Source of the DNA: Alphaproteobacteria bacterium | GTDB lineage: Bacteria; Pseudomonadota; Alphaproteobacteria; SP197 | Assembly: GCA_965228895.1 (NCBI GenBank) | Contig: OZ245842.1 | Location: 5,056,001-5,120,000 of the forward strand | DNA: 64,000 bases | Direction: 5' to 3' | Shown here: positions 1-64,000 of the stretch, one piece after another | Layout of the letters: every line of letters starts with the position of its first letter | Position numbering within the stretch: the first letter of the stretch is position 1 | Made by a program: the position numbers and the translations under genes | Notes under the pieces: model-generated | Seen by the model: only the letters and a program-made list of their open reading frames with translations | Databases searched by the model: none | What the model was told of the DNA's origin: nothing

Positions 1-207
1 GTCAGGCGCAACCGCATGACCATGCTGAACCAGGACGGCAAGACCGATTACATCGATCCCAACATCGTGCGCGACGAAATTGCCCACGCAAGGCGGCTCT
101 TCAAAAAACATGACTGGCCGGTGATCGACGTGACGCGGCGTTCGATCGAGGAAACCGCTGCCGCCATTCTGCAGCTCTATGACGAACGTATGGGCGTGAT
201 GCCATGA
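1..207 (+). CDS. Pyruvate,water/phosphate dikinase regulatory kinase-pyrophosphorylase (DUF299), 3' fragment
   Basis: C-terminal [18 protein letters not shown] motif; open frame runs off the window start; canonical position before maf-aroE-coaE-dnaQ. Confidence 0.85.
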
Positions 208-809
208 GCGACGCGCCGGCACTGGTCCTGGCTTCCAAGAGTTTCGGACGGCGCGCCATGCTCGAGAATGCCGGCGTGCCATTTGTTGCCGATGTCGCGC
301 AAGTCGACGAAGCGTCCGTCAAGGATTCGCTAAAGGCGGAGGATGCAACCGCCGAACAGGCGGCCGAAACTCTCGCCGAACTGAAGGCCAAGCGCGTGGC
401 GCCGCGTCACAGCGGCGCTCTGGTGATCGGCGCGGACTCAATCCTGGATCTCGATGGAGAATGGTTCGACAAGCCCGACGACATTGCCGGCGCGCGAGAT
501 CATCTGATGCGTCTGCGCGGCCGCCGCCACCGCATCGTGTCGGCCGCGGTGTTGGTGCGTGATGACGCGCGATTGTGGGCCGAGACCGACGCGGCGACAC
601 TGGAAATGCGATCGTTCTCCGAGGCGTTTCTGGACGACTACCTCGCACGTGTCGGCGATCGCGCGACCCAGAGCGTCGGCGCCTATCAGATAGAGGGCCC
701 GGGCGTGCAGCTCTTTTCGCGCATCCAAGGCGATCCCTTTACGATCATCGGCATGCCGCTTTTGCCGCTGCTCGAAATCCTGCGCCAGCACGCGGTGATC
801 GTGCCGTGA
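204..809 (+). CDS. maf: Maf family nucleoside triphosphate pyrophosphatase
   Basis: LVLASKS..RRAML, VIGADS, KP and VGAYQIEG motifs; ATGA overlap with upstream gene. Confidence 0.93.
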
Positions 810-1645
810 TCCCCAGCGGCGCAGCGCGGCTTGCCGGCGTCATGGGGTGGCCGGTCAGTCATTCACGTTCGCCGCGATTGCACGGTTTCTGGCTCGATAC
901 CTATGGCATCGATGGCGCCTATGTGCCGCTCGCCGTGCCGCCCGACCGTTTCGAACAAGCCTTGCGCGCGCTGCCTGTGCTCGGCTTCCGCGGTGCCAAC
1001 GTCACCGTTCCGCACAAGGAGGCGGCGCTGGCGCTCGCCGATCATGCCGACGATCACGCGTGCCGCATCGGGGCCGCCAACACTATCGTTGTCGGCGACG
1101 ACGGCGTCCTCCATGCCAGCAACACCGATGGATACGGTTTTCTGGAACACTTGCGCGCAAGCGCCACAACCTGGGTGTCTGACGAACCGGTGCTGGTGCT
1201 GGGCGCCGGTGGTGCATCCCGCGCGGTCATCGTCGCCTTGCTCGACGCCGGCGTGCCGGAGGTCCGGCTTGCCAACCGCACGGCTGCGCGCGCGCAGGCC
1301 TTGGCTGCCGAGCTCGCTGGACCAATCACGGCGCTGCCCTGGGACGAGCGCGGCGACGCAGCGTCGGGATGTGGTTTGGTCGTCAACACGACAACACTCG
1401 GCATGACCGGACAACCGCCCCTCGACTTGTCGCTAGACGCCTTGGGCGAGGGCGCGGTCGTTTACGACCTCGTCTACGCGCCGTTGGATACCCCTCTGCT
1501 TTCGGGCGCGCGCCAAAGGGGTCTCGCCGCCGTCGATGGGCTCGGTATGCTGTTGCACCAGGCCCGTCCCGGCTTCGCCGCGTGGTTCGGCTGGGAGCCC
1601 GAGGTGACCGACGATCTCTATCGTTTCGTGGCCGAAGGGCTCTAG
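806..1645 (+). CDS. aroE: Shikimate dehydrogenase
   Basis: G.PVSHSRSP, GANVTVPHK, NTDGYGF, GAGGA, DGLGMLLHQA; GTG start overlaps maf stop. Confidence 0.95.
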   Translation: MIPSGAARLAGVMGWPVSHSRSPRLHGFWLDTYGIDGAYVPLAVPPDRFEQALRALPVLGFRGANVTVPHKEAALALADHADDHACRIGAANTIVVGDDGVLHASNTDGYGFLEHLRASATTWVSDEPVLVLGAGGASRAVIVALLDAGVPEVRLANRTAARAQALAAELAGPITALPWDERGDAASGCGLVVNTTTLGMTGQPPLDLSLDALGEGAVVYDLVYAPLDTPLLSGARQRGLAAVDGLGMLLHQARPGFAAWFGWEPEVTDDLYRFVAEGL

Positions 1646-1650
1646 GCGCC

Positions 1651-2277
1651 ATGTTTGTGCTTGGCCTGACCGGTTCGATCGGCATGGGCAAGACGACGGC
1701 TGCCGTGATGTTTCGCCGTGAAGGGGCCGCCGTGCACGACGCCGATGCGGTCGTGCATGGTTTGCTCGGGCCGCGCGGTGAGGCGGTCGCGCCGGTCGCG
1801 GCGGCCTTCGGCGGTGTTGTTGAGGGCGTGGGCCAAAGCGCCCATATCGACCGCAAGGCGCTGGGCGCTCAGGTCTTCGACGACGGCGACGCGCTGACCC
1901 GCCTGGAAAACATCCTGCATCCGATGGTGCGTGAGGCAGAGGACCGGTTCCTGCGTTTGATGACGCGCCAGGGCAGACGCCTGGTGGTGCTGGATATCCC
2001 GTTGTTGTTCGAAACCGGCGCCGAGGTTCGGTGCGACGCCACGGCGGTGGTCAGTGCGCCCGCCTTCGTTCAGGAGGCACGCGTCCTGTCGCGGCCGGGC
2101 ATGACGCCGGAACGCCTGGCCAGCATCCGTGCGCGTCAGATGCCGGATGCGGAGAAGCGGCGACGCGCCGACTTTGTGCTGCCGACCGGGCTGGGCAAAG
2201 CAACAACCTTGCGGGCTATCGGTGCAGTCGTCAGACTGGTATCGACCCGAGCCGGCCACACGTGGCCTCCCCGATAA
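1651..2277 (+). CDS. coaE: Dephospho-CoA kinase
   Basis: GLTGSIGMGKTT P-loop, DIPLLFE. Confidence 0.95.
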   Translation: MFVLGLTGSIGMGKTTAAVMFRREGAAVHDADAVVHGLLGPRGEAVAPVAAAFGGVVEGVGQSAHIDRKALGAQVFDDGDALTRLENILHPMVREAEDRFLRLMTRQGRRLVVLDIPLLFETGAEVRCDATAVVSAPAFVQEARVLSRPGMTPERLASIRARQMPDAEKRRRADFVLPTGLGKATTLRAIGAVVRLVSTRAGHTWPPR

Positions 2278-2287
2278 GGAGTTCGTC

Positions 2288-2974
2288 ATGCGCGAAGTGG
2301 TGCTGGACACCGAGACGACAGGCCTTGATGTCCTGGCCGGCCACCGCATTGTCGAGATCGGCTGTGTTGAGCTGGTCAACCACGTGCCGACCGGCCAGAC
2401 ATTCCAGCGCTACCTCAATCCCGACCGCGCCAACGAGCGCGAGGCGTTCGAGGTGCATGGCCTAAGCGACAACTTCCTGTCGCGCCAGATGCGGTTTCGC
2501 GAGATTGCCGATGATCTCATGGACTTTCTGACCGACAGCCCGTTGATCATCCATAACGCGGCCTTTGATCTGGGTTTCCTGAACTTCGAGTTGGAACAGG
2601 CCGGCCATCCGCGCATCAGCGGCGAACGTGTCGTCGACTCCCTTGAGCTGGCCCGGCGCACGTTCCCGGGCCAGGCGAACAGCTTGGACGCGCTGATGCG
2701 CCGCTTCGAAATCGATGCGACCGCGCGCACCCATCACGGCGCGCTCTTGGATGCCGAACTGCTGGCGAAGGTCTATCTGGAGCTAAAGGGTGGCCGCCAA
2801 CAGGGCCTGGGATTCGGCCCAGCGGTCGATGATCAGGCTGTCGCGGTCGAGGACGAGGCGGATACCGAGACGACCGTGCGCGACGCGCGCCCGCACGAGC
2901 CGACCGCCCAGGAACTCGCCGCACACGAAGCGTTTCTGGATAACCTTAACGACCCCATCTGGCGGCGCGGTTAG
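2288..2974 (+). CDS. dnaQ: DNA polymerase III epsilon subunit
   Basis: DEDDh motifs LDTETTG, HNAAFD, HGALLDAELL; AAGGAG RBS. Confidence 0.96.
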   Translation: MREVVLDTETTGLDVLAGHRIVEIGCVELVNHVPTGQTFQRYLNPDRANEREAFEVHGLSDNFLSRQMRFREIADDLMDFLTDSPLIIHNAAFDLGFLNFELEQAGHPRISGERVVDSLELARRTFPGQANSLDALMRRFEIDATARTHHGALLDAELLAKVYLELKGGRQQGLGFGPAVDDQAVAVEDEADTETTVRDARPHEPTAQELAAHEAFLDNLNDPIWRRG

Positions 2975-2986
2975 CGCGCGACTCAA

Positions 2987-3508
2987 TCAACCGGCGCTAT
3001 CGCCGCCGTTCGCACCGGCGGCAGCCTGCTCGGCAACGCGGCGCCGGTAAATGTTGGCGAAATCGACCGGCTCCAGCATAAGCGGCGGAAATCCACCATC
3101 GCGGGCCGCATCCGCCACGATCCGGCGCGCAAACGGAAAAATTGTGCGCGGGCCTTCGATCATAAGAATGGCTTGTGCGACATTCGGTTCGGCACCGGTC
3201 AACGAGAACACGCCGCGATAGTCGACCTCGACAAGAAAACAAGGCTCGTCGTTCTGTTTTGCGTCGGCGGTAATCTTTAGGGCGACCTCATAGGTCGTCT
3301 CGCCGAGCTTGCGGGAATCAACGTTCAGGTTGACCTGAACCTGGGGCGCCAGTTCACCCTGGGTGAAGGCTTTCGCGCCGTTCGGGTTCTCGAACGAGAG
3401 ATCCTGCAGGAACTGGCTGTGCAGCAACAGTCGCGGACTTTCCGTCGGCTGCTGGTCGCCGGAGGAGGCGGCGCCTTCCGGTGCTGCGGCGTTTTCGTCG
3501 GCCATCAA
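2987..3508 (-). CDS. secB: Protein-export chaperone SecB
   Basis: QFLQDLSFENP, FPFARRIVAD..RDGGFPPLML.PVDF. Confidence 0.95.
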   Translation of the reverse strand: MMADENAAAPEGAASSGDQQPTESPRLLLHSQFLQDLSFENPNGAKAFTQGELAPQVQVNLNVDSRKLGETTYEVALKITADAKQNDEPCFLVEVDYRGVFSLTGAEPNVAQAILMIEGPRTIFPFARRIVADAARDGGFPPLMLEPVDFANIYRRRVAEQAAAGANGGDSAG

Positions 3509-3653
3509 TGCGGCTCCATCTTTAGAAAGAGACAGGGAGTGGTTGTGTGCTGAATTGTGGCGGCAGGGCTATCACGGATCGCCGGTGCAAACAACCGGAC
3601 TACCACCACGCTGTTCAGACAGCAACCTGTTGAAATAGAAGGATTAAATCACC

Positions 3654-4124
3654 CTAGCGACGCCAGCGTGAATCCGGGTTGTGTTCAATCGTACCCTGGA
3701 TGTCGTCGACGACCTCGTATTCACCTTCAATCGTGCCATCGCGCGTGCGGCCCGCAGCCATGCCAGCGACTTCGACATGACGCGCCAGGCGTGCCTGCAA
3801 GAACCGACGAAGCGGCGGCACCAGCAGGAGGAATCCGACCACGTCGGTAAAAAATCCGGGCGTCATTAACAAAAATCCGGCAACGACGAGGCAGACACCG
3901 TCAAACGCCTCTTCGGCCGGAAACCGGTTCTCGCCCAGCGCATTGCGCGCGCGGTTAACCGTCGCCATGCCCTGAAGCCGGACCAGCCAAGCGCCCAGGC
4001 CGGCCGTCACAAGACAAAGCGCAATCGTCCAGCCTGCGCCAATGGCGCCGCCGACCAGGATAAAAAGATAGACCTCGATCAGGGGAATGCCGAGGAACAG
4101 GACAAAAAGGATTAATAGGGGCAT
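3654..4124 (-). CDS. fxsA: FxsA family membrane protein
   Basis: PLIEVYLFI, GFLLMTPGFFTD, IEGEYEVVD; adjacent to secB. Confidence 0.92.
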   Translation of the reverse strand: MPLLILFVLFLGIPLIEVYLFILVGGAIGAGWTIALCLVTAGLGAWLVRLQGMATVNRARNALGENRFPAEEAFDGVCLVVAGFLLMTPGFFTDVVGFLLLVPPLRRFLQARLARHVEVAGMAAGRTRDGTIEGEYEVVDDIQGTIEHNPDSRWRR

Positions 4125-4297
4125 GGTTGCGTCACGTTGGTGGGATCTCCATGTTACATGGTATGCTGTACGCTCCGGCGAAAGGCCTAGCGTGGGCTGC
4201 CTTCGACTCGACCCGGTGGGCCGAAGCCTTTAGTCTCTGAAGGCGGACGGCAGCCATGGTCCGCCAAGAGACCAAGATGGACACGGAATAGAAAGCC

Positions 4298-4969
4298 TTG
4301 GAAGGCACATTCATCGATATCATCGTCTTCGCGGCGATCGCGGGCTTCGTCCTGTTCCGGCTCTACAATGTGCTGGGCCGGCGCACGGGACACGAACGCA
4401 CGCAGCCGCCGCCGATTGCGTCGGATAGCGCGAAAGACAAGAACGATAAGGACAATGTCGTTCGCCTGCCCGATCGTGACGATCCTGCCATGCCGTCCGC
4501 TATCGACATGGACGGCCCGCTCGCGGCCGGTATCACGCAGATCCGTATGGCCGACCGCGACTTCGATATGGACCATTTCCTGGCCGGTGCGCGATCGGCC
4601 TTTGAAATGATCCTGGAGTCCTTCGCCAAAGGTGATCTTTCACCCGTGCGCGGATTCCTGGCCGACGATGTCTATCGCCGTTTTGCCGCCGCGCTCGACG
4701 GTCATGGCAAGGATGGCCAGACGCGCGAGGCCGACCTGATTTCGATCACCGGCTGCGAAGCGATCGAGGCCGGCGTCGAGGATCGTTTTGCGAAGGTGAC
4801 GGTCAAGTTCACCAGCGAACAAACTGACGTCGTCAAGGACTCGGAAGGCCGCATCATCGCGGGCGATCCCAGCGAGACGCTGGAGATCGTCGACATCTGG
4901 ACCTTTGCGCGCGACACCGATACGCGCGATCCCAACTGGCAACTTGTCGCGACCCGCAGCCCGAACTGA
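4298..4969 (+). CDS. Tim44/TimA family adaptor protein
   Basis: N-terminal TM then LYNVLGRRTG; C-terminal DIWTFARD....PNWQLVAT; TTG start. Confidence 0.9.
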   Translation: MEGTFIDIIVFAAIAGFVLFRLYNVLGRRTGHERTQPPPIASDSAKDKNDKDNVVRLPDRDDPAMPSAIDMDGPLAAGITQIRMADRDFDMDHFLAGARSAFEMILESFAKGDLSPVRGFLADDVYRRFAAALDGHGKDGQTREADLISITGCEAIEAGVEDRFAKVTVKFTSEQTDVVKDSEGRIIAGDPSETLEIVDIWTFARDTDTRDPNWQLVATRSPN

Positions 4970-4980
4970 GCCGCGGTCCG

Positions 4981-5038
4981 GAGCGGATCGTGATGAGGTG
5001 AGACCGTCAATCGATCCCACCAAAACAGGATCTGCTCT
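4981..5038. repeat. Internally deleted copy of the bulged twin-hairpin repeat, overlapping the mltA 5' end
   Basis: Left GAGCGGATCGTG matches 41156; right CAAAACAGGATCTGCTCT matches 46196-46213. Confidence 0.7.
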
Positions 5039-6218
5039 GGGTCGCGCGCTCGTCGGTATGGCGGCGGTGCTGCTTGTGGCGGCCTGCACGACGCGCGCGC
5101 CCGAGGAAGCCGTCGACGAAACACCCGTCATGACACTGCTTCCGGCTGGCTTCGCCGAGGTGCCGGGGTGGACAAACGACGATCAGGGCGGCGCGCTTAC
5201 GGCGTTTTTGATTTCCTGCGCTAGGCTGGAAACTTTGCCCAGCGACCGCTCCATGGGTGTGCTTCCGGCCGCCGGTGTCGTCGGCGACTGGCTGCCGGCA
5301 TGCCGTGCCGCGAAGAACGTTCCCGATGGTGGCGCGCGGCAATTCTTCGAGACCTGGTTTCGTCCGTGGGCGGTCGACGATCGCGGCGGCGACCAGGGTC
5401 TGATGACGGGCTATTACGAACCCCTGCTTCAGGGGTCGCTGGTGCGCGACGCGACCTACGCCTATCCGCTTTATGCCAAACCCGACGATATCATTACCGT
5501 CGATCTGGGTGCCTTTTCCGAGGATCTCGACGGTCGCAGCATCTCCGGCCAGCTCGACGGCGGGACGCTGATCCCCTATCACGACCGCGCGGCGATCGAC
5601 GACGGCGCGCTTGCCGCGCGCGACCTGGAGATCGTCTGGGTCGACGATCCCATCGCCGCGTTTTTCCTGCATATCCAGGGATCAGGTCGGGTCGCGCTAG
5701 ACGATGGCACGCAGTTGCGGGTTGGTTACGCCGGTCAGAACGGCCGGCCCTACTTCGCCATCGGTCGGGATCTCGTCGCGCGCGGCGAACTGACCAAGGA
5801 AGAGGTTTCGCTACAATCGATCCGCGACTGGCTCAAAGCCCATCCCGGCGAGGCGGCGACGGTCATGGAGAAGAACCCCTCCTATATCTTTTTCAGCGTC
5901 CTCGACGGGCCGGGCCCTCTGGGCGCCCAGGGTGTCCCGTTGACGCCGGAACGCAGCCTTGCGGTTGACCGCGAATACGTGCCGCTGGGTCTGCCGGTCT
6001 GGCTGGAGACGACGCTGCCCGATGACACGCCCTATCGACGCTTGATGATTGCGCAGGATACCGGCGGCGCCATCAACGGCCCGATCCGTGGCGACGTTTT
6101 CTTCGGCGCCGGTCAGCGGGCCGAGGATCTGGCCGGCCACATGAAACAAGACGGCCGCTTCTGGTTGTTGCTGCCGAGCTTGGTACCGTCCGGCGAGTTC
6201 GCCGCTGTCGTCCCATGA
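4998..6218 (+). CDS. mltA: Membrane-bound lytic murein transglycosylase A (lipoprotein)
   Basis: Lipobox VAAC; TGYYEP, LHIQGSG, NPSYIFF, AQDTGGAINGP.RGD; start uncertain (GTG 4998 or ATG 5058). Confidence 0.92.
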   Translation: MRPSIDPTKTGSALGRALVGMAAVLLVAACTTRAPEEAVDETPVMTLLPAGFAEVPGWTNDDQGGALTAFLISCARLETLPSDRSMGVLPAAGVVGDWLPACRAAKNVPDGGARQFFETWFRPWAVDDRGGDQGLMTGYYEPLLQGSLVRDATYAYPLYAKPDDIITVDLGAFSEDLDGRSISGQLDGGTLIPYHDRAAIDDGALAARDLEIVWVDDPIAAFFLHIQGSGRVALDDGTQLRVGYAGQNGRPYFAIGRDLVARGELTKEEVSLQSIRDWLKAHPGEAATVMEKNPSYIFFSVLDGPGPLGAQGVPLTPERSLAVDREYVPLGLPVWLETTLPDDTPYRRLMIAQDTGGAINGPIRGDVFFGAGQRAEDLAGHMKQDGRFWLLLPSLVPSGEFAAVVP

Positions 6219-6225
6219 TCAGACC

Positions 6226-6993
6226 ATGACTGCGACGCCGGCGCCGCGTGTCGCACTCTTCGTCTCCTGTCTTGTCGACCTGATGCGCCCGACCGTCGGC
6301 TTTGCCGCGGTCAAGCTGCTGCAAGACGCCGGCTGTACCGTCGAGGTGCCGGAGCAGACGTGCTGTGGCCAGCCGGCCTACAATTCAGGTGACCGCGACA
6401 ACGCCCGGAAGGTCGCGCGCGGCCAGCTGCATCAATTTCAGGGCTACGACTACATCGTCGTGCCGTCCGGTTCATGCGCTGGCATGCTGGCCCATGACTT
6501 TGTCGATCTTTTCGACGGCAGCGATGACGCAGAGTTGGCAGCCGACATTGCCGGGCGCACCCATGAGCTGACATCGTTTCTGGTCGACACGATGGGCGTT
6601 GATGCCGTCACGGCATCCTATGACGGGATCGTCACCTATCACGACAGCTGCTCGTCACTGCGGGCGATGCAGGTGCGCGATCAGCCGCGCCGGCTGCTCG
6701 AAAGCGTTGCCGGGCTGACGCTGCGCGAGGCGAAGGATCACCAGGTTTGCTGTGGCTTTGGCGGCACATTTTGCGTCAAGTATCCGGCCATATCATCGGC
6801 CATGGCCGCCGATAAGGCGGACCGTCTGGCCGAGACCGGCGCCGATACGGTCCTGGCCGGTGACCTCGGCTGCCTGATGAACATCGCCGGCATCTTAAAA
6901 CGTCGGGAGTCACCGATACGCGTGCGTCACGTCGCCGAGGTGTTGGCCGGCATGATGGACAGCCCGGCGATCGGCGAAGGCAGGCAGGCCTGA
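6226..6993 (+). CDS. lutA: L-lactate utilization Fe-S protein LutA/LldE
   Basis: Two CCG domains: QTCCGQPA, YHDSC, CCGFGGTF. Confidence 0.9.
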   Translation: MTATPAPRVALFVSCLVDLMRPTVGFAAVKLLQDAGCTVEVPEQTCCGQPAYNSGDRDNARKVARGQLHQFQGYDYIVVPSGSCAGMLAHDFVDLFDGSDDAELAADIAGRTHELTSFLVDTMGVDAVTASYDGIVTYHDSCSSLRAMQVRDQPRRLLESVAGLTLREAKDHQVCCGFGGTFCVKYPAISSAMAADKADRLAETGADTVLAGDLGCLMNIAGILKRRESPIRVRHVAEVLAGMMDSPAIGEGRQA

Positions 6994-8408
6994 TGGAACG
7001 CTCGGCGCGCGCCTTCAAGACCAACGCCCAGGAAGCACTGGCCGATGACGTGCTGCAAGACAACCTGGTTAAGCTGAAGGGCAATTTTTTGGTACGCCGC
7101 GAACGCGCCCGCGAAAGCCTGCCGGAATTCGACACGCTGCGCGACGAAGCCAAAGCGATCAAGGACCACACGCTCGCCCATCTCGATCTCTATCTCGAGG
7201 CGTTCGAGGCTGAGGTAACGGCAACCGGCGGCCAGGTCCATTGGGCGCGCGACGCGGCGGAGGCCCGCGCCATCGTGCTCGACATTTGCCGGGACGAAGG
7301 CGCCCGGACGGTCACCAAGGGTAAATCCATGATCGCCGAGGAGATCGACCTCAATCCGTTCCTGGAAGCCCATGGCATCGAACCGGTCGAGACGGATCTC
7401 GGCGAATACATCATTCAGTTGGCGAACGAGCCGCCCAGTCACATTATCGCGCCGGCGATCCACAAGAACCGCCAGCAGGTCGCCGCGCTGTTTGCCGACA
7501 ACCATCCGCATCTCAACGGTCGCCTGCTCGACGATATCGACGACATGCTGGCCGATGCGCGCAAGGTCCTGCGCGAGAGATTTCTGAATGCCGATGTCGG
7601 CATCACCGGCGCCAACTTCCTGGTCGCCGAAACCGGCCAGACGATCATCGTCACCAACGAGGGCAACGGCGATCTGACCCAGCTCTTGCCGCGCGTCCAT
7701 GTCGCGCTGGCCTCGATCGAAAAGGCGGTGCCGACCCTCGAGGACGTGACCACGATCCTGCGTGTGCTCGCCCGTTCGGCGACTGGTCAGGAGATGGCGT
7801 CCTATACGACGTTTTCCGCCGGCGGGCGGCGCGACGGCGAGATCGACGGGCCGGAGGCCTTTCATGTCGTGATCGTCGACAACGGTCGTTCCGCGATGTT
7901 GGGCAGCGAGGTCCAGGACATGCTGCGCTGCATCCGATGCGGCTGTTGCCTTAACGCCTGCCCGGTCTACGGCAAGCTGGGCGGTCACGTTTACGGCACG
8001 ACCTATTCCGGCCCGATGGGATCGGTCCTGTCGCCGTCGCTGTTCGGCATCGAGGCGATGCATCACCTGCCGAATGCATCGACCTTGTGCGGGCGGTGTG
8101 AAGATGTCTGCCCGATGCGTATCCCGATCCCGCGCATGTTGCGCTATTGGCGCGAGCAGGAAACTGCGCGGGGTATGGCGCCACCGGCGGCGCGCTGGGG
8201 CCTCAACCTGTGGAGTGCTTTTGCCAGCAGGCCCGCGCTCTACCGGCGTTTGATGCGTGTTGGCGTCGGACTACTCGGCCGGATGGGCCGCCGCCACGGC
8301 CGTTTCGCCAATCTGCCACTGGCCGGCGGCTGGACCCGGACGCGCGAGATGCCGGCGCCGGAAGGACGGACCTTTCAGGACCGGTGGCAGAAGGGCGAAC
8401 GGCCATGA
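6993..8408 (+). CDS. lutB: L-lactate utilization Fe-S protein LutB/LldF
   Basis: KGKSM, ETDLGEYI, NEGN, CIRCGCCLNACP and CGRCEDVCP ferredoxin motifs. Confidence 0.93.
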   Translation: MERSARAFKTNAQEALADDVLQDNLVKLKGNFLVRRERARESLPEFDTLRDEAKAIKDHTLAHLDLYLEAFEAEVTATGGQVHWARDAAEARAIVLDICRDEGARTVTKGKSMIAEEIDLNPFLEAHGIEPVETDLGEYIIQLANEPPSHIIAPAIHKNRQQVAALFADNHPHLNGRLLDDIDDMLADARKVLRERFLNADVGITGANFLVAETGQTIIVTNEGNGDLTQLLPRVHVALASIEKAVPTLEDVTTILRVLARSATGQEMASYTTFSAGGRRDGEIDGPEAFHVVIVDNGRSAMLGSEVQDMLRCIRCGCCLNACPVYGKLGGHVYGTTYSGPMGSVLSPSLFGIEAMHHLPNASTLCGRCEDVCPMRIPIPRMLRYWREQETARGMAPPAARWGLNLWSAFASRPALYRRLMRVGVGLLGRMGRRHGRFANLPLAGGWTRTREMPAPEGRTFQDRWQKGERP

Positions 8409-9094
8409 GCGGCGCGCGGGAAGCGGTGTTGGGCCGGGTGCGCGAGCGTCTCGCACGCTCGCCTGACGACGACGACCAAGCCCGGCAAGAGGTCGCCGAC
8501 CGGCTGGGCGGCCACCGGCGCGGCACCCGGCCGGCGCGCATCGATCTCGATCCGGCTGGGCTGAAGGTCTTGTTTGTCGAGAAGGCCGAGGCCGTCGACG
8601 CCACCGTCGCCCTGGTTGATTATGCTCAGGACGTGCCAGAGGCGGTGGCGGGATATCTGCGCGACCACAACCTGCCGGCCAAGGCGGCCATCGCACCCCA
8701 TGCGGCGCTCGACGCCATGCCCTGGCAGGGATCGTCGTTGACGCTGGCGCGCCGGGCGGCCGAGGGAGACGATTCGGTCGGCATCGCCCACGCGTTCGCC
8801 GGCATCGCCGAGACCGGCACTTTGATGATGGCGTCAGGCCCGGACTCGCCGGCAACCCTCAACTTCCTACCGCCCACCAATATCGTCGTCTTGAACGAGG
8901 CGGACCTCGTCGGCGGCTATGAGGACGCCTGGCAGCGGCTGCGCGATGCCGGGAGGGGCCGGGGCAAGGACCTGCCGCGCACGGTCAACCTGATTACCGG
9001 CACCAGCCGCACCGGCGATATCGAACAGACCATCCAAAAAGGCGTCCACGGTCCAAAACGCCTCCATATCGTCGTGGTGCGCGACAGTTCTTGA
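8405..9094 (+). CDS. lutC: Lactate utilization protein LutC/LldG (LUD domain)
   Basis: IAETGTL, ITGTSRTGDIEQ...GVHGP; translationally coupled to lutB. Confidence 0.88.
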   Translation: MSGAREAVLGRVRERLARSPDDDDQARQEVADRLGGHRRGTRPARIDLDPAGLKVLFVEKAEAVDATVALVDYAQDVPEAVAGYLRDHNLPAKAAIAPHAALDAMPWQGSSLTLARRAAEGDDSVGIAHAFAGIAETGTLMMASGPDSPATLNFLPPTNIVVLNEADLVGGYEDAWQRLRDAGRGRGKDLPRTVNLITGTSRTGDIEQTIQKGVHGPKRLHIVVVRDSS

Positions 9095-9124
9095 CCGGCG
9101 GTCGCGTTGGGTCACCATGGGCCC

Positions 9125-10264
9125 ATGTCTGTCACCGACCTTCTGGCCGAAATCGGCCGCACCGCAGCGCTCCCCTTCGAGGCGGCGGAAACCCTTCCCT
9201 CCGGCGCCTATACCGACCCAGATTTCACCGCCCTGGAGGTCGAACGCCTGTTCCGTGGTGACTGGGTCTGTGTCGGCCGAACGGACGAAGTTCCCGAACC
9301 CGGCGACTATTTGACTCACCATATCGCCGGTACCGCCGTCGCCGTGGTGCGCCAGGCCGATGGGTCGCTCAAAGCGCTGGTCAACATCTGCCGCCATCGC
9401 ATGGCCGAGCTGTTGGTCGGCCAGGGCCATGTCGGCAAGATCGTCTGCCCCTATCATGCCTGGTCCTATGATCTCACCGGTCAGCTCCTGATGACGCCTT
9501 TCATGGGTCACGGGATCGACAAGAAAGAGATCTGCCTGCCCGTTCTGCGCTCAGACCAGTGGGAAGGCTGGATCTATGTCACCGGCGATCCGGATGTCGC
9601 GCCGATCTCCGAACGCCTCGAGAGCCTATCGCGCCGCATCGCCGACTACCGCATGGCCGACCATGTCATGGTCTATCGCGCGGCTGAGGTCTGGGACTGT
9701 AACTGGAAGTCCTTGGCCGAGAACTTCACCGAGAGTTATCACCTGTTCTCCAGCCACAAGGACACGCTGCAGCCCTTTGCCCCGACTCAAGGGGTGTGGT
9801 GCGAGCCCGGCGATGCCGGTTGGAACATCCATTGGATGGATACGTCCCGGCCGCAGACGAAAGTGTGGGATGACACGCCGGAGGCGGCGCTCAGCACCTT
9901 TCCGCTCTTCCACTGTTATCCGAGCCACGTGGTCAGCGTCTCGTTCAACCGCGGATTTTGGATGTCGCTGCAGCCCGAAGGGCCTGAGCGCGTTCGTATC
10001 TTGTGGGGCGCCACCGCGCCGGGTCAAATCGTGCCGAGCGAACCGGAGGCCCGCGCCGCCTATTGTGCCGAGGCCAAAAAGACGTTCGACGAGGTCAATC
10101 TGGAAGACCGCACCATCGTTGAAGCCATCGCACGCTCCCATCAAAGCCCCTATGCCGGGCGCGGCCGGCTGGGTGAAAAGGAGCGAACAATCTGGGAGTT
10201 CTGGCGGTTTCTTGCCGGCGCGCTTGGTGCGCCTCAGCCATCGGCCCTTTCTGCCGCGCGCTGA
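9125..10264 (+). CDS. Rieske non-heme iron oxygenase, alpha subunit
   Basis: Rieske CRH...CPYH; mononuclear Fe motif ENFTESYHLFSSH and ED. Confidence 0.9.
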   Translation: MSVTDLLAEIGRTAALPFEAAETLPSGAYTDPDFTALEVERLFRGDWVCVGRTDEVPEPGDYLTHHIAGTAVAVVRQADGSLKALVNICRHRMAELLVGQGHVGKIVCPYHAWSYDLTGQLLMTPFMGHGIDKKEICLPVLRSDQWEGWIYVTGDPDVAPISERLESLSRRIADYRMADHVMVYRAAEVWDCNWKSLAENFTESYHLFSSHKDTLQPFAPTQGVWCEPGDAGWNIHWMDTSRPQTKVWDDTPEAALSTFPLFHCYPSHVVSVSFNRGFWMSLQPEGPERVRILWGATAPGQIVPSEPEARAAYCAEAKKTFDEVNLEDRTIVEAIARSHQSPYAGRGRLGEKERTIWEFWRFLAGALGAPQPSALSAAR

Positions 10265-10267
10265 CGC

Positions 10268-10861
10268 GTGGCCAAGAAACCGCGCGGCGGTCTAAGCGAA
10301 GAAGACCTTCGCTTGTGGTGGCACGTCACCCAGTCCGTCTCGCCGCTGCCCGGCCGTCAGGTCGATGGTGCCGAGGCCGACAAAGCGCAGCCAAGAAAGA
10401 AACCCAAAGCCGCGGATAAGGGCGAACCGCAACCGGCGCCCCAGCACGTCACGCGGCTGATTCACAAACCCCTGGTCGATCGGCCGCGGGTCAACCATCA
10501 CAGCCTTCTGGCGGGCGAACTCGACGGTGTCGACCGGCGGCTGGGTCAGCGCCTGAAACGCGGTCAGCTGCCGATCGAGGCCAGGCTCGATCTGCACGGC
10601 CGCCGCCGCGACGACGCCCATATCGCGCTCAACGCGTTCCTGGGCGACGCCCAGGCGCGCGGCATCCGCTGCGTTCTCGTCATAACCGGCAAGGGCCGGC
10701 GCACACCGTTGGACGAACCGCGCAGTGTTTTGAAGGCGATGTTGCCGCGTTGGCTCAACGAGCCGCCCAACCGCAATCGTATCCTGGCTTTTGCCCACGC
10801 CCGGCCCCAGCATGGCGGCGAGGGCGCCTATTATGTGCTGCTCAGGAAAGGCCATCGTTAA
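10268..10861 (+). CDS. Smr/MutS2 domain endonuclease
   Basis: ARLDLHG, LVITGKG, HGGEGAYYVLL. Confidence 0.92.
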   Translation: MAKKPRGGLSEEDLRLWWHVTQSVSPLPGRQVDGAEADKAQPRKKPKAADKGEPQPAPQHVTRLIHKPLVDRPRVNHHSLLAGELDGVDRRLGQRLKRGQLPIEARLDLHGRRRDDAHIALNAFLGDAQARGIRCVLVITGKGRRTPLDEPRSVLKAMLPRWLNEPPNRNRILAFAHARPQHGGEGAYYVLLRKGHR

Positions 10862-10884
10862 GGTCAAGATGTAGGAGATCCGCC

Positions 10885-11373
10885 ATGCCCCAGCTCGACG
10901 GTTCATGCCATTGCGGCGCGGTCCGGTTCTCGGTGCAGTCACCGACGCCCTATCCCTACATGCGCTGCTATTGCTCGATTTGCCGCAAGACAGACGGCGG
11001 CGGTGGCTACGCGATTAATCTGATGGGCCAGGCCGATACGCTTGAGGTCACCGGCGACGATGCGATCTCGGTCTATCAGGCGGTGATTGACGGCGAACAA
11101 AGCCCCGCCCGCCGGCACTTCTGCAAGAACTGCGGCACGGCGCTATGGCTTTTCGATCCTCGTTGGCCAGAGCTTGTGCATCCCTTCGCCAGCGCCGTCG
11201 ACAGCCCGCTGCCGGCAACACCGGAGACCCAGCACATCATGCTCGACGCCAAGCCCGATTGGGTCCAGGTCGCGCCGGCGGATAAGCAGAACATCCATTT
11301 CGCCGGTTATCCCGACCAATCGATCGAGGATTGGCATAAGAGCCGCGGGCTATGGCAAGACGAGACGCCATGA
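10885..11373 (+). CDS. GFA family Zn-binding protein
   Basis: GSCHCG, CYCSICRK, RHFCKNCG; AGGAG RBS. Confidence 0.9.
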   Translation: MPQLDGSCHCGAVRFSVQSPTPYPYMRCYCSICRKTDGGGGYAINLMGQADTLEVTGDDAISVYQAVIDGEQSPARRHFCKNCGTALWLFDPRWPELVHPFASAVDSPLPATPETQHIMLDAKPDWVQVAPADKQNIHFAGYPDQSIEDWHKSRGLWQDETP

Positions 11374-11403
11374 CGAGCGCCTGTCAGCAACAAGGAAACA
11401 TCC

Positions 11404-12297
11404 ATGGATAAAAGGATTGGCATCATCAGCCCGGGCGTCATGGGGGCGGCGGTCGGGCGTGTGCTCGTCGACAACGGCTGCCATGTGGTGACCTGTCTGG
11501 CCGGACGCAGCGACATCACCCGCGAACGCGCGGAGAAGGCCGGCATGGTCGGCTTGGCCGATATTGACGCAGTCGTCGCGGCGTCCGACATGATCCTGGC
11601 GATCCTGCCGCCGGCCGATGCGATCCCCTTGGCGCGTATGGTGGCGGCCGCGATGGACCTCACCCACTTCTCGCCGGTCTTTGTCGACTGCAACGCCGTA
11701 TCGCCCACGACCGCGCGCGAGGTTGGCCGCATCATGGGCGGCGCCAAGGCCCCCTTCATCGATGCCGGCATCATCGGCGGGCCGCCGTCAGGCGGCTATG
11801 CGCCCACGTTCTATTGCAGCGGGCCGGAGACGGGGCCGTTGATGGCGCTCGACGGCATGGGGATCCAGGTTAGAGACGCTGGCCCTGAGATCGGCGCGGC
11901 CTCGGGCGTCAAGATGTGCTACGCCGCCATCACCAAGGGCACGATGACCCTGCACACCGCCGCCCTGATCGCCGCCGAACGCATGGGCCTGCGCGATGTC
12001 CTGTGGCGTGAGCTCGAAGCGAGCCAGGGCAAAGTCGCCGAGAAGATGACCGAGACCGTGCCTTTCCTGCCCGCAGACTCCGCGCGCTGGGTCGGCGAGA
12101 TGGAGGAGATCGCGGCGACGTTCGGCGACGCCGGCCTGCCGCCGGGCTTCCATGAGGCGGCGGGCGACGTGTTCCGGCTGTTGGCGCGGAGCCACTTTGC
12201 TGGCGAGACACGCGAGACCATGAACCAAGACCGCACCCTGGATGAGGCGATCCGCGCCTATGCCGAGGTTACGGGCGAGGGTCATGGCGATGGGTGA
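11404..12297 (+). CDS. NAD(P)-dependent oxidoreductase, 6-phosphogluconate/3-hydroxyisobutyrate dehydrogenase-like (DUF1932 C-terminus)
   Basis: Rossmann-like SPGVMG, IIGGPP, KMCYAAITKG, RWVGEMEEIA. Confidence 0.85.
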   Translation: MDKRIGIISPGVMGAAVGRVLVDNGCHVVTCLAGRSDITRERAEKAGMVGLADIDAVVAASDMILAILPPADAIPLARMVAAAMDLTHFSPVFVDCNAVSPTTAREVGRIMGGAKAPFIDAGIIGGPPSGGYAPTFYCSGPETGPLMALDGMGIQVRDAGPEIGAASGVKMCYAAITKGTMTLHTAALIAAERMGLRDVLWRELEASQGKVAEKMTETVPFLPADSARWVGEMEEIAATFGDAGLPPGFHEAAGDVFRLLARSHFAGETRETMNQDRTLDEAIRAYAEVTGEGHGDG

Positions 12298-12349
12298 GCC
12301 TCGGGCCGTTGGGCTATGCTGCTGCGTCACATGAGGGGAAAGGACGACC

Positions 12350-12979
12350 ATGCCGTCTTATGAACTGCTCTTGGCGTTTGTCGTCGCCACTGCCGTATTC
12401 GCCTATATGCCCGGCCCGGCCATGCTCTATACGGCGGCGCAAACGATTGCGCGCGGACGGCGTGCCGGGTTGATGGCGGCGTTCGGCATTCACCTTGGCG
12501 GCTACGTCCACGTCATCGCCGCGGCGTTCGGCCTCTCGGTCGTCTTCAAGCTGGTGCCCGAGGCCTATACGGCGGTCAAGATTGCCGGCGCGCTCTACCT
12601 GGTCTGGCTCGGTATCGGCATCATCCGTCAGCGCATCGACGGCACCGCCAGACCGCAGACAGCCGCCAGATCGTCGCGCCGGGCCTTTTTCGAGAGCATC
12701 ACGGTCGAAGTGTTGAACCCGAAGGCCGCGATCTTCTTTCTCGCCTTCCTGCCCCAGTTCGTCGACCCGGCCGCGGCCTTCCCCGTCTGGGTCCAGTTCC
12801 TGATCCTGGGAACCGTCGTCAACCTCGCGTTTTCCTCGGCTGATCTGGTCTGCATCCTGCTCGCCTCGACCCTGGTCAAGCGGCTCAAGAACGGCGGCTG
12901 GGGCGAGCGGCTGGCGCGCTGGACCGGCGGTGCGTTGTTGATCGGGCTTGGCGCGCGCCTCGCCTTCGACAGGAACTGA
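12350..12979 (+). CDS. LysE/RhtB family amino-acid exporter
   Basis: PGPA, GALYLVWLG, LNPKAAIFFLAFLPQF. Confidence 0.92.
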   Translation: MPSYELLLAFVVATAVFAYMPGPAMLYTAAQTIARGRRAGLMAAFGIHLGGYVHVIAAAFGLSVVFKLVPEAYTAVKIAGALYLVWLGIGIIRQRIDGTARPQTAARSSRRAFFESITVEVLNPKAAIFFLAFLPQFVDPAAAFPVWVQFLILGTVVNLAFSSADLVCILLASTLVKRLKNGGWGERLARWTGGALLIGLGARLAFDRN

Positions 12980-12983
12980 CGTC

Positions 12984-14378
12984 GTGACCAGCCTCGATCC
13001 CCGCCATCTGGCCGACCTCGAAGCGATCGTCGGGTCGCGTGGCCTGCGCCACGGTAACGTGACGGAGACGCTGGAGCCCGGCATCCATCCGGCCAACCTG
13101 GACGCCGATGTCGTGGTGTTGCCGGCGTCGACCAGCGAGGTCGCCGCCATCGTGGGCTATTGCGCCCAGCACGGCATCGCCATCGTGCCCCATGGCGGGC
13201 GCACCGGACTGGCCGGCGGCGCTGTCTCTGTGCCCGGTCAGGTCGTCGTCCAGACAACCCGCATGAACGGCATCGTCGATATCGATCACCACGCGGGGAC
13301 GGCGGTCGTCGAGGCCGGCGCGACGCTGGGCGCCATCGACGCGGCGGTGGCCGAGCACGGGCTGTCTGTCGGCATCGATCTGGCCGCGCGCGACAGTGCG
13401 ACCATCGGCGGCATGGTCTCGACCAATGCCGGCGGTATCGAGGCGTTCCGCCATGGCGTCACCCGCCAACGGGTGCTGGGCCTGGAAGTCGTGCTGCCGG
13501 ACGGGCGCGTGCTGGATGACCTGAAGCTCGTCTCCAAAGCCAACGAAGGTTACGACATCAAGCAGCTCGTCATCGGCGGCGAAGGCACGTTGGGCATCGT
13601 CACCAAGGTGGCGCTTGCCCTGGTGCCCAGACCGGGCGCCAAGGCGACCGCGCTGGTCAGCGTCGACAGCGCCGATGGTGCTGTGCGCCTGTTCCGCCGT
13701 TTTCGCCATCATCCGGGCGGTACCTTGCTGGCGTCGGAACTCATGTGGCCCGGCTACGCCCGCGCCGTCGCCGACGCCAACGACCTTTCCGCCCTGCTGT
13801 CGTTCGAGAACGACCCCGGTGCGCTCTTCGACGTCATCGACGTGGCCGACGACGCGGCCGGTTCCGGCCAGGCGTTCCTGGAGGAGGTGCTCGCCGACGC
13901 CGCCGAGGCCGAGGAGATCCGCGACGCCCTGATCGCCAAGAACGACCAGGAGCGCGACAGGATCTGGCTCATCCGCGAGGACTCCTGGGCGATCGACCGC
14001 GCCAAGCCCGATGGCTTCTGGTACGACGTTTCCGTGCCCCAGGGCGCGCTCGACCGATATGCCGCCGATGTCTTCGCCCGCATCGCCGCGCTCGATGCCG
14101 GCTTCGAGGTCTTCCTGATGGGCCATCTTGGCGACGGCAACATGCATCTCACGATCACCGCCGGCAAACCGCTGCCGGACCATTACGACGCCGTCTGCGA
14201 CGCGGTCTATGAGGGGCTCGTCGACATCGGCGGCTCGTTCTCCGCCGAACACGGTATCGGGCTGGAAAAACGCGCCGCGCTCGTCGACCACGGCTCGGCC
14301 GTCAAGCTCGACATGATGCGCGCGGTCAAGGCTGCGCTCGACCCACAGAACATCATGAACCCCGGCAAAATTATTTAG
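12984..14378 (+). CDS. FAD-linked oxidase (GlcD/D-lactate/D-2-hydroxyacid dehydrogenase family)
   Basis: PHGGRTGLAGG, TIGGMVSTNAGG, GHLGDGNMH, SAEHGIG, NPGK. Confidence 0.9.
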   Translation: MTSLDPRHLADLEAIVGSRGLRHGNVTETLEPGIHPANLDADVVVLPASTSEVAAIVGYCAQHGIAIVPHGGRTGLAGGAVSVPGQVVVQTTRMNGIVDIDHHAGTAVVEAGATLGAIDAAVAEHGLSVGIDLAARDSATIGGMVSTNAGGIEAFRHGVTRQRVLGLEVVLPDGRVLDDLKLVSKANEGYDIKQLVIGGEGTLGIVTKVALALVPRPGAKATALVSVDSADGAVRLFRRFRHHPGGTLLASELMWPGYARAVADANDLSALLSFENDPGALFDVIDVADDAAGSGQAFLEEVLADAAEAEEIRDALIAKNDQERDRIWLIREDSWAIDRAKPDGFWYDVSVPQGALDRYAADVFARIAALDAGFEVFLMGHLGDGNMHLTITAGKPLPDHYDAVCDAVYEGLVDIGGSFSAEHGIGLEKRAALVDHGSAVKLDMMRAVKAALDPQNIMNPGKII

Positions 14379-14430
14379 AACACCCGTTGTGTTAAATACG
14401 GTCACCGCTTTGGATTAGAGGGAAAATGCC

Positions 14431-14892
14431 ATGAAGACAGGCTTTCAACCGCCCGGTGTCTGGCCGTCCTTCGGGTGCAATTCCATGGGGCTGGTCACCG
14501 GAGAAGGCCGGCAGGTGCTGCTCAGCGGACAGGTCGCGTGGGATGAAAAGCGGCACGTGGTCGGCGTCGGCGATATGCGCGCGCAGACCGAACAGACCTT
14601 CCGCAACATCCAGGCCTCGCTCGCCGCGGTCGGCGGCGAGATGGATGACGTGGTCTCGATCGTCACCTATGTGACGACGCCGGCGGGCCTCTCCGACATT
14701 CACGATGTCCGCACCAAGTTTTTCTCGGCGCCCTATCCGGTCAGCACGCTGGTGCAGGTCGCCGCCCTGGTCGACCCGGACCTGTTGATCGAGATTACGG
14801 CGACGGCCGTCGTGCCGCTGGACCGCTACCGTGAACCCGAAGCGGTGGATCCCGCGACCTTTGACGTCAGCGAGGGCGGCTTTAACCTGTGA
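14431..14892 (+). CDS. RidA/YjgF family protein
   Basis: LSGQV, PVSTLVQVAAL..PDLLIEI. Confidence 0.88.
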   Translation: MKTGFQPPGVWPSFGCNSMGLVTGEGRQVLLSGQVAWDEKRHVVGVGDMRAQTEQTFRNIQASLAAVGGEMDDVVSIVTYVTTPAGLSDIHDVRTKFFSAPYPVSTLVQVAALVDPDLLIEITATAVVPLDRYREPEAVDPATFDVSEGGFNL

Positions 14893-14901
14893 CGCCGAGG
14901 C

Positions 14902-16212
14902 CTAAAGAATAAACTTCGACAGATCCGCGTTCTTGGCGAGTTCGCCGACGCGTTCGTGGACAAAGGCGGCGTTGATGTCGACGGTTTCGCCGGCGCGATC
15001 GGGTGCGGTGAAACTGATTTCGTCGAGCAGTTTTTCCATCACCGTGTGCAGGCGGCGCGCGCCGATGTTCTCGATACTCTCGTTGATCTGGGTCGCCAGA
15101 TCGGCGAGCGCGTCAATAGCGTCTTCGGCAAAGGTCAGCGTCAGCTCTTCGGTGCCCATCAGCGCCGTGTACTGGATGATCAGGCTGTTTTCCGGTTCGG
15201 TCAGGATGCGGCGGAAGTCGTCGCGCGTCAGTGCCTTCAACTCGACCCGGTTGGGCAGCCGGCCCTGCAGTTCCGGCAGCAGGTCCGACGGCTTGGAAAG
15301 ATGGAACGCGCCCGAGCAGATGAAGAGCACGTGGTCGGTCTTGACCGAGCCGTGTTTGGTCGCAACCGTCGTGCCTTCAATCAGAGGCAACAGGTCGCGT
15401 TGCACGCCCTCGCGGCTGACGTCGGCGCCCTGGCGTTCGCTCCTGGCGGCGATCTTGTCGATCTCGTCGATGAAGACAATGCCGTCTTGTTCGACCGTCT
15501 CGATGGCTTCCTTCACAACCTGCTCTTCGTCGAGCAGTTTGTCGGCCTCCTCGGCCAGCAGCAGCTCGTAGCTGTCGCCGACCTTGAGCTTCCTGGGTTT
15601 GGTCTGGCCGCCGAAGGCTTTGCCGAACACGTCGTTCAGGTTCAGCATGCCCATCTGCGCGCCCGGCATGCCGGGAATGTCGAAGGTCGGCAGGGCGCCC
15701 GAACCGGTGTCGCGCACCGTGAGTTCGATTTCCTTATCGTCGAGCTGGCCCTGACGCAGCATGACGCGGAACTTCTGGCGCGTGTCGGCGCTGGCGTTCT
15801 CGCCGACCAGGGCGTCGAGCACGCGCTCCTCGGCGTTGATCTCGGCCTTGGCCGTCACCTCCTTGCGCATGGTCTCGCGGGTCATGGTGATGGCGATCTC
15901 GACCAAGTCGCGCACGATCTGCTCGACATCGCGCCCGACATAACCGACCTCGGTGAACTTGGTCGCTTCGACCTTGAGGAACGGCGCGTTGGCGAGCTTG
16001 GCCAGGCGGCGCGCGATCTCGGTCTTGCCGACGCCGGTCGGGCCGATCATCAGGATGTTCTTGGGCAGCACTTCCTCGCGCAGGTCGTCCGGCAGCTGCT
16101 GGCGGCGCCAGCGGTTTCGAAGCGCCACGGCGACGGCGCGCTTGGCGTCGTTCTGGCCGACGATGAAACGGTCGAGTTCGGAAACGATCTCGCGGGGTGA
16201 AAAACTGGTCAT
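14902..16212 (-). CDS. hslU: ATP-dependent protease ATPase subunit HslU
   Basis: [29 protein letters not shown]-terminal KFIL. Confidence 0.98.
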
Positions 16213-16242
16213 ATGCTCTGGTGGTCCGTCGGTTTCGTTTTG

Positions 16243-16800
16243 TTAGGCAGCGTCAAGAGTCTCAACGACAACCTGGTCATTGGTGTAAACGCAAATCTCC
16301 GCGGCGACGGCAAGCGACTTCCTGGCGATCGTCTCGGCATCCATGCCGTCGACGTCCATCAGCGCGCGGGCCGCAGCGAGCGCATAGTTGCCGCCGGAGC
16401 CGATGCCGATCAAGCCGTCTTCGGGTTCCAGCACGTCGCCGGTGCCGGTGATCAGAAGCGAAACGTGGCTGTCGACCACGGCCATCAGCGCTTCGAGCCG
16501 GCGCAGGTAGCGGTCGGTGCGCCAGTCCTTGGCGAGCTCGACGCAGGCGCGCTGCAACTGGCCGGGATGGCGCTCCAGCTTCTGTTCCAGGCGCTCGAAA
16601 AGCGTGAAGGCGTCCGCTGTCGCGCCGGCGAAACCGGCGACGATGTTGCCGTCGCCGAGCCGGCGCACCTTGGTCGCGTTGCCCTTGACGATGGTCTGGC
16701 CCATGGAGACCTGGCCGTCGCCCGCGACGACAACCTTGCCGCCCTTGCGCAGCGCGAGGATCGTGGTGCCGTGCCACTGGCTGGCATCTGTGCTGCTCAT
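16243..16800 (-). CDS. hslV: ATP-dependent protease peptidase subunit HslV
   Basis: [35 protein letters not shown]. Confidence 0.98.
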
Positions 16801-16915
16801 CGGCGAATCTCGTTGGGTCAGGCCAGGGATCGCACGCCGGCAACCGCCGATTGGGCGGCGCGCGTACCCGTGCTATGTGAGGGCCCGAAACGTGCCGGTC
16901 AAGGGCAGGGGTGCC

Positions 16916-17359
16916 ATGCGGGAATATTGGGTCATGATGCGCGACAAGGTCGATATCGATATCGAGCTGGTGCGCGACGGATTCTCGTGGGGCGCATGCC
17001 TGATCCCGCTGTTCTGGGCGCTTTACCGCAGGCTGTGGCGGGTCTTCTTTATTCTTCTGGCGGTCGTGATCGGCCTCTCTGTCTTGTGGGGGGCTCTTGG
17101 ACTGGGTGAGACCGGCCTGATGGTCGCCAATGTCGCGCAGGCCCTGGTTCTGGGCTTTCTGGGCAACGAATTGCGCCGGTGGGAGCTCGGCCAAAAGGGC
17201 TTCAACACGGTCGATATCGTGGCCGCCAGGCGCTTCGACGAGGCCGAGGAAAAGGCAATTATTCGCTTGGCCGAGCACGAGGCCGAGCACCATGACGCCC
17301 GCGTAGCGGAAAATTCATTCCCTCAGGGGTTGCACCCCCAACCAGACCAGTCCATTTAG
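16916..17359 (+). CDS. DUF2628 family membrane protein
   Basis: VRDGFSWGA...LFWALYRRLW pattern with 2-3 TM helices. Confidence 0.75.
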   Translation: MREYWVMMRDKVDIDIELVRDGFSWGACLIPLFWALYRRLWRVFFILLAVVIGLSVLWGALGLGETGLMVANVAQALVLGFLGNELRRWELGQKGFNTVDIVAARRFDEAEEKAIIRLAEHEAEHHDARVAENSFPQGLHPQPDQSI

Positions 17360-17364
17360 GCGCC

Positions 17365-17904
17365 ATGGAAACTCGTTCCGCGCCGGCCTCTGCGTCCGTC
17401 GAGGTCAAACACGTCACCGAACTCAACCGACTCGATCTAGACGACCTGTGCGATGCCACAGACGCCGCGATCGTAGACGGTAACGGCTTCGGCTGGCTGA
17501 ACCCCCAGCCCCGCGAGCAGATCCAGCGCTACTGGAAAGGTGTGCTGCTGGTGCCCGAGCGCGAGCTTTGGGTCGGCCGGCTGGATGGCACCATCGCCGC
17601 GTCGGCGCAGCTGCAAAAGCCGCCGCGCAACAACGAGGCCCAGGCCCATTCGGCCCAGTTGACGACCCATTTCGTCGCGCCCTGGGCGCGCGGTCACGGG
17701 CTGGCCGCCATGCTGTTGCGCGCAGCCGAGGATTTCGCCCGCGAGATCGGTTTGAGCCACATGCGCCTCGACGTCCGCTCGACCCAGGCCCGCGCGATCG
17801 AGCTCTACGAATCCAACGGCTATGCCCGTTGGGGCGAGCTGCCGTCCTATGCCAAGGTTGGCACCGACTTCGTCACCGGCTTTTTCTACGTCAAGAAGCT
17901 TTAA
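17365..17904 (+). CDS. GNAT family N-acetyltransferase
   Basis: FVAPWARGHGLA acetyl-CoA motif, LDVRSTQ..AI.LY...GY. Confidence 0.9.
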   Translation: METRSAPASASVEVKHVTELNRLDLDDLCDATDAAIVDGNGFGWLNPQPREQIQRYWKGVLLVPERELWVGRLDGTIAASAQLQKPPRNNEAQAHSAQLTTHFVAPWARGHGLAAMLLRAAEDFAREIGLSHMRLDVRSTQARAIELYESNGYARWGELPSYAKVGTDFVTGFFYVKKL

Positions 17905-19331
17905 TTCACCTGCGGGCGCCATAGATAGGCGTCGCGGTAGCGCTGCGGGTTGATGTCGCGCAGCAGACGAATGATCTGCAGACCCTGTTCGTGGGTCAGG
18001 TTGCCGCCATAGTAGACACCGACCCAGCCGTTGTCCGATGGTTCGGTGACGCCTGCCTGGTTGTCGGTGACGGCACTCGCCTGGGCGGCGCACAAGGGTT
18101 CGCCGGCGAGATCCAGGATGGCATCAAGGCGCGCCTTGTTTTCCGGTTCGCTTGCCGCCCGCTTCATGCGCTCGAGATAGGCGCTTGCCTGGTCTTCCTT
18201 CTGGAACGACGCCAGAAAGACCCGGTAATCCGCGTTCTCGAAACGATTGAGCGCGAGCAGGAAGTCGCCGAGCTGGACCTCGTTCCGGCATGCCATCAGA
18301 CCAAGCATGTAGTCTGCAAGCTGCACGGGATTGAAGTACTGGTCGATCTGCACGTAGTAGGTTGGCTCGACCTCGTCGCGGGGATTGCAGAAGTAAACCG
18401 GCAGGAACTTGTTGACGAAAACCTGGTCAAGTGGCGCCGGTTCCTGGTTGGCCTCGATCATGGCCTTCAGATTGGCCCGCGCCGCGCCCATGTCGTCGAG
18501 CAGGATGTTGTTGATCGCCATCAGCATCAGGATGTCGGAGCGGAAACTTGGCAACCGGTCATCGTCGCTTCCATCGATCCGATCGAAGATCGCCTGATAG
18601 ATCTCGTTCGATTGCACGAGCGCACGCTGCGCCTGATCGCTCACGGGCCAGGCCGGCACGCCCGCACCATCGTCGCTGAAGTAGCCGATCATGGATTTTT
18701 CCTGCAGCGCCCGCGCCTTCAAAAACTCCGCGTAGAGAACGAAGCGGCTCTCGGGATAGCTGTCGATGACCAGGTCGGTAATGGCGATCTTGCCATCGAT
18801 GTAGTCGTCGGTGCGGCCGCGCCCATAGAAGGCGTCGTAGAACAGGCCGCGGCTGTTCATAAGCGCACGGTCGACGATCGCGCGGTTGTGGTCGTCGAGA
18901 CGCTCATCGCCAGTCACCAGGCCGTAGAGATAGGCTTGGTCGCCTGTCAGATCGCTCGACACCCAGCCCGGCGGCAGGTTGGCCAGAACCTGGGCGAAAG
19001 CGATCATGCCCTCGACCGTCGGCGCCTGGCGCATGGCCTCGGTCAGCTTCGCAATTCTCTCGCCGACGCAATCGACGTTCAGTCTTGAGCCGCATGTGCC
19101 CGCGGGCGCTTGCTCCGCTGCGTCCCGCAGTTGCGAGCAGGCGGCGTAAATCTCCGCCATCAGACCGGCAAGATCGGCGGCGTAACTCGCCTTGCCCGTG
19201 GCGATATCGTCGATCAGATCGTCGAGATCGCGGTCGATCTCGTCGAGATCACGTTGCTCGATGGCGGCTGACGCCGGAAGCGCCGCCAGGCACATCGCAA
19301 CGGCAAGGAAGGCGCCGACAACGAACTTCAT
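17901..19331 (-). CDS. Secreted hypothetical protein (476 aa): helical/TPR-like region and SPOR-like C-terminus
   Basis: GGAG RBS; signal peptide ending ASA; YPESRFVLYAEFLKARA TPR-like helix; YRVFLASFQKEDQA...GVYYGG...DAYL SPOR-like pattern. Confidence 0.75.
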   Translation of the reverse strand: MKFVVGAFLAVAMCLAALPASAAIEQRDLDEIDRDLDDLIDDIATGKASYAADLAGLMAEIYAACSQLRDAAEQAPAGTCGSRLNVDCVGERIAKLTEAMRQAPTVEGMIAFAQVLANLPPGWVSSDLTGDQAYLYGLVTGDERLDDHNRAIVDRALMNSRGLFYDAFYGRGRTDDYIDGKIAITDLVIDSYPESRFVLYAEFLKARALQEKSMIGYFSDDGAGVPAWPVSDQAQRALVQSNEIYQAIFDRIDGSDDDRLPSFRSDILMLMAINNILLDDMGAARANLKAMIEANQEPAPLDQVFVNKFLPVYFCNPRDEVEPTYYVQIDQYFNPVQLADYMLGLMACRNEVQLGDFLLALNRFENADYRVFLASFQKEDQASAYLERMKRAASEPENKARLDAILDLAGEPLCAAQASAVTDNQAGVTEPSDNGWVGVYYGGNLTHEQGLQIIRLLRDINPQRYRDAYLWRPQVN

Positions 19332-19348
19332 TACTCTCTCCGCACGCC

Positions 19349-20218
19349 TTACTGGAAGGGGTCGCCGCTTTCCTGCGGCATGAACTGTCGGGTGCAACCC
19401 CATTCCATCTGCTGGCGATCCGAAACGATGACCGTCAGATCAGGATGCGCATCGTCGTACTTCACCTCAAGCAATGGTGGGCGCACGTTCGTATCCTGAC
19501 CTTCATGATAGATCACCGCGCCTGAACCGTCGGACAGAATCGGCACCGGCAGCACGTAGGCGCCGGAAACGTTGAACGGCCGGATGATGCCGGAGGGTTC
19601 ATCAAAGTCGTCGCCATGATTGTTTCTGAAATTGATGAAGGTGGGTTCTTCGCTAAAGCCGGTATCGGTAAACTGAAGTTGCGCGCGGATCTGGCTCAGA
19701 TAGACACTTTCCTCGCGGCATAGAAACTTGATGAAGAGCACGCGGCTGTCGCGCTCATCATCGGCCGCGGCCTGTCGCGCACGGAAGTCCGCTTCCAGCT
19801 CTTCGCGGCGAAGCGCGTGGGCCGACTCCAGCTCGGCCATTTCAATTCTGACTTCTTCCTGCACCTTCGCGTCGAAGTTCACCATCTCGTTCAGGTCTTC
19901 GATGGTCATCAGGCCGCCATCGGGACGCAGCACCAGCCATATCAGACCCATGTAGACGGCCGGTGCGCCGCCCAGGGTGATCCATTTCCATTCGATCTTG
20001 CCCGTGCCGCCCAGAATGCCGACAAAGGCGACGGTCAGCGCCGCCATCAAGAAGAGAAACGCAAACAGGCCATTGGGTTTGCTCAAGGTGGCAAACACGA
20101 CAGAGAGAATGATCAGCGTGCCGAAGATCGCCAAAACAAAGGCCAAGAAGAAGACGCCGGAGACTTGGCGGCCGGTTTCGTACGCCGCCGGTTCGGGCGG
20201 TGTTTCATCCGTCGACAT
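19349..20218 (-). CDS. Hypothetical membrane protein (3 TM helices, coiled coil, soluble C-terminal domain)
   Basis: Three hydrophobic segments, charged heptad region EMAELESAHALRREELEADFRARQ; GAGGT RBS overlapping upstream stop. Confidence 0.75.
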   Translation of the reverse strand: MSTDETPPEPAAYETGRQVSGVFFLAFVLAIFGTLIILSVVFATLSKPNGLFAFLFLMAALTVAFVGILGGTGKIEWKWITLGGAPAVYMGLIWLVLRPDGGLMTIEDLNEMVNFDAKVQEEVRIEMAELESAHALRREELEADFRARQAAADDERDSRVLFIKFLCREESVYLSQIRAQLQFTDTGFSEEPTFINFRNNHGDDFDEPSGIIRPFNVSGAYVLPVPILSDGSGAVIYHEGQDTNVRPPLLEVKYDDAHPDLTVIVSDRQQMEWGCTRQFMPQESGDPFQ

Positions 20219-20230
20219 GGCAGTCAGACC

Positions 20231-20560
20231 TCACCAACAGTCACAGGAAAGCCAGCACCCCCACTCGCCGCAGCAATAGTCCCAGCGACAGGACTGCGCG
20301 ATGGTGACCTCGCCATCCGCCGTCCACGCGGACTGTCTGCGTTCGTCGTCAGAGTTGGCCGGGCGGATCAAAACGTCAGGAATGGCAACGCCGGCGTAGG
20401 CCAGGGCCGCCGTCCACGGACGATCGGGTATCACGCCGCACAGGCTGTCGCCGGCTACCGGGTGAACCCCGGGCCGGGCCACATCATCGCCGCCAAAGGA
20501 CGGTGTCGTAAACGCCAAGGCGAGAACAACAACAAGAAAAACGGGAACCCGGGCTAGCAT
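20231..20560 (-). CDS. Secreted prepropeptide-like protein (109 aa) with a C-terminal Cys/Trp-rich core
   Basis: AGGA RBS before ATG 20560; hydrophobic signal peptide; ends IAQ-SCRWDYCCGEWGCWLSCDCW. Confidence 0.7.
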   Translation of the reverse strand: MLARVPVFLVVVLALAFTTPSFGGDDVARPGVHPVAGDSLCGVIPDRPWTAALAYAGVAIPDVLIRPANSDDERRQSAWTADGEVTIAQSCRWDYCCGEWGCWLSCDCW

Positions 20561-20602
20561 GACTTTTCCTATACGGAAACTCAAAGCTCGCTCGACACAA
20601 TG

Positions 20603-20631
20603 AATTTAGTAAATCTGAAATAGACTGTCAA
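20603..20631 (-). promoter_or_regulatory. Sigma70-type promoter for the peptide operon
   Basis: Minus strand TTGACA-17 bp-TAAATT in an AT-rich gap about 40 bp upstream of the ATG. Confidence 0.75.
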
Positions 20632-20665
20632 ATCGCTGGCCAGCCACACGAAATTGAAAAGGTAA

Positions 20666-21214
20666 TCACGGGTCGATTCTACTGTCGGTCTGGCGCCAGC
20701 GCAAGACACCGAACGCGACGAACATCAATCCGACCGCCGCCAGGACGGCGGCGAAGATCACGCGGTCATTGCGGATCTGGCGCAGGCTGTCGATCACGGC
20801 CGTCGCTGACGTGATGTCGACATTGCCGGCGGCAAGACCCCAGATAAGGGTGCGGTTGAAGGCACTCGACGCGCCGGGCCACATCTGCACGGTCACATCG
20901 CCCTCGATCGCCAGCTTGACCTCATCATAGGCCGGCAGGTTCGAGCGATAGAGTACGGGGCGGGAGCCCGGCTCTAAAATGGCGCGGAACTCGACAATCG
21001 GGCTGCCGGAAAACAGCGGTATGCCGCCCGATTGGATATCAATCTCGGCGGACTGCGAGGCCGAGCCGGTCACCGGGACCAACTCGGCCTCATCAGGATA
21101 CTCGGCGAACAGTGGCTCGGAGCCCTGCCAGACACCAAGGACCAGCAGGATCGTGCCCGCCACGATGGGCGCGTGGGGTTTCCAGCCCAGACTGCGCGCA
21201 AACCGTCCGATCAT
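20666..21214 (-). CDS. Hypothetical membrane protein (N- and C-terminal TM helices)
   Basis: Single ORF filling the gap; two hydrophobic segments flank a soluble domain. Confidence 0.6.
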   Translation of the reverse strand: MIGRFARSLGWKPHAPIVAGTILLVLGVWQGSEPLFAEYPDEAELVPVTGSASQSAEIDIQSGGIPLFSGSPIVEFRAILEPGSRPVLYRSNLPAYDEVKLAIEGDVTVQMWPGASSAFNRTLIWGLAAGNVDITSATAVIDSLRQIRNDRVIFAAVLAAVGLMFVAFGVLRWRQTDSRIDP

Positions 21215-21247
21215 CGGCCGGGGCTTTCCGTCTTTACCGTCACCGGA

Positions 21248-22612
21248 TCAGCGGCCGATTTCCTTGGCGACGACATCGAGTGCCGCGCGCAGGGTGGTCG
21301 CAATGTCGTCGGCCTGGTCCTTGGTCAGGATCAATGGCGGCGACAGAACCATGGAATCACCGCAGGCGCGCACCAGCAGACCGTCGCTCCAGGCGGCCTC
21401 GCGCACCTTGGTGCCGATCTCCATGTCGCCGGGGAAACTCTCGCGGGTCGCCTTGTCCTGAACGATCTCGACCGCGGCCATCATACCCATCCCGCGGACT
21501 TCGCCGACCAGCGGATGATCGGCCAGTTCGCGCAGGCGGGCCTGGAAGTAGGGGCCGGTCTCGACGCCAGCGGTTTCGACGATCTTCTCGCGTTCCAGGA
21601 TGTTGATGTTTTCCAGCGCCACGGCCGCGGCAACCGGATGGCCGGAATAGGTGAAACCGTGCTGGAATTCGCCGCCCGCCTCGATCATCACCTCGGCGAT
21701 GCGGTCATGCACCATGACGCCGGAGATCGGCAGGTAACCGGACGACAGCCCCTTGGCCATGGTCATGAAGTCGGGGTCGATGTCCAGGGTTTCGCAGGCA
21801 AACCACTTGCCGGTACGCCCGAACCCGCAGATGACCTCGTCGGCGATCAAGAGGATGTTGTGCTCGCGGCAGATGCGCTGGACTTCCGGCCAATAACTTT
21901 CCGGCGGGACCAGCACGCCACCGGCGCCCATGATCGGCTCGCCGATGAAGGCGCCGACGTTCTCCGCGCCCAGCTCCAGGATCTTGTTCTCGATCGAGCG
22001 CGCGGCCTGCAGCCCGAACTCGTGGGGATCCATGTCGCCGCCATAGCGATACCAGTGCGGGCAATCGACATGGACGAATCCGGGCAGCGGCAGGTCGAAG
22101 GGCGGATGCATCGGCGTCAGACCGCACAGGCTGGCCGCCGCCATGGTGACGCCGTGATAGGCCTTGTCGCGGCTGATGATCGTCTTCTTGCCGGTCTCGC
22201 CTTTGGTGTTCCAGTACCAGCGCACCATCTTGGCGATGGTGTCGTTCGCCTCCGAACCTGAGTTCGCATAGAAAACGTGGTTCAGGCCCTCTGGCGTCAC
22301 CTCGGCGAGCTTTTGCGAGAGCTCCGTCGCCGGTTCCGTCGTCGTCTGGAAGAAGGTGTTGTAGTAGGGCAGCTCCTGCATCTGTTTATAGGCGACCTCG
22401 GCCAGCTCCTTGCGGCCATAGCCGATGTTGACGCACCAAAGGCCCGCCATGCCGTCAAGGATGCGTTCGCCTTCGGAGGTCCACATGTAGCAGCCTTCGG
22501 CGCGCGCAATGATCCGTACGCCCTGGTCGTTGAGCGCCTTTGAGTCGGTGAACGGATGCAGGTGATGTTGGCGGTCCATGTCCTGCAGGACCGCGGTCAG
22601 ATTGGAAGCCAT
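21248..22612 (-). CDS. Class III PLP aminotransferase (putrescine/omega-amine:pyruvate, SpuC-like)
   Basis: HLHPFT, DGMAGLWCVNIGYG, SGSEAND, DEVICGFGRTG, AKGLSSGY, HGFTYSGHP. Confidence 0.92.
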   Translation of the reverse strand: MASNLTAVLQDMDRQHHLHPFTDSKALNDQGVRIIARAEGCYMWTSEGERILDGMAGLWCVNIGYGRKELAEVAYKQMQELPYYNTFFQTTTEPATELSQKLAEVTPEGLNHVFYANSGSEANDTIAKMVRWYWNTKGETGKKTIISRDKAYHGVTMAAASLCGLTPMHPPFDLPLPGFVHVDCPHWYRYGGDMDPHEFGLQAARSIENKILELGAENVGAFIGEPIMGAGGVLVPPESYWPEVQRICREHNILLIADEVICGFGRTGKWFACETLDIDPDFMTMAKGLSSGYLPISGVMVHDRIAEVMIEAGGEFQHGFTYSGHPVAAAVALENINILEREKIVETAGVETGPYFQARLRELADHPLVGEVRGMGMMAAVEIVQDKATRESFPGDMEIGTKVREAAWSDGLLVRACGDSMVLSPPLILTKDQADDIATTLRAALDVVAKEIGR

Positions 22613-22865
22613 GATAGTGATCTCCACAGAAGGGGTTAAAGGGCGAAGCAGGCCGCGCGCGGCCAAAGCCCCTGTCTAGGGATCAAAGTCGATACGTGCG
22701 CACTGGATCAGAAGATCGTCATGGCGGCAAATACCGGTCCTGTCAGTCTCTTGGACTTTCATGGGCCCAGTGTAATTCAGGTCGCGGCCTTGTGGCGAGA
22801 CCCTTCGATATCGCGGGGACGGCGGGTTACGCGCTACGCTCGGCCGGTTGAACGGGGGGCTGCGC

Positions 22866-23360
22866 GTGAACGAGACATCCATCATCAGACCGTTCGAAAC
22901 AGGCGATCTGGCCAGGCTTCACGAGATCCGCGAAGCCGCCTTCAAACCGGTCTTTGAGTCATTCAGACGTCTGATCGGCGAGACAATTGCCCAAGTTGCG
23001 CTCGTCAACGTGGAACGCGAACAGGCCGACCATCTCAATCAAATCTGTGAGGCCGGCTCGTCCTACGACATCTTCGTGGTCGACGACGGCCAGGGCGTCG
23101 TGGCGTTCTGCGCGGTGAACTATGATCATGGCGCCAGGCTCGGTGAGATAGACCTGAACGCCGTGCATCCCGAACATCAGGGCAAAGGTATCGGCACCTT
23201 GATGTACGGCTTCGCGCTCGATCGTATGCGTGAGGCGGGCATGCGCGCCGCGACCGTTGGAACCGGCGGCGACGTGAGCCACGCACGGGCGCGGCGCGCC
23301 TATGAGAAGGCGGGATTCGGTCCGGCTATTCCCAGTCTCTATTTGTATCGGTCTCTCTAG
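22866..23360 (+). CDS. GNAT family N-acetyltransferase
   Basis: AVHPEHQGKGIG, ARRAYEKAGF. Confidence 0.88.
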   Translation: MNETSIIRPFETGDLARLHEIREAAFKPVFESFRRLIGETIAQVALVNVEREQADHLNQICEAGSSYDIFVVDDGQGVVAFCAVNYDHGARLGEIDLNAVHPEHQGKGIGTLMYGFALDRMREAGMRAATVGTGGDVSHARARRAYEKAGFGPAIPSLYLYRSL

Positions 23361-24106
23361 CGCCCACCCGAAACGTCGATGAACGTGCCGGTGACGTAGC
23401 TCGACTTGAGGGAGCAGAGCCACAGGATGGCTTCGGCGACTTCGCTCGCCGAACCGCCGCGCCCCATGGGCGTACCGGGCGCCAGTTCGTCGACACGGTT
23501 GGGCCGGCCGCCGGACGCGTGGATGTCGGTGTGGATCAGGCCGGGCCTGACCGCGTTGACGCGGATGTGCTCGCCGGCGACCTCCTTGGCGAGACCGATC
23601 GTCAGCGAATCGATGGCGCCCTTTGTCGCGGCGTAGTCGGTGTATTCGTTGGGCCCGCCCAGCCGCGCGGCCATGGACGAGACGTTGACGATCGACCCGC
23701 CGCCGCCGCCGTAGCGGCTCGACATGCGCCGTACCGCCTCGCCGCAGGCGAGATAGGCGCCGACCAGGTTGACCGCGACCATGCGCTGCAAGCGTTCGGC
23801 GTCTATCTCATCGACCCGCGCCGCCGGGCCGACGATCCCGGCGTTGTTGACGAAGGCGTCGAGCTGACCGAACGCCGCGTCACAGGCGCGGAACAACTGT
23901 TTGATCTCGTCGGGTTTGGCCATGTCGGCCTTGACGGCCAGGGCCTCGCGTCCCTCGCTCTTGACCACCGCGACGACATCCTCGGCGGCCTTCTGATCAT
24001 TCACATAGTTGACCAGGACGTCGTACCCCTCGAGCGCGGCGAGATGGGCGGTCGATGCGCCGATGCCGCGGCTGGCGCCGGTGATCAGCATGACCTTGTT
24101 CACCAC
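23357..24106 (-). CDS. Short-chain dehydrogenase/reductase
   Basis: TGASRGIG, NNAG, YAATK, VSGGR. Confidence 0.93.
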   Translation of the reverse strand: MVNKVMLITGASRGIGASTAHLAALEGYDVLVNYVNDQKAAEDVVAVVKSEGREALAVKADMAKPDEIKQLFRACDAAFGQLDAFVNNAGIVGPAARVDEIDAERLQRMVAVNLVGAYLACGEAVRRMSSRYGGGGGSIVNVSSMAARLGGPNEYTDYAATKGAIDSLTIGLAKEVAGEHIRVNAVRPGLIHTDIHASGGRPNRVDELAPGTPMGRGGSASEVAEAILWLCSLKSSYVTGTFIDVSGGR

Positions 24107-24127
24107 CGGCGCTCCTTGTTCCAGGCG

Positions 24128-25120
24128 TTAGTTGATGGGGTCGCGGACCAGCGGACAGGTCGAACAGTGGATGCCGCCGCCGTTGTGGTGGACCTTGTCA
24201 TAGGGGATCTGCACGACCTCGATATCCAGATCGGCCAGCTTATCCATGGTCCGGTTGGAAATGCCATGGGGCATGATGACGCGTCCGGGCTTCACCGCCA
24301 GACAATTGATGATCCAACCGGAATCCTGAGGCGTCACCTCGACGGTCTTGATGCCGAGCTCCTTGAGTTTTTCCAGGAACCAATAGGGCAGTTGCGCCGC
24401 GTCGATGATGGCGACGTCGACGTCGATCATGGTCAGCGCGCCGTCGATATGGATCTGGTAGCCCGCCAGATCGACGCGGATCAAGTCGGCGCCCTGGGCG
24501 TTCAGCACCTCCTCGATCTGACGTGAGCCTTCTTCGTTGACGCAGATCGAACGGCCGATGACGGCGGTCTCGGGATTGAGCCAGGCAAAGCTGCCGCCTT
24601 CGGCCATGGCGTTGCCGTTCAACGTGCGCAGGATCGGCATGCCCAGATTGGCGAGCGTCTTGGTGACGTGGGCTTCCTCGCCGCGCCGGATCGTGCGCGC
24701 CAGGCGCGTCACGATGGCGCCGCCTTTGACGGCGAACGAGGAGTCGCGGGTATAGATCGACTTGATGCCGTCCGGTTCGATCGAGTCGAGGAACACGACC
24801 TCGACGCCCTCGTCGCGCAGCGCCTGCACCAGCCCGTCATGTTGGGCGCGAAACTCCTCCATCGGCGGAATCGTGTCGCTCTGCCAATACCAGCCCTCAT
24901 TGAGATCGCCATAGGAGCCGATCTCTTCGATGCGTTTGTTGGCGTCGATGATCATCATCTCGTCGCCGGGACGATGCATCAGGACAACGCGCAGCTGGCC
25001 GACATCGTTGTCGCAGCCCCATTCGCGGCCCCACACACCGGTCTGCTGCTCGGGGCTTTCGAACACGGGCTCGGGATGGGAACCGAAGTACTTGATGGTC
25101 TGGCTGTAGATGTCGCTCAT
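24128..25120 (-). CDS. Amidinotransferase/arginine deiminase (DDAH-like) family protein
   Basis: YTRD, RRGEE, EGG, HID and GGGIHCST catalytic motifs; AGGAGG RBS. Confidence 0.88.
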   Translation of the reverse strand: MSDIYSQTIKYFGSHPEPVFESPEQQTGVWGREWGCDNDVGQLRVVLMHRPGDEMMIIDANKRIEEIGSYGDLNEGWYWQSDTIPPMEEFRAQHDGLVQALRDEGVEVVFLDSIEPDGIKSIYTRDSSFAVKGGAIVTRLARTIRRGEEAHVTKTLANLGMPILRTLNGNAMAEGGSFAWLNPETAVIGRSICVNEEGSRQIEEVLNAQGADLIRVDLAGYQIHIDGALTMIDVDVAIIDAAQLPYWFLEKLKELGIKTVEVTPQDSGWIINCLAVKPGRVIMPHGISNRTMDKLADLDIEVVQIPYDKVHHNGGGIHCSTCPLVRDPIN

Positions 25121-26076
25121 GTCTGTCCTCCTGCTAACAGGCTGGGGGTTTTCGAATGGGTGTCGCTGTCGTCGAGCGCCGTCACGGCATCGGCGGTCGC
25201 CGCGATGGCCTCGGTTATCCACGCCGTGAAGGCAACGATCGGTTCGCGTTCTATCAGGTCGGGATGGACGGCCATGAAGTAGGTCTCGTCGGTTTCCAGC
25301 ACCGGCCCGAAGGGTGCCACGAGACGGCCGGCGCTCAGGCCATCGGCCGCCAAAGTCAGACCGCCCAGCGCCAAACCTTGACCAAGTTCCGCGGCGGTCA
25401 GCGCCAGGCCGGAATCGCTGAAGTTGGCACCGTTCTCGACGCCGGGGTGATCGACGCCAACAGTGGCGCACCATTCGGTCCAGCCGAGCCGTCGCTCGTC
25501 GTGGATCAAGGGTGCGCGCGCCACATGGGAGGGGTCGGTGAGGTCATGTTGCACCGCAACATCGGGCGAGCATACCGGGCTGACGAATTCGTCGATCAAA
25601 GGACGGGCGTGAGCCGGCCGGTCGTGTCTGTTGGCATAGCTGATGGCCAGATCGACCTCGTCGACCTCCAGATCGATGGCCAGTGTCGTCGTGTAGAGCC
25701 AGACGTCATAGTCGGGGTGGGCGGCGCGAAACGCCGGCAAACGCCGCAACAGCCAGCACGAGGCGAAGTCGTGCGGTACGGCGATGATCAGGGATCCCGG
25801 CTTGCTGTAGGCTCTCAGCCGGGCGACGCCCTGCTCCAATCGATTTAACACATCACGTGTTATACGAAGAAAATCGACGCCCGCATCGGTCAAATGGATC
25901 GCGCGGTTGGCCCGCACGAAAAGAGGCTGGCCGAGTGCCTCTTCGAGCGAGCTGATCTGATGGCTGATCGCCGATTGGGTCAGGTTCAACTCGCGCGCCG
26001 CCTGGGTAAAGCTGCCCAAACGTCCGGCAGCCTCGAAACCCCTGAGGGCACTGAGCGGAAGATTACTCGAAATCAT
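25117..26076 (-). CDS. LysR family regulator (GcvA-like)
   Basis: LRGFEAAGRLGSFTQAARELNLTQSAISHQI HTH; LysR substrate domain. Confidence 0.93.
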   Translation of the reverse strand: MISSNLPLSALRGFEAAGRLGSFTQAARELNLTQSAISHQISSLEEALGQPLFVRANRAIHLTDAGVDFLRITRDVLNRLEQGVARLRAYSKPGSLIIAVPHDFASCWLLRRLPAFRAAHPDYDVWLYTTTLAIDLEVDEVDLAISYANRHDRPAHARPLIDEFVSPVCSPDVAVQHDLTDPSHVARAPLIHDERRLGWTEWCATVGVDHPGVENGANFSDSGLALTAAELGQGLALGGLTLAADGLSAGRLVAPFGPVLETDETYFMAVHPDLIEREPIVAFTAWITEAIAATADAVTALDDSDTHSKTPSLLAGGQT

Positions 26077-26370
26077 GTTTCATCAAGATCATTCATGTAA
26101 GTGAAGGAAATCACGCATGCATGCTAACAAGATGCGATAAATTCAATGATGTCCTCCGATATTCTCGCTTAACATGAAGCAAAATAATCTATCAAGCTAA
26201 TTCGCGAGAGTCTGCGGCATAGGCCCGATTGAGACTGCCTTGGTCCAACACCCGTCACCGGCCCAGGGAACGGATACGTCCGGCCATGCCTTGGATTAAT
26301 ATAATAAGTAACTACTTTCTTTATTGCTTGGAATCATGCGACGGTGGCCGTGGTTTCCGAGGAGTTCCCG

Positions 26371-27552
26371 ATGACCGTCTCTACCACGCCGCTTCTGGAT
26401 TCCGCCGGCCGGCGGCGCAGCCTCGCCGCTGCGATCTCGGCGATGTTCATTGTTAACTTGGTGTTTTTCCTGTCGCCGCCCCTGATGGCGGTCGTGCTGC
26501 AGCGCCACGGTGCCGATCCCGCCGCGATCGGCCTTAACGCCGCCGCCATGGCCGCCGGTATCTTCGCGATTGGTCCGCTGGCGCCGCGCTGGCTGGCCCG
26601 CTTCGGTCCGGCTCGGTTGATGCGCTGGTCGCTTGCCGTTTCGGTGGTGATTTTCCTGCTGATGCCGATTGAACCCAACGCGCTGATCTGGCTGCCGCTA
26701 CGCACGGTGCTCGGTGCGGCGGCAAGCATCTGTTGGATTGCCAGCGAGGCGTGGATCAACGCCCTTGCCGAGGAGACGCGGCGCGGCCGCCTCATGAGCA
26801 TCTACAGCATGGCCGGCTATTGCGGTCAGGCATTGGGTCCGGCGACGCTCGTCGTTGTCGGCAGCGAGGGTTTCTTGCCGTTCGGCGTGGCCGCCCTGCT
26901 GACCGCCGTGGGCTGCATCCTGGTCGGCGCGGGCGGCAACGTTCGGCCCGATCTCGGTCAGCCCGGCAAGACACCGCTCGTGCGCTGCCTGATCGCCGCA
27001 CCGCTTCCCATGCTCGCGGTGTTCGCGCAGGCAGGTGCCTTTCAGGCCTATTTCAGCTTCTTCCCGGCATTCGGCGAAAGCCGCGCCTTGCCGCTGGAGA
27101 CGGCGTTCACCCTGCTGACGGCGACCAGTATCGGTGGTCTGCTGCTCAACTACCCCATGGGCTGGCTGGCCGACCGGGTGAACCGAACGGCCCTTGCGGT
27201 CACCTGGCTGACACTTTCGGCGGGCGGCATTCTGCTGCTGCCGCTTGTCGTGCCGGCCGGTCTCGGCGCGTTGCCGTTCTTTATTGTCCTGGGCGGCATC
27301 ATGTCGGGGACCTACAGTCTCGCCATCGTCCTGGTCGGCGCACGGTTCCGCGCCGCCGAGTTGGCCGCTGCCTCGACCGTCTTCACCATGATGTATAACG
27401 CCGGCGCGCTGGCCGGACCCGCTGCCGCCGGGCTGGCCATCGATTTCGTCGGTCCGATCGGTCTGATCGCGGTGATGAGCGGGCTTCTTGGACTTTGTGT
27501 CCCCGTGGGCCTTTTGCTCCTGATGCGCCGGTCTCGCCAGGACAAATGCTAA
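26371..27552 (+). CDS. MFS transporter (YcaD-like)
   Basis: About 12 TM segments; SEAWIN...RGR, PMGWLADR. Confidence 0.88.
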   Translation: MTVSTTPLLDSAGRRRSLAAAISAMFIVNLVFFLSPPLMAVVLQRHGADPAAIGLNAAAMAAGIFAIGPLAPRWLARFGPARLMRWSLAVSVVIFLLMPIEPNALIWLPLRTVLGAAASICWIASEAWINALAEETRRGRLMSIYSMAGYCGQALGPATLVVVGSEGFLPFGVAALLTAVGCILVGAGGNVRPDLGQPGKTPLVRCLIAAPLPMLAVFAQAGAFQAYFSFFPAFGESRALPLETAFTLLTATSIGGLLLNYPMGWLADRVNRTALAVTWLTLSAGGILLLPLVVPAGLGALPFFIVLGGIMSGTYSLAIVLVGARFRAAELAAASTVFTMMYNAGALAGPAAAGLAIDFVGPIGLIAVMSGLLGLCVPVGLLLLMRRSRQDKC

Positions 27553-27568
27553 GCGCGGCGGAATTCGC

Positions 27569-28915
27569 TCACACGTTCAGCAGCAGGTGTTCGCGTTCCC
27601 AGGGGCTAATGACGTCCTGGTACTGGTTGTGCTCGGTCAGCTTGACCGAGACCAGCAGGTCGACGAAGTCGTCGCCCAGGACCTTGCGCAGCGGTTTCGA
27701 GCGCTGGAAGCGCGTCAGCGCATCCGGCAGGTGGCTCGGCAGGCCCTGGCCCTTGGCGCGATAGGCGTCACCGGTCTGGGGTTTGCCCGGCTCCAGGCCC
27801 TCGACCATGCCCAGATAGCCGCAGGCCAGCGTACCGGCGATAGCGAGATAAGGGTTCACGTCGACACCGGCGACACGGTTTTCGACCCGGCGCCCCGTGC
27901 GGTCTGATTCCGGCACGCGCAGGCCGACCGTGCGGTTTTCGTAGCCCCAATGGGTGTTGATCGGCGCGTCACTATCGGCGCGCAGTCGGCGGTAGCTGTT
28001 CACGTTGGGTGCAAACAGCGGCATGGCGGCGGCGAGGTAATGCTGCAAGCCGGCAATATGGGCGTGGAACAGCTTGGTGTCGCGGCCCTTGGCGTCGGCG
28101 AAGACGTTGCGCCCGGTCTTGGTGTTGACGATCGATTGGTGGATGTGCATGGCCGAGCCCGCCTCGCCCGCGATCGGCTTGGCCATGAACGTCGCGTAGA
28201 CCTTGTGACGCAGCGCCGCCTCGCGGGTCGCGCGTTTGAAGACCAGCACCTGGTCGGCCAGCGCCATGGGGTCGCCGTGGTGAAAGTTGATCTCCAACTG
28301 CGCCGGGCCGCTCTCGTGGATCAGCGTATCGACGCCGACGCCGGCGGCTTCGCAGAAGCTGTAGAGGTCGTCCATCACGTGGTCGAACTCGTTGACCGCG
28401 TCGATGCCGTAGGCCTGGCTGCCGGCTTCCTGACGGCCGGAGCGGCCTTCCGGCGGCTCCAGCGGATAGTCGGGATCTCTGTTGGTGGCGACCAGATAGA
28501 ACTCCAGCTCCGGCGCGATGACCGGCTTCCAGTTGCGCTCGGCATAGAGCTCGAGGACGCGGGCCAGAACCTGGCGCGGCGCGACGCCGACCGGCGTGCC
28601 GTCGCGCGTGACGCAGTCGCAGATCACCTGCGCGGTTGGCTCCTCGTACCAGGGCACCAACCGCAAGGTGGAGATGTCGGGATTGAGGATCATGTCGGGC
28701 GATGTCGGGTCGCCCGGGAACGGCTCGGGGTATTCGCCGGTTACCGTCTGATAGAAAATGTCCTGGGGCAGGCGCAGCGACGCGCTTTTCAACGACGCCA
28801 GGAAACGTTCGCGCGGCAGGATCTTGCCGCGCGCGATGCCGGTCAGATCCGGCACCATGCATTCGACGTCGTCGATCCGGTTGGCCTTAAGCCACTTGGC
28901 CGCGTCGGTTGTCAT
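27569..28915 (-). CDS. Glutamine synthetase-like gamma-glutamyl-amine ligase (PuuA/SpuI-like)
   Basis: PDLTGIARGK, APELEFYL, HESG..QLEIN, TFMAKP, SAMHIH, ENRTVGLR. Confidence 0.9.
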   Translation of the reverse strand: MTTDAAKWLKANRIDDVECMVPDLTGIARGKILPRERFLASLKSASLRLPQDIFYQTVTGEYPEPFPGDPTSPDMILNPDISTLRLVPWYEEPTAQVICDCVTRDGTPVGVAPRQVLARVLELYAERNWKPVIAPELEFYLVATNRDPDYPLEPPEGRSGRQEAGSQAYGIDAVNEFDHVMDDLYSFCEAAGVGVDTLIHESGPAQLEINFHHGDPMALADQVLVFKRATREAALRHKVYATFMAKPIAGEAGSAMHIHQSIVNTKTGRNVFADAKGRDTKLFHAHIAGLQHYLAAAMPLFAPNVNSYRRLRADSDAPINTHWGYENRTVGLRVPESDRTGRRVENRVAGVDVNPYLAIAGTLACGYLGMVEGLEPGKPQTGDAYRAKGQGLPSHLPDALTRFQRSKPLRKVLGDDFVDLLVSVKLTEHNQYQDVISPWEREHLLLNV

Positions 28916-29714
28916 CAGAAACGTCCCCCTTGGCCGCTGCGTAAGCCCGGCACGCGTCGCCGAACGCGGTGAACAAGGCGTGGTCCGCCGGGCGTTCATG
29001 GAAACGCCATTCGGGATGCCATTGCACGCCCAGCATGAAGCCCGCTGCATCCTTGTGGCTGACCGCCTCGACCTGACCGTCCGGCGCTACCGCCTCGACA
29101 ACCAGGCAATCGGCGACCCGGTCAATGCCTTGGCCGTGGATCGAGTTGACGGTGTAGTGCGTCTCGCCGGTGATCTTGTGCAGCAGGCCGCCCGGTGTCA
29201 CGTCGATCGTGTGGGCCGGCGCGTACTGCTCCTCGCGTGACTTCGTCTCGTCGGCGCGATGATCAAACCGGCCGGGCACTTCTTCGACATGCTGGAACAG
29301 CGTGCCGCCGAGCGCGGCGTTCAGTTCCTGGATGCCGCGGCACACCGCCATCAACGGCATGCCCCGCGCGATCGTGTGGTGGATCAGTTTCAGGGTCAGC
29401 GCGTCACGCTGGGGATCGCGCGCCGTCGTCGGCCGGGGTTCGTGGCCGCCATAGTGATGCGGTTCGACGTTCGAGAGACTGCCGGTCAGAAACACGCCGT
29501 CGAGACGATCAAGCAAGTCGTCGAGATCGACCAGGGCGTCCAACGCATCGAGGTCAGCGCCACCGCCCAACGCCGGGATCATCAGCGGCATGGTGCCGGC
29601 GCCATGGGCGACGGCGTTGATGTACTTCTCGCCGACCGCGTGGAACGGGTGGATGTCGATCTGCTTGACGCAACAGGGAATGCCGACCAGCGGCAGGGGG
29701 AGGTGACGGTTCAT
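28887..29714 (-). CDS. puuD: Gamma-glutamyl-gamma-aminobutyrate hydrolase (peptidase C26)
   Basis: LTGS.SNV.P, CRGIQELN, VNSIHGQG, VQWHPE. Confidence 0.88.
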   Translation of the reverse strand: MNRHLPLPLVGIPCCVKQIDIHPFHAVGEKYINAVAHGAGTMPLMIPALGGGADLDALDALVDLDDLLDRLDGVFLTGSLSNVEPHHYGGHEPRPTTARDPQRDALTLKLIHHTIARGMPLMAVCRGIQELNAALGGTLFQHVEEVPGRFDHRADETKSREEQYAPAHTIDVTPGGLLHKITGETHYTVNSIHGQGIDRVADCLVVEAVAPDGQVEAVSHKDAAGFMLGVQWHPEWRFHERPADHALFTAFGDACRAYAAAKGDVSDDNRRGQVA

Positions 29715-29772
29715 GGCGGAAATGGCTAGCATGGCGCCCTGGGCACGGCAAGCGGGTGCCCTTTAGGGTGAC

Positions 29773-30546
29773 ATGGACATTACAGCACTTCTAAGCGCTA
29801 AGACCGCTATCGTGGCCGTTGGCTTCGTTTTGCTGCTGATCGCCGAACGGGTCTGGCCGGCCGAATTGCGGCTCGGCGGCTGGCCGCGCGTCGCGCGCAA
29901 TGGCGGGCTTTTGGTCATCAACATGGCGCTGGCGCCGTTGATCGTCGTGCCGCTGGCCGCCTGGGCGACGACCTGGCATGTCGGCTTAAGGCCCGACTGG
30001 TGGAACGGCGCCTGGGCCGTCGCGCTCGACCTGGTGCTGCTCGATCTGTGGCTTTATGGCTGGCATCGCGCCAACCATCGGGTGCCGTTCCTGTGGCGCT
30101 TCCACGAAGTCCATCACCGCGACCGCTTTCTTGACGTCACGACGGCCGTTCGTTTTCACGCCGGCGAGGTCGTCCTGTCGGCGCTGGCCCGCATGATCCC
30201 GATCGCCCTGCTGGACATCCCCCTAACGTCGGTTCTGTTGCTGGAGGGCCTGTTGCTGATCGCGACCGGCTTCCATCATTCCAACCTCAAGCTGCCGCGC
30301 CGGTTTGAACGCGTGTTGTCGTGGCTGATCGTGACGCCCTCGATCCACTGGGTGCACCATCACAACATCGTTCGCGACACGGACTCGAACTATGCGACGG
30401 TCCTGTCGTGCTGGGACCGGATCTTCGCCAGCCGCAGCCCGAACCCGCGCACCCACGGCATGCCGTTGGGGGTTCAGGGCGAAGACGAGTTGAGTTTCCC
30501 TCGCCTGCTGGTGCAGCCCTTCACGTCGAGAGCGGATCGTGGATAG
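29773..30546 (+). CDS. Sterol desaturase/fatty acid hydroxylase family protein
   Basis: His boxes HRANH, HEVHH, HHSN, HWVHH. Confidence 0.9.
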   Translation: MDITALLSAKTAIVAVGFVLLLIAERVWPAELRLGGWPRVARNGGLLVINMALAPLIVVPLAAWATTWHVGLRPDWWNGAWAVALDLVLLDLWLYGWHRANHRVPFLWRFHEVHHRDRFLDVTTAVRFHAGEVVLSALARMIPIALLDIPLTSVLLLEGLLLIATGFHHSNLKLPRRFERVLSWLIVTPSIHWVHHHNIVRDTDSNYATVLSCWDRIFASRSPNPRTHGMPLGVQGEDELSFPRLLVQPFTSRADRG

Positions 30547-30656
30547 GCAGAGTCCTTAGACGACTCTGCCTATCCACGTGAATCCGCTCTCCTGATCTTT
30601 GATGGAGAGCAAGATTCACGTTTCGGATTGAGTCAATCCGAAGCGATCTTGCTCTC
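30528..30656. repeat. Bulged twin-hairpin repeat (CIR/RIME-like), full copy
   Basis: Two long hairpins with GAGAGC...GCTCTC ends, each with a TCA/TGA bulge on the inner arm; contains the stops of both convergent genes. Confidence 0.8.
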
Positions 30657-31964
30657 GGCGGCCCGCACCAGGGCCGGATAACGCGCCCACAGCGTGAGCG
30701 CACGCAGCGCGTACATGATGTAGAAGCTGATCCAAAGACCGTGGTTGTCGAAGGCGGCCCACAACCCGATGGCGATCGGCACATAGGCAATCAGGACGAT
30801 CAGCATCGCATTGCGCATATCCGCGCCCCGTGTCGCGCCGACAAAGACACCGTCCAGCTGGAACGACCAGAACGCTGCCAGCGGCATCAAAGCGGCATAC
30901 GGCAAGTAGATGTAGGCGACCTGCCGGACCTCCTCGATATCGGTCAAGAGGTGGATGATCGGAACGCCCAACAGGGCGAAGACGAGGCTGGCGAGGGCCG
31001 CCGTCATGACCGACCACAAGGTTGTCACCCGAACCGCGGTCCTGAGCAGCCGGCGGTTGCGCCGGCCATAGGCCTCGCCGACGATGGCCTCGGCGGCGTT
31101 GGCGAAACCGTCCAAGCCGTAAGCGGCGAAGCTCAGGAACATCACCAGCACTTCGTTGGCCGCCAGCGTTACGTCGCCGATCCGCGCGCTCAAGGCGATG
31201 AAGACGGCGAACGAGACATTGAGGGCGACGGTGCGCACCAGGAGATCGCGGTTGAGCGCGACGATCGGGCGATAGAGTCCGAGATCCAACAGACCGCCGA
31301 CACGCCAGGACCCGGGATAGGGTTTGACCAGCCGCAGCAGGACAAGAACACCCAGGCCAAGTCCGATCCACTCGGCCACGGCGGTGGCGGCGGCCAGGCC
31401 CGCAATGCCCCAATCGAAGCCGAAGACGAAAATGAAATTGAGCACGATGTTGAGGCTCGCGATGACGGCCTGGACAGCGAGCGCCCAACTCGTGCGTTGG
31501 GTTCCGATCAACCAGCCGAGCACGACATAGTTCCCCAGCGTCGCCGGCGCGCTCCAGATCCTGACGTCGAAATAGATGCGCGCCTGCCGGGTGACCTCGG
31601 GACTGGCATCGACCAGGGTCAGTGCCAACCAGCCGATGGGAACCTGCAAGACCAGGATGACAAGCGCGATGACGAGCGCGACAACGCCGGCGCGCGCGGC
31701 GACGGCGCGGAGCTCGGCACCGTCGGCGCGGCCGATTGCCTGGGCGACGTAGCCGGTCGTGCTGAGCTTCAGGAACCCGAAGGTCCAGAAGACGAAGCTG
31801 AAGATCAAAACCGCGACCGCGACGCCGCCCAGATACTCCGGGCCCGGCAGGTGACCGGCGACCGCGGTATCGACCGCGCCGACAACCGGCAAGGTGAGGT
31901 TCGACAGGATGATCGGCCCGGCGAAACGCAGGACGCGCCGGTGCCAATACATGGTGTCCGCCAT
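30633..31964 (-). CDS. MATE family efflux transporter (DinF-like)
   Basis: PIILSNLTLP.VGAVDTAV.GHL, 12 TM, DGVFVGAT. Confidence 0.92.
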   Translation of the reverse strand: MADTMYWHRRVLRFAGPIILSNLTLPVVGAVDTAVAGHLPGPEYLGGVAVAVLIFSFVFWTFGFLKLSTTGYVAQAIGRADGAELRAVAARAGVVALVIALVILVLQVPIGWLALTLVDASPEVTRQARIYFDVRIWSAPATLGNYVVLGWLIGTQRTSWALAVQAVIASLNIVLNFIFVFGFDWGIAGLAAATAVAEWIGLGLGVLVLLRLVKPYPGSWRVGGLLDLGLYRPIVALNRDLLVRTVALNVSFAVFIALSARIGDVTLAANEVLVMFLSFAAYGLDGFANAAEAIVGEAYGRRNRRLLRTAVRVTTLWSVMTAALASLVFALLGVPIIHLLTDIEEVRQVAYIYLPYAALMPLAAFWSFQLDGVFVGATRGADMRNAMLIVLIAYVPIAIGLWAAFDNHGLWISFYIMYALRALTLWARYPALVRAAESKIASD

Positions 31965-32080
31965 GGGATCGCCTGCGCGATCAATCATGGCGCAGGATCG
32001 AGAAGTCGGGAGGTTGTCGGCGGTGCCTGAATCACCGTCGAAGACTACTGCTTCATCGCGCTACGAAAAGCGCTATCTCA

Positions 32081-32722
32081 CTACTCCGACGTCGTGCTCG
32101 GCCGGATGAGTTCCAGGTGGTCGATCTCGAAGAGATCGGTCGACAGCGGCACGCCGAACTCCGCGGAGACCAGCGTGACGCGCGTGATGTAACCCTGGGC
32201 GTCGCGCACGTACCATTGGGTCAGTTCAAGCGGCGTTTCGGCCTCGTCGTCCTGGGGGTCGTGGAACACCAGCGTCAGAACGCCGGAGCCCGGCTCGTCG
32301 GACGGCTCGACGGTCATGTAGACGGAAGGGCCATCGCGGCGAACGCCGCGCACCTTGATGGCGTTCTCCAAGTCGATATCGGACTGCAGCAGGATCGACG
32401 CCGGCGAGGACGCGACCGGACCCTCGTAGAACTGGCCGATCTCGGCATCCCAGAACTGATACTTCTGACCGCGCGCGACCATGATGGTCGGTGGGTCGTC
32501 ATAGGCGATGCGGGCCAGGTTGGGCCTTTTCAGCTGAAACTCACCCTTCGAGGTCGTGCCGTCATAGTTCAACTGCACGAAGCGCGCATCGAGCGTCGTG
32601 ATGCTGTTGAGGTAGTCCTGAACCCGCTGCAGCAGTTCGGCCTCGGTCTCGGCCTGGGCCGCCCCTGAGGCAACGGTCATTATCAGCAGCAGGGCGCCAA
32701 GCGCCGTTCGGATACGGTTCAT
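32081..32722 (-). CDS. lolA: Outer-membrane lipoprotein carrier LolA family, copy 2
   Basis: Signal peptide; YLNSITTL.ARFVQ, LKRP..ARIAY, L.QW.V.DAQG. Confidence 0.85.
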   Translation of the reverse strand: MNRIRTALGALLLIMTVASGAAQAETEAELLQRVQDYLNSITTLDARFVQLNYDGTTSKGEFQLKRPNLARIAYDDPPTIMVARGQKYQFWDAEIGQFYEGPVASSPASILLQSDIDLENAIKVRGVRRDGPSVYMTVEPSDEPGSGVLTLVFHDPQDDEAETPLELTQWYVRDAQGYITRVTLVSAEFGVPLSTDLFEIDHLELIRPSTTSE

Positions 32723-32817
32723 GCGTGCTTATGGTGCTGTGGGGTGGGCTGCGTCAAGAGTCCGGTCAGATTGAGGCCGAAGCACGGCAACCTGTCCCAA
32801 TCTCAACTCCAGGACGT

Positions 32818-33459
32818 CTAGCGGGTGCTGGTGCCCGGCCGAATCTTTGCCCGGTGATCGATGGCGAACAGATCGTCCGCCAACGGCACGCCCAACGCGA
32901 CGTCCTCCAGACTGACATGGGTCATGTAGCCTTGGGCGTCGCGCACATACCACTGCACCAGTGCCATCCCGTCCCCGGTTTCACCGGCCGGATCGTCGAA
33001 AACCAGCGTCAACACGCCGGCGCCCGGGTCGTCGGAGGACTGGATCGTCAAGAAGACGCGGTCGCCATCGCGGCGCAAGGCGCGAACATTGAAAGAGTCC
33101 TCGAGATCGACATCGGGCCGCAGCAGGACCCACATGGGCGACGCCGTCACCGGTCCTTCGAAAAACTGGCCGGTTTCCGCATCCCAGAACTGGTACTTCT
33201 GGCCGCGCGCGACAACTTCGGTTGCCGGATCGTCATAAGCGATTCGCGCCAGCATGGGGCGCTTCAACTGGAAATCGCCGGCTGACGTGCTGCCGTCGTA
33301 ATTGTCCTGGGTGAAGCGTGCTTCGAGCGTCGTGATGCCGTTCAGGTAGGTCTCGACCCGTTGCAGCAGTTCACCGTCGGACTCCGCGCGCGCCAGGCCG
33401 GCCAGCCCGGCGGTTGCCAGGACGAGCACGACAATCAGGATCGTCGTAAAACGTTTCAT
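32818..33459 (-). CDS. lolA: Outer-membrane lipoprotein carrier LolA family, copy 1
   Basis: Same motifs as the adjacent copy; lies downstream of ftsK. Confidence 0.85.
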   Translation of the reverse strand: MKRFTTILIVVLVLATAGLAGLARAESDGELLQRVETYLNGITTLEARFTQDNYDGSTSAGDFQLKRPMLARIAYDDPATEVVARGQKYQFWDAETGQFFEGPVTASPMWVLLRPDVDLEDSFNVRALRRDGDRVFLTIQSSDDPGAGVLTLVFDDPAGETGDGMALVQWYVRDAQGYMTHVSLEDVALGVPLADDLFAIDHRAKIRPGTSTR

Positions 33460-33720
33460 GGGTGCCCATGTCGTGTGGCCGATCATCGCGATCAACCCTG
33501 ACTCGACATTGCGGCCAAAGCGCGGTGAAATCGTATTTTGGGCCATTTGGCCAATCGGCAGAACGGTGAACGTCGACCCAAACGATCATTAGGCCTGATC
33601 TGTGACTCATCACCTGCCAAAACCACAGTCGATCGGCCTTGATTGACGCCCAAGTCCGACCGGGACGGTTGACGACAAAAGTATTAATAAACTTGGCGAC
33701 TGCAACAGGGAGCCTGAAGG

Positions 33721-34263
33721 ATGAGATCGTTTGTGTTCCTGGTTCTACTCTTTGCAACCTACCAACTGTTGAGCGTCAACGCACATGGCGATCCTTACAT
33801 AGGGTGCAATTCGAGCTCCGAGGTTTCCGGCGAATCGATTGGAACCGCCGGGACTCGTGGAACGTGGAAATGGGTCTCGTATGAAAACGGCGAGTGGACG
33901 AGCGGCGGGTACATAAATGTATGCGGTTATGACTTCCAGATATCTACGAATTCCGGCACGACATACTTTGGAGAATGGCGCGGAAACGAGTTCAATGGTC
34001 ACTGGTACAAGGCACCTCATCTGAGCTGCCGTAGGGGCAATCACAATTTTGCTTGTGAGAATGAAAAAAGCGTTCCGGTAGCGGACGGCGCGTTCGTAAA
34101 CACGAAGTGCTGGGGAAGCTTCTCTTTCGAAATCTTGAGCGGTACGGAAAAGACTGAAGCCGAAGGCTCATGGGACTATTGCGGAGGAACTGGCGGCACA
34201 TCGAACGAAGATCTTGACGCTGGTCCGCGGCCCAACCACGCAACGTTGTATGAACGGTGGTGA
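33721..34263 (+). CDS. Secreted hypothetical beta-rich protein
   Basis: Signal peptide ending AHG; Gly/Trp/Cys-rich; GC visibly lower than the neighbours. Confidence 0.7.
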   Translation: MRSFVFLVLLFATYQLLSVNAHGDPYIGCNSSSEVSGESIGTAGTRGTWKWVSYENGEWTSGGYINVCGYDFQISTNSGTTYFGEWRGNEFNGHWYKAPHLSCRRGNHNFACENEKSVPVADGAFVNTKCWGSFSFEILSGTEKTEAEGSWDYCGGTGGTSNEDLDAGPRPNHATLYERW

Positions 34264-34497
34264 TCCAGAATCCTCGACGATGACGATCTCTTCATGACGT
34301 ACTAGAGACAATCTAAGAACGGTCCGTTGGCGTCAAAAACGATCCGTTCTCCGATGTTCGTTCTGCTCCCGAAACCGGGCATGCCTGAGGATTACACGGA
34401 CTCCCTAGCCGGTTCATTCCCCTACCCGACGATCGCAGGAACGCTGCCGTGCCTGAAACTGGCGGGAAGTATGTTTGTATCGTAGCTCCTCGACCAG

Positions 34498-36933
34498 TCA
34501 GAGCTCCGGCGGCGGGGCGGCCAGGACCTCGCGTTTGCCGACGTGGTTGGCGGCACTGACGACGCCGTCGGCCTCCATACGTTCGATGATGGTGGCGGCG
34601 CGGTTATAGCCGATCTTGAGATGCCGTTGGATGAAGCTGGTCGAGGCCTTCTGCTCCTTGGTGACCAGGAAGACGGCCTGATCGTAGAGCGCCTTGTCCT
34701 TGTCGTTGCCGGCATCGCCGCCGAACCCGCCGCCGCCCATGTCGGACGGCATCTCGAAGGCTTCCTCGGTGACATCGTCCAGATAGTCCGGTTTGCCCTG
34801 GCGGCGCAGGAAGTCAGCGACCTGCTGCACCTCGTCGTCGCCGACAAAGGGACCGTGGATACGCGTCACACGACCGCCGCCGCGCATGAACAGCATGTCG
34901 CCCTTGCCCAGCAACTGCTCGGCGCCCTGCTCACCCAGGATGGTGCGGCTGTCGATCTTGCTGGTGACGTGGAAGCTGACCCGGCACGGGAAGTTGGCCT
35001 TGATGGTGCCGGTGATGACGTCGACCGACGGGCGCTGGGTCGCCATGATCAGGTGAATGCCGGCGGCGCGCGCCATCTGCGCCAGGCGCTGGATCGCGCC
35101 TTCGATATCGCGCCCGGCGACCAACATCAGGTCGGCCATCTCGTCGACCACGACGACGATATAGGGCAGCGGCTTGTCGGCGATGACCTCTTCCTCGAAC
35201 ACCGGCTCGCCTGAATCGGTGTTGAAGCCGGTCTGCACCGTGCGGGTCAGTTCCAGGCCCTTGGCCTGGGCCTCGGCGACGCGCTTGTTGAAACCGTCGA
35301 TGTTGCGGACGCCGATCTTCTGCATGGCGCGGTAACGGTTTTCCATCTCGCGCACGGTCCACTTGAGCGCGACAACCGCCTTGCCCGGCTCGGTCACGAC
35401 CGGCGCCAGAAGGTGCGGGATGTCGTCATAGACCGACAGCTCCAGCATCTTCGGATCGATCAGGATCAGGCGGCATTCGTCCGGCGTCATCTTATAGAGC
35501 AGCGACAGGATCATCGCGTTGATCGCCACCGACTTGCCTGAGCCCGTGGTGCCGGCGACCAGCAGATGCGGCATGTGGGCGAGGTCTTCGACCACCGGCG
35601 CGCCGGAGATATCCTTGCCCAGCGCGATCGGCAGTTTGGAGCCGGCCTTCTTATAGATCTGGGCTTCCAGCAGTTCGCGCAGCGCCACGGTCTCGCGGTC
35701 GGCGTTGGGCAGTTCGATGCCCAGCACCGTGCGCCCCGGCACGACGGAGACGCGCGCCGAAATGGCGCTCATGTTGCGTGCGATATCGTCGGCCAAGCCG
35801 ATCACGCGACTGGCGCGGATGCCGGCTTCCGGTTCCAGCTCATAAAGTGTCACGACGGGACCCGGGCGGACCTCGTCGATCTCGCCGCGAATGCCAAAGT
35901 CCTGCAGCACGCCTTCCAGCAGACGGGCGTTCTGCTCCAACCCTTCGTCATCGACGGCGTTGCGCGACTTGGGATCGACATCGGTCAACAGCTCGAGCGG
36001 CGGCACGGTGACGACACCATTGCCGTCAAGCGCCAGACTGGTCTGCGTCGGCTTCCGGCGCTTCGGTTTCTTGGCGGTGTCCTTGCGCGGGCGCACGCGG
36101 CGTTTGCGCGGCGGTGCTTCGACCGCGACTTCCTCTTCGATCTCCTCCTCGTCGTCGTAAACGTTGGCTTCCGGTTCGTCCTCGAACTCTTCCTCGTCCT
36201 CCAGGTAGGACTCGTCGTCCTCTTCCTCGTCTTCTTCCCGGTTTCGCTCGGGCAGCCGGTCGTAAAGGCCGCGCAGGAAAACGACGGTGATGACCGAGCC
36301 GCGCCACAGACCGTGTGCTGCGGTGGTCGACAGCAGCCAGATGCCGCTGACCGCCCGGCGCACATCGTCGCGCGGCAGACCGGCGGCAACAACAAACAAG
36401 CCGATGCCGAGCAGACCGAAACCGAGGGCAAGCCAGGTCAGGCCAAGAAACGAGACGGCACCGATCGTGACCAGAACACCGTAGAGTGTCGCGCCGAGAA
36501 TGCCGCCGGGACCGACGCTGAACGGCCAGTCGGCGGGCCAGCCGGTCATCTGAAAAGCGAGCGCCAGGATCGCCGTCGCCAGTGGCAGGGCGAACAATCC
36601 AAGCCACGGGCGCGCCAGATGCTGATGGGCCATCAAGCGCCATGCCCAGGCGGCGAGCACCAGGACCGGCACGACGACGGCAAAGCCGATCCACGAAAAC
36701 AGAATGTCCGCGCCATAGGCGCCGGGCCGTCCCATCAGATTGGCGACGCCGCCTGAGGTCGCATGGTTGAACGACGGATCGTTGGCGTCATAGCTCAACA
36801 ACGCCAGGGCGAGCGCGAGCGCCAGGATGCCGATGATCAAACCGGCGCCCTGAACGGCGCGCCGCTTGAGATAAGCGGCGACCTGTTCGGGCATCAAACG
36901 AAAGCGAGGTGCGGCGGCGCTGCGGCTTGCCAT
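34498..36933 (-). CDS. ftsK: DNA translocase FtsK
   Basis: N-terminal TMs, GTTGSGKS, DEMADLM, QRPSVDVITG, gamma domain IGYNRAA. Confidence 0.97.
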   Translation of the reverse strand: MASRSAAAPRFRLMPEQVAAYLKRRAVQGAGLIIGILALALALALLSYDANDPSFNHATSGGVANLMGRPGAYGADILFSWIGFAVVVPVLVLAAWAWRLMAHQHLARPWLGLFALPLATAILALAFQMTGWPADWPFSVGPGGILGATLYGVLVTIGAVSFLGLTWLALGFGLLGIGLFVVAAGLPRDDVRRAVSGIWLLSTTAAHGLWRGSVITVVFLRGLYDRLPERNREEDEEEDDESYLEDEEEFEDEPEANVYDDEEEIEEEVAVEAPPRKRRVRPRKDTAKKPKRRKPTQTSLALDGNGVVTVPPLELLTDVDPKSRNAVDDEGLEQNARLLEGVLQDFGIRGEIDEVRPGPVVTLYELEPEAGIRASRVIGLADDIARNMSAISARVSVVPGRTVLGIELPNADRETVALRELLEAQIYKKAGSKLPIALGKDISGAPVVEDLAHMPHLLVAGTTGSGKSVAINAMILSLLYKMTPDECRLILIDPKMLELSVYDDIPHLLAPVVTEPGKAVVALKWTVREMENRYRAMQKIGVRNIDGFNKRVAEAQAKGLELTRTVQTGFNTDSGEPVFEEEVIADKPLPYIVVVVDEMADLMLVAGRDIEGAIQRLAQMARAAGIHLIMATQRPSVDVITGTIKANFPCRVSFHVTSKIDSRTILGEQGAEQLLGKGDMLFMRGGGRVTRIHGPFVGDDEVQQVADFLRRQGKPDYLDDVTEEAFEMPSDMGGGGFGGDAGNDKDKALYDQAVFLVTKEQKASTSFIQRHLKIGYNRAATIIERMEADGVVSAANHVGKREVLAAPPPEL

Positions 36934-36974
36934 GGGTGACCTCCTCTAGAGCACTGCTTTGTAAGCTGGCATCT

Positions 36975-37043
36975 CCGGCCCACTCCCCCGCCCGACCACC
37001 CATGGCAGCATCCTCAGGGTGGTCGGGCGGGGGAGTGGGCCGG
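36975..37043. repeat. Perfect 27-bp inverted repeat (REP-like hairpin)
   Basis: CCGGCCCACTCCCCCGCCCGACCACCC, 15-nt loop, exact reverse complement. Confidence 0.85.
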
Positions 37044-37073
37044 CACCGGCTTTCTGCATGCAGGCATGCATGC

Positions 37074-38264
37074 CTAAAGAACCTCTGCGAGGCGGGTCAG
37101 CGCCTCGTGCGTGGTCTCGATATCGTTGACCAAGGCGACCCTGATATAGGACTGGGCCGGGTTCGGTTCGCCGGGTGTGGTTGCCGCCAGATAGGCGCCG
37201 GGCAATACCTTGACGGCGGCCTTCGACCAGAGCGTGCGCGCGGCTTCCTCACCGTCGCCGACATCAAGCCACAGAAAGAAGCCGCCGGGTGGGCGGAAAA
37301 ACCCAAAGCGGTTGCCCAGGATCCTCTCGGCGATGTCGATCTTCTCGCGGTAGAGCGCGCGGTTGGCCTCGACATGGTCTTCCTCGCGCCACAGCAGCTC
37401 GGCGGTGTCATAGGCGGCGAACGAACTGGAGGCCGCCGCGTACTTTCTCAAGCGGACAAACGCCTTGATGAAGTCGGGATCGCCGGCGACGAAACCGGAG
37501 CGAAGCCCGGGCACGCTGGACCGCTTGGAGAGGGAATGGAAGGCGATGACGTTCGTGAGATCATTGTCTTCGGCACAGATCTCCAGCGCGCTCGGCGGCG
37601 GCGTCTGGTCGTAGATCTCGGCGTAACACTCGTCGCTCGCCAGAATGAAGTCGTGGCGGCGTGCCAGATCGACGGCCCGGCGCAGATAGTCGCGGTCGGC
37701 GATCGCCCCTTGCGGGTTCGCGGGCGAGCACAGATAGAAAAGTGCCGTGCGGTCGAGCAGATCCGAGGACAGGCTGTTGAGATCGGGCAGGAAACCGCTG
37801 TCGGGCCCGCACTCCAGATAGATCGGCTCGGCGCCCGCGCTCAACGCGCCGCCCTTGTAGGGCTGGTAGAACGGGTTGGGCATCAAGACGGCGGGTTTCT
37901 TGCCGGCCTTTGCCGTCGGCACGGCGGCCAGCGCGATCATGAACAGCGCCTCGCGGGTGCCGGCGACCGGCATCACGTGGCGGCCGGGATCGATGAACCC
38001 ATCGGGCAGCGAAAAGCGCCGGGTGAGCCAGGCGGTGATGGCCTCGCGCAGGCCCGGTGTGCCCTCGATCGGGGGATAGCGCCCGTAATCGTCGAACCGG
38101 CTGGCGAGCGCATCCCGTGCGATCTCCGGCACGCCATGTTTTGGTTCGCCCATCCACATCGGGATCGCCGTCTCGCCGTCCGGCAGCGGCAGATCGGCGA
38201 TCAACGCGTCGAGCCGCGGGAACGGGTAGTCGGTCAGCTCGTCCAGGCGATCACTGATCATCAA
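37074..38264 (-). CDS. Class I/II PLP aminotransferase (DapC-like)
   Basis: GTREALF, CSPANPQG, SDECYAEI, HSLSKRSS.PGLRSG. Confidence 0.9.
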   Translation of the reverse strand: MMISDRLDELTDYPFPRLDALIADLPLPDGETAIPMWMGEPKHGVPEIARDALASRFDDYGRYPPIEGTPGLREAITAWLTRRFSLPDGFIDPGRHVMPVAGTREALFMIALAAVPTAKAGKKPAVLMPNPFYQPYKGGALSAGAEPIYLECGPDSGFLPDLNSLSSDLLDRTALFYLCSPANPQGAIADRDYLRRAVDLARRHDFILASDECYAEIYDQTPPPSALEICAEDNDLTNVIAFHSLSKRSSVPGLRSGFVAGDPDFIKAFVRLRKYAAASSSFAAYDTAELLWREEDHVEANRALYREKIDIAERILGNRFGFFRPPGGFFLWLDVGDGEEAARTLWSKAAVKVLPGAYLAATTPGEPNPAQSYIRVALVNDIETTHEALTRLAEVL

Positions 38265-38486
38265 GGTTTCCGCTGTGTTGAACGGCCGGGAACACTAACA
38301 CGTCGCGGACTTCTGATGCAAAAGACCGTTTGGAGTCCGTTGCTTACGGGCGAATCTTCGACTCAGTGTTGACAAATGGGCACAGATGGGCGCAATAGGG
38401 TATAGATTGTGGTTCGACGCCATCAAACCGCCATATCTTGTATTAAACTGCGGCCTGCAGGGCGCTATCGGGGGTACGGGGAAGCG

Positions 38487-38891
38487 ATGAAGGGTTTCCG
38501 AAGAGTCGTAAGTTTTCTGGCGGCGCCGCTCGCTGTCGTCTTTTTTGTCACTTCATCCGGTCTGACCGGCGCCTATGCGGGCCTGGTTACGACCGAAGAA
38601 GCCACCCAGCAGCATGATACGTCGCTCGACCGCGACGCGCTTCTAAGCCTCATAGAGCGCGAGGATGTCCGCCAGGAGCTGATCGCCAACGGCGTTGATC
38701 CGGCCGAAGCCGCGGCTCGCATTGCCGCACTGAGCGACGACGAGCTCAGCCAGATCATGGACAAGATCGACGAACTCCCGGCCGGCGAGAGCGCGCTCGG
38801 CGTTATCGTTGGTGCTGCGTTGATCGTCTTTCTGGTGCTGCTGCTGACCGACATCCTGGGGTTCACCGATGTCTTTCCGTTCACCAAGTAG
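38487..38891 (+). CDS. PA2779 family protein
   Basis: Signal peptide; GVDP.EA.ARIAALSD.E, PAG, LL.TDILG.TDVFPF. Confidence 0.85.
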   Translation: MKGFRRVVSFLAAPLAVVFFVTSSGLTGAYAGLVTTEEATQQHDTSLDRDALLSLIEREDVRQELIANGVDPAEAAARIAALSDDELSQIMDKIDELPAGESALGVIVGAALIVFLVLLLTDILGFTDVFPFTK

Positions 38892-38927
38892 GGGCCGTTG
38901 CCGCATCGCGGCATAGGGGGTCAGGGC

Positions 38928-39887
38928 GTGAAGCCGGTCGCTGGGTTGAGTGGCCGGCTTCTTGCTGTGTGGCCGCTTGTCCTGTTTTTGCTGGCCGCCT
39001 GTGCCGGCACGCCACAAAGCGACCGGCTGCTGGCCGGCGGATCGACGGCCGATGCTCTGCCTGTTCGTGCCGAGGTGGCGGACGTGCCGTTCTTCCCGCA
39101 GGAAGAGCGTTATTGCGGGCCGGCGTCGCTCGCCATGGTGCTGGCCTGGGGCGGCATCGCGACCGATCAGGTAACGGTCGGCGAGGAGATCTATACGCCG
39201 GGACGCGAGGGCACGCTGGTCAGCGACGTCTTGGGCGGTGCGCGGCGTCACGGACGGCTTGCCGTGCCGGTCAACAACCTCGACGCCTTGCTGGCCGAGA
39301 TCGCCGCCGGACACCCGGTCATCGTCTTTCAGAACCTCGGCTTGGACTGGTACCAGCAGTGGCACTTCGCGGTGGCCATCGGCTACGACCTGGAGGCCGG
39401 CACGCTGACGCTGCACTCTGGCCTCGACGAGCGGCGGGTGACACCGCTCGGCACGTTCGAGCACACCTGGCGGCGCGGCGACTACTGGGCGCTTGTCGTG
39501 TTGCCGCCCGATGCGTTGCCGGCGTCGGCGAACGAGGAACAGGTCGTCGACGCGGCGCTCGCGATCGAGCGCCTGGGCCTGACCGGTGATGCGGCGCAAG
39601 CGTACGCTGCCCTTGTCGAGCGCTGGCCCGCGAACGGCACGGCCTGGCTCGGTCTCGGCAACACCGCCTATGCGATGGGTGATCTCTCCGGCGCGGCCGA
39701 TGCCTTCGGTCGCGCAACCGTAGCCGATCCCGGTTTCGGCGCGGCCTGGAACAATCTGGCCGTGGTCCTGTCAGAGCAAGGGCATCGCGATGCCGCCATC
39801 GAGGCGGCCGAAACGGCAATCGCCACGGGCAGCGGCGATCTCGACGAATATCGCCGCACGCTCAGCGAGGTCAGTGCGGGAACCTAG
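38928..39887 (+). CDS. PA2778 family C39-like cysteine peptidase lipoprotein with TPR domain
   Basis: Lipobox LAAC; VPFFPQ...CGPASLAM, WHFAVAIGYD; C-terminal TPRs (AWNNLA). Confidence 0.87.
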   Translation: MKPVAGLSGRLLAVWPLVLFLLAACAGTPQSDRLLAGGSTADALPVRAEVADVPFFPQEERYCGPASLAMVLAWGGIATDQVTVGEEIYTPGREGTLVSDVLGGARRHGRLAVPVNNLDALLAEIAAGHPVIVFQNLGLDWYQQWHFAVAIGYDLEAGTLTLHSGLDERRVTPLGTFEHTWRRGDYWALVVLPPDALPASANEEQVVDAALAIERLGLTGDAAQAYAALVERWPANGTAWLGLGNTAYAMGDLSGAADAFGRATVADPGFGAAWNNLAVVLSEQGHRDAAIEAAETAIATGSGDLDEYRRTLSEVSAGT

Positions 39888-39920
39888 GCGAGGTGAATCC
39901 ACGTTCAAATCTGGCGCGAG

Positions 39921-40056
39921 CCCCCTCACCCTGCTCCGGCTAAGGCTCTGACGAGCCCAACCCTTCGCTGCCCTCTCCCTCGCCGGGGAGAGGGATAAAG
40001 AGACGACGATCCGTTTCTCCCTCTCCCCGGCGAGGGAGAGGGTTGGGGCGAGGGGG
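39921..40056. repeat. CCCTCTCCC...GGGAGAGGG composite REP-like element
   Basis: Two inverted CCCTCTCCC-N6-GGGAGAGGG hairpins inside outer CCCCCTCACCC/GGGGCGAGGGGG arms; between convergent genes. Confidence 0.8.
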
Positions 40057-40123
40057 TTAGCGCGGCAGCGCAAAAAATTGGCAGCGGCGCGCGTGTTCGT
40101 TCAGGCGCGGCGGTGATTGCCGG

Positions 40124-41035
40124 TTAGTCACCCGGTTTCAGGTTCTCTGTGTCCAGCGCTTGGCGCAATGCGTCGTAATCGGCCAGCCCCAGCGCCTCGC
40201 CGATGCGTTCCCGCCATGCGTCGTCGAACGCCGCCGCCAGTTCGGCGCTCAACATCGCGCGATGACCGCCGACCTCGCCGGTGCGCACCTTGTTCGACTC
40301 GCCGTCCGGCGGCAGGCCGGCGATGGCGTCACGCGCCTCGCGCAGCAGGTGATCGTCAAACTGCCCGGCGTGGGTTTGCATGAAGGCAAGGCTGGAATGC
40401 TCGATGGCGATGTCGATGGCGGGCGACGCCGGGTCGATACCCATGAAGGCCGCGACATCGCGCACGGCGCCGGCGGGATCGTCCTTCATGTCCTCATAGG
40501 TCAGGAACAGCGTGTCGTCGTCTTGCCGCTTGGGCCACCACGACGCGAAGTGGGACCATATGCCGCGATCGACCTCGCTGCCGAGGATCTCGCGGCGCAC
40601 GAAGTCGTCGATCGAAATGGCGCCGGCTTCAAAGAACCAGCCTTCGGAGAAGCGGAAGAGCGAGACCGCAATGTCCTTGGGTTCGCGGGTGATATAGATG
40701 TAGCGGCAGCCCTTCGGCACGTCGTCCCAGTTGAGATGGCTCTTATAGGCGCGCGGCGGCGCGGCCTGCTCGGCCTCGATGTCGAGACCAGTATCGTGCG
40801 CGATCTCGATCCACGGCACGACAGCGGTGATTTCCGAAAAACCCATATCGCCGCCGGTGCGCAGCTGATGCACGATCTGCTGCATCCACGTGGTACCGGC
40901 TTTGGCATAGGTCGAAATGATGATGTCGTCGGGCCGCGGTTTGAAGGCGAGACCGCGCTCGTGGCTCTCCCGCGAAAAGTAAAGCGCGGCAACCGCGTCC
41001 ATCTCCTCGAACGTCGTGGGTCGTCGTACCGCCAT
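40124..41035 (-). CDS. PAPS-dependent sulfotransferase family protein
   Basis: 5'-PSB TYAKAGTTW, KSHL, 3'-PB REPKDIAVS, YEDMK, KVR.G.VG. Confidence 0.88.
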   Translation of the reverse strand: MAVRRPTTFEEMDAVAALYFSRESHERGLAFKPRPDDIIISTYAKAGTTWMQQIVHQLRTGGDMGFSEITAVVPWIEIAHDTGLDIEAEQAAPPRAYKSHLNWDDVPKGCRYIYITREPKDIAVSLFRFSEGWFFEAGAISIDDFVRREILGSEVDRGIWSHFASWWPKRQDDDTLFLTYEDMKDDPAGAVRDVAAFMGIDPASPAIDIAIEHSSLAFMQTHAGQFDDHLLREARDAIAGLPPDGESNKVRTGEVGGHRAMLSAELAAAFDDAWRERIGEALGLADYDALRQALDTENLKPGD

Positions 41036-41114
41036 ACCCTCTCCCGGTTCCCTGATGCGGCGCAAGAAGACACCGGCCGGCGGCGTGATGGCAAGCGGCA
41101 ATGGTCTTGGTTGG

Positions 41115-41147
41115 GTGGCGTCCCGCCGGCCAGCGACGGGACGCCAC
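41115..41147 (-). terminator. GC-rich hairpin downstream of amtB (possible terminator)
   Basis: 11-bp stem GTGGCGTCCCG/CGGGACGCCAC; no clear U tract. Confidence 0.35.
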
Positions 41148-41155
41148 GCTGGCTT

Positions 41156-41292
41156 GAGCGGATCGTGGTCAGGTGGAACCGGGTGACGGTTCAACCTGAC
41201 CACGTGAATCCGTTCTAACTGTTATGTATAGAGCAGATTCACCTGCCTTGACGGAATCACGAAGCGATTCCGTCAAGGCAGGATCTGCTCTA
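41156..41292. repeat. Bulged twin-hairpin repeat (CIR/RIME-like), full copy
   Basis: Same architecture as 30528-30656; terminal CTA is the amtB TAG stop. Confidence 0.8.
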
Positions 41293-42609
41293 AGCCGTCA
41301 CCGAGTCCCGGCCGAACTCCGGATAGGCGGCCATGCCGAGCTCGACCTGATCGAGGCCCGCGACCTCATCGTCGGCGCTGACCCGCAGCCCCACCGTCAC
41401 CTTCAAGGCGAACCAGACGAGCGCGCTGGCGGCGGCGACAAACGCGCCGATGGCGACAACGCCGATTGCCTGGACGGCAAAGCTTGCCTCGGCATTGGTC
41501 AGCGGCACCGCCATGGTGCCCCAGATGCCGGCGAAGAGATGGACCGGAATGGCGCCGACCACATCGTCGATCTTCAATCGGTCGAGCAAGGGGACGCCGG
41601 CGGCGACGATCAGCGCGCCGATGCCGCCGATGACGATGGCCTCGCCGATGGTCGGTGTGTCCGGGCCGGCGGTGATGCTGACCAGGCCGGCGAGCGCGCC
41701 GTTCAGCACCATGGTCAGATCGACCTTGCGGTAGACCAGTTGGGTGGCGACCGCTGCGGCGACAACGCCACCGGCCGCCGCCATGCCGGTATTGGCGAAG
41801 ATGTTCGCCATGGCCGCCGCGTCGGCTGCTGAGCCCAGTGCCAGCTGCGAGCCGCCGTTAAAGCCGAACCAACCGAGCCACAGGATAAAGGTGCCGAGCG
41901 TCGCCAGCGGCAGCGACGAGGGCGGCAGCAGGCGGATCTCACGCTTTGGCCCATACTTGCCGGCGCGCGCGCCCAGGATGATGGCGCCGGTCAGCGCCGC
42001 CCAGCCGCCGACCGAGTGGACGATCGTCGAGCCGGCGAAATCGGCGAAACCTTCTTGCGCCAGCCAGCCGCCGCCCCATTGCCACGCGCCCTGGATCGGA
42101 TAGATGACCGCGGTCAGGACAACGACGAAAGCCAGGAACGGCCACAGCTTGATGCGTTCGGCCAGCGTCCCCGACACGATCGACGCGGCGGTCGCGACAA
42201 ATACCATCTGGAAGAACCAGTCCGACGCCGCGGCATAGCCGCCCTCGAAGTTGCCATCGGCGATCGCGCTGTCATCGCCGACCCATGGCGCGAAGCTGCC
42301 GATCAGCCCGCCATCGACGCCGGCATACATCAGGTTGTAGCCGACCAGGTAATAGGCGATGCCGGCGATCGAGAAGAGCATGATGTTCTTGACGCAGATG
42401 GTCGCCACCGACTTGGTGCGCACCATGCCGGCTTCCAGCATGGTGAAACCGGCCGCCATCCACATGACGAGCGCGCCGTTGACCAGAAACGAAAAGGTGT
42501 TGAGCACGTAGGCCGTTTCCGCCTCGACGCCGGCATGGGCCAGGCCGGGCAGCAGGATCGCGCCGCCGAACAGAATGGCGAATGCCCTTCGCCCTAATTT
42601 GGTTGTCAT
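41290..42609 (-). CDS. amtB: Ammonium transporter
   Basis: FQMVF, DFAGSTIVH, LWLGWFGFNGGS, IDDVVGAIPVH; GGAGG RBS. Confidence 0.95.
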   Translation of the reverse strand: MTTKLGRRAFAILFGGAILLPGLAHAGVEAETAYVLNTFSFLVNGALVMWMAAGFTMLEAGMVRTKSVATICVKNIMLFSIAGIAYYLVGYNLMYAGVDGGLIGSFAPWVGDDSAIADGNFEGGYAAASDWFFQMVFVATAASIVSGTLAERIKLWPFLAFVVVLTAVIYPIQGAWQWGGGWLAQEGFADFAGSTIVHSVGGWAALTGAIILGARAGKYGPKREIRLLPPSSLPLATLGTFILWLGWFGFNGGSQLALGSAADAAAMANIFANTGMAAAGGVVAAAVATQLVYRKVDLTMVLNGALAGLVSITAGPDTPTIGEAIVIGGIGALIVAAGVPLLDRLKIDDVVGAIPVHLFAGIWGTMAVPLTNAEASFAVQAIGVVAIGAFVAAASALVWFALKVTVGLRVSADDEVAGLDQVELGMAAYPEFGRDSVTA

Positions 42610-42669
42610 CGAAAACCTCCCAGGTTTGCCGTGTACCCGCGTACGGGCACGTTCCCGGAAGACTCCCTT

Positions 42670-42797
42670 TTCAAACGGCGTGCCATTCTGCTGCGCCGCA
42701 ACAAATAGAGCTATATCAATGCGTTAGGATTCAGCATGTCACCGTCCCTGACGCATTTGCCCGCCGATTAGGCAACCGTCTGCCTATCCAGGCAGCA
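42670..42797 (-). promoter_or_regulatory. Putative sigma54 promoter with tandem NtrC-like sites for amtB
   Basis: Minus strand TGGCAC-N5-TTGA (variant -12) at 42685-42671; TGC-N11-GCA at 42758-42774 and 42781-42797. Confidence 0.6.
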
Positions 42798-42801
42798 CCG
42801 C

Positions 42802-43734
42802 TCAGCCCGTCTCGCCGGCCAGGCGCCGCTCGCGGTGCCAGACGTAAAGGCCGCTGCCAACGATGATGGCGATGCCCAGCCAGGTGATGGCGTCAGGGAA
42901 GTCGCGCCAGATCAGATATCCCAGGATCGTGCCGCCGATAATCTCGACATAGGCGAACGGCGCCAGCAAGGAGGCGGGCGCATGGGCATAGGCGCGGATG
43001 GTGAAGCCGTTGCTGCTTGCCGACAGCACCGCGACGACGACGAGGCCGAGCCAGATCACCGGCGTCGGTCCCTGCCAGTAGAACGGCGAACTCACGACAA
43101 GCACGACGAAACCGACGATGGCGCCCCAGAACATCATCGTGCCGGTACCCTCGTGGGGCGCCAGCAGCCGCGTGATCACGGCATAGACGGAAAAGAAGCA
43201 GACCGCGCCCAGCGGCAGCAGCGCGGGCCAGCCCATGCCGCCGTCGAAGGTCGGCCGGATCATGATGAGCGCGCCGGCCAGTCCGAAGGCGCATGCCAAC
43301 CAGCGGCGCGGGCCGACCTTCTCCTTCAAGACAAGAGCAGCGAGCGCGGTGACCACCAGGGGCCCAAGCATGATGATGGCGATGACATCAACGAGCGGCA
43401 GCAGACCGAGGCCTGAGAAGAAACAGATGGCGCTCGCGAACTGGCAACAGGAACGCACGAGCTGCAGGCCGGGCCGTCGGGTCTTGACCAGGCGCGCCAG
43501 ATTGGTCGTGCGTGAGATGAACGGCACGGCACCGATCATCGCGGCGGCTTGAAACAGCGCGACCTGAAACACCGGGACCTGTTCGATGGTGAGTTTGGCG
43601 ACCGCGTCGGAACAATTGATCAGGATCAGCGCCGTCAGCATCAGCAGGATGCCGATCATGTGCGGGTGGCGTCCGGCGCCGGTCACGATGTCGCCGTGCA
43701 CGGTCTCCGGCGGCGGAAGATCAGGGTGAGTCAT
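42802..43734 (-). CDS. DMT/EamA family transporter
   Basis: 10 TM; LKEKVG.RRW, APASLLAPF.Y. Confidence 0.9.
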   Translation of the reverse strand: MTHPDLPPPETVHGDIVTGAGRHPHMIGILLMLTALILINCSDAVAKLTIEQVPVFQVALFQAAAMIGAVPFISRTTNLARLVKTRRPGLQLVRSCCQFASAICFFSGLGLLPLVDVIAIIMLGPLVVTALAALVLKEKVGPRRWLACAFGLAGALIMIRPTFDGGMGWPALLPLGAVCFFSVYAVITRLLAPHEGTGTMMFWGAIVGFVVLVVSSPFYWQGPTPVIWLGLVVVAVLSASSNGFTIRAYAHAPASLLAPFAYVEIIGGTILGYLIWRDFPDAITWLGIAIIVGSGLYVWHRERRLAGETG

Positions 43735-43746
43735 GATGTCACGTTG

Positions 43747-44739
43747 TCAGTCGAACGCGCGAAGCGTGTCATAACGGCCACGTCGATACAGGAGAATCTC
43801 ACGTAGAAGCACGCCTCCTGGGATCACAAAAAGTAGAAAGAACGATGTGTGCTGCGAGAGGACGCTCCAAGTTGGAAAGCCCAACATTGGAAAATGTATG
43901 TAGTAGAGATCTCGCACATTGATGGCCGCCAGCATTGCAAATTCAACTAGGGCAACTTTCGGCAACGTCGTCATAACAAGCGCCCGAAACCATAGCGAAC
44001 GGACGACTGCAAGTATTACGGCAGCGGCAACGATCAACGTCGTGTCGATTTCAAAGGGGCCGACGGTGTCGAGTGTCATGATGATTAGAAGCGCAACACC
44101 GGTCGCCAACGCATCCCAAAAAAGCAGCGGTGCCACCGACCGTGTGCGTGCCAAACCTCGACCGAGTACGAGGTATACGATGAACGCCACAATGGCGAAC
44201 CAGACATAGGGAGATGTTGCCGTTGCGCGAGCGTACAGGCAGAACACCGACGGCGCGTTCTGAACCCCGTAGAGCCAAACAGCCGGTGTCACAAACACTG
44301 TCAGCGCAAGCAAAGCGATCAGCGCTGCCCCAAGTGTCACACCCGACGGTCGTTCGTCCAAAAAACGGCGTGACACACACATGGCAACAAGGGGCACGAG
44401 ACCGATAAAGAGCCACGCAAAGCCGGACCTGATCACCGCTTCATAGAGACATACAAGGAAGACGATGCGAGACGCCATCCAGGATGTCATGGCCAGTGGC
44501 GCACCTGGCCAAACCATGTCTTGAAACCCGGTCCTCAATGCGAGCACCATCGCCAGAATGACTGAGCCAGCCATTCCGCCCGCAATCCAATTCAGGCCAT
44601 CGATTTGCACATTCGCCAATGCGAGCGACGTATGACCACCGCAAAACAAGAGGGTGGCAAGCAATGCGATTGCTAGACCGCCAATAGGTGGGTAGCGCCA
44701 CCAAGGTATCCGGCTGGACTCTGTTTGCTCGCCCGACAC
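43747..44739 (-). CDS. Divergent DMT-like polytopic membrane protein
   Basis: About 10 hydrophobic segments, FLDERPS resembling the EamA motif; lower GC; GTG start uncertain. Confidence 0.55.
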   Translation of the reverse strand: MSGEQTESSRIPWWRYPPIGGLAIALLATLLFCGGHTSLALANVQIDGLNWIAGGMAGSVILAMVLALRTGFQDMVWPGAPLAMTSWMASRIVFLVCLYEAVIRSGFAWLFIGLVPLVAMCVSRRFLDERPSGVTLGAALIALLALTVFVTPAVWLYGVQNAPSVFCLYARATATSPYVWFAIVAFIVYLVLGRGLARTRSVAPLLFWDALATGVALLIIMTLDTVGPFEIDTTLIVAAAVILAVVRSLWFRALVMTTLPKVALVEFAMLAAINVRDLYYIHFPMLGFPTWSVLSQHTSFFLLFVIPGGVLLREILLYRRGRYDTLRAFD

Positions 44740-44759
44740 AAGCTAACCGAAAGCTGTCG

Positions 44760-46130
44760 TCACGGCTGTTGACCAGCGAGCGCGACTTCGATCGCCTTGC
44801 CCAGGCGCAGAAGAGAGGCTTCTTGGTTGGCGCGCTGCATGACCATCAGGCCGGCTGGCAGGCCCAGGTCGTCGCGGCCACAGGGCAGTGTCAGCGCGCA
44901 GAGCTTCAAGAGATTGCCGGGCGTCGTGTTGCGCAGGGTGCCGCGGTTGGCGTGGCGGTAGGCCCGCTCATCGTCGATCAGATCGGCAATCGGCGGCGGG
45001 CTGATCGGCACGGTCGGGGCGATCATCGCATCCCACCCGGCAAGCCGCCGGTACATGACATCCTGCACGGCCTTCAATTCATTCTGCATGCGCACGAGAT
45101 CGTAGCCGGCGAGCTTGGTGCCGTCGCGGAAGCGCGGCAGCATGTTGGCGTAGATCAGGTCGGGTTTTTCTTCGACCAGATCGCCCCAGCAGGCATAGGC
45201 CTCGACGGTGACGACGCCACCACCCTTGCCCATGATCTGGACGGCCTGGTCGATCTCGTCGACCTGCTCCCAGGTCACCGTGGCGCCGGCGCGCTCCAGG
45301 GCTTCGACACCGGCGCGCACGGCGCGCTCGATGCCCGGATCTATATCGACCCAAAGTCCGTTCGTGGGCGCCAGGAACCGTTTGCCTTTCAGCGAGGCGC
45401 CGGCCAGATCGGCGGCCTTGCGGCCGCTCAGAACCGACCACACCGCGTTGGCATCGGCGACGTCGCGGGTCAGCGGGCCGATCGTATCCAGGCTGGGCGA
45501 CAGCGGCAGGATGCCGTCCAGGGTGAGATCGCCGGCGGTTGTCTTGAGCCCGACCACACCGTTGAGCGACGCCGGGATGCGGACCGACCCGCCGGTGTCC
45601 GACCCGATGCCCGCGGGCGCCAGGCCGCGCGCGACGGAGACCGCGGCGCCGGACGACGATCCGCCGGGGATGCGCGCGACCGTGTCGTCATGGGCGTTGG
45701 GCGGGGTGCCATAGGTCGTGTTGATGCCGAGACCGGAAAACGCGAACTCCGTCAGGTTCGTCTTGCCCAGGCACACCGTGCCGGCCCGTGTGGCGCGCGC
45801 CAGGAGCGTCGCGTCATGCTCGGGCACGCGGCCCTGCAGCGCGCGCGCGGCGCCGTTGGTCTCGACGCCCGCCGTGTCGACCAGGTCCTTCCACGACAGC
45901 GGCACGCCATCGAGCGGCCCGCGCCGCTGGCCCGCCTGGGCGCGCGACCGCGCCGCGATGGCTTCAGCGCGCGCGCGCTCCGGCGTCAGGCGCAGGTAAA
46001 CCAGATGATCGGGATCGTCGGCGGCAATGCGATCGAGAAAGTGGTCGGCCAGCGCCACCGGGTCGATGGCGCCGCTTCCGACGCCCTCGCCCAGTTCCAA
46101 TGCCGTCATGTCGTGCCAGGCCTCGGCCAT
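44760..46130 (-). CDS. Amidase-signature family enzyme
   Basis: KD, GKTN, PGGSSSG, GSDTGGSVRIPA. Confidence 0.92.
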   Translation of the reverse strand: MAEAWHDMTALELGEGVGSGAIDPVALADHFLDRIAADDPDHLVYLRLTPERARAEAIAARSRAQAGQRRGPLDGVPLSWKDLVDTAGVETNGAARALQGRVPEHDATLLARATRAGTVCLGKTNLTEFAFSGLGINTTYGTPPNAHDDTVARIPGGSSSGAAVSVARGLAPAGIGSDTGGSVRIPASLNGVVGLKTTAGDLTLDGILPLSPSLDTIGPLTRDVADANAVWSVLSGRKAADLAGASLKGKRFLAPTNGLWVDIDPGIERAVRAGVEALERAGATVTWEQVDEIDQAVQIMGKGGGVVTVEAYACWGDLVEEKPDLIYANMLPRFRDGTKLAGYDLVRMQNELKAVQDVMYRRLAGWDAMIAPTVPISPPPIADLIDDERAYRHANRGTLRNTTPGNLLKLCALTLPCGRDDLGLPAGLMVMQRANQEASLLRLGKAIEVALAGQQP

Positions 46131-46154
46131 CGGCGCCCCTCTCGTTTTGCTTGT

Positions 46155-46215
46155 GCGGATTCACCTGCCTTGATGTCACCGCGAAGCGATTCCATCAAAA
46201 CAGGATCTGCTCTAG
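46155..46215. repeat. Degenerate single-hairpin copy of the twin-hairpin repeat
   Basis: GGATTCACCTGCCTTGA...CAGGATCTGCTCTAG, close match to 41229-41292. Confidence 0.8.
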
Positions 46216-46279
46216 GTCGCCAATCTAGTCTGCCCCGGTTGTTCTGGACAATGCGTCGTGGCGTGACGATGTTTCCCTT

Positions 46280-47503
46280 ATGGATGTTTCGAACCGACCT
46301 GACACCGATATCGCCATCGTTGGCGGTGGCCTGAACGGTCTGACGGCGGCCGTGGCGCTGGCCGGCGCCGGCTTCGACATCACGCTGATCGACCGGCTTG
46401 ATCCCCGCGAGACGCTGGACGCCGGGTTTGACGGGCGCGTCTCGTCGATCGCCTGGAGCTCCAAGGTCATGCTGGAGACCATGGGTGTCTGGCAGGGGGT
46501 CGCCAGGGAGGCCGAGCCGATCCTGGAAATCCGGGTTTCCGACGGCAACGCGCCGCTTTTCCTGCACTACGACCACCGGGATGTCGGCGATCACCCGCTT
46601 GGTTTTATCGCCGAGAACCGCACCCTGCGCCGCGCGCTGATCGACCGGGTGGCAAGCCTCGACAACATTCAGATCAAGGCGCCACACAGCGTGGCGGCGA
46701 TGGAGCGGGGGCCTGAAACCGCCACCGTGAGCCTTGCCGATGGCAGCGCTATCAGCGCGCGTCTGGTGATCGCCTGCGACGGCGCGTTATCGCCGGTGCG
46801 CGCCATGGCGGGCATTCGCCATATCCGTCACGCCTATGGCCAGACCGGGATTGTCACGACCGTGCTGCACGAACGGCCCCATCGCAGCATCGCCCATGAG
46901 CGTTTCTTGCCGGCCGGCCCGTTCGCCATCCTACCCCTGCCCGGCAACCGCTCGTCGCTCGTGTGGACCGAAGCCGACGACATCGCCGAACGGATCGTGG
47001 CGCTCGATGACGACGCGTTTCTTGAGGAGCTCATGTGGCGCTTCGGCGATTTTATGGGGACCCTTCAGCCGACCGGGCCACGCTGGTCCTATCCGCTCAC
47101 CCTGGTCCATGCGGAACGTTATGCCGATCACCGGCTGGCGCTGGTGGGCGATGCCGCCCATCTGATCCATCCGATCGCCGGCCAAGGCTATAACCTCGGC
47201 CTGCGCGATACCGCTGCCCTGGCCGAGGTCCTGGCCGATCGGCGCCGGCTCGGTCTGGAGCCCGGCCATATGGACGGCCTCGAGCGTTACGCCCGCTGGC
47301 GCCGGGTCGACAACCTCATGTTGATCGCCGTCACAGACAGTCTTAACCGTTTGTTCTCGAACGATCTGGCGCCGATCAGGCTGGCGCGGGACCTCGGGCT
47401 GGCCGCTGTTAACCAATTGCCGCCTCTCAAAAAACTTTTCATGCGCCATGCGATGGGAACCGTCGGCCATCTTCCGCGGCTGCTGCGCGGCGAGGTGCTC
47501 TGA
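46280..47503 (+). CDS. UbiH/UbiL family ubiquinone biosynthesis flavin hydroxylase
   Basis: GGGLNG, ACDG, GPFAILP, GDAAH.IHPIAGQGYNLG. Confidence 0.92.
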   Translation: MDVSNRPDTDIAIVGGGLNGLTAAVALAGAGFDITLIDRLDPRETLDAGFDGRVSSIAWSSKVMLETMGVWQGVAREAEPILEIRVSDGNAPLFLHYDHRDVGDHPLGFIAENRTLRRALIDRVASLDNIQIKAPHSVAAMERGPETATVSLADGSAISARLVIACDGALSPVRAMAGIRHIRHAYGQTGIVTTVLHERPHRSIAHERFLPAGPFAILPLPGNRSSLVWTEADDIAERIVALDDDAFLEELMWRFGDFMGTLQPTGPRWSYPLTLVHAERYADHRLALVGDAAHLIHPIAGQGYNLGLRDTAALAEVLADRRRLGLEPGHMDGLERYARWRRVDNLMLIAVTDSLNRLFSNDLAPIRLARDLGLAAVNQLPPLKKLFMRHAMGTVGHLPRLLRGEVL

Positions 47504-47644
47504 CGGCCTGCCGCTAACCGGTTGATTACCAACGCTTATGACGAATTGACCAGTCGTCACCAATCGAAATGAGCAGCCTCATTACCGATTAGGGCGCGTG
47601 CGTTCGCCGATGAGCGGCGCGGGCGGCCGGATAAATGTATCCAA

Positions 47645-47860
47645 AGTGTTATCGCGACACGGCCGACCCCCTCGAAACCTCCGCGCCGCGATAAAGGTTA
47701 AGCATCATCGACCTCCTTGATGCGTCCAGCGGCCCACCCAGCCAACCGGCGCATCGCAGATCAGAACCGGACCCGAGCCTCCCCCGACCCCAAACCCCAC
47801 CGGTCCTGGTCTTTCTTCAGACGCCGCTCCCTGCCCCAAGGGAGCGGCGTCATTTTTTTG
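47645..47860 (+). ncRNA. Candidate multi-hairpin sRNA with C-rich anti-SD loops (cuckoo-like)
   Basis: Consecutive stem-loops with ACCTCC, GACCTCCT and GCCTCCCCC in loops, ending in an intrinsic terminator; 5' end approximate. Confidence 0.55.
47820..47859 (+). terminator. Rho-independent terminator
   Basis: GACGCCGCTCCCT/AGGGAGCGGCGTC stem followed by ATTTTTTT. Confidence 0.85.
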
Positions 47861-47870
47861 GTCACTGGGT

Positions 47871-47901
47871 TTGACCTTCCAGCAACGGGAGGCCTTAGCG
47901 T
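47871..47901 (+). promoter_or_regulatory. CueR-type promoter/operator
   Basis: TTGACC-19 bp-TAGCGT containing the dyad ACCTTCC...GGGAGG. Confidence 0.8.
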
Positions 47902-47936
47902 GCTGGTCTTGTTGCGACTGCAAGGGTCAGAAAGTC

Positions 47937-48326
47937 ATGTTTTTTCGTCTTGGCGCAGCCGCGCTTGCGTTGGTCGGCGCCGCTTTCAGTGCCGTCGTCG
48001 CGCTTTCGGGCGAACACGAAGTCGACGTGGTCGTGCCGTCCTTGTCGGGGCCGGCGCTTGAGGGCCAAGCCGTGTTCGAGCAATTCTGCGCCGAATGCCA
48101 CGGGGCAACCGCCGGCGGCACCGAAAAGGGTCCGCCCCTGGTCCATCCGCTCTACAATCCCGGCCACCACGGTGACATGGCGTTCGTACGGGCTGCGCAA
48201 CAGGGTGCGCGCGCCCACCACTGGGGTTTCGGCGACATGGATCCGGTGCCTGATGTCACCGATCAGGATCTGTTCCTCATCATTCGTTATGTCCGCGCCC
48301 TACAGGAGGCCAACGGCATCCACTGA
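47937..48326 (+). CDS. Monoheme c-type cytochrome
   Basis: N-terminal hydrophobic segment, CAECH, GPPL, HHWGFGDM. Confidence 0.88.
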   Translation: MFFRLGAAALALVGAAFSAVVALSGEHEVDVVVPSLSGPALEGQAVFEQFCAECHGATAGGTEKGPPLVHPLYNPGHHGDMAFVRAAQQGARAHHWGFGDMDPVPDVTDQDLFLIIRYVRALQEANGIH

Positions 48327-48349
48327 ATGGACTTTTTTGCCGTAGAGCC

Positions 48350-48384
48350 TTGACCTTCCAGTTACTGGAAGTCCCACTTACACT
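48350..48384 (+). promoter_or_regulatory. CueR operator
   Basis: TTGACC followed by the palindrome CTTCCAGT-T-ACTGGAAG; -10 element weak. Confidence 0.75.
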
Positions 48385-48425
48385 GGGTTCATCGGGACCA
48401 CAGAACGACAGCGGAGGGTCCGGTC

Positions 48426-48746
48426 ATGATACCCAGCATTCGATTTTCAGGATGGTTGGCGGCGACGGCGGTTTTGGCCGCGCCCGCCTTGGCCTGGGCC
48501 GATTACGGTGATGGCCAACATATGATGTGGGGCGGCGGCATGGGTGGCCTGTTCGGTATCGTCATGATGCTGATCATGGTGGCCCTCATCGCGGCGGTGG
48601 TCGCCTTGATCTGGCGCGCGATCAATCCGGGCAAGTCGCAGACAACGAGCGACGATTCGGCGCTTGGGATTTTGAAGGAGCGCTACGCAAGGGGCGAGAT
48701 CGACAAGCAGGAATACGAGGAACGGCGTCGGATTCTCAAGGCATGA
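48426..48746 (+). CDS. SHOCT-domain membrane protein
   Basis: Signal peptide, HMMWGGG, TM helix, ILKERYARGEIDKQEYEERR. Confidence 0.85.
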   Translation: MIPSIRFSGWLAATAVLAAPALAWADYGDGQHMMWGGGMGGLFGIVMMLIMVALIAAVVALIWRAINPGKSQTTSDDSALGILKERYARGEIDKQEYEERRRILKA

Positions 48747-49153
48747 GTGGCCTGACCATCGGACAGGCGGCCGAATATTCGGGTCTGCCGGCCAAGACGA
48801 TTCGTTTCTACGAGGAGATTGGCCTTGTCGAACCCGCGCACCGGACCGACAACGGTTATCGCGTCTATTCCGATGCGGATCTCCACGTCCTGCGTTTTGT
48901 CGAGCGCGCGCGGCGCCATGGATTTACTGTCGATGACTGTCGCCAGCTCCTGGCGCTCTATCGCGACCGTGATCGCTCGAGCGGCGAGGTCAAGTCGCTG
49001 ACGCAAAAACGTATTGCTGAGATCGACGGTAAGATTGAGGAGCTCATGTCGATGCGCCGCGCCCTCGCGGACCTGGCCACGCGCTGCCATGGTGACAGCC
49101 GACCAGATTGTCCGATTCTGGACGATCTGGCTGAGGGCGATGACGGTGTATGA
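48743..49153 (+). CDS. cueR: Cu(I)-responsive MerR family regulator
   Basis: [17 protein letters not shown]-terminal [12 protein letters not shown]. Confidence 0.93.
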
Positions 49154-51536
49154 TGTCCGGCACGATGCCTGTAGTGGGCACGCAGCTGGAAAGCAGACGC
49201 ACCATGTATGCCACATGCATCCTGACATCGTTCAAGACGGACCGGGAACTTGTCCGGAATGCGGAATGGCGTTGAAGAGTTCGGTTGCACCGCCACCACC
49301 GCCAGCGGCAGCCATTTACACCTGTCCCATGCATCCCGACGTGCGCCAAGAAGGTCCCGGCACCTGTCCTGATTGCGGCATGGCGCTGGAGCCGGAGGCA
49401 CCGGTCACCGCGACGGTGACCCGTTACACCTGTCCGATGCATCCAGAGATCATCCGCGATGGGCCCGGCGACTGTCCGATCTGCGGCATGGCGCTGGAAC
49501 CGATGGCGGTCACCGCCGAACAGCCGCCCAATCCGGAGCTGATCGACTTCACCCGCCGTTTCTGGATCGGCCTGGTGCTTGGCCTGCCTGTGCTCCTGCT
49601 GGAGATGGCGGCCCATGTCGGCATGCCGGTCCACGACGTGATTGACGCGCGCACGTCCCAGTGGGTCCAGGGCGTGTTGGCGACACCGGTCGTCCTGTGG
49701 TGCGGCCTGCCGTTCTTCCAGCGCGGCTGGCGGTCGATCGTGACCCGGCGTCTCAACATGTTCACGCTGATCGCGATCGGCACCGGCGCGGCCTATGCCT
49801 ACAGCGTCTTCGCGCTGCTTTTCCCGAATGCCTTTCCGTCGGAATTTCAGACATCGGGCGGCACCGTGCCCGTCTATTTCGAAGCCGCCGCCGTCATCAT
49901 CGTGCTGATCCTGTTGGGTCAGGTGCTGGAGCTGAGGGCGCGCGAGCGGACCGGCAACGCGTTGCGCAGTCTGCTTGATCTCGCGCCGCGCACGGCACGG
50001 CGTCTGGTCGATGGCGGTGATGATGAAGAAGTGCCGCTGGACCAGGTCGTGGCCGGCGACCTGTTGCGTGTTCGGCCGGGCGAGAAGGTGCCGGTCGACG
50101 GCGAAGTCACCGATGGCCGCAGCAACGTCGATGAGTCCATGGTGACCGGCGAGCCTGTGCCGGTGACGAAGCAGGCCGGCGACCTTGTCATCGGCGGTAC
50201 GGTCAACGGCGAAGGCGGGTTTGTCATGCGCGCTACCGGCGTCGGATCCGACACCATGCTGGCGCAGATCGTCACCATGGTTGCCAAGGCGCAACGCAGC
50301 CGTGCGCCGATCCAGGGTGCTGCCGACAAGGTCGCCGGCATCTTTGTGCCGGGCGTCGTCGCCATCGCGGCGATCGCATTCGTTGCCTGGATGATCTGGG
50401 GTCCGGCACCCCGTTTCGACTATGCCCTGGTTGCCGCCGTCTCTGTCTTGATTATCGCGTGCCCCTGTGCGCTCGGCTTGGCGACGCCCGTCTCGATCAT
50501 GGTCGGTACGGGACGCGGCGCCCATATGGGTGTCTTGATTCGCGATGCCGAGTCCCTCGAGCGCTTCGAGAAGGTCGACACCCTGGTGGTCGACAAGACC
50601 GGTACGGTGACGGAGGGACGGCCGCAGCTGGTCTCTGTCGTCGCAGTCGGCGCGGCCGATGAGAACGAGTTGCTGCGGCTTGCCGCGAGTTTGGAGCGTG
50701 CCAGCGAACATCCTCTGGCCGCGTCGATCGTCGCGGGCGCACGCGAACGCAATCTCGCCTTGGCCGAGGCAACGAACTTCGAGTCCGTGACCGGGCAGGG
50801 TGTCACCGGCCAGGTCGATGGCCACCGCGTCGCGCTCGGTAATGTCAAGCTGCTGGACGGCCTGGGCATTGCATCGGACGCGCTGGCGACACGGGCGGCC
50901 GATGACCGCGCGCGCGGCGAGACCGTCATGCTTGTCGCCATCGACGGCGAGGCGGCCGGGCTGATCGGTGTTGCCGACCCCATCAAACAGACCAGCGCCG
51001 CCGCGCTCGATCAACTGTCAGCCATGGGAATTCGCATCGTCATGCTGACCGGCGATACGGAAGCGACCGCCAAGGCGGTCGCGGCCAAGCTGCCGATCGA
51101 CGAGGTGATCGCCGACGTGCTGCCGACCGAGAAAGGCGCGGTGATCGAACGGTTGCGCGGCGAAGGCCGGGTGGTCGCCATGGCCGGCGACGGCGTCAAC
51201 GACGCGCCGGCGCTGGCCGAGGCCGCTGTCGGTATCGCCATGGGTACCGGCGCCGATGTCGCCAAGGAAAGCGCCGGCATCACCCTGGTCAAGGGCAACC
51301 TGGATGGCATCGTACGTGCCCGCCACCTGAGCCACGCGGTGATGGCGAACATCCGTCAGAACCTGTTCTTCGCCTTTATCTATAACGGCCTGGGCGTGCC
51401 GATCGCCGCCGGTCTGCTCTATCCCTTCTTCGGCATTCTGCTGAGCCCGATGATCGCCGCGGCCGCCATGAGTCTGAGCTCGGTATCGGTCATCTCGAAC
51501 GCGTTGCGGTTGAAGACGGTCAAGCTCGACGGTTGA
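49140..51536 (+). CDS. copA: Cu(I)-translocating P1B-type ATPase with three N-terminal CxMHP...CPxCGM domains
   Basis: [34 protein letters not shown]. Confidence 0.93.
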
Positions 51537-51754
51537 AGGCGGCAACCGCCATGCTGAAGGATGTGATTCGGCAAGGCGGCTCAACCTTGCCCCGCCCCGT
51601 CCCATCGGCGCATAATCAGGCGTCCCAGAGCCGAACCATCCAGATGGCGTCGCCAAGCGATGGTATCTTGGCTGTTGATTTGCTCTAACCCATTGACGTC
51701 GTTGAGATTTGCACGGCTTGGCACGAGCCGTGATCCGATCAAGCGGAGAACATC

Positions 51755-52795
51755 ATGACCGATATCGACATTCGTCCGATCGACCACGCTTCGGCTTGGA
51801 AAGGCAGTGATTTCAAGGGCCCGGACGATTTTGCGTTCGACCTTCAGCCGCGCCACCTGGATGCCTTCAAGGCTGTGATCGCGCGGGCCAATCACGCTGG
51901 CGTTGGCCTCCAGGAGCTCGGGCCTGAGCATGTCGCCATGCCGGAAATTGAAGATGACCTTCTCTCTATCCGCGACGAACTGATGGAGGGACGCGGTCTG
52001 ATCGTTCTGCGCGGCTTCCCGGTCGAGACCATGAGCGAGGCTGATCTGGGCATTGTCTACTGGGCGATCGGCACCTATTTCGGCCGCGGCGTCGCGCAAA
52101 GCCCGATGGGTGACCGGCTGGGTTATGTCACCGATGTTTCGGAGCCGGGCAAGCGCGAGCGCGGCTATCGAAGCGCCATGGAGCTTCGCCTGCATACGGA
52201 TTCCGACGACATCGTCGGCCTGATGTGCATTCGCCAGGCCAAGAGCGGCGGCATGAGCCGGTTGACCAGCTCGGTCGCCATCCACAACGAAATCGCCGCG
52301 ACAAGGCCCGATCTGTTGCCACCCCTCTACGAAGGTTTTCACTATCACTGGTTCGGCGAACAGCCGCCCGGCGAAGGTGTCGTCACCGACTACAAGATCC
52401 CGGTGTTCTGTCGTGAAGGCGGAAAGCTGTCGTGCTGTTTCCTGCGCGAGTTCATCGACATGGGCGCCGAAGAGCTGGGCGAGCCGCTGAGCGAGCAACA
52501 GGTCGAAGCGCTCGACTACTTCGAGACCGTCGCCAATCGTGACGACATCGTCTTGACCTATCGGCTTGAGCCCGGCTGGACGTCGTTCATCAACAACTAC
52601 ACCGTCTTGCATTCGCGAACCGGTTTCGAAGACTGGCCCGAGCAGGAACGTCGCCGGCTGCTGTTCCGCTTGTGGCTGAAAGCAGACCCGCCGCGGCCGG
52701 TGCATCAGAACCTGCGCCGCTATTACGGTGACGACGGCATGCATGTCGACGGACGCGATCACACGTATTTCGAACCCGATCGCGCCAGCGCCTGA
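51755..52795 (+). CDS. TauD/TfdA family Fe(II)/2-oxoglutarate dioxygenase
   Basis: HTD...NN...LHSR...R.L.RLW. Confidence 0.88.
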   Translation: MTDIDIRPIDHASAWKGSDFKGPDDFAFDLQPRHLDAFKAVIARANHAGVGLQELGPEHVAMPEIEDDLLSIRDELMEGRGLIVLRGFPVETMSEADLGIVYWAIGTYFGRGVAQSPMGDRLGYVTDVSEPGKRERGYRSAMELRLHTDSDDIVGLMCIRQAKSGGMSRLTSSVAIHNEIAATRPDLLPPLYEGFHYHWFGEQPPGEGVVTDYKIPVFCREGGKLSCCFLREFIDMGAEELGEPLSEQQVEALDYFETVANRDDIVLTYRLEPGWTSFINNYTVLHSRTGFEDWPEQERRRLLFRLWLKADPPRPVHQNLRRYYGDDGMHVDGRDHTYFEPDRASA

Positions 52796-52871
52796 TCCCC
52801 TGACCCGGTTTGCGGCATCCCCCCTCGCCGCGTCGCGTTTCACTTTTCCTATCCGCCAGCGAGGTGTGGTC

Positions 52872-54236
52872 ATGGCGATCAAGAGTATCAATCCAACGAC
52901 CGGTGAAACGCTTCAAAGTTTCAAGGAGCTGACGGCCGCCGAACTCGACGCCAAGCTGGCAAGCGCGGCCGAGGCGCAGGCCGCCTGGCGTCAAACCGAT
53001 TTCGGTGCGCGCAGCAAGCTGATGCACGATGTCGCGAGAGCACTCGAAGCGCGGCGCGACGAGTGGGCGGCCATGATGACGGCCGAGATGGGCAAGACGT
53101 TTGTTTCTGCCAAGGCCGAAGTCGACAAGTGCGCATGGGTCTGCCGCTACTACGCGGAGAACGCCAGCGGCTTTTTGGCTGATCAGGTCATCGCGTCGGA
53201 TGCCAGCCGCAGCTACGTGCGCTTTCTGCCGTTGGGTGTCGTGCTGGCGGTCATGCCGTGGAACTTTCCGTTCTGGCAACTCTTCCGGTTTGCCGCGCCC
53301 GCGATCATGGCGGGCAATGCCGGCGTCCTGAAGCACGCGTCCAACGTACCGCAGAGCGCGCTCGCCATCGAGCAGGTGTTCGCCGACGCCAAGGCGCCGG
53401 AGGGTCTTTTTCAGACTCTGCTGATCGGCTCATCCAAGGTCGCGCGCGTCATCGATGACGACCGGATCGCCGCCGCGACGCTGACCGGCAGCACCGAGGC
53501 CGGTATCGCGGTCGCCGGGCGCGCCGGCGCCAACATCAAGAAGACCGTGTTGGAGCTGGGCGGCAGCGACCCCTTCATCGTCATGCCCTCGGCCAGGCTC
53601 GAAGAAGCGGTGACGACGGCGGTCAAGGCGCGCACCATCAACAACGGCCAGTCCTGTATCGCGGCTAAACGTTTCATCGTGCACAAGGACGTCTACACGA
53701 AGTTCAAGAACGAGTTCGTCAAGGCGATGAAGGCACTGAAGGTCGGCGATCCCATGGATGCGGCCACGGATATCGGCCCGCTCGCGACGCAACAGGGCGT
53801 GGACGATGTCGACAGCCAAGTGAAGGCCTCGGTGAAAGCCGGCGCCAAGGCGCTGTGCGGCGGCGCGCCGATCAAGGGCGACGGGTTTTTCTATCCGCCG
53901 ACCGTGCTCGCCGACATCCCGGAGGACGCGCCGGCGTTCGATCAGGAGGTCTTCGGCCCGGTAGCGCTGCTGCACAAGGTCAAGGATATCGACGCGGCGA
54001 TCGCACTCGCCAACGCCAGCGAGTTCGGCTTGGCATCCAGCGTCTGGACCAATGACGTGTCGGAACAGCGGCGCTTCATCGACGAACTGGAAGCCGGCTC
54101 GACCTTCGTCAACGCCATGGTCGCGTCCGATCCGCGCCTGCCCTTTGGCGGTGTCAAGAAGTCCGGCTATGGCCGCGAGCTCAGCCCCTACGGCATCCGC
54201 GAGTTCGTCAACGTCAAAACGATCTATATCGGCTGA
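52872..54236 (+). CDS. NAD(P)-dependent succinate-semialdehyde dehydrogenase family
   Basis: MPWNFP, TGS, LELGGSDP, GQSC, EVFGP, PFGGVKKSGYGRE. Confidence 0.92.
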   Translation: MAIKSINPTTGETLQSFKELTAAELDAKLASAAEAQAAWRQTDFGARSKLMHDVARALEARRDEWAAMMTAEMGKTFVSAKAEVDKCAWVCRYYAENASGFLADQVIASDASRSYVRFLPLGVVLAVMPWNFPFWQLFRFAAPAIMAGNAGVLKHASNVPQSALAIEQVFADAKAPEGLFQTLLIGSSKVARVIDDDRIAAATLTGSTEAGIAVAGRAGANIKKTVLELGGSDPFIVMPSARLEEAVTTAVKARTINNGQSCIAAKRFIVHKDVYTKFKNEFVKAMKALKVGDPMDAATDIGPLATQQGVDDVDSQVKASVKAGAKALCGGAPIKGDGFFYPPTVLADIPEDAPAFDQEVFGPVALLHKVKDIDAAIALANASEFGLASSVWTNDVSEQRRFIDELEAGSTFVNAMVASDPRLPFGGVKKSGYGRELSPYGIREFVNVKTIYIG

Positions 54237-54303
54237 CCGTCTTGCGGCCCACGGGTCCGCAGCTTAGGTTCCCCGCCCCCACCATGGCGGAGTTCCCAAA
54301 CCC

Positions 54304-54828
54304 ATGGACGACCTCCCGGTGTTCGACACCGAGCGTCTTTATCTGAGACCGCGTTCACACGACGACGTTGATGCCCTGGTCGCCATGCATGGCGATCCCG
54401 AGGTCATGCGCTATGTCGGCGACGGCAGCGTACCGAATGCTGCGGACCGACGAACGTCGGTCATCGATGGGCTGGCGGTACCGTTGCCAGCCGGGCTCGG
54501 CATCTGGAGCGTGTTTCCGCGTGACGCAAGAGACGACCTTCTGGGATCGACCTTTCTTGTGCCGTTGCCCGACACCGACCTGGTCGAAATCGGCTGGCGC
54601 TTTCACCGCGCTGCCTGGGGCCAGGGCTTTGCGACGGAAGCAGCATCGGCGGTTTTGGACTACGGGTTCGCGACACTGGGTCTCGATGAGATCGTGGCCG
54701 TTGTCTATCTGGAGAACGTGCGTTCCATCCGTGTCATGGAGAGGCTTGGGCTCAAGCCCGCCGGGACCTGCTTCGCCTATGGCAAAGACCTGCCGATCTG
54801 GCGCATGAAGCGACCTACTTGTTCTTGA
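54304..54828 (+). CDS. RimJ/RimL-type GNAT acetyltransferase
   Basis: TERLYLR, EIGW...WGQGFATEA, N.RS..VMERLG. Confidence 0.9.
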   Translation: MDDLPVFDTERLYLRPRSHDDVDALVAMHGDPEVMRYVGDGSVPNAADRRTSVIDGLAVPLPAGLGIWSVFPRDARDDLLGSTFLVPLPDTDLVEIGWRFHRAAWGQGFATEAASAVLDYGFATLGLDEIVAVVYLENVRSIRVMERLGLKPAGTCFAYGKDLPIWRMKRPTCS

Positions 54829-55552
54829 AGTCCGGCTTGCGTTTGTCGTTGAAGGCGGCAAGTCCTTCTTTCAGGTCTTCGCTGGCAAAGGTGCGCTCGG
54901 TCATGTGGCGGGCGTAACCGGCCAGTTCGGTCGGGCCTTTGGGCAGGGTGCGTCCGGCAAACGCCTTCAAGGTCTCCATGACCATCGGTGCGTTGGCGGC
55001 AAGACGCGTGGCGTAATCCATGGCGGCATCCATCAGCTGATCGCCCGGCACGACGCGGTTGACGAAGCCGACCTCATAGGCGCGTTGCGCTGTCATCTTT
55101 TCGCCGACCAGCAGGAACTCCATGGCGATCTTGTGCGGGATGCGCGCCACCATGGAGGTGATGAGCCCGCCGGTGAAACCGATCTTGGCTTCGGGATAGC
55201 TGAACCACGCGTCTTCGGCGGCGACCGCGAGGTCGGCGAACTGCACGAGAACGACGCCACCGCCGACCGCAAGCCCGTTGACCGCGGCGATGATCGGCTT
55301 GTTGACCTCAATGCCGACGCCCGGCGTGTAGGGCCAGATCTCGCCGCCGTCTTTGAGATCCGCGCCGGCGGTAAAGGCGCGGCCCGCGCCGGTCAGGATA
55401 GCGACCCGGTCGTCACCGTCGTTGAAGCGATGCCAGTTCTCGACCATGGCGTCGCACACGTCCTGGTTCAGGGCGTTCAGCTTGTCCGGCCGGTTCAGCG
55501 TGATGACGGCGACCTTGTCGATGGACTCATAGAGAACGGGTTCGTCCGACAT
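54815..55552 (-). CDS. Enoyl-CoA hydratase/isomerase family protein
   Basis: LNRPDKLNAL, FTAGADL, KPIIAAVNG...GGG, PE. Confidence 0.9.
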   Translation of the reverse strand: MSDEPVLYESIDKVAVITLNRPDKLNALNQDVCDAMVENWHRFNDGDDRVAILTGAGRAFTAGADLKDGGEIWPYTPGVGIEVNKPIIAAVNGLAVGGGVVLVQFADLAVAAEDAWFSYPEAKIGFTGGLITSMVARIPHKIAMEFLLVGEKMTAQRAYEVGFVNRVVPGDQLMDAAMDYATRLAANAPMVMETLKAFAGRTLPKGPTELAGYARHMTERTFASEDLKEGLAAFNDKRKPDFKNK

Positions 55553-55627
55553 CACGGGCTCCGTTGTTGTGCGGTCTTGATGATAGGCCGCGGTGTCTTA
55601 GTCCGCGACCCCGCATCGTCGCGCTGC

Positions 55628-56851
55628 TCAGTGCGATCGTCTTTCGTGGAGCTTCAGGAGACCGGCGCCGGTTGCGGCTATTATCGCCAGGACGATCATC
55701 GGCAGCGGGATGAAGACGGCGGCCAGGAAACCGGCGACCAGGCCGGACAGCGATTCTGCGCCGACCTGAAGCGACTGGTTGTTGCCCAGCACCTGGCCTT
55801 GTTCGTCCTCGCCGACGGCAAAGGACAGCACCGCCGTGCAAGTCGGCAGGCAGACGGCCAGAAACAAACCGGCGAAAAACAGCGTGATCCACAATGCGCT
55901 CTGGGACGACGGCACGATGATCGCGATCATCGCAGCGGCGAACAGGATCGCCGACCAGAACATCAGCGCTTGCGTGGCGAAACGTTTCATCAGCCAGGCG
56001 ATGGCGAACAGGTTGATGGCCATGACCGGGACCGCGACCCAGGCAATGAACTCCGCCAGCACCGTGACGTCCATGCCGAACTCGTCGACCAAATACATGG
56101 GGTAGCTGCGGAAGAACCCGAAGATTGCCAGATAGATGCAGAAGTTGATCAGATAGAGCATGCGCAGCCGCCGGTCCGTGACGACATTGAGCAGGTTCGT
56201 GAAGGCGCTGAACAGGCGAACGCGATCGGCCGGTTGCGCGGTCCTCGTCTCGCCAAGGCCGAAGACCGCCCACACTGTCGTCAAGGCCAGCAAAGCCAGA
56301 ACCAGCCAGAAGGGCGTCGCGTCGTTGAACCAGGAGACCAGACTGGCGTCTGCCAAATAGCCGCCGAACAGCGGTCCGATGATGTAGGCGAAGCTGATGG
56401 TGAAGAAGACGTAGCCGAAGTACTGCCCGCGTTGCTCGGGTTCCGTCACGTCGGCGATCGCGCTTTGGCTGATGGTGACATTGCCTTCGCACAGCCCGCC
56501 CAGCAGGCACGCGACCATCAAGAGCACGAGATTGTGGTTCTCCAGCGCCATCGCCAGCATGAAGTAGACGGCGACCGCCAGAACAAGCGACGTCAGCAGA
56601 ACCGGTTTGCGCCCATAGCGGTCGGAGAGGCTGCCGAGGATCGGGGCGCTGACGAACTGACCGAAGGGGTAAAGCGCCAGGAGAACGCCCAGGATGATCG
56701 TGCGTGTGCCGGTCGGCGTGCCCTTGGCGATGACGCCGCCTTCGGCCTGCATGATCATCGGCGTAAAAACCGTGATCATCAGGCTGTAGCCCAAGAAACC
56801 GATGAAAACGATGACGTAGAGCGGCAGTAGCCGCACGAGCGTGGCGCTCAT
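55628..56851 (-). CDS. MFS transporter (DHA1/TetA-like)
   Basis: GSLSDRYGRKP, IIGPLFGG; 12 TM. Confidence 0.9.
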   Translation of the reverse strand: MSATLVRLLPLYVIVFIGFLGYSLMITVFTPMIMQAEGGVIAKGTPTGTRTIILGVLLALYPFGQFVSAPILGSLSDRYGRKPVLLTSLVLAVAVYFMLAMALENHNLVLLMVACLLGGLCEGNVTISQSAIADVTEPEQRGQYFGYVFFTISFAYIIGPLFGGYLADASLVSWFNDATPFWLVLALLALTTVWAVFGLGETRTAQPADRVRLFSAFTNLLNVVTDRRLRMLYLINFCIYLAIFGFFRSYPMYLVDEFGMDVTVLAEFIAWVAVPVMAINLFAIAWLMKRFATQALMFWSAILFAAAMIAIIVPSSQSALWITLFFAGLFLAVCLPTCTAVLSFAVGEDEQGQVLGNNQSLQVGAESLSGLVAGFLAAVFIPLPMIVLAIIAATGAGLLKLHERRSH

Positions 56852-56967
56852 TCAATCAGCCCGGAAAAACTAACCATCTGCGCGATTCAGTGTTGTCGGG
56901 CGGTGATGGTAGTCTGCACCGCCCAAGACGGCGAGCCCGCATTGCCACGCGACAGTGGAGAACTGGA

Positions 56968-57882
56968 ATGGCTGATCTCGAACGTCTCGACGCCCGAACC
57001 GCCACGCGCAACGCCATCGCCCGCGCGCTCGATGATGCCGGCTACGTGGTCATCGAGAACATGATGACGCCAAATGATCTCGCCAACCTGCGCGGCGAAC
57101 TTGAACCCCATTTCGCGGCGACCAAAACCGGCGAGACGGGCTTTCTGGGCGGGCACACCAAACGGTTCAACAATCTCTTCATGCGCGCGCCGACGACGCG
57201 GCGGATGGTGTTGCATCCGCTGCTTCTTGCCGCCGCCGATCATCTGTTGCTGCCGTGGTGCGCGCGTTATCACGTGACGTATACAGGCGTCATGCATCTC
57301 ATGCCGGACGAGAGTGCACAGGCGCTCCACCGCGATGCCTTTTTCTATCCCTTCCGCAATCCCGGGCCCGTCACACAGCAAGGTTCGCTGTGGGCGGTGA
57401 CCGACTTCACCGCCGAGAATGGCGCGACGCGGGTCGTGCCGGGCAGCCACCGGTGGGAGGAAGAGCGCCAGCCCGAGCCGGACGAGATTATCGCTGCTGA
57501 GATGCCGGCGGGCTCGGCCTTGATCTATGCACACAACATCATTCATGGCGGCGGCGCCAACCGCACGGAACTGCCGCGCACGGCCGTCGCCCTCAACTTC
57601 TCGCTCGGCTGGCTGCGTCAGCAGGAAAACCAGTTCCTGACCCTACCGCCGGACAAGGCGAAGGACCTGCCCGAGCAGCTCCAGCGCCTGATCGGCTACG
57701 ATTTCGGTGCGCCGTTCATGGGTGCGGTCAACGGCCAGAACCCTCATGCGCTGTTGGAGGAACCGGGCGGTGAACCGGGTCTGCGCAACGATCCCGAGCT
57801 CGACCGCGCCTATCGCGAGCGCATCAACTGGCTGAAGGCCGAAGCGGTCCCGCCGCCGCCAGGCGTGTTGCCGACAGACTAA
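56968..57882 (+). CDS. PhyH family Fe(II)/2-oxoglutarate dioxygenase
   Basis: HRD, NGATRVVPGSH, HGGGAN...R, WLRQQEN. Confidence 0.9.
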   Translation: MADLERLDARTATRNAIARALDDAGYVVIENMMTPNDLANLRGELEPHFAATKTGETGFLGGHTKRFNNLFMRAPTTRRMVLHPLLLAAADHLLLPWCARYHVTYTGVMHLMPDESAQALHRDAFFYPFRNPGPVTQQGSLWAVTDFTAENGATRVVPGSHRWEEERQPEPDEIIAAEMPAGSALIYAHNIIHGGGANRTELPRTAVALNFSLGWLRQQENQFLTLPPDKAKDLPEQLQRLIGYDFGAPFMGAVNGQNPHALLEEPGGEPGLRNDPELDRAYRERINWLKAEAVPPPPGVLPTD

Positions 57883-57956
57883 GACGACGTCACATTGAGA
57901 CGGCTGGTCGACCCAGCAATGCCGTCTTAAGCTTCCAGACCTTAAGGAGGTGGCTC

Positions 57957-58880
57957 ATGGCAAAGCTCAACCGATATGATGCGGCCGCGACTTCCGCGCA
58001 GGAGGTCGCGCAAGCCATTGCTGACGACGGCTACGCGATCATATCGGGTGCGTTGGACGCGACCGGTTTGGCAGCGTTCAAGGGCGAGCTCGATCCTTTG
58101 ATCGAGGCGACGCCGTGCGGCCACGAAGACTTCATGGGCAAACACACCAAACGCTTCGGTTGCCTGATGGCGCGCTGCCCGAAATCGCACGACATGGCCC
58201 TCGACCCGCTGGTCCTGGGCGTCGTCGAGGCGGTGCTCGGCCCCTACTGTGCGAACGTTCAGATCAACTACACCGGCGTCATGCATCTGGAGCCCGGCGA
58301 AAAGGCGCAGGTTCTGCACCGCGACGCCTCGCTCTACCCGTTCCAGAACCCGGCGCCGCCGACGATCTGTGCGACCATGTGGGCGGTCAGCGACTTCACC
58401 AAAGAGAACGGCGCGACCTGTCTGGTGCCGGGCAGCCACTTATGGGAGGACGCGCGCGATCCCACACCCGACGAGATCGTCATGGCGGAAATGCCGGCGG
58501 GTTCGGTGCTGATCTATAACGGCAGCACCATCCATGCCGGTGGCGCCAACCGCTCGAATGGCGCGCGCACCGGGGCCGCCATCCAGTTCGCGCTGGGCTG
58601 GTTACGCCAGGAAGAAAACCAGTATCTCGCCATGCCGATCGAGCAGGCGCGCACGCTGCCCAAAAGACTTCAGGAACTGATGGGCTACGACCTCGGCACG
58701 GTCAACCTGGGCTTCGTCGACCACAAACATCCCAACGACATCCTGAACGGCACCGCCGGCGAGGGCCCCGGTGATCTCGGTCCGCAGGCGCTGATGGACA
58801 AGGACAACGCCATCCTGCGCATGAAAGTCAGCGACTATCGCGCGGTCGGCCGCCGCCGCTTTTCGGTCGAGGCGGAATAG
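57957..58880 (+). CDS. PhyH family Fe(II)/2-oxoglutarate dioxygenase
   Basis: HRD, NGAT.LVPGSH, HAGGAN...R, WLRQEEN; AAGGAGG RBS. Confidence 0.9.
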   Translation: MAKLNRYDAAATSAQEVAQAIADDGYAIISGALDATGLAAFKGELDPLIEATPCGHEDFMGKHTKRFGCLMARCPKSHDMALDPLVLGVVEAVLGPYCANVQINYTGVMHLEPGEKAQVLHRDASLYPFQNPAPPTICATMWAVSDFTKENGATCLVPGSHLWEDARDPTPDEIVMAEMPAGSVLIYNGSTIHAGGANRSNGARTGAAIQFALGWLRQEENQYLAMPIEQARTLPKRLQELMGYDLGTVNLGFVDHKHPNDILNGTAGEGPGDLGPQALMDKDNAILRMKVSDYRAVGRRRFSVEAE

Positions 58881-58883
58881 ACG

Positions 58884-59870
58884 TCAGGCGGCGCGGCGCG
58901 GTCCGACGGCGGGCGGCAAGCGGTCGACCATGGCGCGGATGTGTTCGATGGTCGTGCCGCAGCAGCCGCCGATGATCTGCACGCCGTTCTCGACCCAGCC
59001 GCGGCAGGCCTCGGCAAAGCCTTCTTCCGACACGGTTGCGTCACGACGGTCGTCGGCGGCTTCGTAGATGATCGTCTCCGGATAGGCCATCAGGGGACCA
59101 TCCCAACGCTCGGCTAGAACATCGAGGCCGGGCTGTGTGGATTCGATGACGCTGTGCATGATGCCGTAGGCATCGCCGCCGATCGCCATAAGCGCGTCGA
59201 TGATGTTGCCGAGCGGCAGCGGATCGGGCCGCTCCATGCCTTCGATCATCTTGGTCCGTTCCTCGGTGTTCACATCCCAACCGACAACGGCGCCGTCATT
59301 GCGCACGGAGCAACTGAGGCCAACCCAGACCGGCAGGCCCGTCGCGACGGCCGCCTCCATCAGAGGACTGGCCCTCTCGATATCCATCAACATTTCCAGC
59401 AGCAGCAGATCGGCGCCGGCGTCCGCCAAGGCGCCGGCCATCTCGCGATAGTTCGCCGCCGCCTGTTCGGCTGTCGGCAGATAGCGCGGATCGGGTGTGA
59501 GCTTGCCCTCCTGCCACGCCACCATGGTGGACAGGCTGCCGGCCACCGCAACCGGCCGGTCGGCGGCGACGTTGTCGCGCGCCTCGCGCGCCAGTTCGAC
59601 GGCGCGCCGGTTTATGGCGACGGTCTCGTCACCCAGGCCCGCGGCTTCCAGCACATGGCGGCAGGTGGCGAAGGTGTTGGCGGTGATGACATCGGCGCCG
59701 GCCAGGAGGTATTCCTCATGCACCTTCCGCACGATGTCGGGGTGAGTCTTGTTGGCGACGGCGCACCAGGCCGCACCGCTCATCTCACCGCCCAGACGCG
59801 CGATTTCGGTGCCCGTCGCGCCATCCAGCACAATGATGGCACCGGATGCGATTTTGTCATCAAGGATCAT
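58884..59870 (-). CDS. Homocysteine S-methyltransferase family protein
   Basis: LDGATGTE, H..Y..AGADVI..NTF, IIGGCCG. Confidence 0.88.
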   Translation of the reverse strand: MILDDKIASGAIIVLDGATGTEIARLGGEMSGAAWCAVANKTHPDIVRKVHEEYLLAGADVITANTFATCRHVLEAAGLGDETVAINRRAVELAREARDNVAADRPVAVAGSLSTMVAWQEGKLTPDPRYLPTAEQAAANYREMAGALADAGADLLLLEMLMDIERASPLMEAAVATGLPVWVGLSCSVRNDGAVVGWDVNTEERTKMIEGMERPDPLPLGNIIDALMAIGGDAYGIMHSVIESTQPGLDVLAERWDGPLMAYPETIIYEAADDRRDATVSEEGFAEACRGWVENGVQIIGGCCGTTIEHIRAMVDRLPPAVGPRRAA

Positions 59871-59919
59871 GGCTTGGCCTCCTTAGACTCCTGGTGTCGA
59901 CGATATGCTCGTGCCCGTG

Positions 59920-60906
59920 TCAGGCCGCCCGGCGGGGTCCGACACCGGGCGGCAGGTGATCGACCATGGCGCGAATGTGCTCGATGGTCGTGCCGCAGCA
60001 CCCGCCGATGATCTGCACGCCGCCCTCGACCCAGCCCCGGCATGCGTCGGCAAATGCCTGCTCCGAGACGGTCACTTTGGCGCGATGGCTTTTGGCATCG
60101 AAATTTTGCGTTTCGGGATAGGCCATCACCGGTCCCGGCCAGCTGTCGAACAGAACGTCGAGCGCGGGCGTCGTGGACTGGATGGCGCTGTGCATAATGC
60201 CGTAGACATCGCCGCCGATCGCCGTCAAGGCGTCGATCACCTCGACCAGCGGCGGCGGAACCGGCTCAAGATCGCCGTTCGCCATGACTTGCGGCTCCTC
60301 GATATTGACGTCCCAGCCGGTCATCGCGCCGTCGTCGTGCCGTGACGCGCTGATCCCGACCCAGACCGGGAGCCCGGTCGCGACGGCCGCTTCCATCAAA
60401 CGGGACGCGTGGTCGACATCGCCCATCATTTCCAGGATCAGCAGGTCGACGCCGGCCTCGGCCAGGGTGTCGGCCATCTCAGCGTAGTCCGCGCCTTCCT
60501 GTTCGGGCGAGGGATAGTGGCTGGGGTCCGACGAGATTGATCCCGCGATCCACGCCTTCATGTTGGAGAGACTGCCGGCGACCGCCACCGGGCGGTCTGC
60601 CGCGACGTTGTCGCGCGCCTCTCGCGCCAGCTGGGCGGCGCGCCGGTTGATCGCCACGGTCTCATCAGCCAGGCCGGCGCCTTCCAAGACGTGCCGGCAG
60701 GTCGCGAAGGTGTTGGTGGTGATGATGTCGGCGCCGGCGCGTAAATACGCTTCGTGCACCCGGCGCACGATGTCGGGATGAGTCTTGTTGGCGACGGCGC
60801 ACCAGGCCGCGCTGTCCATCGCGCCGCCCAGGCGCGCGATCTCGGTACCGGTGGCGCCGTCCAGCACGATGATGTCGCCGGACGCGATCTTGTCGTCGAG
60901 GATCAT
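59920..60906 (-). CDS. Homocysteine S-methyltransferase family protein (tandem paralogue)
   Basis: Same motifs and same length (328 aa) as the downstream copy. Confidence 0.88.
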   Translation of the reverse strand: MILDDKIASGDIIVLDGATGTEIARLGGAMDSAAWCAVANKTHPDIVRRVHEAYLRAGADIITTNTFATCRHVLEGAGLADETVAINRRAAQLAREARDNVAADRPVAVAGSLSNMKAWIAGSISSDPSHYPSPEQEGADYAEMADTLAEAGVDLLILEMMGDVDHASRLMEAAVATGLPVWVGISASRHDDGAMTGWDVNIEEPQVMANGDLEPVPPPLVEVIDALTAIGGDVYGIMHSAIQSTTPALDVLFDSWPGPVMAYPETQNFDAKSHRAKVTVSEQAFADACRGWVEGGVQIIGGCCGTTIEHIRAMVDHLPPGVGPRRAA

Positions 60907-61031
60907 GGCAGTGCCCCCTCATAACGTCGGAGATAATGGTAGGGCGGCCCGATGCGGCAAGAAAGCTGTACCGTGGTGCCGGCTGCACAACTTGTCTTAG
61001 GATATGACGGACTTGTAGCGGAGGTGCCTAT

Positions 61032-61928
61032 ATGGGGTTGAAACGCGTCGCGGCGGATACGTCGATCGACAGTCTGGAAGAGATCGTCAGACAAGACGGC
61101 TGTGTTGTCATCGAACGCCTGGCGCCTGATCGGGTCGCGAGCGCGAAGGCTGAGCTCGATCACTGGGTCGAGGCCACGCCCTACGGTCCCGGCAACTTCG
61201 CCGGGCCCAACGGCAAGAACGTCGAGGGCCTGGTCGGCAAGTCCGACGCCGCCCATGCGCTGATGATCCACGACACGGTGCTGGCGCTCTGCGACCGCAT
61301 TCTGTTGCCCAGCTGTGTGCGTTATCAGCTCAACTACACGGGCATCATGCATCTGGAGCCCGGCAACGCAGCGCAGGAGCTGCACCGCGACGGTGGAATC
61401 TATCCGCTTCGTCATCCCCATCCGCCAACCATCCTGGCGAGCATGTGGGCGGCCAGCGACTTCACGGCTGAAAACGGCGGGACACGGCTGGTACCCGGCA
61501 GCCATCTGTGGGAGCACGAGCGCAAGGCGCGTGATGACGAGGTCGTTTCGGCGGCCATGCCGGCGGGATCCGTGCTGTTGTATATCGGCGGCGTCATCCA
61601 CGCCGGCGGTGCCAACACGGGCAACACCAAACGCACAGGCATCGCGGTGCAGTACAGCCTGGGCTGGTTACGCCAAGAGGAGAACCTGCATCTGGCGGTG
61701 CCGCCGGATCTCGCGCGGACCCTGCCAGACCGGCTTGCGCGGTTGGTCGGCTATGACTTCGGCGGGCCGTTCCTGGGTTTTGTCAACGGCGATGATCCCC
61801 ACCGGCTGGTCGAGGAAACCGCACTCAGCGAACGGTGCCACAGCCGACCGGAGCTGGATGCCGCGTCGGAGAAACTCACGCGATTTTCGTGGGGCGATGT
61901 CAAACCAGTGACGACGCCGGAGCGCTGA
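61032..61928 (+). CDS. PhyH family Fe(II)/2-oxoglutarate dioxygenase
   Basis: HRD, NGGTRLVPGSH, HAGGAN...R, WLRQEEN; GGAGG RBS. Confidence 0.9.
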   Translation: MGLKRVAADTSIDSLEEIVRQDGCVVIERLAPDRVASAKAELDHWVEATPYGPGNFAGPNGKNVEGLVGKSDAAHALMIHDTVLALCDRILLPSCVRYQLNYTGIMHLEPGNAAQELHRDGGIYPLRHPHPPTILASMWAASDFTAENGGTRLVPGSHLWEHERKARDDEVVSAAMPAGSVLLYIGGVIHAGGANTGNTKRTGIAVQYSLGWLRQEENLHLAVPPDLARTLPDRLARLVGYDFGGPFLGFVNGDDPHRLVEETALSERCHSRPELDAASEKLTRFSWGDVKPVTTPER

Positions 61929-61973
61929 CATGCCGGTAAGGTGCGGACGTTGTCCGCCACCGTGGCAGTGATC

Positions 61974-62645
61974 TTAGCGGTTGCCGCGCGCGGCCTTGGC
62001 GGCGGCCTCCAGGCCAACCGGATACTCCGCGACCTTGAAGCCAGCCGTGGCCAGCACCTCGATCAGGAGGCGGTCGCGCAGTTCGTCCATGCGGTCTTCG
62101 ACCAGGCCTGAGAGCCTCAAGTCGGCGAAACCATGCAGGCGCGACCAAATCATCAGCGCCATACGCTCGGCGTCGAAGCGGCCAACGCTCGGCCGGTTCA
62201 ACTCGCGTTCCTCGGCGGCGCGCTGAATGATGACCGCCGGGCGGCGCAGCAGCGCTTCGTCGGCCAATTGCATCCGACCGACCGTGTGTTGGGTCTCGTT
62301 CAACGCGAAGAGCGAGCGGTAGATTTCCGGACGACGGTTGGCGAAGTCCAGATAGGCGGCGCAGCGGCGCGCCAAGCGCGCGGCCCAACTCCTGGCGGTC
62401 AGACTGGGCAGGCCTTCGGCGCTCAGATCTTCCTCGACGTCGCTCAAGAGATGGCCCAGCTCAGCGACGTGGCGGCCGCGGATTTCGGCGCCGATGGCAT
62501 CGACTCCGCCGGGGAAATAGCGGTAGATCGCGCCGGGGGCGCACTCCAGTTGCTTGCACAGGGTTCTAACGGTCCAGTCGGTCGATCCGGTATCACGGAT
62601 CAACTGCTCTGCCGTCGCGACTATGCGTTCGGTTGAAAGTCCCAT
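61974..62645 (-). CDS. TetR family regulator (WHG-type C-terminus)
   Basis: TVRTLCKQLECAPGAIYRYF HTH; WSRLHG; start uncertain. Confidence 0.8.
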   Translation of the reverse strand: MGLSTERIVATAEQLIRDTGSTDWTVRTLCKQLECAPGAIYRYFPGGVDAIGAEIRGRHVAELGHLLSDVEEDLSAEGLPSLTARSWAARLARRCAAYLDFANRRPEIYRSLFALNETQHTVGRMQLADEALLRRPAVIIQRAAEERELNRPSVGRFDAERMALMIWSRLHGFADLRLSGLVEDRMDELRDRLLIEVLATAGFKVAEYPVGLEAAAKAARGNR

Positions 62646-62717
62646 ACGCGACACGTCCTGGTGCTCCCTCGTGGATCGGATGGCTTGAAACCCGCCATTT
62701 GTTTGGCAAAATTGTGG

Positions 62718-62732
62718 GTGAATCGTGTTCAC
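62718..62732. promoter_or_regulatory. Putative TetR operator
   Basis: Dyad GTGAA-N5-TTCAC upstream of the tetR gene. Confidence 0.45.
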
Positions 62733-62827
62733 GTTGCAAGCGGGCTCACATCCCGCAGCGACGATTTCGTATAAGTGTTTGAAACTAAAGTATAAGATTC
62801 TGCTACCACTTTAGAGGTACTCCAAAC

Positions 62828-63631
62828 GTGTTCATCCACAGAGGTGTTGGGGTCGCCAAACAGTCATTTAGACGATTCGTTTTGGTGCTCGTTGTCCTTG
62901 TTTTGTTCATAAGTGTTAACGGCGCCGCGCGGTCTGAATCGTTACTTGTTTTTGCCGCCGCCAGCATGAGCGATGCCATGCAGGACTTGGCCGATAGCTT
63001 CGAGGCACAGACCGGTACTCAGGTTGTTCTTTCCCTGGCCGCCAGTTCGGTTCTGGCCAAGCAGATCGAACACGGCGCCCCGGCCGGCATATACATCTCC
63101 GCCAACCCGGACTGGATGGATTATTTGGCCGCGCAAGACCTGATCGTTGCCGAAAGTCGGCGCGACATCGCGGCGAATCGCCTGGCGCTGATTGAACCGG
63201 AAGGAAGCGATGTTGCCGTTGATCTGGATACGCCGAACACGCTTGTCGCCGCGCTCGGACCAGACGGCCGATTAGCAGTCGGCGACCCCACGCATGTTCC
63301 CGCCGGTGTCTATGCGCGCCAAGCGCTGGAGACGCTCGGTCTTTGGACCACGCTGGAATCGCGTCTGGCCCGGGCGGCGAACGTCCGCGGCGCGTTGGCC
63401 CTGGTCGAGCGTGGCGAAAGCCCGCTGGGCATCGCTTACGCGACGGATACAGAGGCCAGCGACCGCGTAAAGATCGTGGCGATCTTTCCGGACTCAAGCC
63501 ACGCACCGATCCTTTACCCCGGCGCGCGTGTCGCCGCCGGTGACGGACCGGCGGCAGAAGCCTTCCTCGCTTTTATCGAGTCGCCGGCGGGCCTTGCAGT
63601 CCTCGCCGAACACGGCTTCCTGCCGCCTTGA
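62828..63631 (+). CDS. modA: Molybdate ABC transporter substrate-binding protein
   Basis: FAAASM, ASSVLAKQIE.GAP, VPAG.YA, NVRGAL, YATD; start uncertain. Confidence 0.92.
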   Translation: MFIHRGVGVAKQSFRRFVLVLVVLVLFISVNGAARSESLLVFAAASMSDAMQDLADSFEAQTGTQVVLSLAASSVLAKQIEHGAPAGIYISANPDWMDYLAAQDLIVAESRRDIAANRLALIEPEGSDVAVDLDTPNTLVAALGPDGRLAVGDPTHVPAGVYARQALETLGLWTTLESRLARAANVRGALALVERGESPLGIAYATDTEASDRVKIVAIFPDSSHAPILYPGARVAAGDGPAAEAFLAFIESPAGLAVLAEHGFLPP

Positions 63632-63641
63632 CCGTCTTTGA

Positions 63642-64000
63642 CTAGATCGGCGTCGCGGGCGCGACGTCATCGAGGTGTGCATCGATCGCGTCGCTTCGCG
63701 GCAATGCCGGCATCGCGCCCGGCTCAAGACAGGTCAGGGCGCCGGCAACGCTCGCGCGGCGCAGCGCCGCCGGCAGGTCGGCGCCGCTATCCAACGTCGC
63801 GGCCAAAACACCGCAGAACGCATCGCCTGCGCCCGTCGTGTCGCGCGGCGTGATGGTCGGCGCGCCGATACGCCAACCGCCATCCGATGTAATCGCCACC
63901 GCACCGTCACCGCCCAGGGTGACAACCGTGGTGAGCCCTTGGGATGCGGCGAGCTGGCGCGCCACCTCCATTGGATTGTTGGCGGCCAGGCCCAGGTGGT
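63642..64000 (-). CDS. rbsK: Ribokinase/PfkB family kinase, 3' fragment
   Basis: VTLGGDG, DTTGAGDAF, GAMPALP; runs off the window end. Confidence 0.75.
   Translation of the reverse strand, partial: HLGLAANNPMEVARQLAASQGLTTVVTLGGDGAVAITSDGGWRIGAPTITPRDTTGAGDAFCGVLAATLDSGADLPAALRRASVAGALTCLEPGAMPALPRSDAIDAHLDDVAPATPI

Follow-up and report, generated by a model that had tools for sequence, protein, structure and literature searches.

Three co-oriented genes (g1, g2 and g3), separated by gaps of 12 and 17 bp on the minus strand, make up a compact cassette in the window, the 64,000-nucleotide stretch of DNA analyzed here. Judged from the genes alone, they behave as one unit and are a predicted operon. 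Our best guess, to which we give a probability of about 40%, is that their products would assemble in the periplasm around a peptide knotted by disulfides. The novelty lies in the lack of a fitting family or system among those known, rather than in a new mechanism being demonstrated, and the cellular role proposed for the trio is inferred from sequence. The features are as follows, with start codons of g1, g2 and g3 set to those kept in sister species and the basis for each feature in brackets.

20603..20631, minus strand: sigma-70-like promoter site TTGACA-17-TAAATT (10/12 matches)
20561..20665, minus strand: conserved leader in the intergenic space that separates g1 from the upstream 2-TM gene, containing the RBS AGGAAAAG (invariant runs)
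20231..20560, minus strand: g1 (P0001), 109-aa exported prepropeptide-like protein (ORF, conserved start)
20492..20560, minus strand: putative g1 signal peptide, residues 1-23, with a predicted cleavage site (hydrophobicity, n-h-c layout)
20234..20305, minus strand: invariant C-terminal core of g1, 24 residues of which six are Cys and four Trp, TIAQSCRWDYCCGEWGCWLSCDCW (alignment)
19349..20218, minus strand: g2 (P0002), 289-aa inner-membrane protein (ORF, conserved start)
19928..20170, minus strand: three TM helices of g2, residues ~17-97 (hydropathy, AF2, alignment)
19748..19903, minus strand: long single helix or coiled-coil stalk of g2, residues 106-157 (AF2, pLDDT 72-91)
19376..19741, minus strand: beta-rich C-terminal domain of g2, residues 160-281, predicted to be periplasmic (AF2, pLDDT ~70-85)
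17901..19331, minus strand: g3 (P0003), 476-aa exported protein (ORF, conserved start)
19266..19331, minus strand: putative g3 signal peptide, residues 1-22, ending in ASA, with a predicted cleavage site (hydropathy)
18432..19247, minus strand: TPR-like helical-repeat region of g3, residues ~29-300 (AF2, structure search)
17904..18254, minus strand: conserved, weakly SPOR-like C-terminal module of g3, residues ~360-476, with a near-invariant Cys414 (alignment)

The layout of three minus-strand ORFs with these gaps, each with its own ribosome-binding site, had been described in a first-pass annotation of this DNA and was confirmed with the conserved starts. Purine-rich, RBS-like stretches read from the sequence precede the starts of g1, g2 and g3 (AGGAAAAG, GAGG and GGAGAGAG, respectively). 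A contig from another public run contains the entire 3 kb with 96 substitutions and zero gaps. In all pairwise comparisons among three species, dN/dS was 0.09-0.43 for the three genes (0.09-0.23 for g2 and 0.11-0.23 for g3). All three genes are real and under purifying selection.

Across 33 genomes of the order, g3, g2 and the g1 core motif show the same distribution: each occurs in three genomes, the same three, all from one genus, and is single-copy in each carrier. No paralogues of g1, g2 or g3 were found in the genome. That the genes behave as one unit is supported by the identical presence/absence in the 33 genomes and by a gene order with short gaps (12-38 bp) that is the same in three species. 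A relative of g3 (56% identity) and a relative of g2 (47%) each come from a contig of 8283 bp in the same source and are probably neighbors. These observations, and the envelope location of all three products, argue against the idea that the genes are unrelated hypothetical genes, merely adjacent and with no common function. We consider that idea very unlikely; what speaks for it is that the co-occurrence count covers the 33 genomes of the order only. Beyond this clade, where 24 distant relatives of g3 are known, the three genes may not always go together. As far as our searches reached, the cassette is confined to a single genus of marine Alphaproteobacteria plus a few relatives from metagenomes, and it looks like a genus-specific insertion between conserved neighbors. 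The GC content of the cassette is 0.606, compared with ~0.64 in the neighbors, and the GC3 of its genes is 0.73-0.78, compared with 0.81-0.89. This slightly lower GC and GC3, together with the narrow, patchy distribution, suggests that the cassette was acquired. No flanking repeats were found at its fixed chromosomal site, and searches of plasmid and viral contigs returned no match to the cassette.

The promoter proposed in the first-pass annotation, TTGACA-17-TAAATT, is present and kept in three species. We found one promoter-like site, against 0.8 +/- 0.8 in shuffled sequence, so its presence alone is not beyond chance. The site and ~60 bp around it are near-identical in the three species, whose g1 proteins are 45-74% identical. 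Long runs of the leader are invariant across these species, and its conservation exceeds that of the first 85 codons of g1.

The description of g1 as a prepropeptide-like, Cys/Trp-rich protein was upheld. Its sole hydrophobic 19-mer stretch lies within residues 1-25, with an n-h-c layout read by eye, and its end is the Cys/Trp-rich core, in which 21 of 24 positions are identical across five sequences. Only three of these five have a GG after the hydrophobic segment. Seven Cys are conserved among the five sequences, six in the tail (spaced as CC, C-x-C, C-x3-C and C-x4-C) plus Cys41, an odd number that fits poorly with a pure intramolecular knot. The tail is acidic, with a pI of 4.05. Over the last 24 codons dN is 0.017-0.088 and dS 0.58-1.65, with synonymous changes visible, and over the first 85 codons, which include a fast-evolving middle, dN is 0.20-0.74. 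Because dN in the tail is low and dS lies well above it, the tail appears to be the functional part of g1. In a search of 5.8 billion proteins, g1 matched itself and two relatives only, and neither g1 nor its last 30 residues matched any Pfam family at E <= 10.

For g2, the three TM helices, coiled coil and soluble domain noted earlier correspond to three hydrophobic segments (AF2 helices 21-44, 48-70 and 78-96), the helix 106-157 and the domain 160-281. The AF2 models of g3 and g2 have mean pLDDT values of 59.5 and 67.4, which is middling confidence. TM2-loop-TM3 is the most conserved part of g2, nearly invariant even at 47% overall identity. The helix 106-157 matches generic coiled coils only (Z <= 6.9), and the stalk varies in length, with an 11-residue insertion in the relatives P0011 and P0012. 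The beta-sandwich-like C-terminal domain carries two invariant Cys (Cys167 and Cys275) and gave weak Ig-like, prealbumin-like and CarboxypepD_reg-like matches (Foldseek E >= 0.017, Atlas TM <= 0.33). A weak charge bias and an argument from the Cys point to a topology with the N-terminus inside. The cytoplasmic part would then consist of ~19 N-terminal residues and short loops; neither Pfam nor the AF2 model revealed a kinase, cyclase or DNA-binding domain. The sole Pfam-A match at E <= 1 for g1, g2 and g3 was DUF6541 to g2 (E 0.078).

The g3 protein belongs to a rare, unnamed superfamily of exported proteins, with 25 clusters among 1.84 billion representatives. It has six invariant Cys, of which Cys65, Cys80 and Cys88 lie in the helical-repeat region, where AF2 helices cover residues 29-294 (pLDDT ~70-90). 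VIA Z scores to TPR and 14-3-3 proteins were 8.7-11.3, on a scale where helical repeats reach ~13 without kinship. The best Foldseek E for this region was 0.011. Atlas feature matches were all TPR clusters (0.88-0.90), a level that shuffled sequences reach too. The TPR_6 profile weakly hit five of the 21 superfamily members (best E 0.0025), and g3 itself had no TPR HMM match, with Pfam empty at E <= 1. Like the periplasmic scaffolds CpoB/YbgF, BamD/YfiO and YfgM, residues ~30-300 model as stacked helical hairpins, and the structure searches listed as neighbors the TPR domain of YbgF (Z 8.9), YfgM (Z 9.6) and, by Foldseek, BamD (E ~0.15). However, these scaffolds have no counterpart of the six invariant Cys or of the C-terminal module.

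SPOR-domain peptidoglycan-binding proteins (PF05036) include FtsN, DamX, DedD and RlpA. The g3 module resembles them in its predicted beta-alpha ... beta-alpha-beta order, in its presumed periplasmic location, and in two conserved half-motifs that align collinearly with the genome's own SPOR domains, but it is split by a ~45-residue insert with a conserved Cys. Across the alignment of 21 superfamily sequences, three motifs are conserved in the module: F.N.DYR, G.Y.GG.LT..A and AYL.RP. AF2 places strands at 369-373, 435-440 and 465-471 and helices at 379-394, 396-408 and 447-460, all at low pLDDT (22-56). Using hhalign, we compared the g3 C-terminus with eight SPOR domains from the same genome. 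The alignments were collinear, with P values of 0.003-0.007, compared with 0.13-0.18 for two reversed sequences and 0.033-0.68 for seven g3 N-terminal windows. The hhalign probability was only 6-10%. Of the features claimed earlier for g3, the signal peptide (ASA), the Cys-containing helices and the helical repeat stand, and the SPOR-like end is weakly supported. A six-frame scan of the genome for PF05036 returned eight domains, none at g3, and the profile touched 2 of the 21 superfamily members (best E 0.15). By the curated PF05036 cut-off g3 falls outside the SPOR family, its Pfam result being empty at E <= 1, and any kinship to SPOR domains would be remote.

In agreement with the first-pass annotation, which recognized no named family, searches of Pfam, NCBIfam, PADLOC, PHROGs, PDB and folds placed none of the three proteins. 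The lone PADLOC match was KwaA (E 0.09), across 27 TM residues of g2, and an anti-phage defense system was rejected because no PADLOC model matched beyond it. The set that matures the methylamine dehydrogenase small subunit (MauA/MauE/MauD) was also rejected, since Pfam-A on g1-g3 gave only DUF6541. Likewise, the reported lack of a RiPP maturase, dedicated protease or ABC exporter nearby holds for the 18 neighboring proteins (9107 to 30546), in which the closest of protease or transporter type are HslUV and an MFS transporter. None of these 18 is a metal-resistance, efflux or regulator protein. As the earlier proposal of an envelope system held, all three products are envelope proteins, judging by their signal peptides, TM segments and pairs of invariant Cys. 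The genome encodes Dsb proteins (three matches for DsbB and six DsbA-type thioredoxins over the cut-off).

Several known systems resemble g1 in part. Bufferins are reported to be copper-binding RiPPs that undergo MNIO modification and carry Sec signal peptides (PMC11626156, PMC12452194), and g1 is likewise a small exported Cys-rich precursor with a Sec-type signal peptide and presumed periplasmic action. It differs in lacking a bufferin-type Pfam domain and in coming from a genome without an MNIO enzyme (PF05114, zero matches genome-wide at E <= 0.001; the control matched in Caulobacter). Bufferin clusters have partner and DoxX-type genes as companions, and neither was found among the 18 neighbors. 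With no PF05114 in the genome and no bufferin Pfam family at E <= 10, we rejected g1 as a bufferin or MNIO RiPP. The g1 tail also bears some resemblance to hevein/knottin-like carbohydrate-binding peptides, being a putative short disulfide-rich unit with CC followed by aromatic and Gly residues, although the Cys spacing after the CC pair differs in hevein. This candidate was rejected as well, as Chitin_bind_1 (PF00187, 38 positions) matched neither g1, its 30-residue end nor the six-frame genome at E <= 10. As in Sec-dependent class II bacteriocins, a small exported peptide lies beside a small multi-TM protein and no dedicated exporter is needed. Here, however, the peptide would also have to pass the outer membrane of a Gram-negative host, the g1 core is acidic and invariant, and there is an additional 476-aa periplasmic protein, g3. 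A class II bacteriocin operon was rejected given no C39-peptidase ABC exporter among the neighbors, no bacteriocin or immunity family match, and GG in only 3/5 sequences.

Under the assembly that we favor, g1 would be exported by Sec and lose its signal peptide, and the host Dsb system would oxidize the six tail Cys into a compact knot (24 residues, acidic, Cys6/Trp4). The fast-evolving middle may be a spacer or pro-region, and the seventh conserved Cys (Cys41) may be free or bridge to a partner. In the inner membrane, g2, with its N-terminus inside, would use its rigid ~50-residue helical stalk to raise the disulfide-stapled beta-sandwich domain into the periplasm. The g3 protein would be a soluble periplasmic TPR-like scaffold, which its disulfide-stapled C-terminal module may anchor on peptidoglycan. 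The Trp-rich knot would be the ligand handled by g2 and g3, docking on g2 (at its near-invariant membrane part or its beta domain), in the concave face of g3, or on both. Such a fixed periplasmic assembly would do without a dedicated maturase or exporter, and its role might lie in envelope structure, in the binding of glycans or metals, or in self-protection. We consider a bolder version quite unlikely: a maturase-free envelope peptide module in which the knot is a glycan- or membrane-interface 'warhead', presented by g2 and chaperoned by a peptidoglycan-tethered g3, with three new families and a new envelope function; g3 would then found its unnamed exported superfamily, built of a TPR-like region and a split SPOR-like module.

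The toxin raised in the first-pass annotation corresponds to a reading in which g1 is a Sec-exported, disulfide-stabilized bacteriocin-like or membrane-active peptide, g2 its immunity protein and g3 a protein that sequesters or releases it. The pairing of a small exported Cys-rich peptide with a small multi-TM protein is consistent with this reading, as are the distribution and base composition that suggest acquisition and the match of an invariant g1 tail with a near-invariant TM2-TM3. Trp-rich peptides suit membrane interfaces, which the g1 tail would fit. Nevertheless, a tail that is acidic rather than cationic, and invariant rather than diversifying, speaks against a classical antimicrobial peptide. 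The cassette is also present in one copy at a fixed site, with neither flanking repeats nor a plasmid or viral-contig match, no outer-membrane route is encoded among the 18 neighbors, and neither PADLOC nor PHROGs gave a match. We regard the toxin and immunity pair as unlikely.

Alternatively, the acidic Cys-rich tail could bind soft metal ions (Cu, Zn, Cd) or act as a sacrificial thiol/Trp redox buffer of the periplasm, with g2 and g3 positioning or recycling g1. The Cys spacings within 24 residues and the odd Cys count favor such a buffer, which has a precedent in exported Cys-rich metal-binding Sec peptides such as the reported bufferins (PMC11626156). It is distinctly improbable given the absence of metal-resistance, efflux and regulator genes from the 18 neighbors, of an MNIO enzyme from the genome and of a bufferin-type domain from g1. 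Moreover, since a Dsb system is present, periplasmic Cys are expected to be oxidized, which argues against the buffer. Four Trp are also unusual in metallothionein-like sequences. As for g1 as a secreted signal and g2 as its sensor or receptor, also raised earlier, the prepropeptide-like layout, the invariant mature end and the dedicated membrane protein next to it would suit the idea. Yet g2 exposes only ~19 N-terminal residues and short loops to the cytoplasm and has no output domain of the kinase, cyclase or DNA-binding type, no regulator gene lies among the 18 neighbors, and there is no export route past the periplasm, which makes a signal and receptor extremely unlikely.

The finding has a limited reach, since the trio is known from a single marine genus plus a few metagenomic fragments. 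If the three proteins work together, they would be three new families and a self-contained periplasmic deployment of a disulfide-knotted, Trp-rich peptide, achieved without any RiPP enzyme or exporter. In that case g3 would also open a way into a rare superfamily of exported proteins to which no database gives a name.

Three minus-strand open reading frames (g1, g2 and g3) lie in tandem in the window, with gaps of 12 bp (g1-g2) and 17 bp (g2-g3) and a purine-rich stretch ahead of every start, which confirms the three-gene operon of the first-pass annotation. The corresponding gaps are 12 and 15 bp in one sister species and 12 and 38 bp in the other. The features of the region are as follows.

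20666..21214, minus strand: upstream 2-TM protein, 182 aa, with a hydrophobic segment at its N- and C-terminal ends
20631..20603, minus strand: promoter-like site TTGACA-17-TAAATT, the sole site in the promoter scan
20560..20231, minus strand: g1, 109 aa, start conserved in two sister species
20218..19349, minus strand: g2, 289 aa, start conserved in two sister species
19331..17901, minus strand: g3, 476 aa, start conserved in two sister species

The promoter proposed for this operon is present and kept in three species, but its presence is not beyond chance by count, because one such site was observed versus 0.8 ± 0.8 in shuffles. Across the three species, whose g1 proteins share only 45-74% identity, the site is almost unchanged, as is most of the 105-bp leader, a pattern that argues for a kept regulatory region. 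Between species, this leader (20561-20665, upstream of g1) has diverged less than the first 85 g1 codons. Two GATTT(G)AC words within it, spaced by 18 bp and overlapping the promoter-like site, are a possible operator. Terminator-like sites were not enriched (4 observed versus 3.5 expected), and the idea of internal terminators was rejected. At the distal end, the g3 stop (minus strand) overlaps the stop of a convergent GNAT gene (plus strand) in a TTAA at 17901-17904, leaving no space for a terminator between the two genes. No RNA elements were found in or around the operon, the sole Rfam row having an E-value of 0.72.

We assessed the co-occurrence of the three genes across the order, represented by 33 genomes in five genera, in which the g1 core was sought as a 24-base degenerate DNA pattern. 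As the reading of the trio as one system predicted, the g1-core pattern, the g2 profile and the g3 profile each matched the same three genomes, one copy each, and all three belong to the genus of the window. No paralogue of g1, g2 or g3 was found in the source genome. Among 401 genomes of the class and 401 genomes of the phylum, the g3 superfamily profile matched the source genome alone; the g2 profile gave only six partial matches in the class (E 0.002-0.009), which we take as chance. The genome-contig collection yielded one locus, and there were no matches in metagenome contigs (protein scan and g1-core DNA pattern), viral contigs or plasmids. A search of 5.8 billion proteins yielded, besides the proteins themselves, five relatives of g3, three of g2 and two of g1. 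One g3 relative (56% identity) and one g2 relative (47%) each lie on a contig of 8283 bp from one source, and the two are probably neighbours. A further public run has a contig that spans the whole 3 kb without gaps and differs by 96 substitutions. Compared pair by pair, the three species give dN/dS values of 0.20-0.43 for g1, 0.09-0.23 for g2 and 0.11-0.23 for g3.

Two relatives have aberrant ends. P0011, a g2 relative of 251 aa, matches g2 well until about residue 200 and then continues into unrelated sequence, which points to a frameshift, a misassembly or a degenerate copy; the g3 relative P0007 has likewise lost its conserved C-terminus.

One sister species has an identical gene order (aminotransferase, 2-TM protein, g1, g2, g3, GNAT, DUF2628, hslV, hslU). 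In the other (G001, locus L004, 3192-5353), and only there, two genes of sugar-modification types, a GFO/IDH/MocA oxidoreductase and a DegT/DnrJ/EryC1 aminotransferase, are inserted between g3 and GNAT. In the window, the DUF2628 protein lies at 16880-17359 (plus strand) between hslV and the GNAT gene, and a 156-aa ORF without a Pfam family lies at 29259-29729 (plus strand). The 2-TM protein, which has no Pfam family, occurs in 22 of the 41 related genomes, among them 20 of the family's 24 other genomes. In four of five compared loci of other genera its gene comes immediately after that of the same class-III aminotransferase; g1-g3 are absent from all five. The 2-TM protein therefore falls outside the g1-g3 unit, and it forms a conserved pair with the aminotransferase that does not depend on g1-g3. 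Because the loci of other genera lack g1-g3 while mostly keeping the 2-TM protein beside the aminotransferase, g1-g3 seem to have been inserted in the ancestor of the genus. GC content is slightly lower at 18-20 kb (0.606 versus ~0.64 elsewhere), as is GC3 (0.73-0.78 in the g1-g3 region versus 0.81-0.89 in neighbour genes). No flanking repeats were found around g1-g3, and this, together with the lack of paralogues, led us to reject a mobile element.

The g1 product has a single, N-terminal hydrophobic segment (residues 1-25), followed by a rapidly evolving region that contains a conserved Cys41 and a PWTAAL..AG patch. Its last 24 residues contain six Cys and four Trp, are acidic (pI 4.05) and are identical at 21 of 24 positions across all five known sequences. 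In this tail dN is 0.017-0.088, versus 0.20-0.74 in the first 85 codons, and the tail DNA has synonymous changes, which points to the peptide sequence itself as the object of selection. A hevein-like identity was rejected for want of a PF00187 signal, and a bufferin for want of an MNIO enzyme in the genome. Core-motif strings of g1 did not occur in any paper of the literature searched. Outside the window, a Cys/Trp-rich six-frame scan match in the source genome (G000 C1 ~2889323-2889671, minus strand) is a repetitive ORF (MRCMRC.../LWCLWC...) about 1.6 kb downstream of a SPOR-domain match (2887445-2887687, plus strand), and probably reflects a repeat read out of frame.

The g2 product has three hydrophobic segments and was modelled by AF2 (mean pLDDT 67.4) as follows.

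Residues 21-44, 48-70 and 78-96: helices
Residues 106-157: long single helix, pLDDT up to 91
Residues 160-281: beta-rich domain, pLDDT ~70-85

TM2, the following loop and TM3 are nearly invariant among relatives, even at 47% overall identity, and Cys167 and Cys275 are invariant; the long helix differs in length by 11 residues. Fold searches returned only coiled coils of a generic kind (VIA Z ≤ 6.9) and weak matches to Ig-like or prealbumin-like folds (Foldseek E at least 0.017), and for the g2 homologue P0010 (Atlas) only sub-threshold CarboxypepD_reg/SpaA-like structure rows (TM ≤ 0.33).

The g3 product has a signal peptide ending in ASA and six invariant Cys. AF2 modelled residues ~30-300 well, as stacked helical hairpins, and the last third poorly (mean pLDDT 59.5 overall). 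Structure searches matched TPR and 14-3-3-like proteins (Z up to 11.3 by VIA; E at least 0.011 by Foldseek), a level of match that reflects a common arrangement and not kinship. The Atlas gave TPR clusters at 0.88-0.90. Searched against 1.84 billion representatives, the g3 profile retrieved 25 proteins at E ≤ 0.001, one of them the representative of the clade itself. Superfamily members are 259-554 residues long, and none of the 24 others has a Pfam family above its cut-off. Conservation lies mostly in the C-terminal third, including one nearly invariant Cys and the motifs DH(V/I)Y..FL, FFNP.QLA.Y, F.N.DYR, G.Y.GG.L(T/S)..A and AYL.RP. Alignments of this module to the genome's own eight SPOR domains were collinear, with P 0.003-0.007 versus 0.13-0.18 for reversed sequences and 0.033-0.68 for seven other g3 windows, but the hhalign probability was only 6-10%. 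When 21 members were scanned singly, the commonest weak matches were TPR_6 (5 of 21) and SPOR (2 of 21, E at least 0.15). Given that probability and the few SPOR matches, the end of g3 appears weakly SPOR-like and is not called a SPOR domain.

The hydrophobic and signal segments, together with the common phyletic pattern, partly support the dedicated envelope system originally suggested. We infer that all three products end outside the cytoplasm. Because of this location, and because the genome encodes DsbB and DsbA-type proteins, their numerous invariant Cys most plausibly form disulfides. The functional end of g1 would be its invariant Cys6/Trp4 tail, and the most constrained surfaces beside it are probably the membrane part of g2 and the scaffold of g3. 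We tentatively propose, with a probability of about 0.4, that the trio is a fixed periplasmic assembly handling the g1 knot. In such an assembly g2 would be an inner-membrane anchor with a stiff stalk reaching outward, g3 would serve as a helical-repeat adaptor that may be tethered to peptidoglycan, and the g1 knot would be the ligand handled by both. The existence of a genuine operon encoding three envelope proteins is much better supported than any binding assignment.

A toxin with its immunity protein would fit the gene layout but is unlikely, since the g1 core is acidic and invariant and the locus is fixed, single-copy and without an outer-membrane route. We consider a metal or redox buffer more doubtful still: the Cys spacings of g1 suit it, and bufferins offer a precedent (PMC11626156), but no metal genes were seen among the 18 neighbouring proteins scanned and the MNIO enzyme is missing. 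Three unrelated genes that merely adjoin one another would be hard to reconcile with their common phyletic pattern, which makes this reading improbable. Least credible is a signal with its receptor, because g2 has no output domain; its cytoplasmic parts are tiny, leaving no obvious signalling output.

Neither the three proteins nor their relatives gave anything usable in Pfam, NCBIfam, PADLOC or PHROGs, and g1 had no solved-structure match in a PDB sequence-profile search. The PDB profile matches for g1, g2 and g3 (designed repeats, GPCR TM segments, and MalT at E 0.12) were rejected as composition-driven. A keyword search returned, in the literature text it covered, no description of such a trio. 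The initial view that these genes belong to no named family thus held through the family, PDB and fold searches: g1, g2 and g3 fit no described family or system and are new by distance from what is known. By demonstrated biology, they remain an orphan operon from a single marine genus.

Follow-up and report, generated by a model that had tools for sequence, protein, structure and literature searches.

A rare family of cysteine- and tryptophan-rich peptides encoded with two partner genes in marine bacteria

Animals and plants are familiar sources of exported peptides rich in disulfides, and among bacteria a few toxins and defensins belong here as well. To our knowledge, very few families of this kind have been found in Gram-negative environmental bacteria. 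Metallothioneins are also high in cysteine and contain few or no aromatic residues, and the peptides of the RRNPP systems are short, linear and free of cysteine knots. According to excerpts of PMC6356903, STa of E. coli is made as a pre-pro-peptide of 72 amino acids, of which 19 form the signal and 34 the pro-region, while the mature peptide at the C terminus has 18-19; it receives three disulfides from DsbA in the periplasm and exits through TolC, and the cysteines of STp are at mature positions 5, 6, 9, 10, 14 and 17. Bacterial cis-defensins are characterised in excerpts of PMC11561630 as secreted disulfide-rich peptides with a signal peptide, which can be searched for with the expression CX(2,18)CX(3)CX(2,12)CX(4,17)CXC. 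Here we describe a rare and previously undescribed peptide family, the gene of which (A) forms an undescribed three-gene module with two partner genes (B and C) in marine bacteria.

The window, i.e. the whole 64,000-nt stretch of alphaproteobacterial DNA analysed here, carries gene A on its minus strand at 20231..20560, stop included, with an ATG start at 20560 and 109 codons followed by TGA. Both the coordinates and the content of this ORF agree with a previous sequence-only reading of the same DNA. A TTG at 20584, which would lengthen the product by 8 residues, was rejected as an alternative start, since it lacks a ribosome-binding site and is not backed by the relatives. Residues 1-24 (20489..20560, minus strand) resemble a Sec-type signal peptide, in which MLAR is followed by a hydrophobic core and by TTPSFG-G. 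The n-region has a charge of +1, and the 11-residue hydrophobic window that begins at residue 7 has a mean Kyte-Doolittle value of 3.40; the signal was called by our own hydropathy and charge heuristic, from which the putative cleavage site was also derived. Alignment and dN/dS characterise the remaining two parts. Residues 25-85 (20306..20488, minus strand) are a fast-evolving spacer, about 62 residues long in the window peptide, in which Cys41 is invariant and a W-T-A-A motif is conserved, and which also contains the pair RR at residues 74-75. Residues 86-109 (20234..20305, minus strand) form a conserved block, in which TIAQS (TIAQ being residues 86-89) precedes a core with six Cys, four Trp and a final Trp. 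The last 20 residues, SCRWDYCCGEWGCWLSCDCW, stand directly before the TGA; they contain the 6 Cys as C-x4-CC-x4-C-x3-C-x-C, 4 Trp and 1 Tyr, have a net charge of -2 and are 30% Cys. The dibasic RR, which had been pointed out as a feature, is replaced by RK, RS, CG or GN in the relatives; it is not conserved, so that a processing site is unlikely there. Nor was the gene easily missed by annotation, as had been supposed, since the exact 109-aa sequence is already present in a public protein collection.

The ORF is a genuine gene that is under strong purifying selection in its frame. Both other genomes in the genus encode a full-length homologue (73% and 45% identity), and two metagenome proteins are full-length homologues too. 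Between the window and one of these genomes (G001), 43 of the 73 nucleotide differences are at codon position 3 of the A frame. The antisense ORF 19817-20557 was rejected as the coding frame, since the differences would fall on its codon position 1. In the last 24 codons dN/dS is 0.010 between the window and G001 (8 synonymous changes and 1 non-synonymous change) and 0.12 between the window and the other genome (G002), i.e. 0.01-0.12 for the core as compared with 0.23-0.52 for the spacer. Within block 86-109, 21 of 24 residues are invariant among the 5 genus-level sequences. The conserved Cys and Trp residues and variable pro-region that had been predicted from the window alone are borne out by the alignment and by the two dN/dS ranges.

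The surroundings of the start codon are conserved as well. A putative sigma-70-like promoter (TTGACA, a 17-nt spacer and TAAATT; 20603..20631, minus strand) was found by consensus scan with 10 of 12 matches. Its -35 hexamer is invariant in the window, G001 and G002, and the -10 region is nearly so (one change each in G001 and G002); the mean column identity of the 140-nt region upstream of A is 91% in these three. A ribosome-binding site, AGGA, can be read off the sequence 6 nt before the ATG (20567..20570, minus strand), and its AGG is kept in all three species of the genus. Contigs from four runs contained an identical copy, a close variant, a P0005-like copy and nothing else. The Rfam search of 20100-20900 gave two matches, with E values of 0.72 and 0.88, which are far under the gathering scores. 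A spurious ORF, be it a chance open frame or a decaying pseudogene, could be suspected, given that GC-rich DNA has many long chance ORFs, several of which overlap A, and that one family member (L135) has an in-frame TGA. This suspicion is hardly credible and, in our view, already refuted by selection that is specific to the A frame, by the conserved promoter and ribosome-binding site, by a gene order that is kept across loci, and by 14 intact homologues with the same motif at their end, which stem from two alphaproteobacterial groups and, in several cases, from metagenome sequences without assignment.

At least 14 intact members of the family were collected, L135 being a fifteenth. When 1.84 billion representative proteins were searched with the profile, 8 matched at E <= 0.001, and 6 of these have the C-terminal motif; the remaining two (529 and 3574 aa) match spacer positions 21-64 only, in many stretches, and were set aside. 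Scans with DNA patterns and profiles added members from Dinoroseobacter sp. S76, from an uncultured Sulfitobacter, from two more genomes of the same family and from two metagenome contigs. The first, loose DNA pattern matched at least 119 stretches, mostly low-complexity Cys/Gly/Trp frames of GC-rich genomes, with 3 true members among the matches listed, so that more members may exist in that collection; a stricter pattern gave four metagenome stretches, two true and two of low complexity. Of 400 further genomes from the Dinoroseobacter family, 2 carry the A family, and no full-length match was found in the 58 other relatives searched. Five weak matches in relatives (E 0.002-0.008) cover stretches of 25-62 residues, three of them with an internal TGA, and were dismissed as noise.

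No described family accommodates the three proteins in the collections searched. Peptide A, B and C have no family match in Pfam, NCBIfam and PADLOC beyond sub-threshold noise (DUF6541, E 0.078; KwaA, E 0.09; CpcE, E 0.052; LapB_rpt_80, E 0.051), and the window peptide matches no Pfam family at E <= 0.1. The family profile had no match at E <= 10 among PDB sequences, and the best feature score in the ESM Atlas, 0.82, is under the useful range. Word searches of the literature, which covered main texts only, found no account of the peptide family; this is weak evidence of its absence from print, as the motif is not searchable as words.

The C-terminal motif C-x4-CCG-x2-GCW-x2-C-x-C is present in 14 of 14 intact members, 1-3 residues from the stop, and all of them have a signal-like N-terminus. 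The order of signal peptide, variable region and Cys-rich C-terminal module, which had been proposed for the window peptide, is the same throughout. The family-wide invariants are C91, C96, C97, G98, G101, C102, W103, C106 and C108, and W109 is nearly so. The inter-cysteine loops vary strongly on this invariant cysteine scaffold. The core has between 2 and 4 Trp, of which only W103 is invariant in the whole family. The spacer is long in the genus of the window and nearly absent from the short Rhodobacteraceae forms. Every member has one or two extra Cys upstream of the six-Cys core, so that seven Cys follow the hydrophobic stretch in 12 of 14 members and eight in the other two. A core with three disulfides had been expected; the six-Cys core holds for all members, but the seventh, upstream Cys, unremarked before, complicates the picture, and the odd count fits a simple three-disulfide peptide poorly. 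The net acidic character of the core (-2) likewise stands for the window peptide and fails as a family trait, since the cores range from -2 to +3 and the acidity is peculiar to the genus of the window. Such an acidic core is atypical among membrane-active peptides, which counts against an effector role.

Gene B (19349..20218, minus strand) encodes a 289-aa membrane protein and starts 12 nt past the stop of A; gene C (17901..19331, minus strand) encodes a protein of 476 aa, predicted to be secreted, after a gap of 17 nt. The order A then B is found in 9 of 9 loci, and C is next in all 7 loci with enough flanking sequence. The cassette is accessory and patchily distributed, and part of its copies are beside mobile-element genes. 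It is missing from the orthologous aminotransferase/TM182 locus in 3 of 3 genomes of sister genera. Two Rhodobacteraceae loci were inspected for their neighbours; the cassette adjoins DUF3768 and HTH genes in one (L056) and an IS110-family transposase gene in the other (L096). The upstream 182-aa membrane protein (20666-21214) was rejected as a fourth cassette gene, because sister genera without the cassette have it together with the aminotransferase as well. Family-profile scans found no known modifying enzyme in the cassette. The genome, which is 98.7% complete, gave no match to MNIO (PF05114), for which the control genome of Caulobacter vibrioides was positive. It has 11 DsbA-family and 3 DsbB-family matches, which makes oxidative folding feasible.

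The folds of the partners were predicted with AF2 from alignments of 8 rows, and the models are of middling confidence (pLDDT 64.5 for B and 71.6 for C). The B model has TM helices at 21-44, 48-70 and 78-97, a long helix at 115-157 and a beta domain at 160-265. Its fold search matched the helical part alone (best Z 7.4). The B-like genes that stand directly behind A in 9 of 9 loci encode products of about 280-300 aa, periplasmic domain included. The long and short forms of B are only weakly related (BLASTP E 0.35), and hhalign gives their homology no more than moderate support (E 4.9e-5, probability 68%, TM region only). There is an invariant Cys at the end of the first beta strand, and the alignment invariants of B include no Ser, His, Asp or Glu.

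The C model suggests an N-terminal signal-like helix, a TPR-like helical-repeat part and a C-terminal SPOR-like domain. The TPR-like matches are weak (best Foldseek E 6e-3, VIA Z about 10-11; nothing at E <= 0.001 in Foldseek). Residues 368-474 align with the SPOR domain of RlpA (6i0n_A) at Z 8.7 and rmsd 2.2 over 75 of 77 residues, and the order of secondary structure elements at the C terminus is that of the SPOR beta-alpha-beta-beta-alpha-beta fold, which is a known peptidoglycan binder. The Pfam SPOR model (PF05036) scores window C at E 0.047, with 14.5 bits against a cut-off of 21, and does not match the C termini of the Dinoroseobacter and Sulfitobacter proteins. Sequence comparison of window C with the Dinoroseobacter C (BLASTP E 5e-8) indicates that C is homologous across orders. 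One Cys, C315, is invariant, and no catalytic motif can be recognised among the C invariants. Complex prediction for C (26-476), B (100-289) and the peptide (24-109) gave a score of 0.00, which, the fold of the partners being uncertain, weighs neither way.

We consider it nearly an even chance that A encodes a Sec-exported, Dsb-oxidised knot peptide which acts in the envelope, with B and C as its envelope partners. In the exported precursor that A would encode, function would lie in the invariant module at the C terminus (about 20-25 residues), i.e. C-x4-CCG-x2-GCW-x2-C-x-C-W with variable loops. After export the periplasmic Dsb system would oxidise this module to a compact disulfide knot, while the spacer would act as a dispensable pro-region or as a tether. 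B would be a membrane protein with 3 TM helices, bearing a periplasmic coiled-coil and a beta domain, and C a periplasmic TPR-like protein with a SPOR-like domain. The peptide would serve as an envelope effector, most likely a bacteriocin-like one and less likely a signal, and B and C might be its cognate partners, providing immunity, reception or handling at the membrane and the cell wall. No outer-membrane export route is encoded in the cassette; this speaks against the reading, as do the weak relation between the two forms of B and the middling confidence of the partner models.

Other roles of the peptide have to be weighed against this one. It could be a small, uncleaved periplasmic protein that serves a complex of the envelope or the division site as subunit or regulator, with the Cys/Trp knot docked either on C, in the TPR-like groove while the SPOR-like domain would target septal peptidoglycan, or on the periplasmic domain of B; the seventh Cys might then make a mixed disulfide with Cys315 of C or with the conserved periplasmic Cys of B. 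In favour of this are the predicted periplasmic orientation of all three products and the close packing of their genes (gaps of 12 and 17 nt), the TPR-like repeats and SPOR-like fold of C (Z 8.7, 75/77 residues), the invariant C315, the invariant Cys at the end of the first beta strand of B and the odd Cys count of the peptides. Nevertheless, the patchy, accessory spread with some mobile-element neighbours is unusual in core envelope machinery, and the loops between the cysteines vary strongly, so that we regard a subunit role as rather unlikely. A variant in which the family is a new class of knot peptides, where the seventh Cys either tethers the knot to peptidoglycan-bound C at division sites, through a mixed disulfide with the invariant Cys of C, or joins a Cys-Trp cross-link made by B or C as enzymes of a new kind, is given only a slight chance.

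A chemistry of the cysteines other than disulfide formation was also considered. In a periplasmic metal-binding peptide of the metallothionein or metallophore kind, Cu(I), Zn or Cd would be held by the 6-7 thiolates, with the flanking Trp residues as a shield around the site; the 30% Cys of the core, its CC and CxC motifs and the extra upstream Cys of the family speak for this. The bufferins, described in excerpts of bioRxiv 10.1101/2024.03.18.585515 as Sec-exported Cys peptides that buffer copper, would be a precedent. However, metal-resistance, sensor or efflux genes are absent from the cassette and from its immediate neighbourhood, the MNIO gene was not found in the genome, B and C have no metal-related features, a Dsb-equipped periplasm favours disulfides over free thiolates, and the many aromatic residues of the core are at odds with metallothioneins as commonly defined; metal binding therefore seems improbable. 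The sequence-only reading had further suggested a RiPP that is modified in trans. Here an enzyme of a new type, i.e. B, C or an unlinked protein, would introduce Cys-Trp cross-links of the tryptathionine or CTQ kind into a RiPP or cofactor-like precursor. Cys and Trp do alternate, with an invariant GCW and a nearly invariant W at the C terminus, one Cys is left over beyond three disulfides, and the position of B and C outside known families leaves room for a new activity. On the other hand, the cassette contains no radical-SAM, MNIO, flavoprotein, P450 or protease domain and the genome has no MNIO match, the invariants of B lack Ser, His, Asp and Glu while those of C form no recognisable catalytic motif, C resembles a binding protein (TPR-like and SPOR-like), and W103 is the only family-wide invariant among the 2 to 4 core Trp. 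With a membrane protein and a TPR/SPOR-like protein as the conserved partners, modification in trans finds no support, nor does a RiPP route of the bufferin type, and we give a cross-linked precursor little credence.

The scaffold C-x4-CCG-x2-GCW-x2-C-x-C-W has no relative in Pfam, NCBIfam or PDB, and the two partner proteins are equally without a known family. The three genes are a compact module that is movable and testable. Should Roseobacter-group bacteria use the peptide as a bacteriocin or as an effector on algal hosts, it would be a new agent of marine competition and would offer a small, very stable scaffold. A wall-tethered or cross-linked peptide would point to new envelope biology; in that case the periplasmic chemistry would be of a kind not yet seen, and the module would have no described counterpart. 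Its general importance is limited by the rarity of the family.

A comparison with known systems helps to place the envelope-acting knot peptide that we favour. Like the cis-defensins described in PMC11561630, the family combines a secretion signal with a Cys-rich peptide; however, the expression CX(2,18)CX(3)CX(2,12)CX(4,17)CXC given there matches 0 of 14 members, and the cysteine-stabilised alpha-beta fold needs more than the roughly 20 residues of the conserved module. With the bufferins, which are MNIO-modified copper-binding RiPPs (DUF2282 and BUF_6/12Cys), it shares Sec-type signal features, predicted on a Cys-bearing precursor in 14 of 14 members, but the MNIO (DUF692) and DUF2063 genes of the bufferin operons are absent from the A-B-C cassette and the peptides have no DUF2282 match. 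The 4 Trp and 1 Tyr among the 20 residues of the window core set it apart from metallothioneins. The RRNPP systems (Phr/PapR) also have a small exported precursor with a C-terminal active part and a helical-repeat protein encoded alongside, and the fold matches of C include PlcR-PapR (2qfc, Z 10.3) and Rap proteins (Z 9.1 and 8.7), which are non-specific scores in the range that, according to the note of the tool, any helical repeat reaches. C differs in that it has a predicted signal peptide and a SPOR-like domain and lacks a DNA-binding domain or HTH.

Sec-dependent bacteriocins and STa were compared as well, STa being a precedent for the reading that we favour. The comparison of a bacteriocin with its membrane-immunity gene is drawn from general knowledge and not from a family model. 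A gene for a small, putatively exported peptide comes first and, in 9 of 9 loci, a membrane-protein gene directly after it; this order, the patchy occurrence and the mobile-element genes found beside some copies are bacteriocin-like; but B is far larger than typical immunity proteins, a third gene is always present, whose TPR/SPOR product is no known bacteriocin accessory, and the hosts are Gram-negative, with no apparent outer-membrane export route. The STa-like pre-pro layout with a C-terminal Cys-rich module is apparent from the sequences of 14 family members. By the description of STa in the excerpts, the likeness extends to the signal, the variable pro-region, the six-Cys C-terminal module of about 18-20 residues and the last Cys one residue before the stop, whereas the framework C-x4-CC-x4-C-x3-C-x-C does not have the STp spacing reported there. 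The family is also Trp-rich and has a seventh Cys, and it shows no sequence relation to STa, as the Pfam model Enterotoxin_ST remained unmatched at E <= 1 in the 12 members scanned. Its hosts are environmental marine bacteria, with no sign of a guanylate-cyclase target. Finally, we know of no B and C genes linked to STa genes, whereas the peptide family described here is always linked to both.

The peptide gene of the window, hereafter A, belongs to a peptide family that has not been described before; its Cys/Trp-rich members are probably exported and knotted, and they are encoded in an envelope cassette of three genes whose order is conserved. A occupies 20231-20560 on the minus strand, from an ATG at 20560 to a TGA at 20233-20231, with AGGA read six bases before the start codon and a promoter-like site (TTGACA-17-TAAATT) upstream at 20631-20603, minus strand. 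The 109-residue product begins with a few residues of positive charge, after which come a strongly hydrophobic segment and TTPSFG-G; the signal peptide call comes from a hydropathy and charge heuristic, together with the like layout in every relative. Residues 74-75 of the spacer are RR, TIAQ is found at residues 86-89, and the 20-residue core at the C terminus has six cysteines (C-x4-CC-x4-C-x3-C-x-C), four tryptophans, one of them the last residue, and a net charge of -2. An earlier sequence-only reading had claimed these coordinates, the signal-like start, the RR spacer, TIAQ and the six-Cys/four-Trp core, and all of them read as claimed; its observation is confirmed and its interpretation is partly supported.

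A is more than a chance frame, i.e. it is a real gene under selection. The DNA of A in the window and in G001, one of two other genomes of the same genus, differs at 20, 10 and 43 sites in codon positions 1, 2 and 3, respectively. In the last 24 codons dN/dS is 0.010 in comparison with G001 (8 synonymous and 1 non-synonymous change) and 0.12 in comparison with G002, the other congeneric genome, and in the spacer it is 0.23-0.52. The alignment of five genus-level sequences follows the same pattern, the last 24 residues being nearly invariant while the remainder drifts, as had been predicted in terms of conserved Cys/Trp and a variable pro-region. In a set of 61 genomes (the window's own genome and 60 relatives) eight gave matches at E <= 0.01. 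Three of these are full-length: the window's own genome, where A is single-copy, and the two congeneric genomes (73% and 45% identity). The other five (25-62-residue stretches, E 0.002-0.008, with internal stop codons in three) were rejected as noise. A collection of 5.8 billion proteins contained the identical protein and two metagenome relatives (70% and 68% identity). The frame-specific substitutions, the low dN/dS of the core and the homologues together counter the possibility of a spurious ORF, and the preservation of frame and cysteines expected in homologous DNA is found: the six cysteines are invariant in 14/14 members.

The 140 bases upstream of the A start have a mean identity of 91% in three species, versus 81% in the coding region. 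We note that this region (20561-20700, minus strand) is more conserved than A's own spacer, including stretches beyond the -35/-10 hexamers; it gave no match in Rfam, and judging from its conservation it could possibly hold a site for a regulator or an element of a 5' leader. A 246-residue antisense ORF (19817-20557, plus strand) overlaps A and the start of the next gene and is open in G001 too. It is not the coding frame, since the differences would fall at its codon position 1; such chance ORFs are typical of GC-rich DNA.

The wider family was collected with a profile of the five genus-level sequences, searched against 1.84 billion representative proteins. Of eight matches at E <= 0.001, six are 60-121 residues long and end in the motif of A; in the remaining two (529 and 3574 residues) only spacer positions matched, in many stretches. 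A loose DNA pattern found at least 119 stretches in the genome collection, nearly all of them low-complexity frames of GC-rich genomes. The true members among the matches listed are three, from a same-genus MAG, Dinoroseobacter sp. S76 and an uncultured Sulfitobacter, and a stricter pattern picked exactly these three from the 119. In metagenomes the stricter pattern gave four stretches, two true members and two of low complexity, and the profile found two more members among 400 further genomes of the Dinoroseobacter family, where the peptide is thus rare. The taxonomic range thus takes in at least one genus of Alphaproteobacteria, genomes of the Roseobacter group, and metagenomes from marine or biofilm sources.

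Common to the 14 intact members is C-x4-CCG-x2-GCW-x2-C-x-C, whose last cysteine has 1-3 residues behind it; six cysteines, two glycines and one tryptophan are invariant, and the terminal tryptophan is nearly so. The inter-cysteine residues vary, and the core charge ranges from -2 to +3: the acidic core noted earlier holds for the window peptide, not for the family, and the dibasic RR varies in the alignment even within the genus. Every member has at least one additional upstream cysteine, and in 12/14 the count past the hydrophobic stretch is exactly seven; in the short forms (56-63 residues) the extra one is located 14-16 residues before the first core cysteine. The members have no match in Pfam, NCBIfam or any PDB sequence. 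A literature word search did not find the family described, which is weak evidence of absence as a sequence motif is not searchable as words. The C-x4-C-C-G stretch presumably fits the loose 'gamma-core' formula of disulfide-stabilised antimicrobial peptides, to which we give no weight. One further member, on the low-coverage metagenome contig L135 (1000-1210, minus strand), contains an in-frame TGA within the spacer that separates the signal peptide from the core, and is followed by an intact copy of the membrane-protein gene B described below; the TGA could be a sequencing error, a pseudogene mutation or a read-through site.

Twelve bases beyond the stop codon of A, on the minus strand, lies B (19349-20218), a membrane-protein gene of 289 codons, and 17 bases beyond that C (17901-19331), encoding a TPR-like/SPOR-like protein of 476 residues when counted, as in the relatives, from the second ATG of the 500-residue ORF. 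The order A-B-C recurs in G001, G002, Dinoroseobacter, Sulfitobacter and two further Rhodobacteraceae-type genomes, and two short metagenome contigs have room after the peptide gene for the B start only or for B alone. B thus follows the peptide gene in 9/9 loci, and C comes next in 7/7 loci with room for it. BLASTP shows the window's C to be a homologue of the Dinoroseobacter C, with E 5e-8 in an alignment that spans 150 residues at the C terminus. B occurs in a long and a short form that BLASTP does not connect significantly (E 0.35); in a profile comparison their membrane regions align with E 4.9e-5 and a probability of 68%. The B fragment on metagenome contig L136 matches the window B with E 3e-7. 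Both partners are rare, with 4 (B) and 6 (C) sequences, query included, in 5.8 billion. The GNAT acetyltransferase gene (17365-17904, plus strand) converges on C, the ends overlapping by four bases, and no terminator-like site is seen between the two.

The cassette is accessory. Three genomes of sister genera retain a 182-residue membrane protein behind the orthologous aminotransferase (77-80% identity), but A, B and C were not found in the next 7-8 kb of two of these genomes or in the roughly 1 kb examined in the third. In the window the 182-residue gene (20666-21214, minus strand) lies between the class-III aminotransferase gene and A; its product, with hydrophobic stretches near each end as seen by eye, belongs to no known family and is 30-39% identical to its counterparts in the three cassette-free genomes. 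The 182-residue gene was therefore ruled out as a cassette member and assigned to the surroundings of the aminotransferase gene, and the cassette looks inserted. A search with B alone in 300 sampled genomes from elsewhere in the class gave no match. The Dinoroseobacter cassette (L056:514-4876) adjoins DUF3768 and XRE-type HTH genes, and that of Sulfitobacter (L096:3801-7933) an IS110-family transposase fragment. The neighbours at these two loci are typical of mobile or accessory regions and include a 1008-residue protein with a sub-threshold TPR match (E 0.0054). The local GC content in the window (57-61%) is only slightly low versus the flanks (about 63%).

The AF2 model of B (pLDDT 64.5, 8-row alignment) is made up of three transmembrane helices, one long helix and a domain rich in beta structure, with no convincing match in a whole-model fold search. 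Since the N-terminal tails are long and lack a signal peptide, and the second loop is basic, an N-in topology with a periplasmic C-terminal domain is suggested. The C model (pLDDT 71.6) consists of a signal-like N-terminal helix, a helical-repeat body that resembles TPR folds only weakly (best E 6e-3 in Foldseek; Z 10-11 in VIA, typical of any helical repeat) and a C-terminal beta-alpha-beta-beta-alpha-beta domain. In the model this domain superposes on the RlpA SPOR domain (Z 8.7, rmsd 2.2, 75/77 residues aligned); the Pfam SPOR match is under the cut-off (E 0.047). SPOR domains bind glycan strands stripped of peptides at division sites, and the RlpA entry matched is a complex with such a strand.

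We suggest that the A precursor is exported by Sec and cleaved near residue 23-24, that the six core cysteines are oxidised to a knot (the genome has 11 DsbA-family and 3 DsbB-family matches), and that the envelope is where the knot peptide would act, along with B and C. The best-fitting reading, held with modest confidence, is a bacteriocin-like effector and its cognate protection, given that a small, exported-looking peptide rich in cysteine is encoded directly before a membrane-protein gene and that the spread is patchy, with some mobile-element neighbours. Should the cell wall or the division site be the target, a partner that binds the wall would fit in well. Second to this, within the effector reading, comes a role as signal or ligand. 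A rival explanation is that A stays uncleaved and serves an envelope complex as subunit or regulator, perhaps joined by a disulfide of its odd cysteine to C, which has a single invariant cysteine (C315), or to B, which has one at the end of the first beta strand. A could also be a metal-binding peptide, or an enzymatically cross-linked RiPP or cofactor-like peptide.

Bufferins depend on an MNIO together with a DUF2063 partner (bioRxiv 10.1101/2024.03.18.585515). Neither is present in the cassette, and MNIO had no match in the 98.7%-complete genome while a control genome was positive, so that a bufferin-type pathway is not supported. The bacterial cis-defensin pattern, as given in PMC11561630, matches 0/14 members. 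The nearest textbook parallel is STa of E. coli, with a 19-residue signal, a 34-residue pro-region and a mature C-terminal peptide of 18-19 residues whose three disulfides are made by DsbA and which exits through TolC (PMC6356903). The likeness to A is one of layout only, with no sequence relation and another cysteine framework. The family is new in sequence, scaffold and partners, and its general kind is already known.
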